Shown here: positions 1 through 64,000 of the stretch, piece after piece
Layout of the letters: every line of letters begins with the position of its first letter
Numbering within the stretch: the stretch's first letter is position 1
Source: Planctomycetota bacterium
GTDB lineage: Bacteria; Planctomycetota; JAJSAM01; JAJVHW01
Length of the DNA stretch: 64,000 bases
Direction of reading: 5' to 3'
Assembly (NCBI GenBank): GCA_965248445.1
Contig: CBDFJG010000004.1
Location: 448,001 to 512,000, forward strand
Notes under the pieces: model-generated
Seen by the model: only the letters and a program-made list of their open reading frames with translations
Told to the model about the DNA's origin: nothing
Database searches by the model: none
Position numbers and translations under genes: made by a program

Positions 1-462
1 ATCGGCGCCGCCCTCGAGCGCTTTCTCGCCCTCGGTGATTCCCCACGATGCGGCGGCCTCGGCCTGCGCGCCGTTCTTCGCCTCGGTAGCGAGGTCGACG
101 AGACGCGTCGTTACGTCCATGGCCTTCTCGGCGGAGCCGACGTCCGTCGGATCGAGGTCGCGCGCGACGGCGAAGTTCATCCGTGCCGCGAGCAGGCCCG
201 CGCGGCGCGCCGGTCCCTGCTGGCGCTTCGCCCACTTGAGCGCCACATCGCCCAGCGCCTGTCGCAGACCGGTGTCGTCGCGGATCTCGGCCGGGGCGGC
301 GTCGAGGAGCGTCTTGGCTTCGCCGAACTTCCCGTCGAAGTAGAGCAGGCGCAACTGCTTCGCGACGTCCTCGTCGGAGCGTGCCGGCGGTGCGACGAAT
401 GTCGCTCCCACCAGGAGCAGGAGGGTCATCAGGACGGCGCGGCTACGGCTGGTTCTGGTCAT
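1..462 (-). CDS. Secreted helical/TPR-like protein, runs off window edge
   Basis: Hand-translated from ATG 462: MTRTSRSRAVLMTLLLLVGATFVAPPARSDEDVAKQLRLLYFDGKF..., signal-peptide-like N-terminus, open to position 1. Confidence 0.6.
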   Translation of the reverse strand, partial: MTRTSRSRAVLMTLLLLVGATFVAPPARSDEDVAKQLRLLYFDGKFGEAKTLLDAAPAEIRDDTGLRQALGDVALKWAKRQQGPARRAGLLAARMNFAVARDLDPTDVGSAEKAMDVTTRLVDLATEAKNGAQAEAAASWGITEGEKALEGGAD

Positions 463-592
463 GTGGGTCTCCCCGGGCGTCTCACCCGACGGGCTCTTCG
501 CGACTCGCGTGCCGCACGATAGACGCTCGTGAGCCGCGTCGGGTTGCCTGGAATCGTCCCCCCCGGAGTGCAGGGGATGTTACGAAGTCCGC

Positions 593-1699
593 ATGGCCGG
601 CCGAGGGAACCTCCTGCTCACCCACGTGATCGCGGCCGCGCTCGGCGCGGGGGCGGCGTGGCTCGCCGCCCCGAGCGGCGGCGACGGCGAGGCACAGCGC
701 ATCCCCCAACTCGAGCGGGACCTGGCGGAGTTGCGGCGCGACGCCGGCGACTGGCGGAGCGTCGCCGAGAGCGAGCGAGAGCGCCGCGAGCTGGCCCAGG
801 GGGAGCTGACGCGGCTTCGAGCGCAGCAGGGCGGGTCCCGAGGCGACGTGCAGGCTCCGGTCCCCGCCGATCCCGAAGGCGCGCGACCGCCGATCGATGC
901 GACGTCGTGGGACATGACCAAGCTGCGGGCCGAGATGCAGCGGCTGGCACTTGCCGGCCGGCGCATGGCGCGGGTGCCGCTGTTCCAGGCCGTTGTCGAG
1001 GCGGCGCGGGCGAACGGCGCTGAAGGCTCGAGTCTGATGGTCGACATCCTCTCGCAGCCGACGATCGACGGCGGCCTCCAGCGGGCGGCCGCGCTCGTCG
1101 TCGAGCACCTCGAGGAGCCGCGAGCCGTTCCCCCGCTTATGGAACGGTGGGGGCGCGCCGTCGAACGTGAGGACCAGCGGATGACGCTCCGCGTTCTCGC
1201 CACGCTTCCCGGACACGAACAGGTACCGCTGCTCCTGTCGGTCTGGGAGGACCGGGGCGCGGACGCGCGCCTGCGGATGATCGCGATCCACGGGCTCGCC
1301 CGGCGCGGGCACGTGACCGGCATCGAGGTCGTGCGCGGTGAGTCACCGATCTCCACGGGGCCGCTGCGTGCCCGCGCGGTCGAGAGCCTGCACTCGTACG
1401 TGCGGGCGCGGGGTTACGAGGACGCCGAGTTGATCGGCGCATTCGGTGCCTCCCTGACCGGCGCCGACGGCGAGGGCCAGCAGCGTCTCTCGTTGCTCGC
1501 GCTCGAGGGCTATTGGAACGCGGGCTGCATCGCGCATCTCACGCAGTTCGGAGAACTGCCGGACAGCCCCGAAGCGCCGTCGAAGGAGCTCCGCGAGCGT
1601 GCGCTTCGCGGTGCGGGTGCGATCCAGAGGAAGGACCCGCGGCCGCCGGACGCCGGCCTCGCGCGGGGACCGACGTCGCGGGGCGTTCGTCAGGAGTGA
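593..1699 (+). CDS. Membrane-anchored coiled-coil/HEAT-repeat-like protein
   Basis: N-terminal hydrophobic helix, coiled coil, PRAVPPL/LRMIAIHGL HEAT-like motifs; stop overlaps next start. Confidence 0.6.
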   Translation: MAGRGNLLLTHVIAAALGAGAAWLAAPSGGDGEAQRIPQLERDLAELRRDAGDWRSVAESERERRELAQGELTRLRAQQGGSRGDVQAPVPADPEGARPPIDATSWDMTKLRAEMQRLALAGRRMARVPLFQAVVEAARANGAEGSSLMVDILSQPTIDGGLQRAAALVVEHLEEPRAVPPLMERWGRAVEREDQRMTLRVLATLPGHEQVPLLLSVWEDRGADARLRMIAIHGLARRGHVTGIEVVRGESPISTGPLRARAVESLHSYVRARGYEDAELIGAFGASLTGADGEGQQRLSLLALEGYWNAGCIAHLTQFGELPDSPEAPSKELRERALRGAGAIQRKDPRPPDAGLARGPTSRGVRQE

Positions 1700-2520
1700 G
1701 TGGCGCAGCGCGTTCGCCCGGCGGATTTCTCGGATGCCGCTTCCCGGTGATCGGCGTCGTGCACCTGCTCGCGCTGCCGGGTGCACCGGACTACGCGGGG
1801 AGCATGCGGAAGATCGAACGCCGCGCACGCGACGATGCGGCTGCGCTCGCGTCCGCGGGCTGCGACGCTCTGATCGTCGAGAACCACGGAGACCAACCGT
1901 TCGAGAAGGACAGCGTGTCGCCTGCGACGGTCGCCGCGCTGACGACGGCTGCGCTTGTCGTGCGCGACGCGGCGGCGGGACTCCCGATCGGCGTCAACTG
2001 CTTGCGCAACGACACCCTCTCTGCGCTCTCGGTCGCGGCGGCGGTCGGGGCGCGGTTCGTGCGGGTCAACGTCCTGACCGGTGCGATGGTGACGGACCAG
2101 GGCGTCATCGAGGGACGTGCCGCCGAGGTGCTCCGGTTGCGTGCCGTGCTGGCGCCCGGAGTTCAGATTGCGGCGGACGTGCTCGTGAAACACGCGGCGC
2201 CGCTCGTCGAACGCGACCCGAGGGAGGTCGCCGCTGAGACGGTCGGTCGCGGAGGTGCCGATGCGTTGATCGTGACCGGCGCTGGCACGGGCGCAGCGGT
2301 GGACCTGGACGTCGCCGCGCGCATTCGAAGCGGCGCCGGAGGGCATCCGGTGTTGGCGGGCAGCGGCGCGACGGCGCGCGCGGCCCATTCGCTGACCGCG
2401 CACTTCGACGGCGTCATCGTCGGCACGTCGATCAAGCGAGGCGGGAAGACCTCGGCGGCCGTCAGCGCGGCGCGCGCCGAGACGTTCGTCGCCGCCGTGG
2501 ACGAGGCACTCGGCCGTTGA
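1696..2520 (+). CDS. BtpA/SgcQ family TIM-barrel protein
   Basis: IGVVHLLALPGAP, IVENHGDQPF, GVNCLRND, ADVLVKHA, IVTGAGTG motifs; GTG 1696 overlaps upstream TGA. Confidence 0.9.
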   Translation: MSGAARSPGGFLGCRFPVIGVVHLLALPGAPDYAGSMRKIERRARDDAAALASAGCDALIVENHGDQPFEKDSVSPATVAALTTAALVVRDAAAGLPIGVNCLRNDTLSALSVAAAVGARFVRVNVLTGAMVTDQGVIEGRAAEVLRLRAVLAPGVQIAADVLVKHAAPLVERDPREVAAETVGRGGADALIVTGAGTGAAVDLDVAARIRSGAGGHPVLAGSGATARAAHSLTAHFDGVIVGTSIKRGGKTSAAVSAARAETFVAAVDEALGR

Positions 2521-3224
2521 CCGCCGCGGAGTCGCTCCAGTCGGTCCGCGGGGTGCTGTTCGACGCCGGCAACGTCCTCCTGTGGCTCGATCACCCGCGG
2601 ATGACCGAGATCGTCAACGATCTGGGCATCACACGATCACTCGATGACGTGGCAGCAGCCGAGATGCGTGCCCGTCCGAAGCTGGACCCGCTGATCGGCC
2701 GCGCGCCGAAGCGCGAGAGTCCGCACGTCCACCGTCGCTACGTCGAGTTGATCGTCGAGGGCCTGGGTGTGACGGCGGCAGACGCAGACCGCGTGTTCGC
2801 GGCGCTCGATACCGCTTGGAACGAACTCTGGGTGCGACCGCCGGACGACGCGCACAGTGTCCTGCGCGCGCTCGCGGCCCGTGGTTACCGCCTCGGGTGT
2901 GTGAGCAACAGCGACGGCCAGGTCTCGCGCCGTCTGGCAGACGCCGGCCTGCTGCACTTGCTCGAGACCGTGACGGACTCCGGCGACGTCGGCTTCGAGA
3001 AGCCGGACCCGCGCATCTTCGCGTTGGGCGTGGCGAGTCTCGGCCTGGCCGTGGACCGGATCGCGTACGTGGGCGACCTCTTCAGCGTCGATATCGTCGG
3101 CGCTCGCGGCGCCGGGCTTGTGCCGGTGTTGATGGACCCGCTCTCGGTCTGGGACGCGGACTGTGTGCGCGTGCGCAGCCTGTCGCACCTGCTCGAGATG
3201 CTGCCCGGCGCCCCCACGTGCTAG
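2517..3224 (+). CDS. HAD-superfamily hydrolase
   Basis: FDAGNVL motif I, VSNSDG, EKPDPRIF, YVGD...DIVGA. Confidence 0.9.
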   Translation: MTAAESLQSVRGVLFDAGNVLLWLDHPRMTEIVNDLGITRSLDDVAAAEMRARPKLDPLIGRAPKRESPHVHRRYVELIVEGLGVTAADADRVFAALDTAWNELWVRPPDDAHSVLRALAARGYRLGCVSNSDGQVSRRLADAGLLHLLETVTDSGDVGFEKPDPRIFALGVASLGLAVDRIAYVGDLFSVDIVGARGAGLVPVLMDPLSVWDADCVRVRSLSHLLEMLPGAPTC

Positions 3225-3317
3225 CTCTGCTCGCGCGCGCGACCCCACCCCCCACGGACCCGCCCACCCCTGGAGGGGATGAGGACGCGGCTCACCGCGT
3301 CTTCGTTACATCGTGCG

Positions 3318-4328
3318 CTACTCCTTCGAGTACATCGCGAGCAGCTTGCGGACCGCGTCCTGGTCCGGCTTCAGCTCGAGCGAACGTCGCAGCGACTTCA
3401 GGGCGCGGTCCCGCACGGACGATTCTCGTCCGTCGATGGGCTGCGACTCGTAGAGGGTGATCAGTGCGGCTCCGAGGCGGGCATGCAGTGTCGGCTCCCG
3501 CGGCGCGACCGCGACCAGGAGCTCCAGCGCGTCGACGTGTGCGACGACCTCGCCGCGGCGGCGCGACAGGTCGGCGACGCGCGTTGCCAGGCGGCCGACA
3601 TCTGCCCGCACCGCGCGCACGTTCCCGCCGTGCTCGAGGGCACGGCGTAGCGCGGACGCCGCGCCTTCCACATCCTCGCCGGCGAGCGCGATCGTCGCGG
3701 TCAGGAGGTGAGCGCTTGGGTTCTTGGGGTGCTCGATCAGGATGCGATCGAGCATGGCGCGCCCCTCGTCGACCTTCGCCGATAAGACGAGCACCGATGC
3801 CAGGGCGACACGCGCGTCGGCGTCGTCACCCTTGATGCGCACCACGCGGCGCAACTCCGCCTCGGCGTCGTCGAGGCGGCCGAGCCGCAGAAGAGCCTGC
3901 CCCCGGTGCCGACGCGCGAGCAGGAACGAACCGTCGACCGCGAGTGCGCGATCGAACGAGGCAAGCGCGTCCTCGTGCCGCCCGCCTGCGGTCTGCACCG
4001 CGCCCAGCGCGTTCCAGCCCCGCGCGAACTTGGGGTCGACGGCGACGGATTCACGGTAGCGCTTCTCCGCCTCGTCGAGTTGGCCGGCCTGCGTGAGCGC
4101 GTTTCCCGCGGCATAGTGCGCGAGATAGAACAGCGGCGCGCGCTTGGCCGCATCGTCGAACGCTCCGGCTGCCTCGGCGTACTTGCGCGCTTCGAGCAGC
4201 GCCTCGCCGCGCCGGTACGACGCGACGGCCGCGTCGTTCGGCGCGCCGGGCAGCGGCGGCTTCTCCTGCCCGAACGCAATCGCGGCGAGGACGAAGAAGA
4301 GCGCAGCGGCGGGAAGAGACAGACGCAC
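3318..4328 (-). CDS. Secreted TPR-repeat protein
   Basis: Likely GTG 4328 start with signal peptide, multiple TPR repeats. Confidence 0.8.
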   Translation of the reverse strand: MRLSLPAAALFFVLAAIAFGQEKPPLPGAPNDAAVASYRRGEALLEARKYAEAAGAFDDAAKRAPLFYLAHYAAGNALTQAGQLDEAEKRYRESVAVDPKFARGWNALGAVQTAGGRHEDALASFDRALAVDGSFLLARRHRGQALLRLGRLDDAEAELRRVVRIKGDDADARVALASVLVLSAKVDEGRAMLDRILIEHPKNPSAHLLTATIALAGEDVEGAASALRRALEHGGNVRAVRADVGRLATRVADLSRRRGEVVAHVDALELLVAVAPREPTLHARLGAALITLYESQPIDGRESSVRDRALKSLRRSLELKPDQDAVRKLLAMYSKE

Positions 4329-4537
4329 GATCCCTAGAGCGTACGGCGTCGTGCAGTAAGCGTTGCCACGCGATCCACTCGATGCAGCTGCGCCGGCGGG
4401 CGCGAAGCGTCCCGCGCCGGAAGCGAGACCACATCGCGAGTTGCGAATCGCGTAGGGCGCGGAGGAAGGGAGACGTGCGCGCAAGGTGTGGCGCGTGGAT
4501 CGCTCCGCGATGCGCGTGACTCAGCGCGGCGCGCCCA

Positions 4538-5521
4538 CTACTGCGGTTCGCAGCGGTCGCAGAAGAAGTAGCCACGCACGCCGTTGGCGCGTTCGCCGTC
4601 GGGCCACATCCGCAGAGTCAGCTGGGCGCCGCAGGTCGCACAGAGGAAGTCGGTGCGCAGCCCCATGGCCTCGGCAAGGTAGGGCGCCTGGCCGACGAGA
4701 TGATTGAGCAGCGTGTCATAGCTGAACACCTGCTGCATCGGAGCCTGCGGTGCACGCGGGGGTGCGTTGGGCGCCGCGCCGTGACCTGTCGGCACCGGAG
4801 GAGGCCCGCTGTCGGTGGGGAGTGGTCCGGTGCCTTGGTGCGTCCCGAACTGACCCGCGCCGCCGAGTTGCGTGCGGCCGATAGGGCGTGGGGGCGCCCC
4901 TCTGCGCACCGGGACGGCTCCGGTGGTCTCCGAGCTCTGCGGGCCCGGCGAGAACTGCTTCGCGCGGTGGAACCCCTCGGGCAATGAGCCGGCGTCGCCG
5001 TGCTGCGAGGCGCCCAAGGGGTGCGGGGTGTTGGCGGCGCGCTGTCCACCGCGGAAGCGCCTCGCCATGGCGTCGACGTCGGCCGGTACCGAGCGGGCCG
5101 GACCGACGACCGCTTGCGGTTGCGCGCCTGGCGTCGCACCGCCGAGAAGATTGACGATCTCGTACGCGATCTGGTCGGGGGACTGCTGATCGCGCCGGAA
5201 GACGCCCTGCGCACCGACGCGCAACGCGGAGTTGAGGATCTCTGATTCGCCGTGTGCGGCGAGCAAGTGCACGGGGGTGTTGGCGGTGTGGGGGTCGAGC
5301 CGGAGCAGGCGTAGAACCTCGGCGCCGTCGCGGTCCCGCAACTGCATGCCGAGCACGACGAGGTCGTACGCGCGCATCTGGACCGCGCGGACGGCGTCGT
5401 AGCCGTCGCTCGCCAGCTTGGCCTGGACGCCCGCCGAGCCGAGATGCGCGGCCACCTGCGCGGCAAACTGAGCGTCGCCGTCGACGATGAGGACCGATCG
5501 GTGCGGACGGTTACCACTCAC
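4538..5521 (-). CDS. Atypical response-regulator receiver domain + Pro/Gly-rich linker + C-terminal Cys4 zinc-ribbon-like domain
   Basis: VLIVDGD...YDLVVLGMQL receiver fold; CATC...CDRC at C-terminus; start assigned to GTG 5521. Confidence 0.7.
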   Translation of the reverse strand: MSGNRPHRSVLIVDGDAQFAAQVAAHLGSAGVQAKLASDGYDAVRAVQMRAYDLVVLGMQLRDRDGAEVLRLLRLDPHTANTPVHLLAAHGESEILNSALRVGAQGVFRRDQQSPDQIAYEIVNLLGGATPGAQPQAVVGPARSVPADVDAMARRFRGGQRAANTPHPLGASQHGDAGSLPEGFHRAKQFSPGPQSSETTGAVPVRRGAPPRPIGRTQLGGAGQFGTHQGTGPLPTDSGPPPVPTGHGAAPNAPPRAPQAPMQQVFSYDTLLNHLVGQAPYLAEAMGLRTDFLCATCGAQLTLRMWPDGERANGVRGYFFCDRCEPQ

Positions 5522-5857
5522 GCGCACACCCCCATGCGCGCGAGTCTCGAACTCGTCTGGCCGGCCGCAGCCTGCACGGCATCCTCTTCTCTGGTCTTGC
5601 TCTCGGTCCGGCGCCCCCGCGCCATGACTCGTATCGAGAATCGGCCAGTCGGAGCCTCGAAGTTGAGGGGAATCCCGTCTCAGGCTCAGCCTCCCACCAG
5701 GCTCGGCCTCGGCGGCCCGCCCGGCGGCCCCCTCGCCGCAGCCTGGCTCCATGCCCTACAGAGTGGGAACATGCCGCGGCTCCCGGCTGTCTGAGGGAGC
5801 GGAGCCCGCCGTCTGCGATCTCCCCTCCCCGAACCCCCTGCGAAGCAGAGGAGAACC

Positions 5858-7060
5858 ATGAACCTTCACATCGCGAGCACCGCCCTGGCCCTGATCCTCG
5901 GCGCCGTCCCGCTCACGAACGCGTTGGCCGACGAGCCCGTACCGCCCGCCGGTGACGACGCCGCCGCGGCGACGGACACCGAGTTGAAGCCTGCCCTGAA
6001 GCCCATCGAGTGGATCGAAGGCTGGGAAGCAGGACAGGCCGCAGCGGCCGAGAGCGGCAAGCTCATGCTGGTCTACGTCCACCGCAGGTCACCGCCGTGA
6101 CCCCCTTGCATCGCGCTCGAGAACAGTGTGTTCTCGAAAGATGAGAGCGGGGCGATCAGCGACCGTTACGTGGCCGTCCGCCTGACCGGCGGCAGAGACA
6201 TCACTTCCGCAGTTCGCGAGTTCATGACCAAGTACGGCATCGGTGGTTACCCCTCGATCATGGTGATGAACTCCGAGGGTCACGTGGTGAACAACCGCGT
6301 CGACCGCTCGACCGACGGCATCCTCGGCGCGCTCGAGAAGGGCGCTGAACTCGAGACCGAGTTCGCTGCGCTCAAGGGCAAGGAAGACGTCGAGAGCCGC
6401 ACGAAGCTTGCCGGCATGCTGGCGGACCGCAAGCTGTTCGACGAAGCGAGCGCCGCTTTCGACAAGCTGCTCGAACAGGCGCCGTCCGTCGGCGTCCACA
6501 CCGGCATCTTGAAGCTGCACCAGGCCCAGGGCAACTCGGCAGACGAGGAACTCCTCCTCAACGAGATGCTCGAGCTCTACCCGAAGGCCGATGACCGCAT
6601 CTCGTGGCGTGTGCGTCTGGCGACCAAGCCCGCACGTACGCTCAGGCGCTCCACGCCGCCGGAGGAGGGCAAGGCCCTCATGGGCAGCGCCGTCGCGAAC
6701 CTCCAGGAGATCCTGGACGACCTGACGGGTACCGAGGAAGCGCCCGCTGGCGAGAAGGCACCGGTCGAGCACGTGGCCGAGGTCCGCCAGAGCATGATCG
6801 GCCTGCTCACGCGGCTGCAGCGCCGCGACGAGGTCGAGGAGCACATCGATTGGCTGCTCGACGCGGGCAAGGCGACGAAGTTCGCGCCGAGCGCACTGCT
6901 CGCTCGCGCGAACCTCGCGTATAGAGACAAGGACTACGACGCCGCGATCGAAGCGCTCAACCAGGTCCTCGAGGACTACCCAGACAGCGACGAGGCGAAG
7001 AGCGCCCCGTCCTGGATCGAGAACGTCCAGAAGAAGAAGGCCGCCGACTCCGGCGACTGA
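5858..7060 (+). CDS. Exported thioredoxin-like + TPR protein, predicted selenoprotein (Sec at TGA 6098-6100, UPPC motif), 400 aa
   Basis: ORFs 5858-6100 and 6128-7060 are in frame; read-through gives KLMLVYVHRRSPP-U-PPC-IALENSVF, cis-Pro loop GYPSIMV; downstream hairpin; RBS GAGGAG before ATG. Confidence 0.85.
6109..6143 (+). promoter_or_regulatory. Putative bacterial SECIS element
   Basis: TCGAGAACA(6117-6125)/GTG loop/TGTTCTCGA(6129-6137) perfect 9-bp stem plus lower CATC/GATG stem; apical G 26 nt after UGA. Confidence 0.75.
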
Positions 7061-7081
7061 TCGCCTCTTCGACACCATTCA

Positions 7082-7110
7082 CGGGCCCCGGCGCACTCCG
7101 CCGGGGCCCG
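7082..7110 (+). terminator. GC-rich hairpin, probable intrinsic terminator
   Basis: CGGGCCCCGGCG-CACTC-CGCCGGGGCCCG 12-bp stem 21 nt after stop; weak U tract. Confidence 0.6.
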
Positions 7111-7186
7111 CTCTCGTTGCGGCCGGGATACGCTTGCCGCCGTTCCGCCGAAGGTCTCGGCGGACACGGCTCTGCCGGAGGAGACC

Positions 7187-8635
7187 GTGCGCGAGGGTCC
7201 GGCGTCCGATCTCACGGGCGTGTCCGAGTTCTTCGATCACGTGGTTCGGTCGCTGGTCCACAGGCGCCCCGAGGGCCGATTTCAGTCGGCAATGGCCCTT
7301 GCCGACGCGCTGTTCAAGGGCGAGTCGTCAGACTGGTGGCAACGGAGGAACTGCCCAGCCGCTGCTGCCGCGGACGCTCGGGCAGCGCCTACGAGCACGC
7401 AGCCACGCACGTCCTTCACGAAGACGGGTCTTCTGATGTTTCACGCGGATGCCCTCCGCGGTCGCGATCGGATGATCGATGCGCTCAGAGTGCTCGATGA
7501 CGCGGCGCGGGCGCAGCCACGGGATCCCGCAATCCGAAACGCGATCGGGCTGTGGTTCCGGGACGCTGGGGACCCAAAGCGCGCCAGAGCCGAACTGCTC
7601 GCCGCCATAGAACTGGCACCGCCTGACCCTCATGGACGTGAGCTTGAGTCGATGGCGAGGTCCAACCTCGGACTCGTTTACATGGACACGGGCCAACTGC
7701 CAGAGGCCCGCGAGCAGTTGCGGCTCCGTCTGGAGTACCTGGATCGCCACCCGGATCCACGCGCGCGAGCCGCGGTTCTGAACAGTCTTGGAAGCGTGTA
7801 TTTTCGGGAACAGCGGTACGCGCAAGCGCGCGAACACTATCAGCTAGCGTGGAGGAGCGCGCGCGCCTGCGGGTATGAGCGTGTCGCGATCGTGAGCCTA
7901 TCGAACCTGGGTAACGTCGCCTATGCGCTGGGCAACTACAACGACGCAGAGCGCCTCTATCGGACGAGCCGAAAGCTCGCTTCCCGGGCCGATGATGTGG
8001 GAGCAGTCGCGTCTGCCCGAGCGAACGAGGCGGGCGTGCTCGTGGCACTTGGGCGCCTTGCGGATGCTCAGCGACTGTATGCGACTTGCCTCGAAGTCGC
8101 CCGCGGGCGAAGTGCCATACGGGACGTCGTACTCGCTCATCTGAACCTCGGAGCGGTGTTCACCTTGCTTGCCCAAGACGTCGCCGCCGAGGCGTCGCTG
8201 TTGGACGCAGTGGAGATGGCGCGTGATCGGGGTCTCGGGGACTTGGAGCCGTTGGCACGTCTCGGCCTTGGCGAATACTTCGCGAGCCGGGGGGACGACT
8301 CCAAAGCGATGGAGTGCTTCTGCCGGGCACTGCTGGCGCTGGGACCGGAGCGTCGTGCTCAATTGGCGCAGGCCCACCTCGGAATCGGACTCGTTGAGGC
8401 TCGCAACGACGACGCGCCTGATGCTCGGCGCGAGTTGTCGCTCGCTCGGGACCTGGCTTTGGAGGCGGGCGGCACGGGCGTTCGCGGTCTGTTCTCGGGC
8501 GCGCGGGCCTCGCGGCTGCTGGCCGAGCGCATCGCCGAAGGCGCAGGTGTCACCGCCCATCGAGCGCCGGTCCTGGGCGTTCTGAGGCGGCCGAACTCGA
8601 GCCCAGGGGGTGGGCGACGTTTGGGCCCACCCTGA
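7187..8635 (+). pseudogene. TPR-repeat protein beginning with a remnant of a Ser/Thr kinase C-terminus
   Basis: VSEFFDHVVRSLVHRRPEGRFQSAMALADAL resembles kinase subdomain XI; MalT-type TPRs follow (SNLGLVY, NSLGSVY, SNLGNVAY); codon usage visibly less GC3-biased. Confidence 0.55.
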
Positions 8636-8759
8636 GGCGCCGTCCTAAGTCGTTTGCCTGCCTCACGGAATGGCGCGATCGGCGGACACCCTTGCGCCCA
8701 CTCTCGGGGCTCGCGGCTGGCAGGCTCCGGCTGCGCGCGTGTTACATTGTGACACGGCC

Positions 8760-8777
8760 GGCGGCGTAGCTCAGTCG
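8760..8777 (+). tRNA. 5' fragment (nt 1-18) of a tRNA gene, Met-like, interrupted in the D-loop
   Basis: GGCGGCG-TA-GCTC-AGTCG matches acceptor 5' strand, U8 A9, D-stem, A14 G15 G18; preceded by TACATT -10-like box; the rest of the cloverleaf is absent. Confidence 0.55.
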
Positions 8778-8890
8778 AGGGGGTACGTCGTGTTGGAGCG
8801 GACGACCCCCACCCGGGGGGACCCATCTCGCGCAGGCTGTGCCGGCTGAACCGAAACGGAGATCCGAAAAATCGAAAACCGAGGATCGCG

Positions 8891-9535
8891 ATGCCGGTGA
8901 GCAAGCCGGGCGGCCGGTGGGAGTGGACCCGTGGCGAGGACGAGATTGTCCAGGCGCTGCGGGTTGCGGGCGTGTCTGCGGACCGTACAGCGGATGCGAT
9001 TGGGTGCGAGCCGCGGTCACTGATTGCGCGGTACGGGGACGTGTTCGGTGCGCCGCGGACGGAGACGCACGAGCGGGCATTCACGGAGAACGAGGTGAAG
9101 ACGGCGGTCGAGATGAAGGCGCACGGGATCGCGGAGCGTCACATCGCGAAGGTGCTGGAGACGTCGATCACGACGTTGCGGAAGCACCTCGGGGACAAGC
9201 TGGCGGTGGCGGAGGCGAACTTGGTGCACGAGGTCGCGCGCGCGCTGGCCGTGAAGGCGAAGAAGGGCGACACGAAGGCGATGATGTTCTTCCTGGAGAA
9301 GCGCGGCGGTGCTGCGTGGCGGGACCGTACGCACGTGGTGCACGAGGGCGTCGGTGTGCTGGTGCCGCCCGGGATGCTGACGGCGGACGCGTGGATTGCG
9401 TCGCACAGCCCGACGGCGCTCGAGGGCGGCGGTGCACGGCCGATTCTCGACGTGGAGCCGGACGCTGTCCGCGACGGGGAGGATGCGCCAGAGGAGGTGG
9501 CGCGCCTCCCCCGCCGGGAAGTCGACGCTGCGTGA
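8891..9535 (+). CDS. terS: Terminase small subunit (HTH)
   Basis: HTH IAKVLETSITTLRKH, GDTKAMMFFLEKRGG..W motif, directly upstream of and overlapping TerL. Confidence 0.75.
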   Translation: MPVSKPGGRWEWTRGEDEIVQALRVAGVSADRTADAIGCEPRSLIARYGDVFGAPRTETHERAFTENEVKTAVEMKAHGIAERHIAKVLETSITTLRKHLGDKLAVAEANLVHEVARALAVKAKKGDTKAMMFFLEKRGGAAWRDRTHVVHEGVGVLVPPGMLTADAWIASHSPTALEGGGARPILDVEPDAVRDGEDAPEEVARLPRREVDAA

Positions 9536-12135
9536 GCACGGCGGCTCTTCCGGGCGTGGGTGTGGACGAGCAGCGCGAGCTCGAGGACGGTGTGCGTGCC
9601 GCGCGTGCTTCGGAGTTGTCGCGTGCGTCGAGGTCGGTGAACGGCGCGAAGGTGATCTGGGCGCCGTTGCCCGGTAGCCAGGAAGCGTTCCTGCAGTGCC
9701 CGCTGTTCGAGGTCCTGTACCACGGGAGCCGGGGCGGCGGGAAGACGGACTGCCTGCTGATGTCGTACGCGCAGCACGTCGGACGCGGGCATGGGCCGGC
9801 GTGGCGCGGGATCTTGTTCCGTCAGTCGCACCCGCAGCTGGCGGACGTGATCGCGAAGTCGCAGGAGTGGTTTCCGCGGATCTTCCCCGGTGCGCACTTC
9901 AACATGAGCCGCACGGAGTGGAAGTTCCCCGACGGCGAGATGCTGCTGTTCCGGCACATCGCGCAGCCGGCGGACTACTGGTGCGTGCCGGACGGCGACG
10001 TCCTGACCGAGCGCGGCTGGGCGCCGATCGAGGACGTGCGTGTCGGCGAGCGGGCGCTCACATGCGACCTCGAGACGATGCGCGTCGAGCTGCTTCCGGT
10101 CCGGGAACGGCCGGCCTTCGACTACGACGGTGACATCGTCGAGTACGAGGGCCGCGGACGGTTCATGTCGTTCACGCCGAACCATCGGCTCGTGACCGCC
10201 GATCGAGAGCTCGTCCCGTACTGCGAACTGCCGCGCGAGGCGTCGATCTGCCGTGGCGGGTGGTCCGTGCAGCGCGAGGGGATCGAGTCGTTCGATATCC
10301 CGGCCGTCGAGACGCGGATCCCGTGCGGACAGCCGACGTCGATGAGCGGCGACGACTACTGCGAGTTCATGGGCTGGTATCTCGCAGAGGGGTCGACCGT
10401 CAAGACGCCCGATCGCACCGGCAGGCTGTCGAACATCATCAGCATCGCGCAGAAGAAGACGGACCGCCGCGCGAAGATCGCCGCACTGCTGGATCGGGTT
10501 GGGATCGGCCACAGGGCGACGGACACACAGTTCGTCTGGTCTTCGAAGCGCTGGGCGACCTGGCTCCGGGAGTACGGTGGGTTCCAGCAGAAGTTCATCC
10601 CGCGCAACATCATCGAGTCCGCGAGCGCCGCGCAACTTCGGCAGTTCCTCGACGCGTTCATCGACGGAGACGGGACGCGCCAGGGCGATCGCCTATACGC
10701 GTTCACGTCGTCGCCGGGACTGCGCGACGGAATCTGCGAGGTCGGTGTCCTGCTCGGGTACGCGCCTCACGTGCTCGTGCGCCATCGTGACGAACGCCAG
10801 GTCTCGTACCAGATCTCCCTGAACCCACGATCGAGCCATCGCCTCTACACCGACAACCGCGAGCGGAACATCCGCGAGAACAGCGCGAAGACGCAGGTGA
10901 CCCGTCGTCACCACAAGGGTCGCGTGTACTGCCTGAGCTTCGCGCGGAACCACACGTTCTTCATCCGCCAACGCGGGTCGGTCTGGCTGTCGGGAAACTC
11001 GTATCACGGCCATGAGCTGCCGTGGATCGGGTTCGAGGAGCTGACGAACTGGAACACCGACGAGTGCTACACGCGGATGTTCTCTTGCAGCCGGTCGTCG
11101 CGGAGCGGCATGCCGCGGATGGTGCGGGCGACCACGAACCCGTACGGGGTGGGGACGAACTGGGTGCGGGACCGGTTCAAGCTCGCTGGCCAGTGGGACA
11201 AGGTCGTGGTGATCGAGAAGCCGCTCGGTCGCGGCGGGAAGCTGGAGCCGCCTCGAGCGGCGATCCACAGCCACCTGCGCGAGAACACGGTGCTGATGGC
11301 GGCGGATCCGGACTACGAGCAGAAGATCCGCGCGTCGGCGACCAACGAGGCGATGGCGGAAGCGTGGCTCGACGGATCGTGGGACCTGGTGGCCGGCGGG
11401 ATGTTCGGGGACGTGTGGAACTCGCGCGTCAACGACGTGCCGGACTTCGACGTTCCGGAGTCGTGGCGGATCGATCGCGCGTTCGACTGGGGGTCGAGTG
11501 CGCCGTTCAGCGTGGGCTGGTACGCGGTCAGCGACGGTAGCGATCTGACGCTGCGCGATGACCGCGTGGTGTCGACCGTGCGCGGGGACCTGTTCCGGAT
11601 TCGGGAGTGGTACGGGTGGAACGGGTCGCCGAACAAGGGACTGATGATGCTCGCGGTCGAGATCGCCAAGGGGATCGTGGAGCGCGAGATCGCGTGGGGC
11701 TGGCGGAAAGACCGTCGGTGTCGCGTGAAGGCGGGGCCCGCGGACTCCTCGATCTTCTCGGTCGAGAACGGGATGAGCATCGCGATGGACATGGCGAAGC
11801 CGGTGCACATCGACGGCACGGTGTTCATGGGCATCGAGTGGCTGCGGGCCGACAAGCGGCCTGGCTCACGGAAGATGGGCTGGGAGATGGTGCGGAAGAT
11901 GATGGCGGCCGCGCGGAAACCTGCGCACGGCGGCCCGCGTGAGACGCCGGCGCTGTTCGTGGTCGGGAAGAAGAACCCGCAGTTCCTGCGCACGATGCTC
12001 GTGCTGCCGCGCGATGAGCGGGATCTCGACGACGTCGACACGAAGGCGGAAGACCATGTCGGAGACGAAGTGCGGTATCGCGTGCGTGCCGTCGGGACCG
12101 AGGTGACGTCAGGCACCACGGTGGGGATGTACTGA
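9532..12135 (+). CDS. terL: Terminase large subunit with intein
   Basis: Walker A GSRGGGKT, Walker B WIGFEE, RATTNP coupling motif, nuclease RAFDWGSS and EDHVGDEVRY; GTG 9532 overlaps terS stop. Confidence 0.95.
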   Translation: MSTAALPGVGVDEQRELEDGVRAARASELSRASRSVNGAKVIWAPLPGSQEAFLQCPLFEVLYHGSRGGGKTDCLLMSYAQHVGRGHGPAWRGILFRQSHPQLADVIAKSQEWFPRIFPGAHFNMSRTEWKFPDGEMLLFRHIAQPADYWCVPDGDVLTERGWAPIEDVRVGERALTCDLETMRVELLPVRERPAFDYDGDIVEYEGRGRFMSFTPNHRLVTADRELVPYCELPREASICRGGWSVQREGIESFDIPAVETRIPCGQPTSMSGDDYCEFMGWYLAEGSTVKTPDRTGRLSNIISIAQKKTDRRAKIAALLDRVGIGHRATDTQFVWSSKRWATWLREYGGFQQKFIPRNIIESASAAQLRQFLDAFIDGDGTRQGDRLYAFTSSPGLRDGICEVGVLLGYAPHVLVRHRDERQVSYQISLNPRSSHRLYTDNRERNIRENSAKTQVTRRHHKGRVYCLSFARNHTFFIRQRGSVWLSGNSYHGHELPWIGFEELTNWNTDECYTRMFSCSRSSRSGMPRMVRATTNPYGVGTNWVRDRFKLAGQWDKVVVIEKPLGRGGKLEPPRAAIHSHLRENTVLMAADPDYEQKIRASATNEAMAEAWLDGSWDLVAGGMFGDVWNSRVNDVPDFDVPESWRIDRAFDWGSSAPFSVGWYAVSDGSDLTLRDDRVVSTVRGDLFRIREWYGWNGSPNKGLMMLAVEIAKGIVEREIAWGWRKDRRCRVKAGPADSSIFSVENGMSIAMDMAKPVHIDGTVFMGIEWLRADKRPGSRKMGWEMVRKMMAAARKPAHGGPRETPALFVVGKKNPQFLRTMLVLPRDERDLDDVDTKAEDHVGDEVRYRVRAVGTEVTSGTTVGMY
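9982..10998 (+). mobile_element. Intein with LAGLIDADG homing endonuclease (339 aa)
   Basis: Starts CVPDGDVLTERGW, block B TPNH, EFMGWYLAEG and FLDAFIDGDG motifs, block F VYCLSF, ends SGN followed by Ser+1. Confidence 0.93.
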
Positions 12136-12839
12136 TGCGAGATCCGCTGTTCGGTTCCTTCATGAGCGCCACCGACGCGGCTGAGAAGGCATATGAACTG
12201 ATCCGCGCGATCCCGCGCGACGGGCGGGGGAACCCGCTGACACTCGAGGGCACGATTCGGTCTGTGATCCTCAAACACCCAGGCATGTTCAAGTACCGAG
12301 ACGACGTGCTCGGCATCCTCTACTGCGTGCTCGGGACCGGGATCCGGTGGCTGGGCGGGCGCCTCGGTGACGTGAACCCCAACGGCTACACCAATCCCCC
12401 GCCCGAGGCGGGAGGGCAGGGGGTCTGGTCGCTGGACCACGGCTTCGACGACTCTCTCAAGAGCATGGGAGCCGCTGGCGAGGCCATGCGAGAGCGCCTC
12501 AAGCAGCGGCACGCGGGGGAACTCCAGGCCGCGATCGAGACGATCGAGAGCATCGACGAGCGGTGCCAGCAGCTCCGGCCGGACGGCAAGTCCTGGTATC
12601 CGATCAGCTGGTACGCGTGCAACCTCTGCGCCCCTGAGGGAGCGCAGGCAGACTTCCGCGACGGAGCGATCGAGACAGCAACGCTCATCGTGAACGCAAC
12701 ACCGGAGCCGGGCACTCAGCGGTGGCTCATTCACCAGCGTACGAAGCGCGTCGCCGGGGAGATCCTCAGCGTGCTGCTGGCAAGGCCGACTGGCGATTCG
12801 CCACCGATCGCTGACGCGACTGCGGTAACGGTCCCGTGA
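12135..12839 (+). CDS. Phage hypothetical protein
   Basis: Start overlaps terL stop; coding-like composition. Confidence 0.6.
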   Translation: MRDPLFGSFMSATDAAEKAYELIRAIPRDGRGNPLTLEGTIRSVILKHPGMFKYRDDVLGILYCVLGTGIRWLGGRLGDVNPNGYTNPPPEAGGQGVWSLDHGFDDSLKSMGAAGEAMRERLKQRHAGELQAAIETIESIDERCQQLRPDGKSWYPISWYACNLCAPEGAQADFRDGAIETATLIVNATPEPGTQRWLIHQRTKRVAGEILSVLLARPTGDSPPIADATAVTVP

Positions 12840-13321
12840 TGGAGGCGCTTGCCCTCCCGGAGACGTCCGACAGCGTGAGGGCGCTCCACGTGATCGAGTG
12901 TCCGGACCCCGCGTGTGATTACGAGGCAGAGGTCCGTGGCCGGTTCATCCGCGCTGACGAAGCGCTGACGGCGCACCTTGTCGGCGAACACGGCGTGCGT
13001 CGACTGGCGGAGCTCGTGATCTCGCTCAGCACCGCGAAGACCATCGCGACCGGCGCTGCACTGCGCGCCACCGGAGCACCGGCGCGGCGTGTCGGGTGGA
13101 TGCGGGGCGATTCTCTGCCACCGATCGGGACAGTCGCGCGAGCGATCCTCGAGCACATGAAGACGATGCCGTTGCGGGAGTGGCGGAACCGTGAGCTGAT
13201 CTCGTTCGCGCCGGCGCATCTGAAGTCGAAGCCGGACACTCGGATCGGGGCAGAACTCACCAACCTCAAGAAGGCGCGGCTGATCGTGAAGGTCGGCCAC
13301 GGCCTGTGGAGAGTGCGATGA
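12836..13321 (+). CDS. Putative C2H2 zinc-finger + winged-helix DNA-binding protein
   Basis: CPDPAC...HLVGEH and C-terminal ELTNLKKARLIVKVGHGLW wHTH-like wing. Confidence 0.55.
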   Translation: MMEALALPETSDSVRALHVIECPDPACDYEAEVRGRFIRADEALTAHLVGEHGVRRLAELVISLSTAKTIATGAALRATGAPARRVGWMRGDSLPPIGTVARAILEHMKTMPLREWRNRELISFAPAHLKSKPDTRIGAELTNLKKARLIVKVGHGLWRVR

Positions 13322-13385
13322 GCAGCCGAGTACTTGCGTCAGAAGCGCGCGGGCGACGGCGACAACGACGAAAGGGAGACTCAGA

Positions 13386-13970
13386 GTGAGCATCGACACG
13401 CACCGCGTGGTCTGGGGAGCGGTCAATCCTGAGACAGCGATCGACATCAAGGCGACGGAGCTCGCGGCGAAACACGCTGACGAGCAACGCGCGCTTGGTC
13501 GGGAGATCCTGCACATCGATCACAGCGCAACGCGCTTGTCGACGGTCGTCGTGCAGGAGGTTCACGAGACGCGTGAGTCCGCGGAGGCGCTGGCGAACGC
13601 GGCGGAAGGCTGGGAGGCACTGAACAAGCACACGGGCGCGCCGGTACGCGGCATTCAGTACTTCGCGCCCAGCGTGGCGGTGGATCTCGCGCTGCTGTTC
13701 CGAGACGAGACGGAGACCGAGATCGACGCGCGCGCGGAGCTGCGCGGGATCGACCTGGCGCTTGGCGCCGCACAGCAGGCCGCGGACCGGGACTTCGGTC
13801 CTAGCCACATCCTGTGCGTGTGCACCGGTGATGATGAGGTGGACTCGAACTGCCCGGTGCACGGGAGCGTTCGCGCGATCGAGGCCCTCCGGGGGCCGAA
13901 GGCAGAGCGCATCCGGAAGAAGTACGCGGACGCGTCGAAGTCGATGGCGGGCGAGGCGGCGGATGGCTGA
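13386..13970 (+). CDS. Phage hypothetical protein
   Basis: RBS GGGAGA; CVC...CPVHG motif. Confidence 0.55.
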   Translation: MSIDTHRVVWGAVNPETAIDIKATELAAKHADEQRALGREILHIDHSATRLSTVVVQEVHETRESAEALANAAEGWEALNKHTGAPVRGIQYFAPSVAVDLALLFRDETETEIDARAELRGIDLALGAAQQAADRDFGPSHILCVCTGDDEVDSNCPVHGSVRAIEALRGPKAERIRKKYADASKSMAGEAADG

Positions 13971-14313
13971 CGACGCTCCCGATCGCCACCGCCAAGGCAT
14001 CGCGGACGGCATCGCGCTCAGCGCGGCCGTGCTACGCGAGCTCCCCCTCCTCTGGGCGGAGGCGTTCCCGACCGGCGTCGCGCGCGAAGGTGACTCGCCG
14101 GACGACATGCGCGCGTTCGTCGCCATGTTGGGCCCGTACGCGAAGTGGGTCGGAACGCACCTGTCGACCGTCGCGAACGTGTATCCGGCGCCCACGCACA
14201 GCCCCGAGAAGCTCGACGCGTTCATGGCCCGGAACAGGGCTTCAGCGGCGCTCGACATGGCGATGGGCGCGGCTTCGGTCGGCGCTCGCCCCCTGCCCGA
14301 CACCGACTACTGA
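13963..14313 (+). CDS. Phage hypothetical protein
   Basis: ATG 13963 overlaps upstream stop; MADDAPDRH... Confidence 0.5.
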   Translation: MADDAPDRHRQGIADGIALSAAVLRELPLLWAEAFPTGVAREGDSPDDMRAFVAMLGPYAKWVGTHLSTVANVYPAPTHSPEKLDAFMARNRASAALDMAMGAASVGARPLPDTDY

Positions 14314-14334
14314 CCACGAAGCGAGGACCCGTCC

Positions 14335-15801
14335 ATGTCCGTCAGCAGCCCCCACCCGCTCTACTCCGAGTTCCTGCCGGACTGGGAGCAGATGGACGAC
14401 ACGTTCCGCGGTCAGCGCGCCGTCAAGGACAAGGGCGTCCTCTACCTGCCGGCGACGAGCGGGATGATCGACGACGGCATGGGGGTGGAGGACAAGGGCT
14501 ACAAGCAGTACGTCTCGTACCGGCTTCGTGCTCGGTTCCCGAATCTCGTCGGTGAGGCAGTGCGTGCAGCGCTGGGCGTCATGCACCGCGAGCCGCCGAG
14601 GTTCGAGCTGCCGTCCCAGATGGAGTACCTGCGCGAGAGCGCGACGCCGACCGGCGAGTCGCTGTGGATGTTGCTGCAGCGCATCAACGAGCAGCAGCTG
14701 GCGTTCGGGCGTCTCGGGATCCTGGGCGACGTGTTCGACAGCGGCGCGCGCAGGAACAAGCTCTACGTCGCCATCTACTTCGCCAAGGACATCATCAACT
14801 GGGACCAGGGTCGTCGATCCGGCACCGGCGACAAGACCACGAACCTCGTCGTCCTGAACGAGACCGGGAACGTGCGAGACGGCGGCTTCACGTGGAAGGT
14901 CGTCACCAAGTACCGCGTGCTGGTGCTGGGCGACCTGGCGGCGAACGAGGTCGCCGGCGAGGGCGACTACGGCGTAGCGATGGTGGACGAGGACCAGGAA
15001 CTGGGCGCGGTGACGTTCACGCCCCCCGGGGTGTCCGGGAAGGCGGCAACCGAGATCCCGTTCGAGTTCATCAACGCGTCCGACCTCGTCGCGGAGCCGC
15101 AGTGCCCGCCGCTGCTTGGACTCTCGGACCTCTCGCTCGTGGTCTACCGCGGCGACGCCGACCACCGACAGTCGCTGTTCATGCAGGGCCAGGACACGCT
15201 CGTGGTCAGCGGGGGATCGTCGGACGACGAGGAGATTCGCGTAGGAGCCGGTGCCGTCCTCCGCGTGTCCGCTGAGGGCGACGCGAAGTACATCGGGGTC
15301 GAGTCGTCCGGGCTGGAAGAGCAGCGCAGGGCGATTGAGAACGATCGCAAGGAGGGCGCGGCGCTGTCAGGCGAGCTGCTCGACACGACGTCGCGCGAGA
15401 AGGAGTCGGGCGACGCGCTGCGCGTGCGGGTGTCTTCGCGCACCGCGAACCTCAACCAGGTGGCCACCACCGGTGCAGCGGGCCTGCAGTCGCTGCTGCA
15501 GCGGCTCGCGCGATGGATCGGCGCTGACCCCGCGAAGGTCGTGGTCACCCCGAACCTGGACTTCGTCGACGACCGCATGCCGGGTCGCGACCTGATCGAC
15601 CTTGTGACCGCCAAGGGGCTCGGCGCGCCGATCTCCTACGAGTCGATCCACGGTCAGATGAAGGCGCGCGAGCTGACCCAGTTGGACTTCGCTGAGGAGA
15701 TCAAGAAGATCGAGGCAGAGGGAGACCTCGAGTTGGCCGGCATCGCCGGCAGCACGAACCCGAACGGTCCGGCGTCAGGCGACGGCGGAGGTAGCGAGTG
15801 A
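14335..15801 (+). CDS. Portal protein (DUF4055 type)
   Basis: HPLY...W, VKDKGVLYLP, YRLRARFPN, PPLLGL, ESGDALRVR; position between terminase and head genes. Confidence 0.9.
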   Translation: MSVSSPHPLYSEFLPDWEQMDDTFRGQRAVKDKGVLYLPATSGMIDDGMGVEDKGYKQYVSYRLRARFPNLVGEAVRAALGVMHREPPRFELPSQMEYLRESATPTGESLWMLLQRINEQQLAFGRLGILGDVFDSGARRNKLYVAIYFAKDIINWDQGRRSGTGDKTTNLVVLNETGNVRDGGFTWKVVTKYRVLVLGDLAANEVAGEGDYGVAMVDEDQELGAVTFTPPGVSGKAATEIPFEFINASDLVAEPQCPPLLGLSDLSLVVYRGDADHRQSLFMQGQDTLVVSGGSSDDEEIRVGAGAVLRVSAEGDAKYIGVESSGLEEQRRAIENDRKEGAALSGELLDTTSREKESGDALRVRVSSRTANLNQVATTGAAGLQSLLQRLARWIGADPAKVVVTPNLDFVDDRMPGRDLIDLVTAKGLGAPISYESIHGQMKARELTQLDFAEEIKKIEAEGDLELAGIAGSTNPNGPASGDGGGSE

Positions 15802-16070
15802 GCGAGCCACGGCGCCTGGTCGTTGTGACGTGGGTCGACTCGATGGGCTGCGCATCGACGTGGTCAGACATCGAGGAGGAGATGACCACTCCGGCTCTGC
15901 CGACCTGTCGGTCCGTCGGCTGGGTGGCACACGACAGCGAGACCTGCATCGTCGTGGTCCCACATGTCGCGACCCACGAGGATCATGAACTCGACCACGG
16001 CTGCGGCGATATGACGATTCCGCGTGCGGCGGTCGTCAGCGTCGAGGACCTCGTGAAGGCGCCGGCGTGA
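15798..16070 (+). CDS. Small conserved phage hypothetical protein
   Basis: VTWVDS...CRSVGW...MTIPRAAV pattern common in phages; overlapping start/stop. Confidence 0.65.
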   Translation: MSEPRRLVVVTWVDSMGCASTWSDIEEEMTTPALPTCRSVGWVAHDSETCIVVVPHVATHEDHELDHGCGDMTIPRAAVVSVEDLVKAPA

Positions 16071-17308
16071 CCACCACCGCCATCCCGCCCATCGACACCG
16101 ACGCGCCGACCGCGTCCGACCAGTGGACCGACGCGAACGTGCGCCACGTGATCGGGTTGCTGATGGTGTCAGACGGTCTGCGCGAGCGGCTGTGGAGGAC
16201 GCTGGACGCCACCGAGCCAGAACTGCGTCACGAGATCCTGGACCGGCTGCGACGCGTGCGCGGCCTGCAGTCGGCGTCGGACGTGCGCCGTGTGAAGCGC
16301 CTCATCGAGCGCCTGCGCGCGATCCGATCGCGGGCCTGGGAGGACGTGTCGAAGCACTGGCGAGAGCAGGCTGTCGACGTCGCGCTCAGCGAGCCTGGCA
16401 CGGTGGCTCGGATGCTGCGCACCGTGTTGCCGGTTGCGGTCGTGCTCGCCCTCCCCGCGCGGGCAGCGCTGCGAGGTCTGGTCGGTTCTGGCGAGATCCG
16501 TGGCCGCACGCTCGCCGCGTGGATTCGTGACCTGCGTGCCGCAGACCTCAAGCGCATCGAGGACCAGATCCGGATCGCCGTGTCCGCCGGCGAACCGTCG
16601 GAGGTCGCGGCCCGCCGTGTCGTCGGAACGACCCGCGCGCGCGGGATCGACGGTGCAACGCAGACGACTCGCAGGCATGTCGGCGGGCTGGTGCACACCA
16701 GCGTGATCTTCGTCAGCCAGGCCGCGCGATCGTTGTTCTTCGGCGAGAACAAGGCGCTGCTGCTGCAGGAGTTGTACGTCGCCGTACTCGACGGCCGCAC
16801 GACACCGATCTGTCGGAGCCTCAGCGGCAACGTGTACGCGATCGGCGTCGGTCCGCATCCACCGGTGCACTTCCGATGCCGTTCACATCGCGTCCCGTTC
16901 CTGAACGGCGACGCGATGACCAGCGTGCCCACCAAGCCGTTCACGGAGCAATTGCTGCTGGGCGAGTTCGCGGCCCAGCAGGGCTTCACGGCACGCCCGA
17001 GGTCGCGCGCTGCGATCCCGCGCGGGTTCCGGGGCAAGTACGACGCGTTTCGGCGCCGGCGGATCCGCGAGCTCGTCGGGACAGCAAGCGCCGAACTGTC
17101 CTACGCGGAGTTCCTGCGCCGGCAGTCGGCTGCGTTTCAGGACGAGGTCCTCGGCAAGGCGCGCGGGAAGCTCTTCCGGTCCGGCGAACTCGAGCTCCGG
17201 AAGTTCGTCAACGCGCGCGGACGGCAGATTCCGCTCAGCGATCTGGCGCGGTTCCACGCCGACGCGTTCCGGGCGGCGGGCCTCGACCCGTCGGAGTTCA
17301 CGATATGA
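16067..17308 (+). CDS. Minor head protein, MuF/SPP1 gp7 family
   Basis: AVLDGRTTPICRSL, PPVHFRCRS, QDEVLGKARGKLF. Confidence 0.9.
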   Translation: MTTTAIPPIDTDAPTASDQWTDANVRHVIGLLMVSDGLRERLWRTLDATEPELRHEILDRLRRVRGLQSASDVRRVKRLIERLRAIRSRAWEDVSKHWREQAVDVALSEPGTVARMLRTVLPVAVVLALPARAALRGLVGSGEIRGRTLAAWIRDLRAADLKRIEDQIRIAVSAGEPSEVAARRVVGTTRARGIDGATQTTRRHVGGLVHTSVIFVSQAARSLFFGENKALLLQELYVAVLDGRTTPICRSLSGNVYAIGVGPHPPVHFRCRSHRVPFLNGDAMTSVPTKPFTEQLLLGEFAAQQGFTARPRSRAAIPRGFRGKYDAFRRRRIRELVGTASAELSYAEFLRRQSAAFQDEVLGKARGKLFRSGELELRKFVNARGRQIPLSDLARFHADAFRAAGLDPSEFTI

Positions 17309-17529
17309 AGGTCGACATGGACCGGGCTCTCCTGTGCGGCTGCTCGGTAGCCCTGACGGGCGACGGCCGCACCGGCGGTAGCGTCACCTTCGAGTGGTGC
17401 CCGAAGCACGACGCGCTGCACGGGAGCCCACTCTGCGACTGCGCGGTTTGTCAGGCGAAGGACCGAGGCGAGGACACTGAGACCCTGCGCATCCTGCACG
17501 CGACGCGGGCCATCTACGATCACCAGTGA
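17305..17529 (+). CDS. Small Cys-rich hypothetical protein
   Basis: ATG overlaps MuF stop; CGC, CPKH, CDCAVC. Confidence 0.5.
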   Translation: MKVDMDRALLCGCSVALTGDGRTGGSVTFEWCPKHDALHGSPLCDCAVCQAKDRGEDTETLRILHATRAIYDHQ

Positions 17530-17595
17530 CCGGCATGTGCCGGTCGAAGACCGAGAGCGAGCATGGCTCGCAGAAGGAGATAGGGCATGGCCCTA
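17528..17595 (+). promoter_or_regulatory. Three tandem AUG-capped hairpins in the scaffold leader, the third enclosing the start codon
   Basis: GACCGGC-ATGT-GCCGGTC, GCGAGC-ATG-GCTCGC, TAGGGC-ATG-GCCCTA. Confidence 0.65.
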
Positions 17596-18414
17596 CGACA
17601 CGTCTACGAGAAACAGGAAGACATCCCCGAGCAGTACGCGGAGTTGTTCGCCGAGAAGAACGGCCAGTGGGAGCTGACCGGGATTACCGGGATGAAGACC
17701 CAGGCCGACGTCGCGCGGGTGCAGGAGGGGCTGAAGAAAGAGCGCCGCGCACACGGGGCGACGAAGGAAGCGCTCGAGAGCTACACGGAGCTCGGTGAAC
17801 TCGAGGATTTGCAGAAGACGCTCGACAGGATCCCGACACTCGAAGCCGCCTCCAAGGGGAAGCTCGACGACAACGCGATTCAGGAGGCGGTCGATCGTCG
17901 ACTGGAAGGCGAGATGCGCACACGCATCGCGCCCGTCGAGAGAGAACTCGCCGCGGTCAAGAAGAAGAACGGCGAACTCGAGTCCGAGAACCAGGAGCTC
18001 AACAAGGACAAGATCCAACGCAAGCTCTGGGACGTCCTGGACCCGCACCTCGCGGACGCGAAGGTCCGCCTCGAGCACATCGAGGACGCGCGCATGTACG
18101 CGGACAAGCACTTCGAGTTGACCGACGACGGCAAGTTCGTCACCCGGGACCAGGTCGGCGTCACTCCGGGGGTCGACGCGAAGATCTGGCTCGAGGAGAT
18201 GGTCGCGAAGAAGCCGGGCTGGGTCCCCCCATCGCAGGGCGGAGGCGCTGCCGGCAGCGGGAACACCGGTCTGGGCGGCGAGAACCCATGGTCCCCGAAG
18301 ACGTGGGACATGACCGCGCAGGGCAAGTACCTCCTGGCGCACGGTCCCGAGAAGGCGGCCCGGATGGCCGCCGCCGCGGGGACCACCGTCGGAGGGACGC
18401 CCGCGGCCGCATGA
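17587..18414 (+). CDS. Head scaffolding protein
   Basis: RBS AAGGAG; coiled coil; C-terminal SQGGGAAG...NPWS..TWDMTAQG typical of scaffolds; directly before capsid. Confidence 0.85.
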   Translation: MALRHVYEKQEDIPEQYAELFAEKNGQWELTGITGMKTQADVARVQEGLKKERRAHGATKEALESYTELGELEDLQKTLDRIPTLEAASKGKLDDNAIQEAVDRRLEGEMRTRIAPVERELAAVKKKNGELESENQELNKDKIQRKLWDVLDPHLADAKVRLEHIEDARMYADKHFELTDDGKFVTRDQVGVTPGVDAKIWLEEMVAKKPGWVPPSQGGGAAGSGNTGLGGENPWSPKTWDMTAQGKYLLAHGPEKAARMAAAAGTTVGGTPAAA

Positions 18415-18478
18415 GCCCCCCCGGGGGCTCGGTGCTGCGGCAGCGAGCCCCCATCCTCAGCCCGTGACCTACTACGGG

Positions 18479-18506
18479 TTGCGCGTGTCTTGCAATGTGA
18501 TACACT
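18479..18506 (+). promoter_or_regulatory. Sigma70-type promoter for capsid operon
   Basis: TTGCGC-16 bp-TACACT with extended TGn. Confidence 0.55.
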
Positions 18507-18512
18507 CCGTAC

Positions 18513-18662
18513 GTGGCCGAGGCGCATGGCGTTCTCGACCACTCCCGCTCGCTGCAGGGACGAAGTCGCCCATGGGGTTTGACTCCGAAGTTGCAGCGCC
18601 AAGTGGGCCGGCCATGGCGTGCGGCTCGTAGCCGAATCGTCACTCCAACCTCTTTCGGAGGT
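18513..18662 (+). promoter_or_regulatory. Structured capsid 5' leader with three C-AUG-G capped hairpins and an RBS-sequestering hairpin
   Basis: Hairpins 18513-18542, 18561-18587, 18605-18627; AACCTC-TTTCG-GAGGTT pairs the GGAGG RBS. Confidence 0.6.
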
Positions 18663-18667
18663 TCCCC

Positions 18668-19771
18668 ATGGCCGCAGGTCCGCTCACCCAGGTCACCGAC
18701 ATCGTCGTCCCGGCGATCTTCACTCCGTACGTCCAACAGCGGACCGAGGAGAAGTCACGCATCGTGCAAAGCGGTGCGCTGGTCCGTTCACCGCTGCTCG
18801 ACCAGAAGCTCGCGGGCGGCGGAGTCACGTTCAACATGCCGTCGATGCGCGACCTCGACAACGACGCGGACAACGTGTCGGCCGACAACGCGCCGGACAT
18901 CGTGGCGCTGTCGGTGTCGGGCGGTTCCCCCGCGCTGCCGGCGTCGTTCAACGACGCAGTCCCGAAGAAGATCCAGACGGCGACCGAGATCGCTGTTCGT
19001 CTCTCGCGCAACCAGGCGTGGTCGAGCGCGGACCTCGCGGCCGCTCTCGCTGGCATCGATCCGATGTCGGCTATCGCCGAGCTCGTCTCGGGCTACTGGT
19101 CGCGCCGTCTGCAGGCGTGCTTCATCGCGGCGATGCAGGGCGTCTGCAAGGACAACTCCGCGAACGACGCCGAAGACTACGCGCACGACGTCGCGGGCGC
19201 CTCGTACGTGAAGGGCACGACGGACTTCAGCGCGGAGGCGGTGCTCGACGCGATGGTCACGATGGGTGACTCCATGGGCGGCCTCGTCGCGGTCATGGTG
19301 CACTCGATCGTGTTCAACACGATGCAGAAGAACAACCTGATCGACTTCATTCCGGACGCTCGCGGCGAGACCGAAATCGCGACGTTCCTGGGCCGTGAGG
19401 TCATCATCGACGACGGCATCCCGAGCGGAACGAGCGCCCTGCGTGGCGACGGCACCGCCGGAGCCGCCGGCATCTACGAGTCGTGGCTGTTCGGCGCTGG
19501 CACAGTGCAGCTGGGCGTCTCGACTCCGAAGGTCGCGACCGAGGTCCAGCGCTACGCGGCCGCCGCCAACGGCGCGGGCGTCGAGGCGTTGCACAACCGG
19601 AACGAATGGTGCATCCACCCGACCGGCCACGCGTACACGGGCACGCCCGCGGACGGCGGACCGGGCAACGGCACCGGCTCCAACGACCTGAACAACGCGG
19701 GTTCGTGGAACCGCGTCTACCCGGAGCGCAAGCAGATCAAGTTCGCGCGTTTGGTAACGCGGGAAAGCTGA
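18668..19771 (+). CDS. Major capsid protein
   Basis: TDIVVPAIFTPYV, SRIVQSGA, DPMSAIA...YWSRR, MVHSIV, GREVIIDD, SWNRVY.ERKQI. Confidence 0.92.
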   Translation: MAAGPLTQVTDIVVPAIFTPYVQQRTEEKSRIVQSGALVRSPLLDQKLAGGGVTFNMPSMRDLDNDADNVSADNAPDIVALSVSGGSPALPASFNDAVPKKIQTATEIAVRLSRNQAWSSADLAAALAGIDPMSAIAELVSGYWSRRLQACFIAAMQGVCKDNSANDAEDYAHDVAGASYVKGTTDFSAEAVLDAMVTMGDSMGGLVAVMVHSIVFNTMQKNNLIDFIPDARGETEIATFLGREVIIDDGIPSGTSALRGDGTAGAAGIYESWLFGAGTVQLGVSTPKVATEVQRYAAAANGAGVEALHNRNEWCIHPTGHAYTGTPADGGPGNGTGSNDLNNAGSWNRVYPERKQIKFARLVTRES

Positions 19772-19777
19772 AACCGC

Positions 19778-20365
19778 GTGAGAACGGAACAGGTCTGCGA
19801 GGCGTGCTCCGAAGTGAAGCCGATCGACGAGTTCTACGGCGTCGGCATCACTCGGACGCGTCCTCGGGCTCGCTGCAGTGAGTGCTACGCCGACCCGCTG
19901 TCACCGGCAGGTCGAGCGACGCGCTCCGCGTACATGAAGAAGTACATGAAGGACAACAAGGAGCGGCTGGACGCGCAGCGCGCCGACTACCGGCTGCGCA
20001 CTCGCGATCAACGTCGGGCGCACCACCGCGAGTGGCACGCCAAGTTTCCGCACAAGAAGATGCTCAACCTGGCAAAGGCGCGCGCGAAAAAGAGGGGCCT
20101 CGAGTTCACGATCACCGAGGACGACATCCTGCCGTTCCCGGACACATGTCCGGTGCTCGGCATTCCGTTGCGCAAGGGCGCCTACAGCGGTGACCCCAAC
20201 GTGCGGAGCCTGGATCGAATCGACAACTCGAGGGGCTACGTGCCCGGGAACGTCGCGGTCATCAGCCGTCGCGCCAACGTGTTGAAGCGTGACGCGACGC
20301 TCGACGAACTGCGCAAGTTGGTGGCCTGGCTGGAGAGCCGCACGCAGAAGGGAACCATCCGATGA
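19778..20365 (+). CDS. Free-standing HNH-type endonuclease
   Basis: N-terminal CxxC zinc finger; CPVLGIPL...SLDRIDNSRGYVPGNVAVISRRANVLK. Confidence 0.85.
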   Translation: MRTEQVCEACSEVKPIDEFYGVGITRTRPRARCSECYADPLSPAGRATRSAYMKKYMKDNKERLDAQRADYRLRTRDQRRAHHREWHAKFPHKKMLNLAKARAKKRGLEFTITEDDILPFPDTCPVLGIPLRKGAYSGDPNVRSLDRIDNSRGYVPGNVAVISRRANVLKRDATLDELRKLVAWLESRTQKGTIR

Positions 20366-20874
20366 AGGGATACCCAAGAGGACTGTCGCGCGGCGATCCG
20401 CAGCAACAGGAGATCGTCAAGCAGACGATCGCGTTCAAGGACTTGGCAGTCGAGATCGACGGTGCAACGGGTGTCGGCTTCGGCAGCGCGGTCATCGGCG
20501 GTCTTCCGGAGGGCAACATCCTGCTGCTGGGCGCCGTCGCCTACGCCGCGATCTCCGGCCCGACGTCCGCAAGCCTCGGCGACACGTGGAGCGGCGACTA
20601 CGGCGTCGGCACGACTCCCGCGTCGGACGGCACCATCACCGCCGGCGACGTTGACGTGGTCCAGTCGACCGCGCTCGGTCCAGCCGTGGCCGAGGTGTCG
20701 CCGCGCACGCGCGGTGTGACCGGCACGACCGGGGTCATCCTCGACAACACCGCGGGCGACCTCGAGCTGAACCTCAACGTGCTCGTCGACGACGCGGACA
20801 TCAGCGCCGACGACATCGCCTGCACGGCGGACGGCGAACTCAAGCTCGCCTACATCATGCTCGGTGACGACTGA
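20362..20874 (+). CDS. Putative head decoration/virion structural protein
   Basis: Beta-rich Gly/Thr/Val composition, located after capsid. Confidence 0.6.
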   Translation: MKGYPRGLSRGDPQQQEIVKQTIAFKDLAVEIDGATGVGFGSAVIGGLPEGNILLLGAVAYAAISGPTSASLGDTWSGDYGVGTTPASDGTITAGDVDVVQSTALGPAVAEVSPRTRGVTGTTGVILDNTAGDLELNLNVLVDDADISADDIACTADGELKLAYIMLGDD

Positions 20875-20924
20875 GTTCGCGCGGCACTCCGAGCCGGGCA
20901 CGAAGCGCAGAGGAGGCGCGCGAC

Positions 20925-21818
20925 ATGTCGACTGACCCCAACGCACTCAAGGAAGCGCTCTCCGCGCTCGACGCAGAGGATGACGCGCACTGGACCAACG
21001 AGGGTCTGCCGCGCATCGACGCGCTGTCTCTCGAGGACGCGCCGACCCGCGAGGACATCGAGAACGCCGCGCCGGGCTTCACACGTGAGGTCGCTCGAGA
21101 GATGCGGGCGGCTTCGACGGACACGCCCGACTCGACGGATCCTGCCGAGCCGGTGGAGTCAGCTGCTCCGACGGAGCAGCAGCCGAGCGACGCGCAGGCG
21201 CCTCAGGACCCGACGGAGAGCGCGGAGTTCCCCACGATGTCCGTCCACCCCGTCGTGTTCGAGCAGATGCGGAAGTCCAACCAGCTCGACGCCGTCGAGG
21301 ACCCCGTCGACGGGTCGACAGTCCTGACCTACCGGGGCCACCGCCTCGTCCTCGACGATGAAGCAGACAACCCCTACGCGACGCCCGCTGAGGTCGACGT
21401 GATGTCGATGCCGTTCGCCGAAGTGCTCGCGGACGAGGGACTGCTCCGCAAGGTCATCGCGGAACTCAATCAGTGCGCGCAGGACCTCCGCACGCAGAAG
21501 GCCGAGATCGACGAGGAACTGGAGGTCGTCTACCGCAGGAGCGTGCTCGCGAGCCGGCATCTCCAGCGTTTCGAGGACGCGAAGCCGAACTCGGACACCG
21601 AGCACGTTCGCCACTACCTGGCCAGTCAGCGTCGCGCGAACGAGCAGCGCGCGGCCAAGCAGAAGGCGTTGCTCTCCGGTCTTCCCGTGCAGACGCTCCG
21701 GGAGCTCGCCGAGACGCGCTCACCGCTCGACGCGGCCATGAACAGCCGGAAGCCGGCGCTCGGTCAGACGCGTCCGGCTCCTCGAGCGCCTGCGCGCGTC
21801 GGCGGAGACGGTGACTGA
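20925..21818 (+). CDS. Phage head-associated protein
   Basis: LDAEDDAHWTNEGLPRIDAL...TREDI N-terminal motif seen in head-completion regions; acidic linker; coiled coil. Confidence 0.6.
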   Translation: MSTDPNALKEALSALDAEDDAHWTNEGLPRIDALSLEDAPTREDIENAAPGFTREVAREMRAASTDTPDSTDPAEPVESAAPTEQQPSDAQAPQDPTESAEFPTMSVHPVVFEQMRKSNQLDAVEDPVDGSTVLTYRGHRLVLDDEADNPYATPAEVDVMSMPFAEVLADEGLLRKVIAELNQCAQDLRTQKAEIDEELEVVYRRSVLASRHLQRFEDAKPNSDTEHVRHYLASQRRANEQRAAKQKALLSGLPVQTLRELAETRSPLDAAMNSRKPALGQTRPAPRAPARVGGDGD

Positions 21819-21850
21819 TGGCGGAGAGGGGCGGAGCCCGTCGCGCTCGC

Positions 21851-21967
21851 CCGACCGGGCGAACGGTCGGATTCCGCACCACCGGTGGCCGCAAGACCAC
21901 CGAACGGCAGCGCCGGCGTCTTCAGGTCGCGCTGTTCCACGCCCGCGAGAATCGCAAAGCGCGGGCG
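21851..21967 (+). other. Intergenic array of four hairpins (possible structured RNA)
   Basis: CCGACCG/CGGTCGG; CGGTGG..GCAA..CCACCG; GGCAGCGC/GCGCTGTT; CGCCCGCG/CGCGGGCG. Confidence 0.45.
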
Positions 21968-21983
21968 GGAGGGTAGCTGACGC

Positions 21984-22880
21984 ATGAGCTTCCTGGTCGA
22001 GACAGGTGCCGGAACCCCGAGCGCGACGGCGTACACAACGCCGGCGTTCGTGACCGCGTACCTGACCGACCACGCGCGCGAGGTCGAGAACCTGTGGAGC
22101 ACGCAGAACGCGGCTCGCCAGCAGGAAGCGGTCATGGTCGCGACCGCGTATGTCGACTCGCGCTGGGGCGCGCGGTTCAAGGGAGCGCGGCTGCGGTCGT
22201 TGATCGGCGGCCGCGCGGCCAAGGGCACGGTGACGTTCACCGCCAACCCGCTCGACACCGAGACGGTCGTGCTCGGTCAGATCACGTATCGGTTCGTGGC
22301 GACGCTCGCGCAGGAGAACGACGTCCTGATCGGCGCGGCGCTCGCGGACTCGCTGGCGTCGCTGCTCTCCGCGGTGCTCGGCGTCACGACGGGCCTCGAC
22401 GTCCACGTGGACACGCTGCCCAACTACGAGGTGGCGACGACGCTGTCCGGCTCCGTGGTCACTGTCGGCGCCGCCGCCGAGGGCGTGAACAGCAACGAGA
22501 TCGTGCTCACGACCACCGTGACGGGCGCGACGGCATCGGGCAGCGGGACACTCGCTGGCGGGCTCGATGAGGGGCCACAGCCGCTCTGCTTCCCGCGTGG
22601 GGGGCTGTTCGACCGTGACGGCCGGCTGGTCCAGGGCGTCCCGCTGAAGCTCCGCCAGGCGGTCGCCGAGTACGCGGTGCGATCGCTGTCGTCGGCGCTG
22701 CAGCCAGACCCGACCGCGGATGCGTATGGGTCGCGCGTGCAGCGCACGAAGAGCCGCGTGGGATCGCTGCTGCGCGAAGTCGAGTACGTCGAGGGCGCCG
22801 CTCTCCAGATCAACCGCCCGTACCCGGCGGCCGACCAGCTGCTGAGCGAGTACGTCACCAGCGTCGGGGTCGTGCGGTGA
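21984..22880 (+). CDS. Head-tail adaptor (phage DnaT-like family) with inserted beta domain
   Basis: MSFLVETGAG...AY, ATAYVD...FKG, QPLCFPR, VPLKLRQAVAEYA, YPAADQLL. Confidence 0.75.
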   Translation: MSFLVETGAGTPSATAYTTPAFVTAYLTDHAREVENLWSTQNAARQQEAVMVATAYVDSRWGARFKGARLRSLIGGRAAKGTVTFTANPLDTETVVLGQITYRFVATLAQENDVLIGAALADSLASLLSAVLGVTTGLDVHVDTLPNYEVATTLSGSVVTVGAAAEGVNSNEIVLTTTVTGATASGSGTLAGGLDEGPQPLCFPRGGLFDRDGRLVQGVPLKLRQAVAEYAVRSLSSALQPDPTADAYGSRVQRTKSRVGSLLREVEYVEGAALQINRPYPAADQLLSEYVTSVGVVR

Positions 22881-22914
22881 GCCGCCGCGTTCTCACGAGA
22901 GACAGGAGCCGCAG

Positions 22915-23136
22915 ATGAAGCCAGGCGACGAGATCAAGGTCCACGCGCGTCGCGCGGTCTGCCCGGGCGTCATCGTCGAGATGAACGCGGACGGCAGCGC
23001 GAAGGTGCAGTGGGACACCGAGAACGGCCGGCGGCAGTTCAACGCCGCCGAGGCGCTGGATCCCGATTCGGAGGTCACGCAGGAGTGCCCCGTGCTCTTC
23101 GAGCCGGTGGCGGCCGCGCCTGAGGGAGGTGGCTGA
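22915..23136 (+). CDS. Small hypothetical protein (SH3/KOW-like)
   Basis: RBS AGGAG; MKPGDEIKV...KVQWD. Confidence 0.55.
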   Translation: MKPGDEIKVHARRAVCPGVIVEMNADGSAKVQWDTENGRRQFNAAEALDPDSEVTQECPVLFEPVAAAPEGGG

Positions 23137-23852
23137 TGTCAAAGGGCAACACCACCGAGATCGACATCCTGAAGCTGTACTACCAGGCAGTCGCGATCGC
23201 GGACATCGCCGAGAACGACGGCTCGTCGCCGGAGACGCTGATCGACATCGCGCTGCACAGCGCGGATCCGGGTGAGGCCGGCACGCAGGCGACGAACGAG
23301 CTCTCGTACACCGGCTACGCGCGTCTGACCGAGACCCGCAACGCCACCCAGTTCCCGGTCGTCAGCAACCACATCGAGAACCTGGCCGTGCAGACGTTCG
23401 GCAAGAACACCGACGTCTCCGCTCAGACCGCCCTCTACTGGAGCACCGGGTACGGCGCCGGCATCATCATCCACAAGGGCCCGCTCGGTGCGTCGAGTTT
23501 CATCGGTGAGGGCATCGTGGACGCGGGCGACGTCACCGCCGACACCGTGCAGATCCCGGCGCACGGTCTGGCGCAGGACGACAACGACCTCGAGCTCATC
23601 GTCTTCGACGCCGCGAACCTCAAGATCGACGACTTCGACCTGACGCCACTCATCACGGACGCGAAGAAGTCGCTGAGCCCGTCCACCGGCCTGCTTGTCG
23701 CCAACAAGGCCATCGTCACGGTGCTGCCAACCGGGAGCTCGGGCAATTACTGGTGGCATGTCGTCGGCTCGACAGCCGCTGCGCCGACGGTCTTCTGGCA
23801 GCTCGGTCAGCCCGCCACGATCGGCTACTACCCGGGGCCTCCGTCATCGTGA
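23136..23852 (+). CDS. Virion structural protein, possibly chimeric
   Basis: ALHSADPGEAG...NELSYTGYAR motif common in phage neck/fibre genes. Confidence 0.6.
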   Translation: MSKGNTTEIDILKLYYQAVAIADIAENDGSSPETLIDIALHSADPGEAGTQATNELSYTGYARLTETRNATQFPVVSNHIENLAVQTFGKNTDVSAQTALYWSTGYGAGIIIHKGPLGASSFIGEGIVDAGDVTADTVQIPAHGLAQDDNDLELIVFDAANLKIDDFDLTPLITDAKKSLSPSTGLLVANKAIVTVLPTGSSGNYWWHVVGSTAAAPTVFWQLGQPATIGYYPGPPSS

Positions 23853-23994
23853 AGGACAACGGAGCCGTCACCACTCTCCTGCCGCCAGGGGTCGTCGCTG
23901 GGCGTCGGTCGGGCCTCCTCCCCGCCGGCCTGCTCGCTGGGCGCTGCTCGCGCGCAGGAGCGTCCGTGGCGGCCTCTGTCGGACGGAGGGCGCC

Positions 23995-24381
23995 GTGACC
24001 GCGCTCGACACAGCGCTGGTCCCGATGGTCACGGACCTGCTCGACGACGTCGGTGTCACCGCGACGCTGACGCGCGTCACGCAGGGCGAGTACGACGGCA
24101 TCGCGAACGTGCGCACCCCGAACACCATGGCCACGCAGACCGTCAAGGCGTCGCCGCCCGAGAAGCACGTCGCTGAGAAGAGTGACGGCACGTCCGTGGT
24201 CAAGACCTCGCTCGCGACCTACATCGGATCCACCGACACGTCGGGCGTGGCGGTCACGGAGCCGACGCCCAAGGTGGACCGAATCCTGATCTCCGGCGCC
24301 ACGTACCGGATCGTGTGGGTCGAGACGCTCCGCTCGGGTGACTCCGTCGCGGCCTACCAGCTGGGGGTCGCGAAGGGATGA
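23995..24381 (+). CDS. Putative head closure protein
   Basis: GVTATLTRVTQGEYD...P...DRILISGATYRIV; GTG 23995 with RBS GGAGG; synteny. Confidence 0.65.
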   Translation: MTALDTALVPMVTDLLDDVGVTATLTRVTQGEYDGIANVRTPNTMATQTVKASPPEKHVAEKSDGTSVVKTSLATYIGSTDTSGVAVTEPTPKVDRILISGATYRIVWVETLRSGDSVAAYQLGVAKG

Positions 24382-24827
24382 GTTTCGCGCGACAGTCCTT
24401 CTCGGCCCAGGCGCGCCTCTGGGTGAAGACGACGCGCAAGCGCGCGGATCGACTCCTGCGCATGCTGGCCGTGTTCTCGATCCGGAGGTTGATCGACCTC
24501 ACTCCGATCGACACGGGTCGCGCGAAGGCAAGCTGGCGCGTCGCCGTGAACAAGATCGACCGGAGCGTCGACAAGCGCCCGAACCGCGGTGCACAGAACT
24601 TCAACGCGCTGGCGCGACTGGGAGGCAGTACGACGTCCGCGCAGATCCGCCGTGCACAGGGCGCGAAGATCGGCACCGTCCTGTGGATGACGAACGACCT
24701 GCGATACATCGTCCCGCTCGAGGACGGACACAGCCCGCAGAGCCGCTTCATGTTGCGACGCACGTTCGGTGAGGCCATCGCCGCGTGGCCCACGATGGTC
24801 GCCAGAGTGCGGCGGGGTGCAGCATGA
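24378..24827 (+). CDS. HK97 gp10-like tail completion protein
   Basis: TPIDTGRAKASW, TNDLRYIVPLEDGHSPQ. Confidence 0.85.
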   Translation: MSFARQSFSAQARLWVKTTRKRADRLLRMLAVFSIRRLIDLTPIDTGRAKASWRVAVNKIDRSVDKRPNRGAQNFNALARLGGSTTSAQIRRAQGAKIGTVLWMTNDLRYIVPLEDGHSPQSRFMLRRTFGEAIAAWPTMVARVRRGAA

Positions 24828-25240
24828 TCGACGTCGACGAGGTGGTCACCACCGTGCGGTCGAAGCTCTTGGCTCTGCCCGACCTCGACCTGTCGACGCA
24901 GCTCGCGTGGGAAAACAACGCGTTCGACCCGCCCGACGAAGAGTCGCTATACGTCGAGGAGAAGTTCATCCCGTTCGGCGAGCGCAACGCCGGCAGCGGC
25001 TACGACCGCCTCACCGGAGAGGTCCGGTTCACCGTCGTGATGCCGCGCGGGAAGGGCACGGAGGAGGGCCGCGCGCTCGCGACCCAGATCAAGAGCCTCT
25101 ACCCGATCGACAGCAGCATCGTCGGCGTCGTGACGGTGGTGGTCGAGGGCTCCGAAGTCCTGTCAGGTCGCGACCACGGCGACACACGCTACGCAATCCC
25201 TGTCTCGGTCTCTGTCAGAGCCGGGGCGCTGAGAACTTAG
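24824..25240 (+). CDS. Tail terminator
   Basis: AWENNAFDPP, PRGKG motif; position before tail tube. Confidence 0.7.
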   Translation: MIDVDEVVTTVRSKLLALPDLDLSTQLAWENNAFDPPDEESLYVEEKFIPFGERNAGSGYDRLTGEVRFTVVMPRGKGTEEGRALATQIKSLYPIDSSIVGVVTVVVEGSEVLSGRDHGDTRYAIPVSVSVRAGALRT

Positions 25241-25253
25241 AAGGAGATACGAC

Positions 25254-26432
25254 ATGCCTCCGCCGTTCGGCTCTGGAGCAGAAGTACAGCTGACCTACAT
25301 CGCGGAAGTGACGCACGGCGTCACTCCCGCCACGCCGACCATGCAGATCCTGCGGCTGAACGGCTTCGACATCAACGCCAAGAAGGGCGAACTGGTGTCG
25401 CAGGAGGTTCGCGCGGATCGGCAGACGGCGTCGAAGCGCCACGGGCTGCGTTCGGTCGAGGGCACGCTCCCCGGCGAACTCATGCTCGCGAACCACGACG
25501 ACATGCTCGAGGCCGCAATGTCTGGCACGTGGGACGCGACCGTCGCTGAGACGACCGACATCGGGGTCACTGCCACCCACCAGGTCGTGCGCGCAGCGGG
25601 CTCGTTCCTCACGGACGGCTTCCGGCCCGGCGACATCGTCACGCTCGGCGCACTCGTCGTCGGCGGAGACAACGGCGACTATCGCGTCGCGGTCGTAACG
25701 GCGCTGGCGATGACGCTGGTCAACCTCAACGGCACGGCGATGGGACTGACGACCGAGGCCGCCAGCGCGATGTCGACGTGCGTCCTGAAGGGCTCGCGCG
25801 TCGACATCGGGACGTTGCTGCGGACCTTCAGCATGGAGCGCGCCTTCACGAAGATCAACCAGTACCAGGTGCTCCGCGGCTGCGCGATCAACACGATGGA
25901 CGTGACGATCCAGCCCGGCGAAATCCCGGGCATCTCGTGCGGCGTCCTGGGCATGGACTTCGACGACTGGGCGGGGTCAACGGCCGCCTCGGTGACGACG
26001 GCGGCGCCGACGAACGAGGCGATGAGTCCGTTCGACGGCCGCATGTACGAGGGCGGCGCCAGCATCGGGATACTGACGGGCCTGAACTTCCAGCTCAACA
26101 ACAACCGGGAACTCGGCGAGGTCGTCGGTGCCACGTCGAGCCCCGACGTGTTCGAGGGCGACGCGAAGGTCACGGGCACGGTGACGATGCTGTTCGAGAA
26201 CGCGACGCACCTGAGCAAGTTCATCAACGAGACCGAGACGAAGCTCTGGGGCCGACTGCGGGACCCCGCGGACTCGACCGCGTTCATCAATTTCGTGATG
26301 AACCGCGTGAAGTACTTCGGCGCCGACATCAACCCGCCGCGCACCGGCGAGGCAATCATCACGCTGCCCTTCGAGGCGCTCCGCGACTCGGTGTCCGGCG
26401 TCCTGATGTCGATCCAGCGTTCCAACGCGTAA
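25254..26432 (+). CDS. Major tail tube protein
   Basis: YIAEVTHGVTP, SQEVRADRQ, FSMERAF, VTGTVTMLFEN, ITLPFEAL. Confidence 0.85.
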   Translation: MPPPFGSGAEVQLTYIAEVTHGVTPATPTMQILRLNGFDINAKKGELVSQEVRADRQTASKRHGLRSVEGTLPGELMLANHDDMLEAAMSGTWDATVAETTDIGVTATHQVVRAAGSFLTDGFRPGDIVTLGALVVGGDNGDYRVAVVTALAMTLVNLNGTAMGLTTEAASAMSTCVLKGSRVDIGTLLRTFSMERAFTKINQYQVLRGCAINTMDVTIQPGEIPGISCGVLGMDFDDWAGSTAASVTTAAPTNEAMSPFDGRMYEGGASIGILTGLNFQLNNNRELGEVVGATSSPDVFEGDAKVTGTVTMLFENATHLSKFINETETKLWGRLRDPADSTAFINFVMNRVKYFGADINPPRTGEAIITLPFEALRDSVSGVLMSIQRSNA

Positions 26433-26492
26433 CCACCAACCCTCGTGAGCGCGACGCTCTCGAGTCACATCTTCTGAGGAGGAGAAGAACCG

Positions 26493-26948
26493 ATGGACTT
26501 GAAACAATTCGACACGAGGGCGCCGTCCGAGGATGGCGCGGACATGCCGGTTCTCGGACCGGACGACGAGCCGTTCTTCAAAGACGGCACCGATGACCCG
26601 GTCACGATCCGGCTCATGGGCAACGACAGCCCAACGTTCGAGCGCGAACAGCACCGCATCGCGAAGGGCCGCAAGGGGCTCAAGATCAGTCGCAGCGGCG
26701 TCAAGCTCGACTCGCGGCAAGCGAAGCTCGACCTGATCCAGATGATGGCCGCCTGCACGATCAGTTGGGACGGCATCGACTACGACGGCGAGTCCCCGTA
26801 CCCGTGCACGCGCCAGAACGCGATCCGCCTCTACACGGACCTGCCGTGGCTCCGCGACCAGGTCGTGGCGTTCATGGAGGACCGCATGAACTTCCTGGGG
26901 GAAGCGTCCAGGGACTCCTCGAGTTCGCCCGTGAAGAGTTCCGCCTGA
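26493..26948 (+). CDS. Tail assembly chaperone (gpG-like)
   Basis: Between tube and tape measure; ends PWLRDQVVAFMEDRMNFLG. Confidence 0.85.
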   Translation: MDLKQFDTRAPSEDGADMPVLGPDDEPFFKDGTDDPVTIRLMGNDSPTFEREQHRIAKGRKGLKISRSGVKLDSRQAKLDLIQMMAACTISWDGIDYDGESPYPCTRQNAIRLYTDLPWLRDQVVAFMEDRMNFLGEASRDSSSSPVKSSA

Positions 26949-27304
26949 AGGTCACGAAGAAGGGCGGCGCGACGCTCGATGCACACATTCGATCGGCGCG
27001 CAGACAGCAAGGACTAGGAGAGGAGGAGAGCAACAGGCACTGGGAGAGCTTCCCCGCGGGGCTGGACTACCTGTGGGGATGGTTCATCGAGCTCAACGGC
27101 GCGCGGGGCACGAACGGCTTCGCGCCGGAGACGATCAGCTACACGCAGATCGACGCATGGGCGCGGCTGAAGCGCATCGACATCTCTCCCTGGGAAGTGT
27201 CCGTCATCCGTCTGCTGGATGACGCGTGGGCAGACAGCTATGCCGGATCTCGCGCAACTGAATCTCAAGATCGACAGCACGAGCGTCAAGCGCTCGGCGC
27301 GTGA
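26493..27304 (+). CDS. Tail assembly chaperone gpGT-like product via -1 frameshift at G GGG GAA (26897-26903)
   Basis: The -1 frame encodes LWGWFIELNGAR...ISYTQIDAWARL...PWEVSVIRLLD and has no start of its own. Confidence 0.8.
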
Positions 27305-29831
27305 TCTCGGGAAATTCGGGAAGGCATCAGGCGCCGCCGAGCGCGCCGTCAGGCGTCTTGAGCTCGCTGCGATCGCAGCGATTACCGCATTGGCGGGGGT
27401 TGGGATCAAGGCGGTCGCAGCGTTCGCGAAGTTCGAGCAGACAGCGGTGGGTATCGAGGCGCTGATCGGGAACGCGGAGAAGGCGCGCGAGGTCATCGAG
27501 GGCATCAAGGAACTGTCCTCTGTGTCGATCTTCGACGTCGACGACCTCGCGCGGAACGTCTCGATCCTCGCGGCGCTCGGCGAAGAGACGGACAATCTCA
27601 TCCCCCAGCTCCGGACCCTCGCCGATGCCGCCGCGGCGTTCGGCGGCAGCCAGGCGACCGAGACGCTGCGCCGCCTGATCCTCAACTTCGCGGAGATCCG
27701 CGCGCAGGGCCGGATCGACGCCGAAGACATCCGGCGCTTGACCGAGAGCCGCATTCCGATTCTTCGGTTCTTGCAAGAGGCGACGGGCATCGCCGTCAAG
27801 GACATCCGCAAGCTCGCGGAACAGGGCAAGCTCCTCGCCGACGACGTGCTCCCCGTGATCTTCGAGGCACTGAAGCGGGAGACCGGCGGGTTCGTCGAGA
27901 AGCTGTCGGCGACAACCCGCGGCCAGTTCCAAGTGCTCATGAACAACGTCAAGCTCGCGCTGATCGACATCGGTGGAACGCTGGCGCAAGAGTTCGACAT
28001 CCTGACGCTGCTCGAGTCCGCAATCGTCAAGACACGCGAGTGGGCACGGGTCACCCGCGAAGTTGTCGCTGTTCTGATCAACGGACGAGATGCGGTCGGA
28101 GAGATTTCCGGCTCGGCGCAGGAGGTCCTCCGGGTGCTGGGGATACTCAAGTCGGCGCTGATCGCGTTGGTCGCGATAAGGATCGGTACGGGCGTACTGA
28201 GTCTCTTCGCCGCGGGCCCGGCAGGTCTAGGATCGCTCGCGGCCGTCGGAGTCGTGGTCCTCATCGACCAAGTGCACCAACTGACGGATGCCTTGGAAGA
28301 GTTGAACGAAGCCGAGGCCCGGCGCGACCGACCCCTGTCGCGGCGCGAGAGCGAGATCGAGTTCTCCCAAGCCGCCACAGCACTCGATGACGTCGATGCG
28401 TTCCTGAAGCTGGTGCCCGAAGGTCTGAGCGTCATCAGGGACGATCTTGAGGGCCTGAAGGTTGCGATCAACGCCGCGTTCGACCCGGACAACCTGAGTT
28501 TGAAACGGTACGACGAGTTCGCGCGGGAACTCGAGCTGATCAAGACGAGATTCGCGGCCGCCGGTGGCCTCACCGTGAGCGAGGAAGGGGCCCTTGGGGG
28601 CGCGGACGCGACCTCGCTCGGGAGCGCCCTCGCAGCCGAGAAGCGGCAGAGAGTGGCAGACAAGGTGCGCGCCGCGCGCCAGAACGAGATCGACGAACTG
28701 CGCGCGTTGATGGCGGACTCTGTGCGCATCGCGAAGGACGGCGCGCGCGAACTCGAGCAGGCTGGCCTGAGTTCTCTCGACAAGCGCCTTCTCGACCATA
28801 TGGCGCACTTCGAGGACCTGCGGGACGAGTTCACGACGAGCGAGTTCGCCCTGCAGCAGATCGCGCAAGCGGAGCGTGACACGCTGAACGCGATCTTCCG
28901 GGAAGCTGACGCCGAGCGACTTGCGCAGGAGAACGAGGCCGCGAAGCAGTCGCAGGCGCTGCTGGGCGCGCTGGCGGCACGCCGCTCCCTAGTCGGCGCG
29001 TCACCGGAGGATCGTGAGGCGCTCGCTCTCGTACTGGAGTACTCGCGCGCTCTGAAGGGTACGAGCATGTCCGCAGACGAAGCGGCGGCGGCGCTTGCCC
29101 GATTCACGGAAGAGGTGCGGGACGTTCAAGCTCTCGAGTCCGCCACGTCCGCAAAGAAGGAGCTGGGCGAGCTGCTGGAAGGGATGCGTCTTGAGCAGGA
29201 GCTGCTGTTCCTGACGAGTGAGGGACGAGAGCGAGCCATCCGTCTCCGTGAGGGCGAGTTGCTCATCATGGAGGCGTTCGGTGAGGGCACCGCCGAGGCC
29301 GCCGCCGCGATGGCGGAACTCCGAGAGGAGATCGACAACCTCGGCCAGCTCGAGGAGTTGGCGAACTTCCTCAACAACCTCGAGACCGGCGTCCGTGACG
29401 CCTTCGTGGACGGCCTCTGGCAGGCCCTGAACGACGAAGACTGGCAGAAGGGGCTGAGCCTCGCGCTCATGGATATCGCGCGCGATGCGTTCAAGGAAGG
29501 CGCCCAGGCGGGCCTCAATGCTCTTGCCGGAGAGGACGACAGGGGGAACCAGCGGTCATTCGTCAGCGCCCTGATCCGGACGGTCGGGAACATCATCACG
29601 GGTGGCGGCGGGGACGACGCCACGGGGTCCAACGAGGGCACGATGGAGGAGGGCGTCTCGGCCGCCGCGGACAGCAAGTCCCTCGTACTCATCAACGTCA
29701 TCGACGAGGGGACCGCGAACGCGGTCCAGAGCAAGGTCAGTTCGGCCGGCCACGAGAGCGCCACAATGCGCGGCAACGGCCAACCCGGCGTGACGGCTGG
29801 CCGGATCCGCGCAGGTCGCGGGAGGCGCTGA
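27240..29831 (+). CDS. Tape measure protein
   Basis: MPDLAQLNLKIDS, tape-measure domain (AQGRIDAEDIRRLTESRIP), long Ala/Glu-rich helices. Confidence 0.9.
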   Translation: MPDLAQLNLKIDSTSVKRSARDLGKFGKASGAAERAVRRLELAAIAAITALAGVGIKAVAAFAKFEQTAVGIEALIGNAEKAREVIEGIKELSSVSIFDVDDLARNVSILAALGEETDNLIPQLRTLADAAAAFGGSQATETLRRLILNFAEIRAQGRIDAEDIRRLTESRIPILRFLQEATGIAVKDIRKLAEQGKLLADDVLPVIFEALKRETGGFVEKLSATTRGQFQVLMNNVKLALIDIGGTLAQEFDILTLLESAIVKTREWARVTREVVAVLINGRDAVGEISGSAQEVLRVLGILKSALIALVAIRIGTGVLSLFAAGPAGLGSLAAVGVVVLIDQVHQLTDALEELNEAEARRDRPLSRRESEIEFSQAATALDDVDAFLKLVPEGLSVIRDDLEGLKVAINAAFDPDNLSLKRYDEFARELELIKTRFAAAGGLTVSEEGALGGADATSLGSALAAEKRQRVADKVRAARQNEIDELRALMADSVRIAKDGARELEQAGLSSLDKRLLDHMAHFEDLRDEFTTSEFALQQIAQAERDTLNAIFREADAERLAQENEAAKQSQALLGALAARRSLVGASPEDREALALVLEYSRALKGTSMSADEAAAALARFTEEVRDVQALESATSAKKELGELLEGMRLEQELLFLTSEGRERAIRLREGELLIMEAFGEGTAEAAAAMAELREEIDNLGQLEELANFLNNLETGVRDAFVDGLWQALNDEDWQKGLSLALMDIARDAFKEGAQAGLNALAGEDDRGNQRSFVSALIRTVGNIITGGGGDDATGSNEGTMEEGVSAAADSKSLVLINVIDEGTANAVQSKVSSAGHESATMRGNGQPGVTAGRIRAGRGRR

Positions 29832-30433
29832 TGGCGATCGAGAAGTTCCCGTTCGCGCTGTTCGGTCGCTTCCGGTCCGGGGCCATGCGCGACAAGACCG
29901 TCGAGCCGGGCAACGGTGGCGTCGAGGTCATCCGGGTGGACTGCCCGGACGTCCGCGGCGAGTACCGGGCGTCGAACTGCGTGATCTGGGTCCCGCACAA
30001 CGGGTACACGGCCGACGACGTCCATCAGTTCTGGGAGGACGTCGAGGACGGCGCGCTGATCTTCGGCTTCAAGGAGCCGATCCACGAGCGGTTCTACAAG
30101 GTCACCCTGGAGGCCCTCGGGACCGCGACGGCCGCGGAGACGGACTTCCCGCTCGACCTCCGGTACGTGGACGAGTCAACGCTGCTGGTCTACGAGGACG
30201 CCGTCCTCAAGAGCAACCCAGGCGACTACACGCTGGTCGGGAACGAGACCGCGCCGATCGTCCGGTTCGGCTCCGGGATGTCGGGCGGCGAGGTGATCAC
30301 GGCCACCTACGAGTTCTGGATCCCAGTGGTCGCGGACCGCGGCGGGGAGGACGAGTGGCCGGGCGGCGGCGTGGTCCTCAAGTGCCCGCCGTTCGAGATG
30401 CACGAATACTTCGCCGGCGGGCGCTTCGTCTGA
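29831..30433 (+). CDS. Distal tail protein, DUF2460-like
   Basis: After TMP; FWEDVEDGALIFGFKEP, VITATYEFWIPV. Confidence 0.6.
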   Translation: MAIEKFPFALFGRFRSGAMRDKTVEPGNGGVEVIRVDCPDVRGEYRASNCVIWVPHNGYTADDVHQFWEDVEDGALIFGFKEPIHERFYKVTLEALGTATAAETDFPLDLRYVDESTLLVYEDAVLKSNPGDYTLVGNETAPIVRFGSGMSGGEVITATYEFWIPVVADRGGEDEWPGGGVVLKCPPFEMHEYFAGGRFV

Positions 30434-30436
30434 CCG

Positions 30437-31132
30437 ATGCGCGCCTTCACGTCCGCCATCCAGACGATCTTCGCGGCCCTCCAGTTGCCGATGATGTCGG
30501 TGATCGTCTCGATCCCGGATCTCTCCCTGCACCTGACGAACCTCCCCCGGAGCGTCACCGTGGACGGCCAGGTCTACACGGGCGCGAAGGCGGGCGCTGA
30601 GCAATGGACGCTCGTCGCGAAGGGGCTCGGGGAGAACCTGAAGTTCGAGGGGACGTCCGCGGTCCTGGAGATCAACAGCCTGCTCGGGGCCATGCAGACC
30701 CGGATGATCAACGACAACTTCCGGGGGGTGAACGTCACGATCTCGGTCATCTACATGAGCGGCCTGACGGCGATCGCGAGCGGGTGGGCGACGACGTGGC
30801 GCTGTGACGTCGACACCGGGGACGAGGATCAGGTCACGATCCGCCTCGCCTCGAGCGACGCGACTACCGGGGAGGAGTACCCCCGGAACACCAACCAGGA
30901 CTACGCCTGCCCGTACACGCTCTCGCTGGGCTACTGCACGTTCCGGTGGTCCAGCGCGCTCCCCGGCGTCGCCGTGAAGTGCGACCACGGATACGACACT
31001 CCGAACGGCTGCAAGATCCACCACCCCGACATCATCGACCCGCTCACGCTGCTCACGATCCCGCAGTCCAAGCCGTTCGGGGGCCGGATCTCCCATATCG
31101 ACGAGGGCCTCCTTCTCGTCGGGGGGGCGTGA
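30437..31132 (+). CDS. Tail tip protein, gpL/BR0599-like, with four-Cys Fe-S motif
   Basis: CPYTLSLGYC...CDHGYDTPNGC...PFGG. Confidence 0.7.
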   Translation: MRAFTSAIQTIFAALQLPMMSVIVSIPDLSLHLTNLPRSVTVDGQVYTGAKAGAEQWTLVAKGLGENLKFEGTSAVLEINSLLGAMQTRMINDNFRGVNVTISVIYMSGLTAIASGWATTWRCDVDTGDEDQVTIRLASSDATTGEEYPRNTNQDYACPYTLSLGYCTFRWSSALPGVAVKCDHGYDTPNGCKIHHPDIIDPLTLLTIPQSKPFGGRISHIDEGLLLVGGA

Positions 31133-31133
31133 C

Positions 31134-33839
31134 GTGGGAGCTCCCGCGGGTGCCTTCCAGATCGCGCTCGGCGTACTGATCAGCATCATCCCGGGCGGCG
31201 CCGTGCACGGGATTCCGCTCATCATCGGCGGCGTCGCGACGATCGCGGCCTCGCTGATCTTGCCGGACGTCAGCGAGGCGACCGACGAGGCCCAGTCCCC
31301 GGTCTACGGCTACAGGCCGTTCAGCAACCCGTCGAAGGCCGGCGCCGTCCACCCCGTCATCTACTCCGTGAACGGCGTCCGGACGGCGCCGATCTGGACG
31401 CAGGCGTGGATCACCCCGATCGGTCACAGCGACGAGGAGGCCGCGAAGACACAGAGCCGCAAGGGCCAGCGAATGTCCGGGGTCCTCACGGTCTGCGAGG
31501 GCCCGATCGTCCGGATGGACAACCTCCAGTTCAACGACGACCACGTCTGGGACGTCTTCACGGAGCACGACCTCGGGACCGGGAACGGGTCCAACAAGAC
31601 GTTCCGGATCAACGCGTCACGGGTGGACATGGAGTCGGTCCGGGTCTACGTGGGCGCGCTCCAGGACACCCTGAAGGGGTGGATCGTCGAGGAGGTCATC
31701 GAGCCGGTCGCGACCGGGAACGGGTCCCGGTCCGTCTACAGCTTCGAGTCGTCCCAGGGCGTGTTCGACGCCACGAAGACGTTCAAGTTCTACTCGGAGA
31801 ATCCCACGAACCGCCCGGACGCGGAACTGTACGCGCTCTCGACGGCCGTCTCCTCGCTGACCGAGATGGTCCCGACGATGCAGCTGATGAGCCCGACCCG
31901 GATGGTGATCAACACCCAGATCCCGCTCGCGTTCGGGAAGGTGCTCTGGGTGAAGTTCTGGCGCCGGCGCCTGGAGGGCATCCAGATCGTCCGAGCGGAC
32001 GACGGCGACACCAAGATCATCTTCGACAGCGCACCGGCCAGCCTGGCGGTCCTGACCGTGGACTTCCGGCGCAGTATGTTCGCGGGGCTCTCCGTCGAGG
32101 AGCGCATGGGGACGCCGTTCGACGCCCCGCTCCGCGGCGCGCACGACATCAAGAACTCGTACCGGATCGAGGAGGAGACCCGGTTCGGGGTCGCGACCAC
32201 CTACCAGATGCGGGACGCCGCCGACAACGTCATCTTCGTCTGGGCGTCCGGCGCGAACGGGATGAACCGCCTCAACCTGTTGAAGGGAGGGCGCTCCGGA
32301 AGTTACGCGCAACTGACGATCGAGGCGCGCCTGATCGTGTCGAGCGGGACGAGCATCTGGAACACCTGGCAGCGGATCCCGGACCCGCGCGGGAAGCTGA
32401 AGCGCCACGGGCACAAGAAGCTCGCAGACGAGTTCGAGCTGATGGGGGACTCGCTCTCCGAGATCTTCTGGGGGCTCAACATCCGGGAGCTCCTGGAGAA
32501 GTACCACGACAAGCACCCGAACAACGCCGGCGGCAGGAAGCGGCTCAACGACTTCGTTCGCGGTCGGTACGAATTCCGGGTCCAGCGGAGCTCCCGGAAG
32601 GGTGTCACGGACAGCAAGACCGCGTTCACCGACACCATCATCCTCTCGCAGGCCAAGGAGGTGATCGACGAGTTCCTGTCGCAGCCGGGCCGCGCCAAGA
32701 TCAAGTTCGAGAACCTCCGGAGTCGGCGCGTCGGCGGACGGGTCCCGGGCGTGAAGGTCGATGTCGTCGGGATCGCGAACTGCGTGCGCTGGGACGACAC
32801 CCTGGACGTCCCGGACTGGGTCGAGGACGAAGCCTCCCAGGGGAACCGGGTCTGGGCGATGGTGAACTTCATCACCAACAAGAACTACGGGGGCGGGGAC
32901 CACAGCACGCTGGCGGACATCGACACCGCGTCCGCGAAGGTGGTCGCGGACATCCTGGACGAGAACGTCCGGATCTCGGAGGACGACGAGGGCGGGGAGG
33001 TGCGCTGTCAACTCGACGCCGTCCTCGACACCCGGCGGGTACTCCTCGACTGGATGAAGCGGCTCGCGATCCCGGGGCGCGTCTTCGTGTACCAGCAGGG
33101 CAACACCTGGAAGTTCGTCTATGACGGCGACGTGGACCTCCTCGACGCGGACGGCGTAGACCTCGTCCCGGTCATCTACGACTCGACGATCGCCGGCCGC
33201 ACCAAGAAGAAGTCGGCCAAGCTCGGGCGCCCGGAGACGCACACGATCCCGACGTCGTTGGAGATCGACTACCTGCGCCGCGACGACGACTTCCGCCAGA
33301 AGCAGGTCCGGGTGCAGCTTCAGGACTCGCACACCGAGGTCGTCCGTCACGCGCGGGCGGACGGGTTCGGGATCACCCGACAGACTGAGCTGGTCCGGTA
33401 CGCCAACTGGAAGTTCGCGCGGCTGAGGGCGTCCGGGATGAACCTGGCCATCGGGGTCTCCCCGCAGGCGATGCGCCTGGAGGCCGGGGACGTCTTCCGG
33501 TTCATCTCCGCGCGCATCGGGATTGACGGCTGGTGGCGGGTCTTTGAGACCGTCTTCGGGTCGGACACCTTCTACGTCCAGATCGACGGCCGTCAGTACG
33601 ACCCGGAGTCCGCCGCGGAGGACTTCAAGTCGTACCGGGTCATCGAGGTCGGGGCACGTGACCAGCAGTACTCGCGGGCGCGGATCCGGCCGCAGGCGAC
33701 GCCGGTCGTCCCGCCGCGCGCCCCGACGACGTGCACGACCCCGAACCTCCCCCGGAAGCGCACGCAGCCGTTCGACCGCACGCGCGGGGGGTACGGGCGG
33801 CAGCGGCGCGTCAACGTACGAGCGAGGCGGAAGGGATGA
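31134..33839 (+). CDS. Central tail tip/host specificity protein (gpJ-like)
   Basis: PVIY, VCEGPI, NRVWAMVNFITNKNYGGG, GITRQTE, LEAGDV. Confidence 0.8.
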   Translation: MGAPAGAFQIALGVLISIIPGGAVHGIPLIIGGVATIAASLILPDVSEATDEAQSPVYGYRPFSNPSKAGAVHPVIYSVNGVRTAPIWTQAWITPIGHSDEEAAKTQSRKGQRMSGVLTVCEGPIVRMDNLQFNDDHVWDVFTEHDLGTGNGSNKTFRINASRVDMESVRVYVGALQDTLKGWIVEEVIEPVATGNGSRSVYSFESSQGVFDATKTFKFYSENPTNRPDAELYALSTAVSSLTEMVPTMQLMSPTRMVINTQIPLAFGKVLWVKFWRRRLEGIQIVRADDGDTKIIFDSAPASLAVLTVDFRRSMFAGLSVEERMGTPFDAPLRGAHDIKNSYRIEEETRFGVATTYQMRDAADNVIFVWASGANGMNRLNLLKGGRSGSYAQLTIEARLIVSSGTSIWNTWQRIPDPRGKLKRHGHKKLADEFELMGDSLSEIFWGLNIRELLEKYHDKHPNNAGGRKRLNDFVRGRYEFRVQRSSRKGVTDSKTAFTDTIILSQAKEVIDEFLSQPGRAKIKFENLRSRRVGGRVPGVKVDVVGIANCVRWDDTLDVPDWVEDEASQGNRVWAMVNFITNKNYGGGDHSTLADIDTASAKVVADILDENVRISEDDEGGEVRCQLDAVLDTRRVLLDWMKRLAIPGRVFVYQQGNTWKFVYDGDVDLLDADGVDLVPVIYDSTIAGRTKKKSAKLGRPETHTIPTSLEIDYLRRDDDFRQKQVRVQLQDSHTEVVRHARADGFGITRQTELVRYANWKFARLRASGMNLAIGVSPQAMRLEAGDVFRFISARIGIDGWWRVFETVFGSDTFYVQIDGRQYDPESAAEDFKSYRVIEVGARDQQYSRARIRPQATPVVPPRAPTTCTTPNLPRKRTQPFDRTRGGYGRQRRVNVRARRKG

Positions 33840-35209
33840 GCGTCGCACTCTGGGAGATCGAGTGGTCCGCCGGGGAGGATGCCGCGGACTCCTACAACGT
33901 CTACGTGGAGGCGGAGCCACCCGGCGTTCGTCGGCTCCACCTGATCGACGCTGAGAGCCCGGTGGACGTCGAACTGGCCGACGTCGATCAACCCGCGTGG
34001 GTCTGGATCGCTCCCGTCATCGGAGGCGCGGAGCTCGAGGAGGGGGACTGGGCGAAGATCATCATCCAGCCGAACGACACGACGGACTTCACGGCCCCGC
34101 CGGACCTCACCAACTTCGTCGTCCGGCAGGTCGGGACCGAACTCGTCGCGACGTTCGATGAGGTCGAGAACCCGCACCTGAAGGGCTACGAGATCCGGCG
34201 CGGCTCCGACTACGCGACCGGCGTCAAGGTCGTGCTCGCCCGCGGCCCCGGTCGCGAAGCAAGCTGGGGCTGGGCGGCCCTCGGCGCGCACGCGTACTAC
34301 GCGAAGGCAATCACGACGCACGGGCTCGAGAGCGACGCGGCGGTCTCGTCCTCACTCACGGTGGCGGGCGTGCCCCTGATGGTGGAGACCGGCAGCGGGA
34401 CCACCGAGGAACCGGGCTTCAGCGGGACCGGGACCGAGATCGACACGAACCGCCTCCAGCCGACCCAGAGGCCGACGGACTGGACGACCGAGACCTCGCC
34501 GGCGGACTGGACCGACAACACGGACGGGCTCTGGTGGTGGGAGTTCTACGGGGACGCGGACTACATCACGACCGCGATCGACAACGGGGCCACGGTCACG
34601 GAGACCCCGCACATCGAGATCGACGTGGAGAGCGTCGAGAAGACCGAGATCACCTGGGACAAGCAGCACGGACCGGACATCAACGGTGAGATCGACATGA
34701 CCGCGGACGACCCGACGGTCTCGGTGCGCGCTCCCTGGGAGGAGGCGGAGCACGACGCGCTCCGCTTCAACGGCAGCAGCTTCGACCTGGCGGACGGGAT
34801 CAAGCTCCGGATCCACATCGAGATGACCGACGAGGTGACCCCGACGACCTGGACCTCCGAGGTCTGGGTGCCGGGCGCTACGTACACCTACCGGCACCTC
34901 CGCTGGCGGATCTACTTCCTCGAGTTGACGCCGCTCTACTACTTCCGGATCACCGGAATCACGTACCGCCGCTACCGCAGAAACCTGAAGGACGAGGGTG
35001 AGGGCGAGGCTCTCTCCAGCGGCACCGCGATCACGTTCGCCCAGCCGTTCTCGGCCATCCCGGTCGTCCAGGGGCTCCGGGTCGCCGGAGCCGGTCACGT
35101 CGAGGCCACCGCCATCACCGCTCTCGGCTGCACACTCACGCCCTACACCAACGCAACACCGCCCGTCGCGGTCACGACCGACGTGACCTGGCAGGCGCAA
35201 GGAGTCTGA
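33836..35209 (+). CDS. Tail fibre/FN3-like protein
   Basis: APPDLTNF, LKGYEIRRG, YYAKAITTHGLES, C-terminal ITFAQPFSAIPVV...VTWQAQG. Confidence 0.7.
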   Translation: MSVALWEIEWSAGEDAADSYNVYVEAEPPGVRRLHLIDAESPVDVELADVDQPAWVWIAPVIGGAELEEGDWAKIIIQPNDTTDFTAPPDLTNFVVRQVGTELVATFDEVENPHLKGYEIRRGSDYATGVKVVLARGPGREASWGWAALGAHAYYAKAITTHGLESDAAVSSSLTVAGVPLMVETGSGTTEEPGFSGTGTEIDTNRLQPTQRPTDWTTETSPADWTDNTDGLWWWEFYGDADYITTAIDNGATVTETPHIEIDVESVEKTEITWDKQHGPDINGEIDMTADDPTVSVRAPWEEAEHDALRFNGSSFDLADGIKLRIHIEMTDEVTPTTWTSEVWVPGATYTYRHLRWRIYFLELTPLYYFRITGITYRRYRRNLKDEGEGEALSSGTAITFAQPFSAIPVVQGLRVAGAGHVEATAITALGCTLTPYTNATPPVAVTTDVTWQAQGV

Positions 35210-35211
35210 CA

Positions 35212-36141
35212 ATGGCATGGGTCACCCCGCTCACCGGATCTCCGGCCAACGCTCTCGCGCAGGAGCACGCGAACCTCCTCCTGATCGACACCTGCCATAT
35301 CGGCTCCGCGGCCCCGACCACGGACCTCAACGAGGGACGGCTCTGGCTCGACAACTCCTCGGACCCCCACGTCCTGAAAATCTACAGCGACCGGCTGGCC
35401 GGAACGCCCGCGTGGAACATCGTCAACGCGGGCGTCGACGGCGACATGGACTTCCTCCTGAACCAGATCATCAACGGGAGGCTGGAGAACACAGGCTCCG
35501 CCGCGACGCCGGCCAGCGGCAACGTCGGCTACGTCTACCTCCACACGGGCTCGTCCGTCCCGCAGGTCGTCATCAGCGCGACGAAGTTCGCGACGTTCAT
35601 GGTCGGGGACACGTCGCAGTTCTTCGCGGTCCCGATCCCCCCGAACGACTGGATCGACGACGACGGGACTCCGCCGACGAAGGCGGACATCGCGATGACG
35701 ACGAGCGGCAACTTCCGAGGCAAGCAGTTCGACGCAGTCGCCGAGCGCATGAGCGTCCAGGTCGAGATCCCGCCGGCCTGGAACACGACGGCCGACCCGG
35801 TGCTCCGCGTCCGCGTGCTGATCGAAACCGCCGCCGCATCGGCCAACGAGGACATCGATGTCGAGATCGACTGGAACCGCGTCCGCGTGGGGAACGGTGA
35901 TCTCGCGACGAAGGCGAGCGTCACGAAGTTGACCCCGTACGACATCGGCTCCAACAACGCGCAGTACACGCTCCACGAGATCGACTTCGCTCTCGACCGC
36001 GCCGCGAGCGGGAACGAACTCCTCGTGGGCGACTACGTCAACATCGAGTTCGGCCTCACGAACCTCGACGAGGTCGACTCGATCATCTTCGTCGGCGCCA
36101 AGATGCGCTACCCGATGGGCACGACGATCTTCGAGGCGTAA
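35212..36141 (+). CDS. Putative receptor-binding/tail fibre protein
   Basis: GSAAPTT..EGRLWLD repeats, beta-rich C-terminal domain. Confidence 0.65.
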   Translation: MAWVTPLTGSPANALAQEHANLLLIDTCHIGSAAPTTDLNEGRLWLDNSSDPHVLKIYSDRLAGTPAWNIVNAGVDGDMDFLLNQIINGRLENTGSAATPASGNVGYVYLHTGSSVPQVVISATKFATFMVGDTSQFFAVPIPPNDWIDDDGTPPTKADIAMTTSGNFRGKQFDAVAERMSVQVEIPPAWNTTADPVLRVRVLIETAAASANEDIDVEIDWNRVRVGNGDLATKASVTKLTPYDIGSNNAQYTLHEIDFALDRAASGNELLVGDYVNIEFGLTNLDEVDSIIFVGAKMRYPMGTTIFEA

Positions 36142-36153
36142 CCGGAGGAAACC

Positions 36154-36378
36154 ATGAACCAGATCCAGCCCGGAGCACTGTGGGTGGGGCGCTCGTCCGA
36201 CTTCAAAGCAATGGTCGTGGGCGGCGACTACCAGCAGCAGCCGGGCGCCACGGTCGTCGTGCTGTCGAACGCTGCGTCGGACAAGGACATCGAGCGCGTG
36301 GCGGTGCGGCTCAGCGGCGGGGACCCGGCAGAGGTCGCGCCGTCGCCGGCGCGGCCGCGCACGCTCGGGGGCGGGTGA
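36154..36378 (+). CDS. Small hypothetical protein
   Basis: RBS GGAGG; last gene of the tail operon. Confidence 0.55.
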   Translation: MNQIQPGALWVGRSSDFKAMVVGGDYQQQPGATVVVLSNAASDKDIERVAVRLSGGDPAEVAPSPARPRTLGGG

Positions 36379-36379
36379 G

Positions 36380-36875
36380 TCAATACGGCACGCGACGGAA
36401 TACAGCGGATTGCCCGCGCGCGTTCTCCACGACCGCCTTGCTCAGGCCCAGGTGTCGCAAGGGCCACACGTAGTTGCCGAACGCCATCCCTGCGATCCAC
36501 TCGAGGTTTCCGAGCACGTGGCGGTCGGTTGACACGATGAGGTTGGATCCCTCGACTCTGAAGCCCGTGACCCAGTGATACCAGGTCGTCCGCCACTTCG
36601 GCGCCCCCGAAGTTGACGTCGTAGTGGGCGCGAATCGCCTCGGCAAGCCCACTCTCCCAAGCTGCGATCCCGACATCGTCCGTGGTGCCTGGCCGGGCGG
36701 GGTAGTCCGCAAGCCGCGTGGGTGCCCCCGGCGGATCCTCCCGCCTATCGAACGTCAGTGCCGGCGCGGCGGCGACCTCGTCGGTCTTCTGCGATGACGG
36801 CGCCGGAGTGGTTCCGGCGCACGACGCGAGCGAAGCGACCGCGATGAGCGCCGCGATGCCGGTGAGGGTGTTCAC
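36380..36875 (-). pseudogene. Lipoprotein split by a +1 frameshift in a G5 run (36604-36608)
   Basis: Lipobox LASC after GTG 36875; removing one G joins HYDVNFG to APKWRTTWYHWVTGF..., ending at 36380 next to the convergent gene. Confidence 0.6.
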
Positions 36876-37234
36876 GCGCCAGCCGGAGCGAGGGCGTCCG
36901 ACGCCTCGACGACCTTGCGGCAGACGACGTCCATGAACTCGACGACGTCGCACTCGGCGCGTTGGTTGACGCCAGCGGGTGTGCCGTCGCGGTTCAGGAC
37001 GAGGTCGTGAATGATGTTGATCACCAGGTAGCAGCTGACGCTGCCAAGGATCTTCAGGCAGACCGGGAGCCCGTGCTCGTCCACAGATAGGTAGACGGGC
37101 AGGGTCGGATTGGGCTGGATGACGCGCTTCCCCTTCCGCTTCTGGAAGTGAATCAGCACGCCGTCCTTCTCCCCGTTCTCGTCGGTGTAGTACTTCACCT
37201 CAGGATCGGGAAGGAGGTTGCCCCACAACGTCAT
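36872..37234 (-). CDS. DUF2283-like putative antitoxin
   Basis: VKYY...DGVLIHF...VYLSVDEHGLPVCLKIL resembles the DUF2283 pattern. Confidence 0.5.
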   Translation of the reverse strand: MTLWGNLLPDPEVKYYTDENGEKDGVLIHFQKRKGKRVIQPNPTLPVYLSVDEHGLPVCLKILGSVSCYLVINIIHDLVLNRDGTPAGVNQRAECDVVEFMDVVCRKVVEASDALAPAGA

Positions 37235-37251
37235 GTCTTCTCTCCTTCTTC

Positions 37252-37539
37252 CTAGAGGGGCTGGATGGACCGCACGTGGAACACGTCGGGATCCCTGGCG
37301 GCCACACTGGAGGGATCCCTGTATTCGTACCGGCCGATGAGGCGGAACTCTCGTCCCGCAACCTCGGCCTCCATGATCTGGAACTTGATGACCGGGATGA
37401 TCATCTCGGACCGCTTTACACGCTCGGGCGGCAGGTCGAGGATCATGCGAACGACCTCCTCGGGGTCAGCTTCGCACTCGACCGTGTCCCAGAAGTCTCG
37501 CGAAATATCGCTGAGAACGACTTCGAGCCGTTCCACCAT
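37252..37539 (-). CDS. Putative RelE/DUF4258-like toxin
   Basis: 95 aa, directly upstream of DUF2283-like gene; alpha/beta pattern ending in strand FHVRSIQ. Confidence 0.4.
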   Translation of the reverse strand: MVERLEVVLSDISRDFWDTVECEADPEEVVRMILDLPPERVKRSEMIIPVIKFQIMEAEVAGREFRLIGRYEYRDPSSVAARDPDVFHVRSIQPL

Positions 37540-37741
37540 AGCGTCCCCTGGGGGTTTTGTAAGGCTCTCTACGGTAGCTACGAGTGCCCCCAGTGATCTG
37601 CGAAATCAGACTTCCGGCGCACCAGCGCCGCTGGCCCGAGGCCGCTGTGACGGCGTGACAAGCTAGCAGAGCAGGCGCGCGCCGTGCTTCGGTTGAACCG
37701 CCCTGACCGCCCGGGGGTTTGCCCCCAATCGTCCCGGAAAC

Positions 37742-37758
37742 GTCATACAATGTATGAC
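37742..37758. promoter_or_regulatory. Perfect palindromic operator overlapping a TACAAT -10 box
   Basis: GTCATACA-A-TGTATGAC in the divergent intergenic region before the lysis cassette. Confidence 0.6.
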
Positions 37759-37787
37759 ACACACGCATTCCGAGGAGGACGACCGCG

Positions 37788-38489
37788 ATGCAGGACAGCT
37801 TCAAGAACCCCCTTCAGTCGATGACAGTCTGGGGCGCCGTACTGATGCTCTTTGCCTGGCTGAAGACGAAGTACGGGTGGGACGCGACCGAGAGTCAGCT
37901 CGAGTCCTACGCGACGATCGGCTTGCCGATCGTGCTGACGGTGATCGGTCGGTTCCGCGCGACGTCGCGCGTGACGATGACCGGTGCACCGGCAGCACTG
38001 CTCGTCTGCACGCTGGTGGTCGCCGGCTGCGGCGTATTCGACGGGAAGCAGGCGAAGACGACCACCGCCGCCCCAGTGACGGCTCAGGCGGCAGAGACCG
38101 TCGGCCGAACGCAGGGCCAGAGCGTCGCGTTCGTGTTCGCGGATCAACAGCTGCTCTGGGACATCCGGTTCCCCGAGGACGTCCTCGACGACCTGACGGA
38201 CGAGCAGAAGCAGAACCGCGACGCGCGCGGCGAGAAGGCCCTTCTGCTGATCGAGACGGCGATGGACAAGTTCGCGCTGGACGACACGGCGACGAACGCC
38301 GAGCGGTTGAAGATGATGATCGCGATGCAGGAGTTCGCGAAGGGCGTCGGTACTGCGACCGGCTCGCTCGTGACGGTGTCGCTGGATCACGCCCAGATTT
38401 CCAACAACGGCGACGCAGCGGGCCTCGGGGGTGAGGGCGGGACGCCGGCCGAAGATGACCCGGAGAAGCCGGACGCTGACGGTCTGTGA
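37788..38489 (+). CDS. Holin-like membrane domain fused to a lipoprotein domain
   Basis: KNPLQSMTVWG...TVIGRFRA two-TM holin-like pattern, then hydrophobic segment with lipobox VAGC (Cys81). Confidence 0.55.
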   Translation: MQDSFKNPLQSMTVWGAVLMLFAWLKTKYGWDATESQLESYATIGLPIVLTVIGRFRATSRVTMTGAPAALLVCTLVVAGCGVFDGKQAKTTTAAPVTAQAAETVGRTQGQSVAFVFADQQLLWDIRFPEDVLDDLTDEQKQNRDARGEKALLLIETAMDKFALDDTATNAERLKMMIAMQEFAKGVGTATGSLVTVSLDHAQISNNGDAAGLGGEGGTPAEDDPEKPDADGL

Positions 38490-38677
38490 GTTGGTGGGAC
38501 GGGCTGAGAGACCGCCTGCGCAAGCGCTGGCGCACGAACGTCCTCGGCGTGTTCTCCAAGTCGATCGCGAACGGCGTGCGGGACGACTGGAAGCCGTTCC
38601 GGCAGCAGTTCCTCGCAAGCATCGAGAACGGGGAAGACCCGGCCACAGCGTTTGACCGGGTCTTTCTCGGGAGCTGA
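38486..38677 (+). CDS. Small hypothetical protein
   Basis: Overlapping start; amphipathic basic N-terminus. Confidence 0.5.
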   Translation: MSWWDGLRDRLRKRWRTNVLGVFSKSIANGVRDDWKPFRQQFLASIENGEDPATAFDRVFLGS

Positions 38678-38710
38678 CACAACGGGGCATCCGACCACGA
38701 GGAGGCTCAC

Positions 38711-38995
38711 ATGGCCGGGACGAAAGCACAGGCACCCGTCATCCGCTGGAAGGAAGTGCTGCCGTGGGTCCTCGCGGGCGCCGCGGCGATCGGCACGTTC
38801 TTCTCGTTCAAGTCTGAGTTCGAGGCACACGTGAAGAAGCCTGCGCACGCCGCGGCTGACCGGCGCCTCTACTCGATCGAGCAGTTCCATGCCGCCCAGG
38901 GCGTGCGGTGGGATCGCCAGGACGAGCGGTGGACAGAGCAGAAGGACGTGAACGCCAAGGTGCTGAACGGGATCGAAGACCTGAAGGAGCGATAG
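38711..38995 (+). CDS. Single-TM coiled-coil protein (lysis cassette)
   Basis: RBS GGAGG; N-terminal TM, C-terminal helix. Confidence 0.6.
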   Translation: MAGTKAQAPVIRWKEVLPWVLAGAAAIGTFFSFKSEFEAHVKKPAHAAADRRLYSIEQFHAAQGVRWDRQDERWTEQKDVNAKVLNGIEDLKER

Positions 38996-38996
38996 C

Positions 38997-39086
38997 GTGC
39001 TGACTCTCTGCTTCATCGCCCTGGGCGTCGGAGTCGTGGTCTACGTCGTGGCAGACTTGGCGCTGCACCCGCGCGCTACGACGTAG
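38997..39086 (+). CDS. 29-aa single-TM peptide
   Basis: MLTLCFIALGVGVVVYVVADLALHPRATT, RBS AAGGAG upstream. Confidence 0.4.
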   Translation: MLTLCFIALGVGVVVYVVADLALHPRATT

Positions 39087-39196
39087 CTGCTGTTCCTGGG
39101 CGCATCTCGCGCGACGGGACCTACACACGAGCGTCGCGGCGAACCGCAGCGTGTCGAAGTCTCGCCCGCCGGAAGTCAGAGGCTAAGAAGCGCGCG

Positions 39197-39625
39197 TCAC
39201 CACGTGACGCCGACGTTGCAGCCGGACTCGGTCTGCGCCCACTGCCGGCGGACCCTCAGGTCGTTCACCAGCTTGTCGTCGTCCCAGAACTGCAGCTCCG
39301 TGAGCGCGTCCAGGACCGCCTTCGCGAGGTTGTCGATGTCCGGCTTCTTCTCGTGCACCGCTGGCGCAGAAGGCTTCAGCTTCCCGGCGTTGCGGCCGGT
39401 TCCGAAGTGCGCCTTCGGGCGGCGTAGGTAGAAGGTCAGCGAGACCGTGATCGCGGACGAGACGGGCGCCTCAGGGCGGTGCTGCTCGGACGCGACGGCG
39501 ATCTGGGACTTCCACCACTCCGCAGTCGCGGGGTCGTACACGCGTGCATGGCCGCCGCGTGAGAACGCCTTGGGACGGGGCTGGCCCTTCGGGTCGCCTC
39601 GCACGAAGAACTGCACGTACGGCAT
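39197..39625 (-). CDS. rusA: RusA-family Holliday junction resolvase
   Basis: GDPKGQPRP, KPDIDNLAKAVLDAL...WDDDKLV. Confidence 0.92.
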   Translation of the reverse strand: MPYVQFFVRGDPKGQPRPKAFSRGGHARVYDPATAEWWKSQIAVASEQHRPEAPVSSAITVSLTFYLRRPKAHFGTGRNAGKLKPSAPAVHEKKPDIDNLAKAVLDALTELQFWDDDKLVNDLRVRRQWAQTESGCNVGVTW

Positions 39626-39655
39626 TGGGGATCTCCTCGCACTCCCGGGCGTTGC

Positions 39656-39693
39656 CAGGCCCCCGAAACGGGAGTCATCCCGCCGGGGGCCTG
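39656..39693. terminator. Intergenic hairpin
   Basis: CAGGCCCCC/GGGGGCCTG outer and CGGGA/TCCCG inner stems. Confidence 0.4.
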
Positions 39694-39715
39694 TGAGAGT
39701 CGATTGCGAGGACGA

Positions 39716-40462
39716 TCACCCGTAGACCGGGATGTCGGACACGTTCTTGACGAGCCACTCCTTGATCCCGTCGATCGCCTCGAGTCGCCAGAGGCCGCCG
39801 TCCGCGGGGAAGAGAGCGACGGTCGGGAGACGCGCGTCACCACCACCACGCAGGCGCAGGATGAACTCGGAGGCCGGCTGAGAGACCTCCGCGAACGTGC
39901 GCCACGGCACGAGGACCACCGGGTTCGGCACCGTGACGTTGATGCTACCGACGACGCCCTTGCGTGCCGTCGCCGTCTGCGTGACGCCGTCGTCTTCGAG
40001 CGTGCGAACGGCTTCTTCGCGGACGGTGCCGATGAGCGCGAGCACCTTGGACCGGTCGCCGCGATCCTCGAAGCAGGACTGCATCTCGATCGTGAACGTC
40101 TCGGGGTCCTTCCATTCCTTGAAGCGGACGTTCGGCAGGAGCGGCTCGGCGGTGGCGAGGCTCGTGCTCTGATGGCGATCGCCGAAGACACCGGTGCGCA
40201 GAAGCACCTCCGTGGGCCCCACGACGTGCACGAAGACGCCGCCTCGGGGCGCGGAAAACGGCTGGTGGAACGCGGATTGCGCGAACTCGGCGAAGCTCTG
40301 CAGCGTCGTGAGGTTCAGCGCCTTCGGCGTGGGCTCGGGCTTGCGTGGGTCGTGCAGCTCGACCGTCGAATACTCGCGGCCGTCCACGGACAGGATGCGG
40401 CCGGCTTTGTCGGCCAGCGCCGCCACGGCGTCGACAGCGCCGACGTCCAGGAGCTCTTCCAT
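39716..40462 (-). CDS. Conserved phage hypothetical protein
   Basis: EDDGVTQTATARKG, PNPVVLVPWRTFAEVSQPASEF, ADGGLWRLEA. Confidence 0.75.
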   Translation of the reverse strand: MEELLDVGAVDAVAALADKAGRILSVDGREYSTVELHDPRKPEPTPKALNLTTLQSFAEFAQSAFHQPFSAPRGGVFVHVVGPTEVLLRTGVFGDRHQSTSLATAEPLLPNVRFKEWKDPETFTIEMQSCFEDRGDRSKVLALIGTVREEAVRTLEDDGVTQTATARKGVVGSINVTVPNPVVLVPWRTFAEVSQPASEFILRLRGGGDARLPTVALFPADGGLWRLEAIDGIKEWLVKNVSDIPVYG

Positions 40463-40515
40463 GTGATCCTCTATCTCCGCGCAGCGCGCGGCGTGGGGTG
40501 TGCGGGTGACGGGTG

Positions 40516-40902
40516 TCAGACGGCCTTGGCGGCCGAGTCCTCCGCGCTGCCGGCGTCACCGACGGTGCGGATCTGGTCATCTCTGTCGAACTTGATCTGA
40601 AGCTGATTCGGGTCGTTCACGACCACGACGGGGCCGCCTCTCAGTCGCCCCATGTGGACGATGCCGCCAGCGCCCTTGGCAGGAGCGGGCTTCGTCTTCA
40701 CGTCGGTCGTGACGATCGAGGCGTCTCGATCCTCGTTGGGGGCGAACGTCACCGTCAGGGTGATCGTGCGCTTCGTGTTCCACTTCGTGTTCGGGTCGAA
40801 GATGTTCTCGGCCACCTCGGCGAGCGCGGCCTGGAACATCTCCTCGGCGGCGCCCTTGCAGAGCGTCTGGAGGGTCAGGGGTGTCGGGTCGTCGGTGTTC
40901 AT
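40516..40902 (-). CDS. Conserved small phage protein, usual upstream partner of the preceding gene
   Basis: GAAEEMF...VAENIFDPNT...KRTITLTVTFAPNEDR. Confidence 0.7.
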   Translation of the reverse strand: MNTDDPTPLTLQTLCKGAAEEMFQAALAEVAENIFDPNTKWNTKRTITLTVTFAPNEDRDASIVTTDVKTKPAPAKGAGGIVHMGRLRGGPVVVVNDPNQLQIKFDRDDQIRTVGDAGSAEDSAAKAV

Positions 40903-41183
40903 GCGGTCGTCCCTTCCTCTTGGGGTTCGTTCGCCGCGGCCGCGAGCGCGACCTGGCGCAGCGTTCCGCGCTGTTCGTCCGACACCTTGCCGAACGTCGC
41001 GCGCAGCTTGGCGATGAGCGTGTGACGTTCGGGCGTCGTCGGGTCCAGGGCCTCGTCGATCAGCGACGTACGCTGCGCCGCGGTCCTGCCCTGCAGGGCA
41101 ACGCACACGTTCGCCATGTGCGTCTCGAACTTCACGGGGCCGCGCTTGCGCTTCGGCTTCGTGACTGGGGTTTCCTCTGACAC
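40899..41183 (-). CDS. Hypothetical protein (ribbon-helix-helix-like)
   Basis: Overlapping stop/start; RBS GAGGA. Confidence 0.5.
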   Translation of the reverse strand: MSEETPVTKPKRKRGPVKFETHMANVCVALQGRTAAQRTSLIDEALDPTTPERHTLIAKLRATFGKVSDEQRGTLRQVALAAAANEPQEEGTTA

Positions 41184-42397
41184 TTCTTGTCCTCCTCCTC
41201 AGGAGCTGGCGCGTACGCCGAAAACGTGGCACTCGGGACTCTCCCGATCAGCGGTTCGGTCACGGTCTCTGGTACGAGACCGGTCCGAATCGCGAGCGAG
41301 TCGGCGAGGTCGCGAATGCCCTCAGCCGTGATGCTGGCGCCGGGGAATGCCTCAGCGAGTTGCTGGTCACTCGCGCCGTCGGAGCGCAGCTGCGCGATCG
41401 TGCGCATGACGCCATGGGTGATCCGCGTGCTCGTCGTGGGGCGATATCCGAGGACCCTCCCGTTGCCGAGGTCGATCGGGCCGTCCTCCGCTGTCGTGCG
41501 CAGTTCCCGCTCGAGCGTTCCGATGCCCGCCTTCGCGGCCAGGAAGTAGAGCGCGCGCTGCTGGTCCGTGCCCTTCTCGGGCACACCCGCCGCCATGGCG
41601 GTCGTCCAGGCATCGCACGGAAAGAGAGCGCATGACGCGCCACACGCCGCCCCGATCGTCTGCGGGAACTCCCCCGCCGCGTGCGCTGCGATCATCCGCT
41701 CGCGACCCGACCGCAGGTAGACACGGGTCGCCTCCTCCCACGGGTCGCCGCGCTTCAGCACAACGGACGCCCGCTGGCCGACGCGTAGGTTCCATATCTC
41801 GAACTTGACCTCGGGCATGCCAGGGAGGGTCGCGAGGGCGGCGAAGCAGTAGATGCGCACCTGCCAGCGTCCGATCAGGCTGTCGTTCGCGATGCGCTGG
41901 AACCCGCTCTTGAGGTCGCGGACCAGGAGTTGCGGATCCTCGACCGTCTTGCCGGGCCAACGGAGGTAGTCGTATCGTCCGGCGTACGCGGCCCCCGGCG
42001 GATGCGGCTCCCCGCGCGCGTCAAGCGCGACGAAGTTCTCGTCCAGCGCCCAGGCCATCTCGACCCCGACGTCGTATCCGCGCGGCCACGACGCCCACGG
42101 GAACCCGTCCAGCGACGTCATATTGGTGACGACCTCAATGGCGGACATGAGCCCGTCGTCGCTCATCGGTTCCGGGCCGCGCTGCCACTGCTCCAGCGCC
42201 TCGATGCCAACCGCGCGCGCGTCTGCGTCTCGGTCCACCGCGAGCCGTTCCATGATGCGCTGCGCGGCCTCGTGGATCGCGGAGCCGCGCCGGAAGGGCT
42301 CGTAGCGCACGCGCATGTCGTGGACGTACTGCGCTTCGTAGGAAGCTGGACAGTCCATGTAGACAGCGACGCTCGACTGGTGGGCGACGACGGTCAC
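41132..42397 (-). CDS. PD-(D/E)XK (RecB/Cas4-like) exonuclease
   Basis: YMDCP, RGSAIHE, GRYD, VRDLKSG, QVRIY, CGASC...PC. Confidence 0.85.
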   Translation of the reverse strand: MTVVAHQSSVAVYMDCPASYEAQYVHDMRVRYEPFRRGSAIHEAAQRIMERLAVDRDADARAVGIEALEQWQRGPEPMSDDGLMSAIEVVTNMTSLDGFPWASWPRGYDVGVEMAWALDENFVALDARGEPHPPGAAYAGRYDYLRWPGKTVEDPQLLVRDLKSGFQRIANDSLIGRWQVRIYCFAALATLPGMPEVKFEIWNLRVGQRASVVLKRGDPWEEATRVYLRSGRERMIAAHAAGEFPQTIGAACGASCALFPCDAWTTAMAAGVPEKGTDQQRALYFLAAKAGIGTLERELRTTAEDGPIDLGNGRVLGYRPTTSTRITHGVMRTIAQLRSDGASDQQLAEAFPGASITAEGIRDLADSLAIRTGLVPETVTEPLIGRVPSATFSAYAPAPEEEDKKCQRKPQSRSRSASAAP

Positions 42398-42852
42398 GGG
42401 AGGGCGGGCTCCATGCGCGCCGCCTTGGCGATTCGGTCGTAGGCCACGATGCTCCCCGCCGTCGCCACGTTCAGGCAGTACTCGCCCGGAAGCACGACCA
42501 GGTGGTGGCAACGCGCGAGGATCGACGGCGGGAGGCCGTGGTCCTCGGCGCCCAGGAGGTACGCGGCGCGCTCGGGGTGCTCGAACCTGCCGAGAGGCGT
42601 CGCCGCGTCGTGCAGTTCCACACCGACCAGCGGGCACGAGTACGGGAGCCCGTCAACGAGCGCGTCGATGTCGGGGTACTCGATGAGCGGGACGTGTCGC
42701 CACGCCTTCGTCGTGTCGCTCGACTGGCGGTCGTACCGCGCCCCCACCGTGAACAGGAGCGCCGCGCCGAAGGCATGCGCGGTACGCCAGAGCGTCCCGA
42801 TGTTCACGGCGTGCTTCGGGTGGTAGACGCCGACGGCGAAGAACCCCCGCAT
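42394..42852 (-). CDS. SpoU/TrmH-family RNA 2'-O-methyltransferase
   Basis: NIGTLWRTA, LGAEDHGL, CLNVATAGSIVAYDR SPOUT motifs. Confidence 0.92.
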   Translation of the reverse strand: MRGFFAVGVYHPKHAVNIGTLWRTAHAFGAALLFTVGARYDRQSSDTTKAWRHVPLIEYPDIDALVDGLPYSCPLVGVELHDAATPLGRFEHPERAAYLLGAEDHGLPPSILARCHHLVVLPGEYCLNVATAGSIVAYDRIAKAARMEPALP

Positions 42853-43721
42853 CAGTACGCAGGCGCGTCCGGGTCGAAGTCGAGGTCGAGTGGAGCGCCG
42901 AGCTCCTGGGCCGCCTCCCCTGGATCTGGCGCGGCTGGAGGCGGCAGGCTCTCGCCGCTCTCCGCGACTCCGGGCGCAAGTGGACCCGTTGGCGCCGCAC
43001 CCGGCTCCTCGTCGGCAGACGCGACGTGTTCCTGCGTGGAAGACCTGTCAGCCTCCTCGCTCGCTGTCGGGTTGACAGCCGCCTCGTCCGCCGACGCGAT
43101 GCCAGACATCTCGATCACGGGCGTGACGTCCACGGGGACGGTCTTCACGTCCGGCTCCGCGGGCACTCCGTCGCGCGATCCGATGCCGCGCGCCTCGTCC
43201 TCGTCCATGACGTAGATTCCGAAACACCGGCGGATGCCCTGGGACGCCGCCTTGTGCGCGAGCATCCGGGCGGGGTGCGAGTTCCACGGTCCGGTGTCGA
43301 GGTAGCACTCGGAGTACCACTCGCGCCACACGAACGGGCCGAGACCGGCCGCCGTCCGCTTGTGCGTGTGAATGCGGATCTCCGCCCACTTCCCGCGCGT
43401 CTCGTGTTCGCCGTCCGCCTCGTCGTGCGCGATGTAGTCCGGGTTGGCGTGCATGAGATGGAGCCAGCCGTCCACCGGGATCACGATCTGCACGCCCTTC
43501 TTCGTGGGCATGGTGTAAATCTGACGAAGGATCGGGTTCAGCCCGTGCTCCTTCGCGACCATCAGCAGGCCCATGAAGTGTGCGTTGTCGGCACCCTTGC
43601 AGCCGCACATCGACTTGATCGCGGAGAGGTACGCGCCGGGCTCCATGTCGTGCGCCGCCGCCATCGAGACGACGAGTGAGAGCTTCTCGGGGGTCTTCGC
43701 CTTGGCGAGTTCGGTGGTCAT
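42852..43721 (-). CDS. RecT/Bet-like single-strand annealing protein
   Basis: VAKEHGLNPILRQIY, VDGW, PWNSHPARMLAHKAASQGIRRCFG. Confidence 0.9.
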   Translation of the reverse strand: MTTELAKAKTPEKLSLVVSMAAAHDMEPGAYLSAIKSMCGCKGADNAHFMGLLMVAKEHGLNPILRQIYTMPTKKGVQIVIPVDGWLHLMHANPDYIAHDEADGEHETRGKWAEIRIHTHKRTAAGLGPFVWREWYSECYLDTGPWNSHPARMLAHKAASQGIRRCFGIYVMDEDEARGIGSRDGVPAEPDVKTVPVDVTPVIEMSGIASADEAAVNPTASEEADRSSTQEHVASADEEPGAAPTGPLAPGVAESGESLPPPAAPDPGEAAQELGAPLDLDFDPDAPAY

Positions 43722-45007
43722 GCGCTCACCGCTTCCCGAACCGCGCCTTCCACGATCTCGACGCACCCGGGCACGTCCGTCGCCACGCGCTCGACCCAGA
43801 GCTGCAGGCCCTCCTCACGCGCGAACGCGAGGATCTCCGCCATCGACGCCGGATCCAGCGCGTTGCCGTCACGCACCAGGACAACACGCAGCCGGCCGGC
43901 CATCGCCGCCGCGACGCGGACCGACGCGCGGATCTGCTCTGACGTCGAAGCCGCCGCGAAGGGGCGTCCGTTGAGCAACACCCCGTCCTCGTCGATCGCG
44001 AGCCCCTCCGCGGGCAGCGCGACGGACGCGAGCACTTCGGCCTTCTTGGCGTCGAGCGACGCGATCGTGTCCGTGAGTGACCTCACCGAGGCGCTGAGTC
44101 GCCCGTGACGCTCTTGGTTGTCCACGAGGACCCGGTTGTCGGACTCCGCCTGGGCCGCGCCCTCGTTCGCGGACGAGGCCGACGAGATGCTCTCGCGGAG
44201 CGCGTCGACGTCGAGCGCCTCGCCGTTCTCGGCCAAGTACGCCTCTGCTCGAGCGATCCGGTCCTCCTGCTCCTGCGCCTTGTCCTGCAGGCGCTCGATC
44301 TGGCTCTCGATCTCGGTGATCGTCTCGCGGGCGTTGGTGATCGCTTTCTCCGCCTCGGCGCGACGCGATGTCACGTGCTCGGCGGACTGCAGCGCCGCAA
44401 TCTGGGCGTCGACGTCCACGCGCGCCGGCACCTCGACGGGGACGCGCCCGTCGGTGAGCGCGCTCGCTTCCTTGAGCGCCCGCGAGACGTTCGTCCGCTC
44501 CGCGAACACCTCGTCGCGCTCGCGCTTCCACGCCTCGAGGTCGATCGGCAGAGGAGCGATCTCAGCCAGCATCCGCAGGCGTTCCTTATCCGCAGCCGCA
44601 GCGGTCTTCGCGCCCGGCGGCTGAGCGAATTCGACCGGATCGATGCACGCACCGAGGAGCTGGTCGATCACGCGCTGCGGCTTCCCCTGCCGAACCCCGT
44701 CCGCGTTCTTGACGAACAGCTTCTCGCGGCCATCGACGAACAGCTTCTCGATCACGAGCTCCGGTCCGTCGGGGCCACCGAGCGTCAACGTGAACGCACC
44801 GTTCTTCGCGCCGTCCCTGATCGGACGAGCTGGCGCCGCGCTGGATCCACCAAGCGCCGAGTCGATGGCTCGTATCACGCTGGTCTTCCCCTGACCGTTG
44901 CTGCCGCTCAGGACAACGGAGTCACCGCTCGGCTCCAGCTGCACGGCCGTCAGCCGACAGAAGTCGCGGGCCGTCAGTTCCAGGATCGTCATGGGTTGCT
45001 CGCTCAC
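43718..45007 (-). CDS. SMC/Rad50-like AAA ATPase
   Basis: GSNGQGKTS Walker A, coiled coil, ASTSEQ signature, VLVRDG Walker B. Confidence 0.88.
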   Translation of the reverse strand: MSEQPMTILELTARDFCRLTAVQLEPSGDSVVLSGSNGQGKTSVIRAIDSALGGSSAAPARPIRDGAKNGAFTLTLGGPDGPELVIEKLFVDGREKLFVKNADGVRQGKPQRVIDQLLGACIDPVEFAQPPGAKTAAAADKERLRMLAEIAPLPIDLEAWKRERDEVFAERTNVSRALKEASALTDGRVPVEVPARVDVDAQIAALQSAEHVTSRRAEAEKAITNARETITEIESQIERLQDKAQEQEDRIARAEAYLAENGEALDVDALRESISSASSANEGAAQAESDNRVLVDNQERHGRLSASVRSLTDTIASLDAKKAEVLASVALPAEGLAIDEDGVLLNGRPFAAASTSEQIRASVRVAAAMAGRLRVVLVRDGNALDPASMAEILAFAREEGLQLWVERVATDVPGCVEIVEGAVREAVSA

Positions 45008-45336
45008 GGTGTCTCTCCCGGTTTCCAAGTCATTGCCTTCGACTTCATCACCCGGCACTCGCGCACCGGACCGTTCACGACGAGCCCCAGTTCCCGCAGC
45101 TCCGGCAGGCGGCGCGACGGCGCGTGTCGTTCCATCTCGACGCCCTTCGCGATCTCCGCCGCTGTGCGTCCCGGGTGCGCGGTCACCCACGCGAGGATGG
45201 TCTCCCGCTGACGTGCTGCGCGTCCGCGCGCCTTGTTGGCGGCGAGGTGGCTCGTGAGATTGTCTGTCGCTCGTGCCCGTGGAGACGGGGGCGTGTCGAA
45301 GAGGGACCGCTGACGGATCACGCGATGTGCTCCCAT
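45004..45336 (-). CDS. Winged-helix DNA-binding protein
   Basis: ARATDNLTSH.AA, TAAEIA...SRRLPELRELGLV. Confidence 0.7.
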   Translation of the reverse strand: MGAHRVIRQRSLFDTPPSPRARATDNLTSHLAANKARGRAARQRETILAWVTAHPGRTAAEIAKGVEMERHAPSRRLPELRELGLVVNGPVRECRVMKSKAMTWKPGETP

Positions 45337-45938
45337 CGCTTCCGCAGGACGATCTTGCTAATCGCTCCGTGCCACACCCCGTACCTCTCCGCAAGGCGCT
45401 GCTGCGTGCCCCTGGGAGCGCCCGGCCCGCACACGCGGCGGATGTAGCGAACATTGTCAGCGGTGAACTTCGCGTGGCAATGCCGCTCTCCGCGCTGTGA
45501 CCGACCACGCTCCACCATGCCGCGGAGGTTGTCGGCTGGCGTACCGACGACGAGGTGCGCTGGGTTCACGCAGGGCGGGTTGTCGCATTGGTGACACACG
45601 AAGAAGCCCGGCACGACTGTCGCGCGATGATGCAGCTCCCACGAGACAACATGGGCACCCGCATTCGTTCGGCAGTTGCGGCGAGACGATGCGTTGATCC
45701 GTCCGTACCCTGCGGGCTGCCGCGAGCCCGTCCACAGCCAGCACTCGTCGGGGGCGGCGCGCTCAACCTTGTCCCAGAAGCGTTCCTCGAACGTCGGCCG
45801 CGCGCGTCGGGGGCAAGCGCACATCCATCGGTACTGACGTTGCCCCTGCCGGACGCCACTGGACCGCTGCGACACTCCGCAATGGGGGCACGCAGCCGGT
45901 CCGTTGTCGATCTTGGACGGGACGCGGGGCCTGCTCAT
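45318..45938 (-). CDS. HNH endonuclease
   Basis: RFWDKV, CWLWTG, AHVVSW, VCHQCDNPPCVNPAHL..GT..DN. Confidence 0.9.
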   Translation of the reverse strand: MSRPRVPSKIDNGPAACPHCGVSQRSSGVRQGQRQYRWMCACPRRARPTFEERFWDKVERAAPDECWLWTGSRQPAGYGRINASSRRNCRTNAGAHVVSWELHHRATVVPGFFVCHQCDNPPCVNPAHLVVGTPADNLRGMVERGRSQRGERHCHAKFTADNVRYIRRVCGPGAPRGTQQRLAERYGVWHGAISKIVLRKRWEHIA

Positions 45939-46177
45939 GCGCCACACCCGCACGGCGTCCCGCATGGCGGCTCGCCCGTCTGCTGACTCATCCTGATCTC
46001 GTCTGCGGTCGGCGGGACCTCGCCCGTGCCCCGGCACGCCTCGCAGTAGCCGTGCGCCGCTGCGATCTCGGGGTGCGCGTCCTTGCAGGCGTCGAGCACG
46101 TCGACTAGGACGCGCCGGTTCTTGACCGTCCCGTCAGCCAGCGTGAGGCGAGCGGCGATGAACTCGCGGTGGTTCAC
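45935..46177 (-). CDS. Small phage hypothetical protein
   Basis: GTG 46177; CEACRGTG motif; overlapping junctions. Confidence 0.5.
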   Translation of the reverse strand: MNHREFIAARLTLADGTVKNRRVLVDVLDACKDAHPEIAAAHGYCEACRGTGEVPPTADEIRMSQQTGEPPCGTPCGCGA

Positions 46178-46317
46178 GACTCGCCTCGGCGCGCGTACTC
46201 CTCGCGCAGAATGACCCCGGCGACAAGATCCAGCCCTGCGCTTGGGTCTCCGGCCCCGTGTCCGACGCGGCACGACACTTCCGACTTGAGGCGAAGCGCC
46301 GCCCGCGCGATCCACTC
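46174..46317 (-). pseudogene. Headless 3' remnant of a phage gene at the right junction
   Basis: EWIARAALRLKSEVSC...LREEYARRGES*; no start codon upstream of the junction before an in-frame stop at 46387-46389. Confidence 0.45.
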
Positions 46318-46331
46318 ACGAACTCGACGAG

Positions 46332-47624
46332 ATGCGCGACCGGCTCGACAAGATGACGGACGAGTCCGAGCGCCTGCGCGACAACGTCATCGAGGCTGTC
46401 GTCGACCGCCTCGTCAAGACGCGCGCAAAAGCGGACGAGGGCATCGTCGAGCGCATCGAGTCGCGGATCGAGGACCTCGGCGAGCGCCTCACGGATCTCG
46501 CCAAGCAGGCCGCGAAGCGCGAGAGCGCGGGCGGCACGGCCCTCGACGACCACATGCGTGACATCGACGAGCGGTTCGCCGCGGTCGAGCGCGCCTCCGA
46601 GAAGGTGAAGGAAGACGCGGTCGCAACGCTCATCGACCGGATGGCGGACCGCGACGCGGGCGTCGAGAAGATCTTCGCGGAGAACCTGGTCACGCAGCTC
46701 GACACGGTGACGTCAAAGATCGAGTCGCTCGAGGAGCGTCTCTCCGCAGCAGGTGGCGACGAGCAGGAGAAGGTGCGCGTCGCGATTGAGGAGCTGACCT
46801 CGGCCGCGAAGGAGAGCGACGAGTCCGTGCAGAGCTTCGTCTCGGCACAGCTGGAAGAGACGCACGCCGAACTCCTCACGGAGCTGAACGAGCGGTTCAA
46901 CAAGCGCGACACGGATCTCTCCGCGTCGTTCCGCGACAACTTCGACGAAGTCCGCAGTTCGGTGGACGAGTTGGCGTCGCGGACGTCTGCGCAGCTCGCC
47001 GCCATGCAGGTGAGCCTCGCATCGGGTGTCGACTCGCTTCGTGACGAGAAGGGCTCGGGCGTGAACGTCGACCTCGTCGAGGCCCTCGAGTCGCGCGTCT
47101 TCACGCCGCTGAACGAGAAGGTCTCGGATCTCCGAGAGCAGGTCGACTCGCGGCACGAGGACGCGCTCAGCGCCGTGGCCGCCGCGGACGAGCGCGGCAA
47201 CGCGCTCGCCGAACGGCTCGAACAACTCGCCGAGTCCTTCGCCGGTCTCGCTAACCGCGTGGACGAGAACGCGGCAGCGCAGACACGCGCACTGGAGACG
47301 CTCGGCGAGCGTCTCACCGCCAGTTCGAGCGACGCTGCGGAGGCGCAACAGGCGCAGTTCTCCGCCGCGCTCGAACAGGCCCTCGACAAGATCGAGAAGA
47401 CAATGCACTCGGCGACAGCCAAGCCCATCGAGATCTCGGCCGAAGCCACCGACGTGCTGCTGAACAAGATCTTCGACGCCGGCGACGTGGAGCTGAGGAG
47501 CAACCTCGATCAGCTCGACGTCGACACGAGCAAGACAACCAGCGTGAAGAAGAACCTCGGACGTCTCCGGAACCTGCGCAACGCCAAGGCCGCGCAGAAC
47601 AACGGAACCGACGACGAGTCCTAA
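46332..47624 (+). CDS. Long acidic coiled-coil protein, probably 5'-truncated
   Basis: Heptad-rich; frame reads HELDEMRD upstream of the ATG; no RBS or promoter space. Confidence 0.7.
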   Translation: MRDRLDKMTDESERLRDNVIEAVVDRLVKTRAKADEGIVERIESRIEDLGERLTDLAKQAAKRESAGGTALDDHMRDIDERFAAVERASEKVKEDAVATLIDRMADRDAGVEKIFAENLVTQLDTVTSKIESLEERLSAAGGDEQEKVRVAIEELTSAAKESDESVQSFVSAQLEETHAELLTELNERFNKRDTDLSASFRDNFDEVRSSVDELASRTSAQLAAMQVSLASGVDSLRDEKGSGVNVDLVEALESRVFTPLNEKVSDLREQVDSRHEDALSAVAAADERGNALAERLEQLAESFAGLANRVDENAAAQTRALETLGERLTASSSDAAEAQQAQFSAALEQALDKIEKTMHSATAKPIEISAEATDVLLNKIFDAGDVELRSNLDQLDVDTSKTTSVKKNLGRLRNLRNAKAAQNNGTDDES

Positions 47625-47683
47625 CTAGCCCAAAACTGCTGCGGTTTGCCGGACGATGAAGCCGGCTGGGAGGAGCGAGCAAG

Positions 47684-48895
47684 ATGACACCTGACCCCAA
47701 CACTCACCGATATGAGGAACCCGGAACCGCGACGACCACGCCGCGGGCCGCCGTGGCTCCGCCGGCGCCGCCGCCGGAGGCGACGACCGTACCGATCGCG
47801 TCCAACGGACAGCCGCCTGCCGTGGCGGCCGCGCCGCCGGCGCCGAGCCGCGTAACGATCCACCAGGACGCCCACGTCACCGCCGCGCCGAAGGGCGTTG
47901 CACTGGGCCGCGGCCTGGATGTCGGCACCGCGAACCTGCTCGCGTGCCGCGAGGGCAATAAGGGCGAGCTCGTGGTCCAGAGAGAGCGCAACGCGTTCCT
48001 CGAGATCCCGAGTGAGTTCGTCGGCAGCCACGAGATGCTGACCAAGCTGAATGTGCCATACGTCCAGTTCAAGGACCGCCTTTACGTGATCGGCGACGCG
48101 TCGTTCAACCTCGCGAACATGTTCGCCCGCGAAGTGCGCCGCCCCATGGCGGACGGCTTCCTCTCGCCGGCGGAACAGGACGCGATCCCGATGTTGAAGT
48201 TCATCGTGCACCGCCTGCTCGGCGAGCCCAGCACGCCCGGAGAGCACGTGTGCTTCTGCATCCCGGCGGAGTCGATCGACAAGGCGAACGACACCGTCTA
48301 TCACGAGGGCATCGTGTCGGGCATCCTCAGGAAGCTCGGCTACACGCCGCAGCCGATGAACGAAGCGCACGCGATCGTGTACAGCTCGCTCGCGGAGCAG
48401 GACTTCACCGGTATCGGTGTGTCCTGCGGCGGCGGCATGTTCAACGTGTGTGTCTCGTACCGCACGATCCCCGCGCTGACGTTCTCCGTCGCGCGCGGTG
48501 GCGACTGGATCGACACGAGCGTCTCCCGCGTCATGGGCATCCCCAGGACGCGCGCCACGGCGATCAAGGAGAACAACGTCGACCTGCGCGAGCCGAAATC
48601 GCGCGAAGAGGAAGCGGTCGTTCTCTACTACCGCAACCTCATCCAGTACGTCCTCACGAACCTCAAGCAGCGCTTCGCGCTCGCTCGCGACGTGCCGCAG
48701 TTCGAGGCGCCCGTCGAGGTCGTCGTAGCCGGTGGCACCAGCCTGGTCGGAGGCTTCGTAGAGGTCTTCGCCGAGGAGTTGCAGAAGGTGGATCTCCCGA
48801 TCCCCATCGCCGGCGTGCGCCGTGCCGACGACGCCATCTCGGCCGTCGTCCGCGGATGCCTGATCGCCGCGAACCTGAGTTCCGACGAAGACTAG
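47684..48895 (+). CDS. Divergent actin-like ATPase (MreB/MamK superfamily)
   Basis: Phosphate-1 GLDVGT, connect-1 MNEAHA, phosphate-2 GVSCGGGMFN, adenosine VVAGGTS; Pro-rich N-terminal extension. Confidence 0.85.
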   Translation: MTPDPNTHRYEEPGTATTTPRAAVAPPAPPPEATTVPIASNGQPPAVAAAPPAPSRVTIHQDAHVTAAPKGVALGRGLDVGTANLLACREGNKGELVVQRERNAFLEIPSEFVGSHEMLTKLNVPYVQFKDRLYVIGDASFNLANMFAREVRRPMADGFLSPAEQDAIPMLKFIVHRLLGEPSTPGEHVCFCIPAESIDKANDTVYHEGIVSGILRKLGYTPQPMNEAHAIVYSSLAEQDFTGIGVSCGGGMFNVCVSYRTIPALTFSVARGGDWIDTSVSRVMGIPRTRATAIKENNVDLREPKSREEEAVVLYYRNLIQYVLTNLKQRFALARDVPQFEAPVEVVVAGGTSLVGGFVEVFAEELQKVDLPIPIAGVRRADDAISAVVRGCLIAANLSSDED

Positions 48896-49023
48896 CCAAG
48901 TCTCGAGAGCGCGACGCCGGCGTCCTTCGGGACGTCGGCCCGCGCAGCTCGTTCCACCCGCGGTCCGCCCGTTGAAGCCAAGCGCATCCGCGTTCGGTGG
49001 AGGGCGGGCCGCACCTGATTCCC

Positions 49024-49059
49024 GCCATACCGAGACCGGTACCAATCGGCGCACGGTGT
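49024..49059 (+). repeat. 36-bp inverted repeat, left copy (REP-like)
   Basis: GCCATACCGAGACCGGTACCAATCGGCGCACGGTGT, exact reverse complement of 50140-50175. Confidence 0.95.
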
Positions 49060-49082
49060 CCCCGGACGCCGCGTCCGGGAGT

Positions 49083-50096
49083 TCAGCGGCCCGGCACGTC
49101 CCAGTCGCGGTGGACGCTCTCGGTCACGCACGCCGCCGCGAGCGCCACATAGTCAGGTCTGCATCGCAACGCCAGGCGGTGCGAGTCCAGCAGACCACGG
49201 GCGGTGGATCGCGTCATCCGCAGCAGCGCGGCAATCTCCATGAGCGACAGGCTCGCGAGCGAACGCAGCAATCCGACAGCCAGCAAGTCCGCCGGATCGC
49301 GTGAGCGGGCGCCTGGTGCCGTTCGAATCGCGTCGAGCCCGTGCGCACGCTCCGTCACTACTGCGACAACTGTCCGCGAGTGAGCGACGGGAAGTCCCGG
49401 CTGTGTCCCGTCAGCCAGCGCGGTCTTGCGGCGCATCCACTCGATCGCTCTCCCGTCAGCACCGTCGAGGAGGTCGACGAGCGGATCGTCCTGCCCGTCA
49501 CGAGCCAGAAGGCGTCGATCGACCAGCGCCTCCTGCTCGGGAGTGAGCCGTGCGCCGAACACCGACTCGTAGTCCTGACTGCAGTAACTGGTCGAACCTC
49601 GAGCCCTCATCACGCGCGTCGCGACCTCCCCGTGGCTCAGCCACTTCGGTCGGCCTCCGCAACGGTAGAACCGCGCGCTTCCCCACGGGTAGGCCGACGC
49701 ATCGCTGACGAGCCCCGCGGAGACGGCGTTTCCATCGATGTACCGGATCAGCGTGTGCATGTAGGCGTCGGATTGCACACGCTTGGAACGGAAGCGACCG
49801 CGGAACAGCGGTCCATCGCGGCGCCTCTCTCTGTTGAACCGACGGGCGTACGCGTTCTGAACGCGCCTCATGCCACGCCACATCGAACCAGTGGGGCTCC
49901 GAACCAGCAGGTGGAAGTGCGTTGTCAGGAGGCAGTACGCGTGGATCTCGAGCGATCCGCCACGCACCGCACGCGCCAAGCAGGCGAGGAAGTACCGGCA
50001 GTCGCTGCGTCGTTCGAACAGTGTCCGCTTCGCGACACCGCGGTTGTAGACGTGGTGGAATGCGAAGGGCTCGTCGTGTCGCGCGCGCTGTGCCAT
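49083..50096 (-). CDS. REP-associated tyrosine transposase (RAYT, Y1/HUH) with C-terminal HTH
   Basis: HHVYNRG, YCLLTTHFHLLV (HUH), FRGRF, RYIDGN (catalytic Tyr), YPWGS. Confidence 0.9.
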   Translation of the reverse strand: MAQRARHDEPFAFHHVYNRGVAKRTLFERRSDCRYFLACLARAVRGGSLEIHAYCLLTTHFHLLVRSPTGSMWRGMRRVQNAYARRFNRERRRDGPLFRGRFRSKRVQSDAYMHTLIRYIDGNAVSAGLVSDASAYPWGSARFYRCGGRPKWLSHGEVATRVMRARGSTSYCSQDYESVFGARLTPEQEALVDRRLLARDGQDDPLVDLLDGADGRAIEWMRRKTALADGTQPGLPVAHSRTVVAVVTERAHGLDAIRTAPGARSRDPADLLAVGLLRSLASLSLMEIAALLRMTRSTARGLLDSHRLALRCRPDYVALAAACVTESVHRDWDVPGR

Positions 50097-50139
50097 CGGC
50101 TCCTGCGGTGACGAGGACGCAGGAGTGAGCGCGCGGGTT

Positions 50140-50175
50140 ACACCGTGCGCCGATTGGTACCGGTCTCGGTATGGC
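50140..50175 (-). repeat. 36-bp inverted repeat, right copy (REP-like)
   Basis: ACACCGTGCGCCGATTGGTACCGGTCTCGGTATGGC. Confidence 0.95.
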
Positions 50176-50936
50176 TAGTTGACGCGCTTCCAGACGTTGC
50201 CGTCGCGGCCGAGCACTCCGAACGCGATGTTCCGGCCCCCCATGTTGCGACTGCTTCCGGGGGCGGTGAACGCATAGCCCGCCTCACGCGCCTCGATGCC
50301 GTTCGGTCCGCTACGTGCAGCGCCGTCCTGCTCCGAACCGGTGATGTCACCGGCCTGGTTGATGAAGAACGTGCGCCACCCCGACGAGCCACCCGTGGCA
50401 GGCCACGCGTACGCGCACCAGATCGTCTCCGCCAGCGTGCTGTCGATCAGCCCCGGCGCGGCCGAGACCTCGAGCGTCGTGAGAGTCAGCTCGCCGAGGG
50501 CGTCCCCGTTCGTGTTCGGCAAGAAGACGCGGTAGTGGTAGCCGCTCCGCACGACCTCGCCGTCCGCGTTCAGCGCTCCGAACGACTGCGACAACGCGGT
50601 CGGCCAGAGGACCGTGCCCCCGGCGGCGGTCCCGTCGGCAGCCGTGCGAACCGGAGTGGCGCTCGCGAGCTCCCGGAAGAACCCGAACTCGCCCGTGCCG
50701 TTACGGTCGACGTCTGCCTTGGCCGACGTCTGGAACTGGGCCTGCGCCGAGGAGATGCTCCGCAGGTGTGCGATGGCCGCCGCCTCGTTCGCCTGCAGCC
50801 GGGCCGCCATCATGTTCGGGATCGCCACCGCAGTCAGGATCGCGATCATCGCGACCACGATCATCAGCTCCACCAGTGTGAATCCCCCGGCACGCCGTCC
50901 CGTGCGCGCGCCTCGACCGCTATCGAGCCGGCTCAT
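50175..50936 (-). CDS. Prepilin-type N-terminal cleavage/methylation protein
   Basis: GFTLVELMIVVAMIAILTAVAIP; ANEAAAI; SGYHY; AYAWP; RTFFINQAG. Confidence 0.9.
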   Translation of the reverse strand: MSRLDSGRGARTGRRAGGFTLVELMIVVAMIAILTAVAIPNMMAARLQANEAAAIAHLRSISSAQAQFQTSAKADVDRNGTGEFGFFRELASATPVRTAADGTAAGGTVLWPTALSQSFGALNADGEVVRSGYHYRVFLPNTNGDALGELTLTTLEVSAAPGLIDSTLAETIWCAYAWPATGGSSGWRTFFINQAGDITGSEQDGAARSGPNGIEAREAGYAFTAPGSSRNMGGRNIAFGVLGRDGNVWKRVN

Positions 50937-51050
50937 GTGAGTGTCTCTCTCTTTCTCTGCGTTCCCCTTGAAAGCTCTCCAACCCGGCTATCGGCAGGAC
51001 ACCGCAACCGACTTATCCGAGGCCGCCCGGTCGGCTACCGTCAGGCTCTG

Positions 51051-51914
51051 ATGGGCGAGATCGAGGCTGGCAGGGAGGCGCACGCGGGCATCGTCCTCCT
51101 CGACGGCCCCGAACTGCTCCGTCGCGGAGTCCCCACCCCGCTCCCCGGCTGGAGCGCGCACGCGCTGGAGGACGCGCCCGACGTCGTGGCTGCGATCCAC
51201 CGCGACTACGCCGCCGCCGGAGCCACCGTCCACACGACGAACACGTTCCGCACGCGTCGCGCGGTCCTCGGCGAGGACTGGGAGCGATTGGCACGCAGCG
51301 CCGTCCGCATCGCGCGGGACGCCGTCCCCGCTTCGCACCGCATTGCGGGATCGATCGCGCCGCTGCGCGACTGCTATCGCCCGGATCTGTCCCCCGCCGA
51401 CACGGATCGTGCCGCGAGCCGCGCCGAGCACCGCGCCCTCGCGCGCGTACTCGCCGCGGATGGCTGTGACCTCCTGCTCTGCGAGACATTCCCCCACGTC
51501 GGCGAAGCGCTGATCGCCGTCGAAGAGGCGCGCGCCACCGGACTCGAGACGTGGGTGTCGTTCACGCCCGGACCGGCCGCGGACTTGCTCACCCCCGGGG
51601 AGGTCAGCGCTGCGGCGTCCTCTGCCGCCGAACTCGGTGTGCGAGCCGTCCTCGTGAACTGCCTGCCCGTCGCACAAGTGCTCGAGTACGTGCGAGCGCT
51701 CGCGTCAGCCGTCGGGGACCACGTCCTGGTCGGCGCCTACGCCAACGCCGGCAGCCCGAACTCGGAGACCGGCTGGGACTCCGCACCACCGGACCTCGAG
51801 GAGTACGTGCGCGCTGCCGCTTCCTGGGTCGGGGCCGGCGCCACGATCCTCGGCGGATGCTGCGGCACGGGCCTGCGCCACACCGCCGCCGTGGCTGCCC
51901 TCTGCGAGCGCTGA
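51051..51914 (+). CDS. Homocysteine S-methyltransferase family protein
   Basis: IHRDYAAAGA, TNTF, LLCETF, VNC, GGCCG zinc ligands. Confidence 0.88.
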   Translation: MGEIEAGREAHAGIVLLDGPELLRRGVPTPLPGWSAHALEDAPDVVAAIHRDYAAAGATVHTTNTFRTRRAVLGEDWERLARSAVRIARDAVPASHRIAGSIAPLRDCYRPDLSPADTDRAASRAEHRALARVLAADGCDLLLCETFPHVGEALIAVEEARATGLETWVSFTPGPAADLLTPGEVSAAASSAAELGVRAVLVNCLPVAQVLEYVRALASAVGDHVLVGAYANAGSPNSETGWDSAPPDLEEYVRAAASWVGAGATILGGCCGTGLRHTAAVAALCER

Positions 51915-51945
51915 AGAAGTTCTCGGAGCCCCTCGTTGCGGTTAG

Positions 51946-54222
<2,277 letters not shown>

Positions 54223-54225
54223 CGC

Positions 54226-54465
54226 TCAGTCTTCATCGGCGGGCCGCATCGAGACGGGCTCGCCCATCACGTGCTCGAGGACGATCCTCTGGCCCGCCCG
54301 CGGCTGACGATGGACCGACTCGTACGGCATCACCGCCAGCCTCTGCATGTCCCCGGCATCACTGTCGAGTCGGTAGATGCAGCGCCAGTTCGGCTGGCCA
54401 TGGACGGCGAACGGTTCGACGCCGAGAAGCACCCCGCGCGCCGGTCCCAACTGCATCGGCGTCAT
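54226..54465 (-). CDS. Small hypothetical protein
   Basis: 79-aa ORF filling the gap between convergent neighbours. Confidence 0.45.
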   Translation of the reverse strand: MTPMQLGPARGVLLGVEPFAVHGQPNWRCIYRLDSDAGDMQRLAVMPYESVHRQPRAGQRIVLEHVMGEPVSMRPADED

Positions 54466-54553
54466 CCTACGGCCTGCGGATGCGGGCCGCGGCGACTCTC
54501 CGACGTCTGCGTGCCCGAGAGCGGCTGGTTCTGTCGCCTGCTCCGGCTAGAAA

Positions 54554-56473
54554 GTGTGCATGCACCCCGACACCCACGCGCGGGGCGGGCCAGGCTTGCA
54601 CCAGGGCGCGCCGGTCCTCCGTTCGTCCATCGCCGTGTCGGCGATCCTGATCGCGGGTCTCGCCGCAACCGGGGTCACCGCTGCGATGGCGCGGCGCCAG
54701 TTGAGCCTGGACCAACAGCTGGAGACGGAAGTCGAGGCGGCGCGGGCGGCCTCGGCGATCCGACGGCACGTCGACTCCTATCTCGAGGTGCTCTTCGGCC
54801 TGCGAAGCCTGTTCGCGGCAGGCGAGGACGTGACACGGGTCGAATTCGCGCAGTACATCGCGGCCGCCGACATCGATGCCCGATACCCGGGCATCCAGGC
54901 CATGGAGTTCACGCGCCTCGTGCAGGCCGAGGGCATCGCGGGCTTCGAGCGCTCCGTGCAGTCCGACACCACCGTGGTGAGCGCCGGATACCCATCGTTC
55001 ACGGTCCATCCAGACACCGTGCACGGCGACCGCTTCGTGGTCGACTACGTCGAGCCGTTGGCCGGCAATGAAGCCGCGTTCGGCTTCGACCTCGGCACAA
55101 ATCCGGTGCGGCGGCGCTCGGTCGAAGAGAGTCGTGACACCGGTCTTCCCGTCGCGACGTCCGGGATCCGGCTCGTGCAGGAACGCGCCGAGCAAACAGG
55201 GTTCCTGCTGATGCTCGGCGTCTACGGTCCGGGACGTCCTCCAACGGCGACCTCCGACCGACGCGCTCAGTTTCGCGGCGTGGTCAACGTCGTCTGCCGC
55301 ATGGGAGACCTCGTGGCCGGCTCGCTCGGACCACATCATGCAGTGCACATCGCCGTCTGGGACGCCGGGGACCTCGACGAGCCCTTCGACCCGGCAAACG
55401 TCGAGTTGCTCCACGACGACGACGACCGTCCGCCACCGACGCGCGCCACAGCAGGTGAAGGGGAGACACTGACGCACATCGGCGTCGGCGGAAGACGCTG
55501 GACGATCGTCGTGCGGCCCCGCGACGAGGCCGCGTCGTTCGCCTCCACCCTCTTGCCGTGGGTGCTCCTCGTCGGAGGAGTGCTCCTGACACTGGCCGCC
55601 GCCGGGCTGGCACGCTCGCTGCTCCGCGGCGAAGCGCGCGCCCTCGAGCTCGCGCGGGTCATGACCGTCGACCTCGAGCTGAATGCCGAGGCGTTGCGCG
55701 CCGCACGGGACCGCGCCGAAGCTGCCGATCGGGCGAAGAGTGTCTTTCTCGCGAACACGAGTCACGAGATGCGTACGCCGCTACACGGAATCCTCGGCGC
55801 GCAGCAACTCCTCCTGGAGACGCCGCTCGACGACACGCAACGCGAGTACGCTGAGATCACCCGCTCTTCGGCGTCGGCGCTACGCGCGGTGATCAACGAT
55901 GTCCTCGACCTGGCAAAGATCGACGCCGGGACGCTCGAGCTCGTGGCGTCCCCATTCGAGCTGCGAAGACTGCTGCACGAAGTGGTCGCGGAGATCCGGC
56001 TGCACCCCAGCGCCGCGGGACTGGAGATCACGCACGCCGTGACGACGGATGTCCCGGAGTGGCTGACAGCCGACGCTGCGCGGCTGCGCCAGGTTCTCAC
56101 CAACCTGATGGGGAACGCCGTCAAGTTCACGCACGACGGCAGTGTGACGGTGCACGCAGACGTCTGCGAGACGGAGCCGGAACAGCCAACGTTGCACCTG
56201 ACGATCTCGGACACGGGCATCGGCATCCCAGCGGAGAGGCACCGCGACATCTTCGAGCGCTTCACGCAGGTCGACTCCTCGTCCACGAGGAGCTACGGAG
56301 GCACGGGTCTCGGCCTCGCCGTCGTCACGCGCCTCGTCGAGCTCATGGGCGGCGCGATTCGCGTGGAGAGCGAGGCCGGCCGGGGGAGCGCGTTCGGCGT
56401 GTCGATTCCCGCGGTCATCGCGGCCGCACCCTCTCTTGGTCTTGGTAATGGCAACGCCGAGAAAGTCTGCTGA
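54554..56473 (+). CDS. CHASE-domain sensor histidine kinase
   Basis: YVEPLAGNEAAFGFDL (CHASE), FLANTSHEMRTPL H-box, NLMGNAVKFT, DTGIG, GGTGLGL. Confidence 0.93.
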   Translation: MCMHPDTHARGGPGLHQGAPVLRSSIAVSAILIAGLAATGVTAAMARRQLSLDQQLETEVEAARAASAIRRHVDSYLEVLFGLRSLFAAGEDVTRVEFAQYIAAADIDARYPGIQAMEFTRLVQAEGIAGFERSVQSDTTVVSAGYPSFTVHPDTVHGDRFVVDYVEPLAGNEAAFGFDLGTNPVRRRSVEESRDTGLPVATSGIRLVQERAEQTGFLLMLGVYGPGRPPTATSDRRAQFRGVVNVVCRMGDLVAGSLGPHHAVHIAVWDAGDLDEPFDPANVELLHDDDDRPPPTRATAGEGETLTHIGVGGRRWTIVVRPRDEAASFASTLLPWVLLVGGVLLTLAAAGLARSLLRGEARALELARVMTVDLELNAEALRAARDRAEAADRAKSVFLANTSHEMRTPLHGILGAQQLLLETPLDDTQREYAEITRSSASALRAVINDVLDLAKIDAGTLELVASPFELRRLLHEVVAEIRLHPSAAGLEITHAVTTDVPEWLTADAARLRQVLTNLMGNAVKFTHDGSVTVHADVCETEPEQPTLHLTISDTGIGIPAERHRDIFERFTQVDSSSTRSYGGTGLGLAVVTRLVELMGGAIRVESEAGRGSAFGVSIPAVIAAAPSLGLGNGNAEKVC

Positions 56474-56882
56474 TGATCTCCGCTCGTTGAGAATCCTCGT
56501 CGCCGAGGACAGTGCGGTCAACCGGCTGCTCGTCGAGCGCTGGCTCGTCGCGCAGGGAAACGAGGTGGTGACGGTCGAGAACGGTCGCCTCGCCGTCGAA
56601 GCGGTGAACACCGGTCGCTTCGACCTGGTGCTGATGGACATCCAGATGCCGGAGTTGGACGGTGTCGAAGCGACGGCCGAGATCCGTCGCAACGAGGATC
56701 CGGACCGCCGACTCCCGATCATTGCTCTCACGGCGCACGCGATGGGGGGTGACGCCGAACGGTTCCGGAGGGCCGGAATGGACGCTCACCTGCCGAAACC
56801 GTTCGAGGTCGACGAACTGACCGCACTCATCGACAAGTTGCTCGTCCAGCCGCGCGAGGGTGCGCGGCCTCCGCCCGAGTAG
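56436..56882 (+). CDS. Receiver domain, probably the frameshifted C-terminus of a hybrid kinase
   Basis: ILVAED, VLMDIQMP, PIIALTAHAM, AGMDAHLPKP; overlaps kinase end in the +1 frame. Confidence 0.8.
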   Translation: MVLVMATPRKSADDLRSLRILVAEDSAVNRLLVERWLVAQGNEVVTVENGRLAVEAVNTGRFDLVLMDIQMPELDGVEATAEIRRNEDPDRRLPIIALTAHAMGGDAERFRRAGMDAHLPKPFEVDELTALIDKLLVQPREGARPPPE

Positions 56883-56957
56883 GCCGTGCCCGCCCCGCTG
56901 TGCGAAACGCCGTTCGCGGGTACCCTGAGTGGAAGGGGCAGAGTTCGGGAGGCGGCA

Positions 56958-58907
56958 ATGGGGACCCGCGCGAGGACAGTTGCGCTCGCGGTCGCGCTGC
57001 TTGCACTCGGCGTGCCGGCGACTTCGCTCACGGTGCAAGCCGAGCAGTTGCCGGAGCCGCCACCGGGCAACCCGCCGCAGCAGAATCCCCCCGCCGGCAA
57101 CCCGATCATCTTCGTCAAGCACGCGCAAACGAACGCGGTGGCGCTCGTCCCCAACGGCCCGGCTGCAGACCCGCTGGCGTTCTACCGCAACGCGATCGGC
57201 TTCCCGACTCCGGGCTTCCAGAACCTCGGCGGCAACCTGTTCCGCTGGGATCCGGGCGGAGCGGTCACGAACCTGACGAACCGGAACGAGGCCGCCGTCC
57301 GCAACCCGGACATCTCCTTCGACGGCAACTACGTGCTGTTCGCGATGAAGATCGGTCTGCTCGGCAAGTGGCAGATCTACGAGATGGGCGTCGACGGCAC
57401 GCGTGAGCGTCTCGTGAGCCGCGACGCGTCGCACAACGACCTCGACCCCGCGTACCTGCCGGACGGCCGCATCGTGTTCACGTCGGACCGGCAACGGTTC
57501 ATCGACCCGTACACGGAGTGGCCGTCCGCGCAGCTCCACCTCATGGACGCGGACGGAACCAACATCGTCCAGCTCTCCAGCAATCCCGGCGGTGAATTCT
57601 CCCCCACGCTCACCTCCACCGGGCTGGTCAGCTTCACGCGCTGGGACGTGAAGCTCTCCGGCGTGCGGCCGCCAAACCCGGTCGATGTGAGCCGCTTCCA
57701 GCTCTGGACGATGACACCCGACGGCGAGAACGACGGGCACCCGTCATTCGGCGCGCACTCCCGCGCCGACTTCGCAGGCGGCTATCTGCAAGCGCGCGAG
57801 ATGCCCGACGGCTCGGACCGCTTCGTCGCCACGATCTCGAACGACCCGTTCCTGAACGGTGCGGGAGCACTCGTGTTCCTCTCACTGGCCGGCGACCAAG
57901 ACCAGCACGCTCCCGCGTTCATCACCGACGAACTCGCCTTCACCAAGTTCGGCCCCCAGGAACGCTGGCGCGACCCGTTCCCGACGTCGCAGGGTGATCT
58001 GCTCGCCAGCCGCGCCGCGCCGGTCACGATCCAATTCGCTACCGGACTCACCGTCGCGCCCGCCCCGAACTTTGGCATCGTGCGCGTCAACCTCGACGGA
58101 AGCGGCGCGCAGCTCGTCTACGACGACCCGAACTTCTCCGAGTGGGAGCCCGTCGAAGTCGCGCCGCGCACCGCTCCGCCCGTGCTCGGAACGACGCGCG
58201 ACACGTCCGCCGACTCCGGCGTGCTGAACGCGCTCGACGTGATCCTGCGCGGCGCGAACCCGAGTGTCCCCACCCCGGACTTCCAGCAACTGCTCCCCGA
58301 CGAACCCGGATTGAAGGTCCGCGTCTACCAGGCGGCCCGCGTCGCACGGGACCGTGCACGGATCTTCGACGCGTACACCAAAGCGACGCCCGTCGTGCTC
58401 GGAGACGCGCGCGTCCGAGAGGACGGTTCGTTCGCCGCGCGCTTGCGCGCCAACATCCCGATCTCGTGAGAAGTGCGCGACGCCGCCGGTCGCCTGCTCG
58501 TGAAAGAACGCTTCTGGAACCAGGTGCTCCCCGGACAGACGCAGACGTGCGGCGGGTGCCACGCACCGCACTCGGGACTGCAAGGACGCACGTCGAACGT
58601 CGCGATCGCGGCGCCGACCGAGCTGGTGAGTGTGGATCCGCGAATCCAGATGGCCGGCACGGCGATCGACGCCACGACCGACGTGCTCGAAGACGCGCGG
58701 GGACACATCGCGGCGTTGCTGGCCACCGGCCGGCCCGCACGAGGCATGGAGAAACGCCTGGCGCGCGCCGAGCGGCTCGTGCGCCGCGGCGCGCGACGCC
58801 TCGAGCGCGGCCGTCCGAAGAAAGCGATCCGCCTGGCCGAGATCGCCGGCCGGCGCGGCCTCGCGCTGCGCCGCCGGGTGCTGCGCGTCCTCGCACCCGC
58901 CGAGTAG
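56958..58907 (+). pseudogene. Secreted beta-propeller/hydrazine-synthase-alpha-middle-domain-like c-type heme protein interrupted by in-frame TGA (58467-58469)
   Basis: PDISFDG, DLDPAYLPDGRIVFTSDR, DGSFAA...ANIPIS*EVRD...PGQTQTCGGCH (CxxCH). Confidence 0.75.
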
Positions 58908-58970
58908 CGCGGAGCGCTCCGGCTCAGGAACTGCGTCGCGTAGAATGGCGTCCCACAGGTGGGAGGCTCG

Positions 58971-60899
58971 ATGAAGACACTCGTGCTCGCGGCGGCGCTC
59001 ATTGCAGGGATGCTCGTTCCGGCGATCGCCGACCAGGGCGACGGACCTGTCGCGGTCGCCGTCAAGCGTCTGCTCACGGCGGACGACCCCGCGATCGCCC
59101 GAGCGCTCGCGTCGATGAGCCCATCCGAGCGCCAGGCAGCCGCCATCGTGCTGGGACGACGCAAGGCTGCGACGCCTGCCCAGGTGGACGAACTCGTCCT
59201 CGCGACGGGTGACGATCTGCTCAACGTGCGGATGGCGGCGACGCGTGCCCTCGGCGAACTCGGCGACGCCGCGCTCCCCGGCGCGGCCCGGCTCGAACGG
59301 CTGGCGAGTTGGGCAACGGTCGTCGAGCAGCGCCACGAGGCCGCACTCGCCCTCGCGCGCATCCCGGCCGCTCGGGAGAACCTACTGCGGCTCTTCCTTG
59401 ACGACGGCATGCGCAAGAAGACCACCGCGGGGCTGGCGACACTCGGCACCGAGGGCCGCACGGCTCTAGTCTTGCTGTCGGATACACCGCAGTGGCGCAT
59501 CCGGGTCGAGGCGACCGCGGTCCTCCCCGACACGAAGGACGCGGATACGAACGCGGAGGTCGCTGCCGCACTCGGTCGCCGGTTGCGCGACGAGAGTTCC
59601 GCGGTCCGCGTGGCGGCGCTGATCGCGCTCCCGCGAATCGACGGAAGCGGCATGCTCACGGCGGAAGACGTGGCCCGCGTTTTCACTGCCGAAGTCAGCG
59701 AACACGAGCGCCACGCACTGCTTGCGGCGCTGGCATCGGGCAGTAACCCCGAGGGTTCGGCCGAGCCGGATCTCGTCATCGCCGCCGCCCTTCGTTCGCT
59801 CGAGAGCGGATCCACGCGCGACCGTCTTACCGGTGTTCGCCTCGTATTCGTAGCCGGCACGACCGAGGAACGAGCGCTCCTGGCACTGGCGCGGATCGCG
59901 CTCTCCGACGACGTCGCATCCGCATGTGAGGCAGCTGCCTGCCTGCGGCACCTCGGCGCCAAGCGTTCCCTGCCTGCGGCGGTTGCCGACGCGCTCCGCC
60001 CGGCGACCGGTCACGCACGCGCGCGCGTCGCGTGCGAGGCCGCGGCCGCGCTGGCGCTCGGAGGCCACGACGGGCCGGAACTGGCTCCGGCGCTCGCACG
60101 ACTGGTGTACGCGGAAGACTGGAGCGGCTCAGGGGCAAGGCCTTTCGTGTTCGCGCGGCAACGCAATCTGCGCGCCGGCGGAGGGCGGTTCGCGCTGCCG
60201 GCCGTGCCGCTCCTCCCGTTCGCCGACATCGCACGGCTGCTGCGCCCGCACCCGGATGCCGCGGCGGATGCGCTCACGCCGTACGTCTCCGGTAACTACG
60301 CACCCACACGTGCAAGCGCCGCGTGGCTGGCCGCGGACATCTGCCCGGCCGAGCGAGCGCGAGCGCTCCTGGCTCCGCTTCTCGACGACCCGGACACGTC
60401 TGTTCGCATCGTCGCAGGAGTCCGGCTCGCGCAGCTCGACGCGCACACGGACCGCATCGCACGCATGTTCGTCGAGATCCTGCTAGACGACGGACTCATC
60501 GAGGATCCGGTGATCCGCGCTGACGGATTGACCGACGATCTCGTCTTTGACGACGAGATGATCGCCGCGATTGCACGCGACCTGCACGCAACGGTGCGGG
60601 CGCTGGTCGCGGCTCACGCTGCGAGAGCCACGGTCGCAGGAGTCGGAGCGGACGTGTCCGTCACGTGGCAAACACCGTCCGGCGATCACCACGTGCGCGC
60701 GATTCTGAAGGCTCTCGGTCCACCGTCACACCTTCTGCTCGTCAACGAGATACTCGAGGGCGGAGTCGTCGAGCGTCACGTGGCGCGCAACCTGCTCGGC
60801 GCCATCACTGAACTGAGTACTCAGGCCATCGATCGCCTGGAAGGACTGCGGGATCACCCCGACGTCGGGATCTTCGCACGCCAACTCGTCGGAGACTGA
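58971..60899 (+). CDS. Secreted HEAT-repeat protein
   Basis: Signal peptide, VRMAATRALG, VRVAALIAL, DPDTSVRIVA. Confidence 0.75.
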   Translation: MKTLVLAAALIAGMLVPAIADQGDGPVAVAVKRLLTADDPAIARALASMSPSERQAAAIVLGRRKAATPAQVDELVLATGDDLLNVRMAATRALGELGDAALPGAARLERLASWATVVEQRHEAALALARIPAARENLLRLFLDDGMRKKTTAGLATLGTEGRTALVLLSDTPQWRIRVEATAVLPDTKDADTNAEVAAALGRRLRDESSAVRVAALIALPRIDGSGMLTAEDVARVFTAEVSEHERHALLAALASGSNPEGSAEPDLVIAAALRSLESGSTRDRLTGVRLVFVAGTTEERALLALARIALSDDVASACEAAACLRHLGAKRSLPAAVADALRPATGHARARVACEAAAALALGGHDGPELAPALARLVYAEDWSGSGARPFVFARQRNLRAGGGRFALPAVPLLPFADIARLLRPHPDAAADALTPYVSGNYAPTRASAAWLAADICPAERARALLAPLLDDPDTSVRIVAGVRLAQLDAHTDRIARMFVEILLDDGLIEDPVIRADGLTDDLVFDDEMIAAIARDLHATVRALVAAHAARATVAGVGADVSVTWQTPSGDHHVRAILKALGPPSHLLLVNEILEGGVVERHVARNLLGAITELSTQAIDRLEGLRDHPDVGIFARQLVGD

Positions 60900-61023
60900 G
60901 GCGCCGCGCCCGGTATCGTGTGGGTGTGGCCGAGCAACCAACTGAGAACCGGGTGGTCTTCGACGTGAAGCTCCACTTCGAGGTTCAAGAAGGCCAAGGA
61001 CGACCAGGCCGAGTGCTGGGAGT

Positions 61024-61953
61024 TTGAGTAGCCGGGTGAGTCTCCACTGCGTGGCCGTCCTGTTCGCCGTGGCCCTGTCCGGTACCGCGTGCGGACCGAA
61101 GCAGCCACCGGCCGACGGAGCGCCGCCCCCGCATGTCACGGTGGACGAGCCGGCGCCGCAGCCGCCGCCCCGTCGCAAGCGAAGCCTCCGCATCCGCGTC
61201 GTGGATGAAGACGGCTCTCCCACCGGCGAGCGCTACGTGCGCGTGTGGTGGGGAGAGGGCCGTGACGCGAAGCACGGGACGCCCTTGTCGTTCGAGCGGG
61301 GCGAAGACGGCGCGATGTTGCTCGAGGGACTGCCGGCCGTGCCGCTCACGATGTGCGCGATGTCCGGCAGCTTCGTCGTGCCGACCACCGGCATGCCCCG
61401 CGTGGTCGTCGCCGCGGACACCAAGGAGGTTGTGCTGACTCTCGACGAAGGCACGACGCGCACGTTCCGCGTTCTTGGCTGGTCGGCCGGGAGGTCGGGC
61501 GCTGTGTACATGGCAGCTGTAGAGGACCTAGAGCCGTCACAGCACTCGGTCGAGGACGACGGCACCGTGCGCGTCGAAGGACTGCACCCCGGCGCGACGT
61601 ACAACATCTACATCCGCGATCACGAGACCCACGACGCCGTGCTCGTCAGCGGCCTCGAGTTCGCCGCGTCGTGGCCCGACGTCGAACTGGCTCGCGGCAA
61701 GACGGTCACCGGTCGCGTGCTGCTGCCCGTTCGCTGCGAGTCGCCGAGCGTCGCGCTGCTCGTGGACCGGGCCGTCATGATCGAGGGCCGTGTGACGGAC
61801 GACAGCGACGAGTTCACGGTCCCGGCGGTGCCACCGGGGACCTACACGCTCGTGGCCTACGCGGTGCACGACGGCAGCTACCTCTCGGGTACTGCGGAGG
61901 TCACGGCCGGCGGCAGCGCCACGATCGACCTGCGTCCCGAAGACGAGCGATAG
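61024..61953 (+). CDS. Lipoprotein with carboxypeptidase-regulatory-like beta-sandwich repeats
   Basis: Lipobox GTAC, VVDEDGSP, GLHPGATY, VPPGTYTL. Confidence 0.7.
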   Translation: MSSRVSLHCVAVLFAVALSGTACGPKQPPADGAPPPHVTVDEPAPQPPPRRKRSLRIRVVDEDGSPTGERYVRVWWGEGRDAKHGTPLSFERGEDGAMLLEGLPAVPLTMCAMSGSFVVPTTGMPRVVVAADTKEVVLTLDEGTTRTFRVLGWSAGRSGAVYMAAVEDLEPSQHSVEDDGTVRVEGLHPGATYNIYIRDHETHDAVLVSGLEFAASWPDVELARGKTVTGRVLLPVRCESPSVALLVDRAVMIEGRVTDDSDEFTVPAVPPGTYTLVAYAVHDGSYLSGTAEVTAGGSATIDLRPEDER

Positions 61954-61963
61954 ACGGCCTGCA

Positions 61964-63661
61964 CTATCGCGAGAGTTGTTCGAACCTGCTATGCAGCCGG
62001 TCCGCCTCCGCGGTGTCGCCCCGCGCGCGCAGCGTGTCGGACAGCCACAGGTACGGTGGTGCATACCGCGGCTCGAGAGCGATCGCCGCGCGCATCTCGC
62101 TCTCGGCGTCGGCGGCGCGGCCCAGTTGCTGGAAACCGAGGGCCAAGTGATAGCGCGCCTGCCCGTCGTCCTCGAGCACCAGCGAGCGCGCAAGCGAGTC
62201 GACGGATTCGGCAGCACGGCCCGCGGCGCCGTACGCCGTCCCGATCGCCGCGAGGAGTCCTGCGCGCTCGTAGTCGGACACACCGGGACTCCGGTCCGCG
62301 GCGCGGAGCGCCGCGAGCAGGTACGGCAGCGATTCCTCGAATTGGCCCTCCCTCTGCACGGCGGTGCCGAACCCGTGCAGCGCACCGTAGCTCGACGGGA
62401 AGTCCTGGAGCATCGCGCCCCAGAGCGCGCGGTCGTTGCGCCACACACGGTGCCGCCGCCACGTCAGCGTGCCGAGAGCCAGCGCCGTCAGTGCGAGCAA
62501 GACGCCGAGCGCACGCCGGTCTCCGATCCCCGCCCACCGCGCCGCGGCGACCGCTGCAACCGCGATCGCGAGCGCCGCGCCTGGAAGAGCCATGTATGTG
62601 AAGCGTTCGGCCATGAAAACCGGGATCGCGACGAGCCCGATCGTCGGCGCCAGCGCAGCGACGGTCCACGCGAGGCCGACGGAGAGGGTCCGCTCGCGCG
62701 TGCGGCCCCACCACGCAGCGGCAGCAAGTGACAGTAGAACCAAGGCGCCCGCCCAACCACGCAGGACCGACGCGCGTGTGACGGGTTCGATGACTCCGCG
62801 ATAGTCCGCACACAGCGGATCGGGCACGAACGCCAGCCGCGCGTAGTGGAGTAACGCCGCGAGGCCGCTCGCAACGCCCTTGATGCGCGAGCCGCCGGCA
62901 GGCTGCGCATAGTCGTCGATCGCTCCGAACACGCCGAACCGCAGCGCTGCGAACACCACTGCGGCGACGACGAGTGCCATAGCCGCGCCGCGTCGTCTGC
63001 TCACGGCGTCGCGCAGAGAAGCGGACGATGCCGTTACGGCGTCGGTGCCCCACCACGCGAGCGGCGCAAGGGCGAGGAACACGAGCGCCGACTCCTTGGC
63101 GAGCAGCGCCAGCAGGAGCAGCATTCCCGCGGCAACCGCACGTCCGGCACCACGTCCACGGACGGTCAGCACCAGCGCACCCAATCCGAGTGCGGTGCAC
63201 TGCACGTCCTCGCGGAATGCCACCGCGTCCACCGCCTCGGTCGCGAGCGGGTGCAGGCCGAACAACAACGCCGCCGCCCCGGCCACGCGCACGCTGCCGG
63301 ACAGGCACGAGAACAGCCTCACGACGAGAACGCATGCGAGCACGTGCCAGAGCAGATTCTGCAGGTGGAACGCGAGCGGGGCGCCGCCGCCGACCTGCCA
63401 GTCGAACATGTAGCTCGCCGTCACGAACGGGCGCCACGTGGCCTCCCCCGAGAGTGCGAAGTACTCCGCCGAGAACAGGCGCGTGAACAGCGAGGGCTGT
63501 GAGAGCAGGCCGGACGCGCCCTCGATCACGAAGTGGTCGTCGAACGCGAAGCCGTTCCCGAGGGACGGCAGATAGACAACCCCCACGATGGCCGCGACGA
63601 CGCCGGCGGTGATCCGCCAGCGCTCTTGTGTGTCCCCAGTCCGGTCCTGTTCGGTCTGCAT
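61964..63661 (-). CDS. TMTC-like GT-C membrane glycosyltransferase with TPRs
   Basis: NGFAFDD, WRP, FHLQNLLWH, LFGLHPLATEAV, LLAKESA, AERFTY, VWRND. Confidence 0.85.
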   Translation of the reverse strand: MQTEQDRTGDTQERWRITAGVVAAIVGVVYLPSLGNGFAFDDHFVIEGASGLLSQPSLFTRLFSAEYFALSGEATWRPFVTASYMFDWQVGGGAPLAFHLQNLLWHVLACVLVVRLFSCLSGSVRVAGAAALLFGLHPLATEAVDAVAFREDVQCTALGLGALVLTVRGRGAGRAVAAGMLLLLALLAKESALVFLALAPLAWWGTDAVTASSASLRDAVSRRRGAAMALVVAAVVFAALRFGVFGAIDDYAQPAGGSRIKGVASGLAALLHYARLAFVPDPLCADYRGVIEPVTRASVLRGWAGALVLLSLAAAAWWGRTRERTLSVGLAWTVAALAPTIGLVAIPVFMAERFTYMALPGAALAIAVAAVAAARWAGIGDRRALGVLLALTALALGTLTWRRHRVWRNDRALWGAMLQDFPSSYGALHGFGTAVQREGQFEESLPYLLAALRAADRSPGVSDYERAGLLAAIGTAYGAAGRAAESVDSLARSLVLEDDGQARYHLALGFQQLGRAADAESEMRAAIALEPRYAPPYLWLSDTLRARGDTAEADRLHSRFEQLSR

Positions 63662-63714
63662 TCCGGCGCACGACCCTACCGTCGTTCGGGTTGTCGCCGG
63701 CAACTGAGCAGCAC

Positions 63715-64000
63715 CTACTCGGGCGGGTCCTCCGGGCTCTGTGGAACCACTCGGAGTTCCCGCACTGCCGGACGCAGGGTGAACAGCGTTGCGGCCGAGA
63801 CTCCGACCACCGCGAGGAACAGAGCCGGACGCAGGCCGAGGACATCGCCGAGGTACCCACCCGCGAGCGCACCGAACGGAGTCACTCCCCACATCAGGAA
63901 GCGCACCGTGGCGTTCATGCGGCCCTGCAGGTGCAGAGGCGCAATCGCCTGGCGGAGCGACACCGCGTTGACGTTGAACAACGGGCGTGCCACACCGAGT
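63715..64000 (-). CDS. MFS transporter, C-terminal part
   Basis: SLRQAIAPLHLQGRMNAT...PFGALAGGYL. Confidence 0.85.
   Translation of the reverse strand, partial: LGVARPLFNVNAVSLRQAIAPLHLQGRMNATVRFLMWGVTPFGALAGGYLGDVLGLRPALFLAVVGVSAATLFTLRPAVRELRVVPQSPEDPPE

Follow-up and report, generated by a model that had tools for sequence, protein, structure and literature searches.

Within a 64,000-nt stretch of DNA from a Planctomycetota bacterium (the window), one forward-strand gene is predicted to encode an exported selenoprotein of 400 amino acids (aa) that joins a DsbH-type thioredoxin-fold domain to tetratricopeptide repeats (TPRs). From comparison of sequences, we place the probability that its internal UGA codon is read as selenocysteine (Sec, U) at about 97%.

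When TGA was translated as Sec, positions 5858–7060 (+) formed a single frame of 400 residues in which the TGA at 6098–6100, encoding residue 81 in the sequence HRRSPP-U-PP-C, was the sole internal stop. Under translation table 11, the same interval is read as two open reading frames (ORFs) of 80 and 310 aa. Translation therefore bears out three proposals of a preliminary description of this DNA, namely that one 400-aa frame spans both ORFs, that the TGA occupies the first position of a thioredoxin motif (PP-U-PP-C), and that gene callers split the gene; the last also holds for database representatives of the family. A Shine-Dalgarno-like GAGGAG (5848–5853, +) lies 4 nt 5′ of the ATG, and most homologues also have a purine-rich motif of this kind ahead of their start codon. 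The TGA at 7058–7060 was taken as the true stop because close homologues terminate at about this point with TAA or TAG and the hairpin downstream of it lacks a loop-initial G. Beyond the stop is a GC-rich 12-bp hairpin (7082–7110, +) that has no U-tract and gave no intrinsic terminator call; a similar hairpin follows the orthologous gene at locus L010. Based on homologue columns and the structural model, Sec81 (6098–6100, +) is the putative attacking residue of U-P-P-C, and Cys84 (6107–6109, +), the only Cys of the protein and invariant in 16 of 16 Sec-form domains, is the putative resolving residue.

The family comprises two clades with the U-P-P-C domain in common (hhalign 99.8%; SH-aLRT 99 and 100). 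Clade A, which includes this gene, carries the TPR tail; its profile matched 16 of 401 sampled genomes of the phylum, mostly from two families, and two marginal cases among these 16 are a clade-B gene and an outgroup sequence. Clade B has another, shorter helical tail and was matched in 96 of the 401 genomes, with an in-frame TGA inside 132 of 150 matches, counted per match and not per position. Together, the two clades occur in about a quarter of the sampled genomes. GTDB was searched with a degenerate DNA pattern that fixes the TGA and part of the hairpin and is therefore informative on range and taxonomy but not on the Sec:Cys ratio. This search returned at least 120 stretches, at least 79 loci, and at least 80 matches, and the matches listed consist of 76 family members and 4 chance matches. 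Nearly all of the 75 true loci listed are uncultured Planctomycetota (68 by title), along with 6 unlabelled loci and 1 titled Proteobacteria. Sec, Cys, and other residues are interleaved in the tree, a quick version in which gains and losses are unordered, and the true motif of one sequence (P0016) is CEPS. Natural Sec, Cys, and degenerate variants, along with a syntenic loss described below, allow a direct test, in one scaffold, of the long-standing question of what is gained by Sec over Cys. Several individual copies were also recorded. A clade-A-like copy with U-P-T-U and a SECIS-like hairpin (L298; G177:C7:720820-721662, −) is a variant with two Sec residues or, alternatively, a copy in decay. 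Clade-B paralogues with and without TGA occur in tandem arrays of two to four (G334:C262, G235:C29, G274:C149, and G199:C40). The genome under study (G000) itself encodes a Sec-less member of clade B whose motif is L-P-R-C instead of U-P-P-C (G000:C4:1987021-1987953, +) and, adjoining selA, a Cys-free thioredoxin-TPR protein (G000:C1:~525934, +).

The Sec machinery looked for in this genome was found in full: selA (502 bits), selB (336 bits), selD (386 bits), and a tRNA-Sec with anticodon TCA (68 bits) all exceeded their cutoffs, and the selD gene itself contains a TGA. In addition, all 17 genomes of the order had selA above its cutoff. Column 81 of the alignment was compared across 26 loci of this genome and related ones. 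It is TGA in 16 loci (15 genomes, this one included); the remaining ten comprise six with another residue, one different UxxU paralogue, and three left unmapped by tblastn (L019, L023, and L029). A metagenome scan in which the codon was left free yielded 62 clade-B members with TGA and two with Cys, membership being judged by eye from the translation. For full-length clade-A representatives, column 81 is Cys in 13 of 19 and neither Cys nor Sec in the other six, and the motifs of full-length database homologues are CPPC, CPAC, CGYC, and similar sequences. The expectation that homologues would have TGA or Cys at this column is thus met by most, and fails for a minority with a non-Cys residue. 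Database representatives include 40 that begin just 3′ of the UGA and five that end just 5′ of it, which is the signature of a selenoprotein split at UGA. This work adds a large, systematically mis-annotated selenoprotein family, whose database fragments are missing the active site in some cases and the signal peptide in others.

A perfect 9-bp stem with a G-containing loop had been reported 17–37 nt past the UGA, and it was located there as described (6117–6137, +), with arms at 6117–6125 and 6129–6137 and the loop GUG. Folding, covariation, and the bacterial SECIS consensus identify it as a candidate SECIS hairpin with an A-GUG-U apical loop; the (A)GUG(U) loop lies 24–25 nt 3′ of the UGA, the folding energy is −15 kcal/mol, and the hairpin fits the consensus as given in the Fig. 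2 legend of PMC13188914. A 63-nt region folds with −26.8 kcal/mol (z −3.44; 0 of 200 shuffles equally stable), and an 83-nt region reaches a z of only −1.77. Against synonymous-codon shuffles the window hairpin is not significant (p = 0.087), and our own crude SECIS filter was passed by 622 of 12,646 (~5%) six-frame UxxC/CxxU-type TGA contexts of the genome. A hairpin alone is weak evidence in a genome of 69% GC, and it is the family-level evidence that decides the Sec reading. Across 16 Sec genes, 92.4% of the cells of the stem are paired and four of nine pairs have changed on both sides, the window stem having C-G for the usual G-C at two synonymous positions; the covariation score was reached by 0 of 500 shuffles, and slid controls scored lower. 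Folding was better than the synonymous-shuffle mean in 65 of 66 Sec genes (56/57 clade-B and 9/9 clade-A) and significantly so (p ≤ 0.05) in 36 (32 clade-B and four clade-A), although such shuffle and Fisher statistics overstate the case because kin are not independent. This set leaves out five of the 62 clade-B genes, which had <300 nt downstream, and three of its nine clade-A genes came from the hairpin-biased pattern. Among eight homologues without UGA, none reached p ≤ 0.05 and seven folded slightly better than their shuffles. A Mann-Whitney test of TGA versus TGC/TGT hairpins was discarded, as 14 of 16 Cys-codon matches were chance matches.

A cleavable signal peptide is predicted at residues 1–24 (5858–5929, +; ALA/D, an AxA site) by our own hydrophobicity and cleavage rule. 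Its h-region has a hydropathy of 2.48, its n-region has no Lys or Arg, and model pLDDT is <50 across residues 4–26. Among the matches listed, 66 of 76 family members passed the same rule, and the failures were mostly wrong start picks. Export is very probable on this basis. The AlphaFold model of the 400-aa protein has a mean pLDDT of 91. A DsbH/Thioredoxin_7-type domain occupies residues ~49–165 (6002–6352, +; pLDDT ~98), with Thioredoxin_7 (PF13899) matching residues 52–138 at 34 bits against a cutoff of 27. Sec81 follows strand 70–76 at the N-terminus of helix 82–92, the position of the attacking Cys of thioredoxin. Pro132 of G-Y-P (6251–6253, +), at the thioredoxin cis-proline position and unchanged across all 49 aligned clade-A sequences, precedes strand 133–137 in the model, and its peptide bond is probably in cis geometry. 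The score over the gathering cutoff, the (U/C)xxC at a helix N-terminus, and the cis-Pro loop place the domain in the thioredoxin superfamily, with Thioredoxin_7. Its nearest structures are of the DsbH and DsbD-gamma types; in VIA-align, it matched DsbH (2ju5) with a Z of 13.4 and an rmsd of 4.4 over 132 aligned residues, and DsbH is the best thioredoxin-domain structural match in both clades (Z 13.4 for A and 11.7 for B). Residues ~178–398 (6389–7051, +) form a TPR-like helical domain of ten helices in the model, with TPR_14, TPR_16, TPR_6, and TPR_2 each above cutoff at residues 327–380. This domain aligns with YbgF (2xev; Z 12.8, rmsd 2.5, 121 aligned), and its profile matches are CpoB/YbgF and BamD. 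The previously suggested architecture of an exported thioredoxin-TPR protein is accordingly supported by Pfam for the domains, and by our own rule, without a basic n-region, for the signal peptide. Within the 49 clade-A sequences, two Cys residues in adjacent C-terminal helices are both present in 12, singly in nine, and absent from 28, and they co-occur as a periplasmic structural disulfide would.

No NCBIfam 20.0 model reached its cutoff for this protein or for ten Sec homologues. The prokaryotic selenoprotein inventory of 2026 (119 families), in the portion available, lists Trx7/PDZ and several UxxC thioredoxin-like families and names no TPR fusion, and the words "TPR" and "tetratricopeptide" have 0 occurrences in the accessible text of the 2026 review. 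In literature drawn mostly from outside subscription journals, neither a bacterial thioredoxin-TPR selenoprotein nor a three-domain Sec-DsbD was found. The description of this protein as an undescribed family member therefore holds against NCBIfam 20.0 and the accessible inventory, and judged by these two sources it belongs to an uncatalogued family within the known UxxC thioredoxin-fold class. The "Thiol:disulfide interchange protein" selenoprotein (PF13098, WP_011366075.1) is similar in its UGA-encoded Sec at the first CxxC position, its in-ORF SECIS, and its thioredoxin fold; in contrast, the present protein has a Thioredoxin_7/DsbH-type domain plus a TPR region of ~220 residues, and it scores 20 bits against the PF13098 cutoff of 27. 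The Trx7/PDZ (seleno)protein family NF041199 likewise has a Thioredoxin_7-type domain with Sec, and two true members with hydrophobic N-termini are encoded in this genome. The present protein scores 22.2 bits against the NF041199 cutoff of 300, has TPRs instead of a PDZ domain, and has U-P-P-C where that family has R-U-x-P-U/C. Chlamydia DsbH (PDB 2ju5; NF043050), the periplasmic protein that best matches the redox domain in structure, is a lone Cys domain, unlike this fused Sec protein; NF043050 gave no match for the query, and homologues scored 24–39 bits against the NF043050 cutoff of 190. Thioredoxin-TPR clusters with Cys in the ESM Atlas (Acidobacteriota, Armatimonadota, and Planctomycetota) have the same architecture and automatic names only; they were likened to the natural Cys homologue P0036 by feature score (0.94–0.96) and not by alignment.

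CnoX/YbbN (PDB 3qou) also combines an N-terminal thioredoxin domain with C-terminal TPRs, and both it and the present family include members with active and degenerate motifs. PF14561 (TPR_20), which we take to be the CnoX-type TPR, gave no match at this locus and did match the E. coli and Caulobacter CnoX controls. According to the accessible parts of published accounts, the CnoX motif is SxxC in E. coli and WCGPC in Caulobacter, and CnoX acts in the cytoplasm with GroEL/DnaK and TrxR. Unlike CnoX, this family combines Sec and a predicted signal peptide with a redox domain of the DsbH type and TPRs of the CpoB/BamD type. The protein is CnoX-like in domain order and is not a CnoX member.

DsbD and VKOR are present in the genome, and DsbB was not found there. 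The DsbD gene (L326:823-2718 = G000:C1:397665-399560, −; homologues L327–L343) encodes three domains, an alpha domain with CxxxxC, a transmembrane beta domain, and a gamma domain, and the first position of the gamma-domain CxxC is an in-frame TGA (FDFTGKG-U-INC). Of 17 genomes in the order, 13 share this TGA and the four that belong to family f3 have Cys; a supporting hairpin is significant in only five of the 13. The Sec-type DsbD falls below the cutoffs for NF001419 and TsoB, and the accessible part of the 2026 inventory contains no three-domain Sec-DsbD. Of the 14 Thioredoxin_7 matches in the genome, nine contain TGA. Among 20 other read-through candidates, 11 match thioredoxin-clan Pfams and have hydrophobic N-termini, and only one of the 20 reached a selenoprotein-family cutoff. 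In all, the candidate selenoproteome of G000 (L306–L325, L009) comprises ~30 genes that show coding signal and an in-frame TGA, and most of them have a signal peptide. These include TlpA/AhpC-like, Trx7+HEAT, Trx7 lipoprotein, two Trx7/PDZ (NF041199), and DUF3179 proteins, as well as candidates that, from their motifs, are presumably AhpD-, SelW-, and deiodinase-like. UGA candidates without a selenoprotein family match (L308:151-2394, +; L313:151-1188, +; L321:151-2589, +; L318; and L322) include a DUF1223+transglutaminase-like protein with G-U-S-S-C, one whose H-U-U-P motif comes from two consecutive UGA codons, an FG-GAP repeat protein bearing G-U-S-C, and ones in which U directly follows the predicted signal peptide.

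We propose the following mechanism. There is strong support, from sequence, for a first step in which SelB and tRNA-Sec would insert selenocysteine at the UGA, guided by the in-frame SECIS. The 400-aa protein would then be exported and its signal peptide cleaved. By established thioredoxin chemistry, periplasmic Sec81 would attack disulfides or oxidized cysteines of client proteins, and Cys84 would resolve the intermediate, leaving a selenenylsulfide. DsbD, apparently with Sec in its own gamma domain, may re-reduce the protein, while the CpoB/BamD-like TPR domain may dock or hold the client. The protein is thus probably a reducing or isomerizing periplasmic oxidoreductase of the DsbH type, with a client-binding TPR and CnoX-like domain order, recycled by DsbD. 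The reductase/isomerase reading is based on the DsbH/DsbD-gamma-like fold, the presence of DsbD, and the many Thioredoxin_7 genes with TGA; motif and fold do not fix the redox direction. In the portions available, PMC5193440 presents DsbH as a reducing oxidoreductase of the periplasm that resembles DsbD-gamma, and PMC3322552 describes DsbD as passing electrons from the cytoplasm to periplasmic oxidoreductases. A role in envelope protein folding, as originally suggested, seems plausible. At a broader level, the Sec that DsbD apparently carries, together with the large number of exported Sec thioredoxins in this genome, suggests heavy use of selenium in periplasmic redox homeostasis, and the periplasm is an oxidizing compartment in which selenols are no obvious choice. 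Tentatively, and with somewhat less than even odds, the reducing pathway of the envelope may depend largely on selenium in several uncultured Planctomycetota lineages, with Sec-DsbD feeding at least 12 exported Sec thioredoxin-fold proteins, this one acting as a client-binding periplasmic seleno-chaperedoxin.

It is very improbable that the UGA is a real stop, whether from a pseudogene, two genes, or an assembly error, or that it reflects a genome-wide code change to another residue. Gene callers do split the gene, and G159 (92% complete, 340 contigs) yielded no selA although its homologue has TGA. Against this, TGA recurs at the exact catalytic column across many families, other homologues have Cys there, and the SECIS covaries. 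TGA is also the commonest stop codon of this genome, ending 589 of 1,013 long training ORFs, which argues against global recoding. The possibility that reads would show TGC or TGT was likewise not borne out, as contigs assembled from four runs (one sample, possibly the source of this DNA) had no other letter at the TGA.

If the UGA is Sec, two other functions can be considered. The main rival, since some members have lost the catalytic residue, is a periplasmic TPR holdase or scaffold analogous to CnoX, in which U-P-P-C would serve only to protect client thiols or to sense oxidation. Its domain order is that of YbbN/CnoX, with 3qou and 3qdn near the top of the Foldseek list; active and degenerate motifs are mixed in the family as in CnoX, including a syntenic NEAC orthologue; and Sec-less relatives exist in the same genome. 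We nevertheless consider it unlikely, because the Foldseek CnoX matches (rmsd ~20, TM ~0.2) have only domain order in common, the Pfam families listed for 49 members (E ≤ 0.001) do not include TPR_20, and the costly UGA and SECIS are kept by most members. Less likely still is a periplasmic disulfide oxidase standing in for DsbA and re-oxidized by VKOR. In its favor, the genome encodes VKOR and no DsbB was found, but the model lacks a DsbA-type helical insertion, Tyr/Phe precedes the cis-Pro in place of the Val/Thr typical of DsbA, and the nearest structures are the DsbH and DsbD-gamma types noted above. The VKOR frame (G000:C1:~280300-281314, −) also appears to carry its own fused C-terminal CxxC thioredoxin-like domain.

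The selenoprotein gene appears to be monocistronic. A divergent receiver-domain gene (PF00072; 4538–5527, −) lies upstream and is syntenic in close relatives as context rather than as part of the gene, with receiver-type ORFs upstream in L299, L302, and L303. Across 95 neighborhoods, no conserved redox-partner or client gene and no conserved redox operon were found. The syntenic orthologue in G001 has N-E-A-C at the motif, in what appears to be a clean loss of Sec; together with the six clade-A representatives that have neither Cys nor Sec, this indicates that some lineages can do without the redox site. In three relatives, a tRNA-Pro(CGG) lies just downstream of the same locus, where the window instead has a prophage-like region. 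Directly downstream in the window is a 482-aa ORF with MalT-like TPR_12 (7187–8635, +), absent from the relatives' loci seen. The prophage-like genes (8891–15801, +) include an ORF at 9637–12135, presumably a terminase large subunit, whose internal LAGLIDADG domain is probably part of an intein, together with a portal-like gene with DUF4055 (14335–15801). Six 48–49-nt copies of the tRNA-Pro(CGG) 3′ end, resembling att-site scars of integrative elements, are found in G000 at C2:855259-855307, C3:295347-295395, and, on C4, 90156-90204, 288090-288138, 1286117-1286164, and 1978704-1978752.

Follow-up and report, generated by a model that had tools for sequence, protein, structure and literature searches.

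What is the function of a series of RNA hairpins that differ in their stems, share one apex and precede both the scaffold gene and the capsid gene of a prophage, and which protein reads them? The locus lies in a 64 kb stretch of DNA (the window) from a genome of 5.4 Mb in four contigs. Within the window the phage genes span ~8.9 to 46 kb, with host-type genes on either side. The phrog_206 head scaffold gene lies upstream of the phrog_247 coat gene, and the nearest cultured relatives of the prophage are PhiJL001, NP1-like and Vibrio phages, and the Queuovirinae 9g and Seurat. All six hairpins of the original prediction were found at the positions listed in Table 1, and five of them fold as written. 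The sixth, the proximal hairpin of the capsid leader, has a good outer stem and an apex that is weak when folded alone; when the leader is folded in full, the prediction instead pairs it with the start codon of the capsid gene. The distal scaffold-leader hairpin shares nucleotides with the stop codon of a small ORF lying upstream.

Table 1. Features of the scaffold and capsid region, in window positions; AUG positions and homologue medians refer to the start of the downstream gene.
Feature	Position	Strand	Remarks
Scaffold-leader distal hairpin	17528..17545	+	Loop AUGU, C-G closed; AUG at -52; homologue median -51
Scaffold-leader proximal hairpin	17557..17571	+	C-AUG-G; AUG at -24; ends 3 nt before SD; homologue median -28
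Shine-Dalgarno (SD) of scaffold gene	17574..17579	+	Read from sequence
Hairpin with scaffold start codon as loop	17581..17595	+	Like arrangement in 23/118 homologues
Head scaffolding protein (phrog_206)	17587..18414	+	Proposed binder; phrog_206 E 1.7e-33
Putative sigma-70-like internal promoter of capsid gene	18479..18506	+	-35 at 18479, 16-nt spacer, -10 at 18501 with preceding TG; inferred start near 18513
Capsid-leader hairpin 1	18513..18542	+	Bulged stem, C-AUG-G apex; at inferred 5' end of capsid mRNA
Capsid-leader hairpin 2	18564..18584	+	AUG at -96; homologue median -94
Capsid-leader proximal hairpin	18605..18627	+	AUG at -54; homologue median -55
Hairpin holding capsid SD (18657-18661)	18647..18663	+	From folding; capsid SD inside a local hairpin (-5 kcal/mol or lower) in 33/109 homologues
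Major capsid protein (phrog_247)	18668..19771	+	62% identity to PhiJL001 coat

We defined a strict hairpin as a C-AUG(N)-G loop on at least five contiguous pairs. The genome holds 392 of these in 5.4 Mb, corresponding to 0.036 per kb per strand, and the plus strand of the window holds four, all inside the two leaders, against an expected 0.012 (Poisson P ~1e-9). Pairs of strict hairpins within 60 nt occur four times in the whole genome, and two of these pairs are the scaffold leader of the window. The hairpins in the window are real and far above chance. Their predicted confinement to the leaders holds for the strict stems but not for stems of four pairs, where 5 of 11 plus-strand matches lie in the leaders. 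Similarly, the capsid ribosome-binding site had been described as locked in a UUCG-type hairpin; its SD does lie in a hairpin, but the loop is UUC closed by U-G and not the canonical cUUCGg.

The homologue set started from 204 loci, of which 125 had both genes and unique leaders; 108 remained at <85% scaffold identity, and together with 10 cultured phages they gave 118. AUG-loop hairpins were present in 76/118 scaffold leaders and 76/118 capsid leaders, the detector finding none in the other 42 of each kind, and the corresponding control counts were 3 and 6 in shuffles, 3 and 2 on the reverse strand, and 4 and 4 in coding sequence. Other leaders of the same phages gave 2/66 (portal) and 4/63 (muF). 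Equal frequency in shuffled or other intergenic sequence and absence from homologous leaders had been named as observations that would speak against the original prediction; the enrichment was found only in the scaffold and capsid leaders. The commonest loops, including the closing pair, were CAUGG, CAUGGG, CAUGAG and AAUGGU, and the loops sit at fixed positions (medians in Table 1). The long scaffold-capsid spacer is missing in SETP3, 83-24, 3/49 and BL3, which are more distant phages but have related capsids. An Rfam search, proposed at the outset, returned no relevant match in the window leaders (17200-18800) or in 14 phage loci. The hairpins are a conserved repeated RNA element of Queuovirinae/JL001-like phages.

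As inverted repeats the sites might also act as DNA, serving as operators or cruciforms for a late-gene regulator, and some of them do lie directly after a promoter-like site. The stem arms, however, have pairing in common and not sequence, the loop is strand-specific, G-U pairs outnumber A-C pairs (86 vs 39 in 196 stems), and there is no enrichment before portal or muF, all of which makes a DNA-level role highly improbable. For the proximal capsid hairpin we aligned 84 of 114 candidate sites, selected by motif and position, the remaining 30 having been dropped by eye because their start, spacing or motif was in doubt. The two pairs that follow the closing one were formed in 79/82 and 75/82 rows, double changes numbering 25 and 23, and the covariation score of the loop-proximal pairs was reached by 0 of 500 shuffles. 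RNAalifold gave no consensus for this hairpin because the bulges vary and shift the register, and pairs were counted on a named structure in its place. The 67 rows of the scaffold-leader alignment were picked by the hairpin detector, and this alignment hence leans towards pairing. The covarying stems, the excess of G-U over A-C and the strand-specific loop support the view of the original prediction that these are RNA-level sites with variable stems and a constant loop, not DNA operators.

In several phages the loop has changed in all copies. All four loops are ACG in both 9g and Seurat, the loops of L004 are GUA, and one clade carries AGG or GUGA; concerted change throughout a phage was seen in 9g, Seurat, Vid5, L064 and others. 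As all copies changed at once, the reader should be phage-encoded and have changed along with them, and a phage protein most likely binds the element. Avoidance of CATG was considered as the cause of the ACG loops and rejected as weak, 36.7 kb of 9g containing 104 CATG where 139 were expected. The changed loops are incompatible with the idea that the loops mimic start codons, which had been part of the original prediction: whole phages carry ACG, GUA or AGG, the frames of the loop AUGs (55/40/42 and 23/34/39) show no bias, and an SD-like word stands upstream of only 15/233. Control by a leader peptide or upstream ORF was ruled out on the same count, the lack of a consistent frame and the ACG loops in 8 phages. 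These observations also bear on a host reader, either a CsrA/RsmA-like RNA-binding protein or the ribosome using the loops as standby or decoy starts. AUG and GUG, both of them start codons, are both found in loops, and the tandem-hairpin layout resembles that of CsrA targets. We nevertheless find a host reader hardly credible, as the variant loops, the frames and the rarity of SD-like words stand against it, as the loops hold no GGA, in line with the earlier remark that they are not CsrA sites, and as two phages of hosts of the same genus (Klebsiella) differ in loop type.

Several known systems resemble the element in part. CsrA/RsmA sites and IRE-type pseudo-triloops combine tandem hairpins, free stems and a fixed apex, and C-AUG-G-N likewise allows a triloop drawing in which one additional base lies within or beyond the closing pair; the present element differs from both in its loops without GGA and in a binder that is apparently phage-encoded. 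In RNA-phage coat operators (MS2/R17) and the T4 RegA/gp32 operators a virion-assembly or phage protein binds a hairpin at a translation start, and the scaffold start codon here also sits in a hairpin, whereas the present sites are repeated, serve two genes of a dsDNA phage and have the AUG in the loop. Autoregulation of the P22 scaffold has been known since the 1980s, and Wyckoff and Casjens reportedly treated that of the scaffolding protein (gp8) in 1985. The gene concerned is, as here, a head scaffold gene upstream of the coat gene. The present scaffold, in contrast, belongs to another family (phrog_206), its RNA site is defined, repeated and also found before the capsid gene, and a pairing of residues with a loop base is suggested; in the literature searched we found neither an RNA site nor a binding surface for P22 autoregulation.

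Structured RNA leaders have also been described immediately before PF06810 (Phage_scaffold) genes, namely GP20-a (RF02991), GP20-b (RF03003) and six candidates that precede Phage_GP20 genes (PMC10690425). In its passages on these motifs that paper gives the function of the GP20 genes as unknown and names no binder, and the main text of PMC5737381 does not mention GP20. PF06810 did not match the window scaffold and matched weakly in 4/15 homologues (best E 1.7e-4); it is noted in the 9g annotation. GP20-b also consists of two hairpins with similar loops, but these are large and contain UAAAA words, whereas the present loops are AUG(N). The GP20-b covariance model (threshold 36.2 bits) gave no match at E<=10 in window positions 17200-18800 or in 14 phage loci, while the control phiCD111 scored 53.4 upstream of its scaffold gene; the GP20-a model (threshold 47.2 bits) gave no match in the window, the 14 phage loci or NP1, and no positive control responded to it. 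One of the 8,495 candidates of PMC10690425 may cover the present motif. The literature searched, to which the supplement of PMC5737381 and the alignments of PMC10690425 did not belong, yielded no description of it. The element is thus a real conserved cis-regulatory RNA, similar to P22 autoregulation, not a member of GP20-b, and undescribed within the literature searched. The conserved repeated element stands, but to call it a new translational control system, as was done originally, is too strong given P22 autoregulation and the GP20 motifs.

The scaffold protein itself carries residues that follow the loop. A column scan ranked positions 41 and 37 first (p 1.8e-8 and 1.4e-6, uncorrected for kinship). 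All eight ACG-loop phages have N or S in place of D41 and no K or R at 37, and N/S41 is absent in 98/100 AUG-loop phages. The underlying table has 128 rows, 20 of them unlabelled, including four N41 loci without clear hairpins (L033, L040, L066 and L191). With the prediction fixed beforehand, the 26 D41 loci added later carried 49 AUG and 2 ACG sites, and ACG loops were read by eye in 4 of the 5 added non-redundant N/S41 loci (L312, Vid5, STP-SP5 and Ec1-ASingh/K9PH25C2). STP-SP5 and K9PH25C2 are closely related to Seurat and 9g; L312 was retrieved by the protein-coding pattern alone and was the one new N41 locus in scans for further N41 scaffolds and their relatives. Nine more non-redundant D41 loci, read by eye, had AUG or GUG loops or none, and N41 was absent from all 120 homologous proteins checked. 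The counterexamples, both with AUG loops, are PSTCR4 (N41, V37) and L011 (S41, divergent motif); the GUA, AGG and GUGA loops occur alongside an intact K37/D41.

In a quick tree of the scaffold from which residues 1-47 were left out, L186 (ACG) is sister to L005 (AUG) with support 99, and K4PH164 (AUG, K37/D41) is nested in the Vid5-Seurat ACG clade, also with support 99. The best tree has 6 changes; only 3 independent pairs lie on starred branches, all of them concordant (sign test p=0.25). As for an N-terminal regulatory function of the P22 type, residues 37 and 41 here covary with the loop, though with only 3 supported pairs and with 2 counterexamples.

The low number of independent residue-loop events leaves some room for another phage protein, be it the capsid, the portal or a distant gene product, that would bind the loops like an MS2 operator, the scaffold covariation then reflecting linkage or chance. 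Concerted loop change within a phage fits any phage-encoded binder, and D132E in the portal accompanies ACG loops in both testable loci (p=0.002). The portal and muF scans, however, each covered 2 ACG loci only and the capsid scan 4, fewer than the scaffold scan in every case, and the best capsid column separates just 2/4 ACG phages. The muF gene is missing between portal and scaffold in 9g, Seurat and Vid5, which have the hairpins, and the small ORF upstream of the scaffold gene (17305-17529) matched nothing among the 204 loci apart from the window. With the scaffold signal held in new loci, we regard a different phage binder as rather unlikely. From the candidates named originally (scaffold, capsid or a small neighbour) the data point to the scaffold N-terminus, through its residues 37 and 41, and disfavour the capsid protein and the small neighbour.

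K37 and D41 lie at the start of a helix predicted for residues 39-67, and we take T38-x-x-D41 to be a helix capping box as well, so that D41 may act indirectly as a helix-capping residue. As a whole, residues 1-60 are not basic (mean net charge -2.2); folded by itself, the N-terminal domain reached a pLDDT of 56, and fold searches with the scaffold model returned nothing clear, the ESM Atlas giving leads only. The chemistry would fit a direct contact, with Lys and Asp complementing the edge of U, and Gln and Asn that of C. PPR proteins pair D with U and S with C, while N accepts either base (PMC3420917); D versus N/S likewise shifts their preference between U and C, an analogy only, and an N that reads either base would also fit PSTCR4.

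From the position of the sites and the residues that follow the loop we infer, as the likely reading, that the scaffold N-terminus binds the loops, represses its own translation in a P22-like manner and also controls the capsid mRNA. Each site is a short stem whose sequence is free, with an AUG(N) cap mostly closed by C-G, and would be read by the phage's own scaffold. K37 and D41, where the long helix begins, would read loop base 2, K/D going with U and Q-G-A-V/N-S with C. Free scaffold on two or three loops ~24 nt apart, beside or over its own RBS, would block its own translation; because the scaffold-leader sites adjoin the SD and cover the start codon, binding should repress. Coat protein would then pull scaffold into procapsids and lift the repression, as in the P22 feedback. 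The same sites, in two or three copies, recur in the capsid leader, which has a promoter-like site of its own, and free scaffold could therewith control capsid synthesis too. If this is true, scaffold control would be extended to the capsid gene, and a function would be suggested for the orphan GP20 RNA motifs. The element offers a candidate site, a putative binding surface and a specificity swap that has arisen naturally among culturable E. coli and Pseudomonas phages (9g, Seurat and NP1), and so compact a pair of protein and hairpin, with its orthogonal variants, might find use in synthetic biology.

A sigma-70-like site was found in the scaffold-capsid spacer of 75/118 loci, where shuffles gave 10.6 and the reverse strand 3; a scan with a stricter promoter consensus did not report the site of the window. 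A search for RNA-seq turned up only small-share wastewater contigs, for an NP1-like locus. In 26/62 loci the distance from the -10 box to the first loop of the capsid leader is 13, 15 or 16 nt, and that hairpin would thus start the capsid mRNA. This spacing suits a variant in which the scaffold binds but mainly decides the fate of the transcript, by 5'-end protection or by attenuation just past the internal promoter, and a run of at least 4 U does follow 11/69 distal capsid hairpins. Such a run is missing, however, from the other 58, including that of the window, and the scaffold-leader hairpins adjoin the SD or, in the 23 loci of Table 1, enclose the start codon, so that we judge transcript fate quite unlikely as the main output.

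With translation as the output, the sign at the capsid gene would probably be positive, because the last site lies ~55 nt upstream, too far for a ribosome block; a loop held open would free the start codon from an alternative helix. In the window, 18610-18617 can pair alternatively with 18666-18673, over the capsid start codon, and this pairing is predicted to be 7 kcal/mol better than the open-loop fold. The alternative helix is predicted in 46/113 leaders and is weak in the ACG phages. Its locus-specific complementarity was not significant (p=0.054), and the helix was dropped as a conserved covarying feature. More tentatively, and with doubts about the whole, the scaffold might regulate by sequence-specific RNA binding, with a code of two residues and opposite signs at its two targets. 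K37/D41 would read U and Q37/N41 would read C at loop position 2, the scaffold's own translation being repressed and that of the capsid gene activated by trapping of the hairpin that otherwise pairs with the start codon. Free scaffold would in that case act as a ratio sensor in head assembly, and orthogonal variants of it would occur in nature. The predicted start-codon-sequestering fold suggests such an activation: with the loop held open, the calculated accessibility of the capsid start codon rose by >0.3 in 28/113 leaders and fell by that much in 0.

Among the homologous scaffold-capsid loci, L006, L027, L043, L051, L082, L098 and their kin form a well-supported clade whose hairpin loops are relaxed (AGGG, GUGAU, AUGG) and whose scaffold has lost residue R44. 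Loop sites with GUG or AGG versus AUG number 35 versus 44 in loci lacking R/K44, compared with 31 versus 189 otherwise, a distribution that reflects mostly one event.

In the capsid leader a long inverted repeat links the -10 box of the internal promoter with the first hairpin (L205:7300-7350, NP1-like loci), and therefore different folds are expected for read-through and internal transcripts. The first AUG-loop hairpin is followed by a run of four or more U in 11 of 69 capsid leaders, including L007, L009, L151, L153, L210 and L211, where hairpin and U run look like a terminator right behind the promoter.

The leaders of the distant scaffold genes of SETP3 (L217) and BL3 (L220) also contain hairpins in tandem, their tips reading GUG, AGG or similar to AUG; the element may extend outside the present phage clade. 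GP20-b, a different structured RNA, matches at L329:1212-1270, 5' of a phiCD111 gene annotated as scaffolding, which links this Rfam motif to a scaffold gene.

In the enterobacterial and Vibrio members (L204, L207, L210, L211, L215, L319 and L322) both scaffold and capsid are N-terminally extended, the extensions often ending close to an Arg-x-Gly word and resembling cleavable propeptides.

The prophage (window about 8.9-46 kb) may be incomplete: no integrase was detected among its tested ORFs, no tRNA gene was found for this region, and the flanking repeat, at window 8465 and 46527, comprises only 13 bp. The insertion in its terminase large subunit is probably an intein. A second copy of this subunit on another contig of the source genome (C3:153081-155384, 100% identity across 768 aa) is either a fragment that has been duplicated or a split introduced by the assembly.

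Terminase and inserted endonuclease genes of the prophage
Feature	Window position	Description
Terminase large subunit	8839-12135	1098 aa, LAGLIDADG-like insertion inside
HNH-type endonuclease gene	19778-20365	Insertion immediately 3' of the capsid gene
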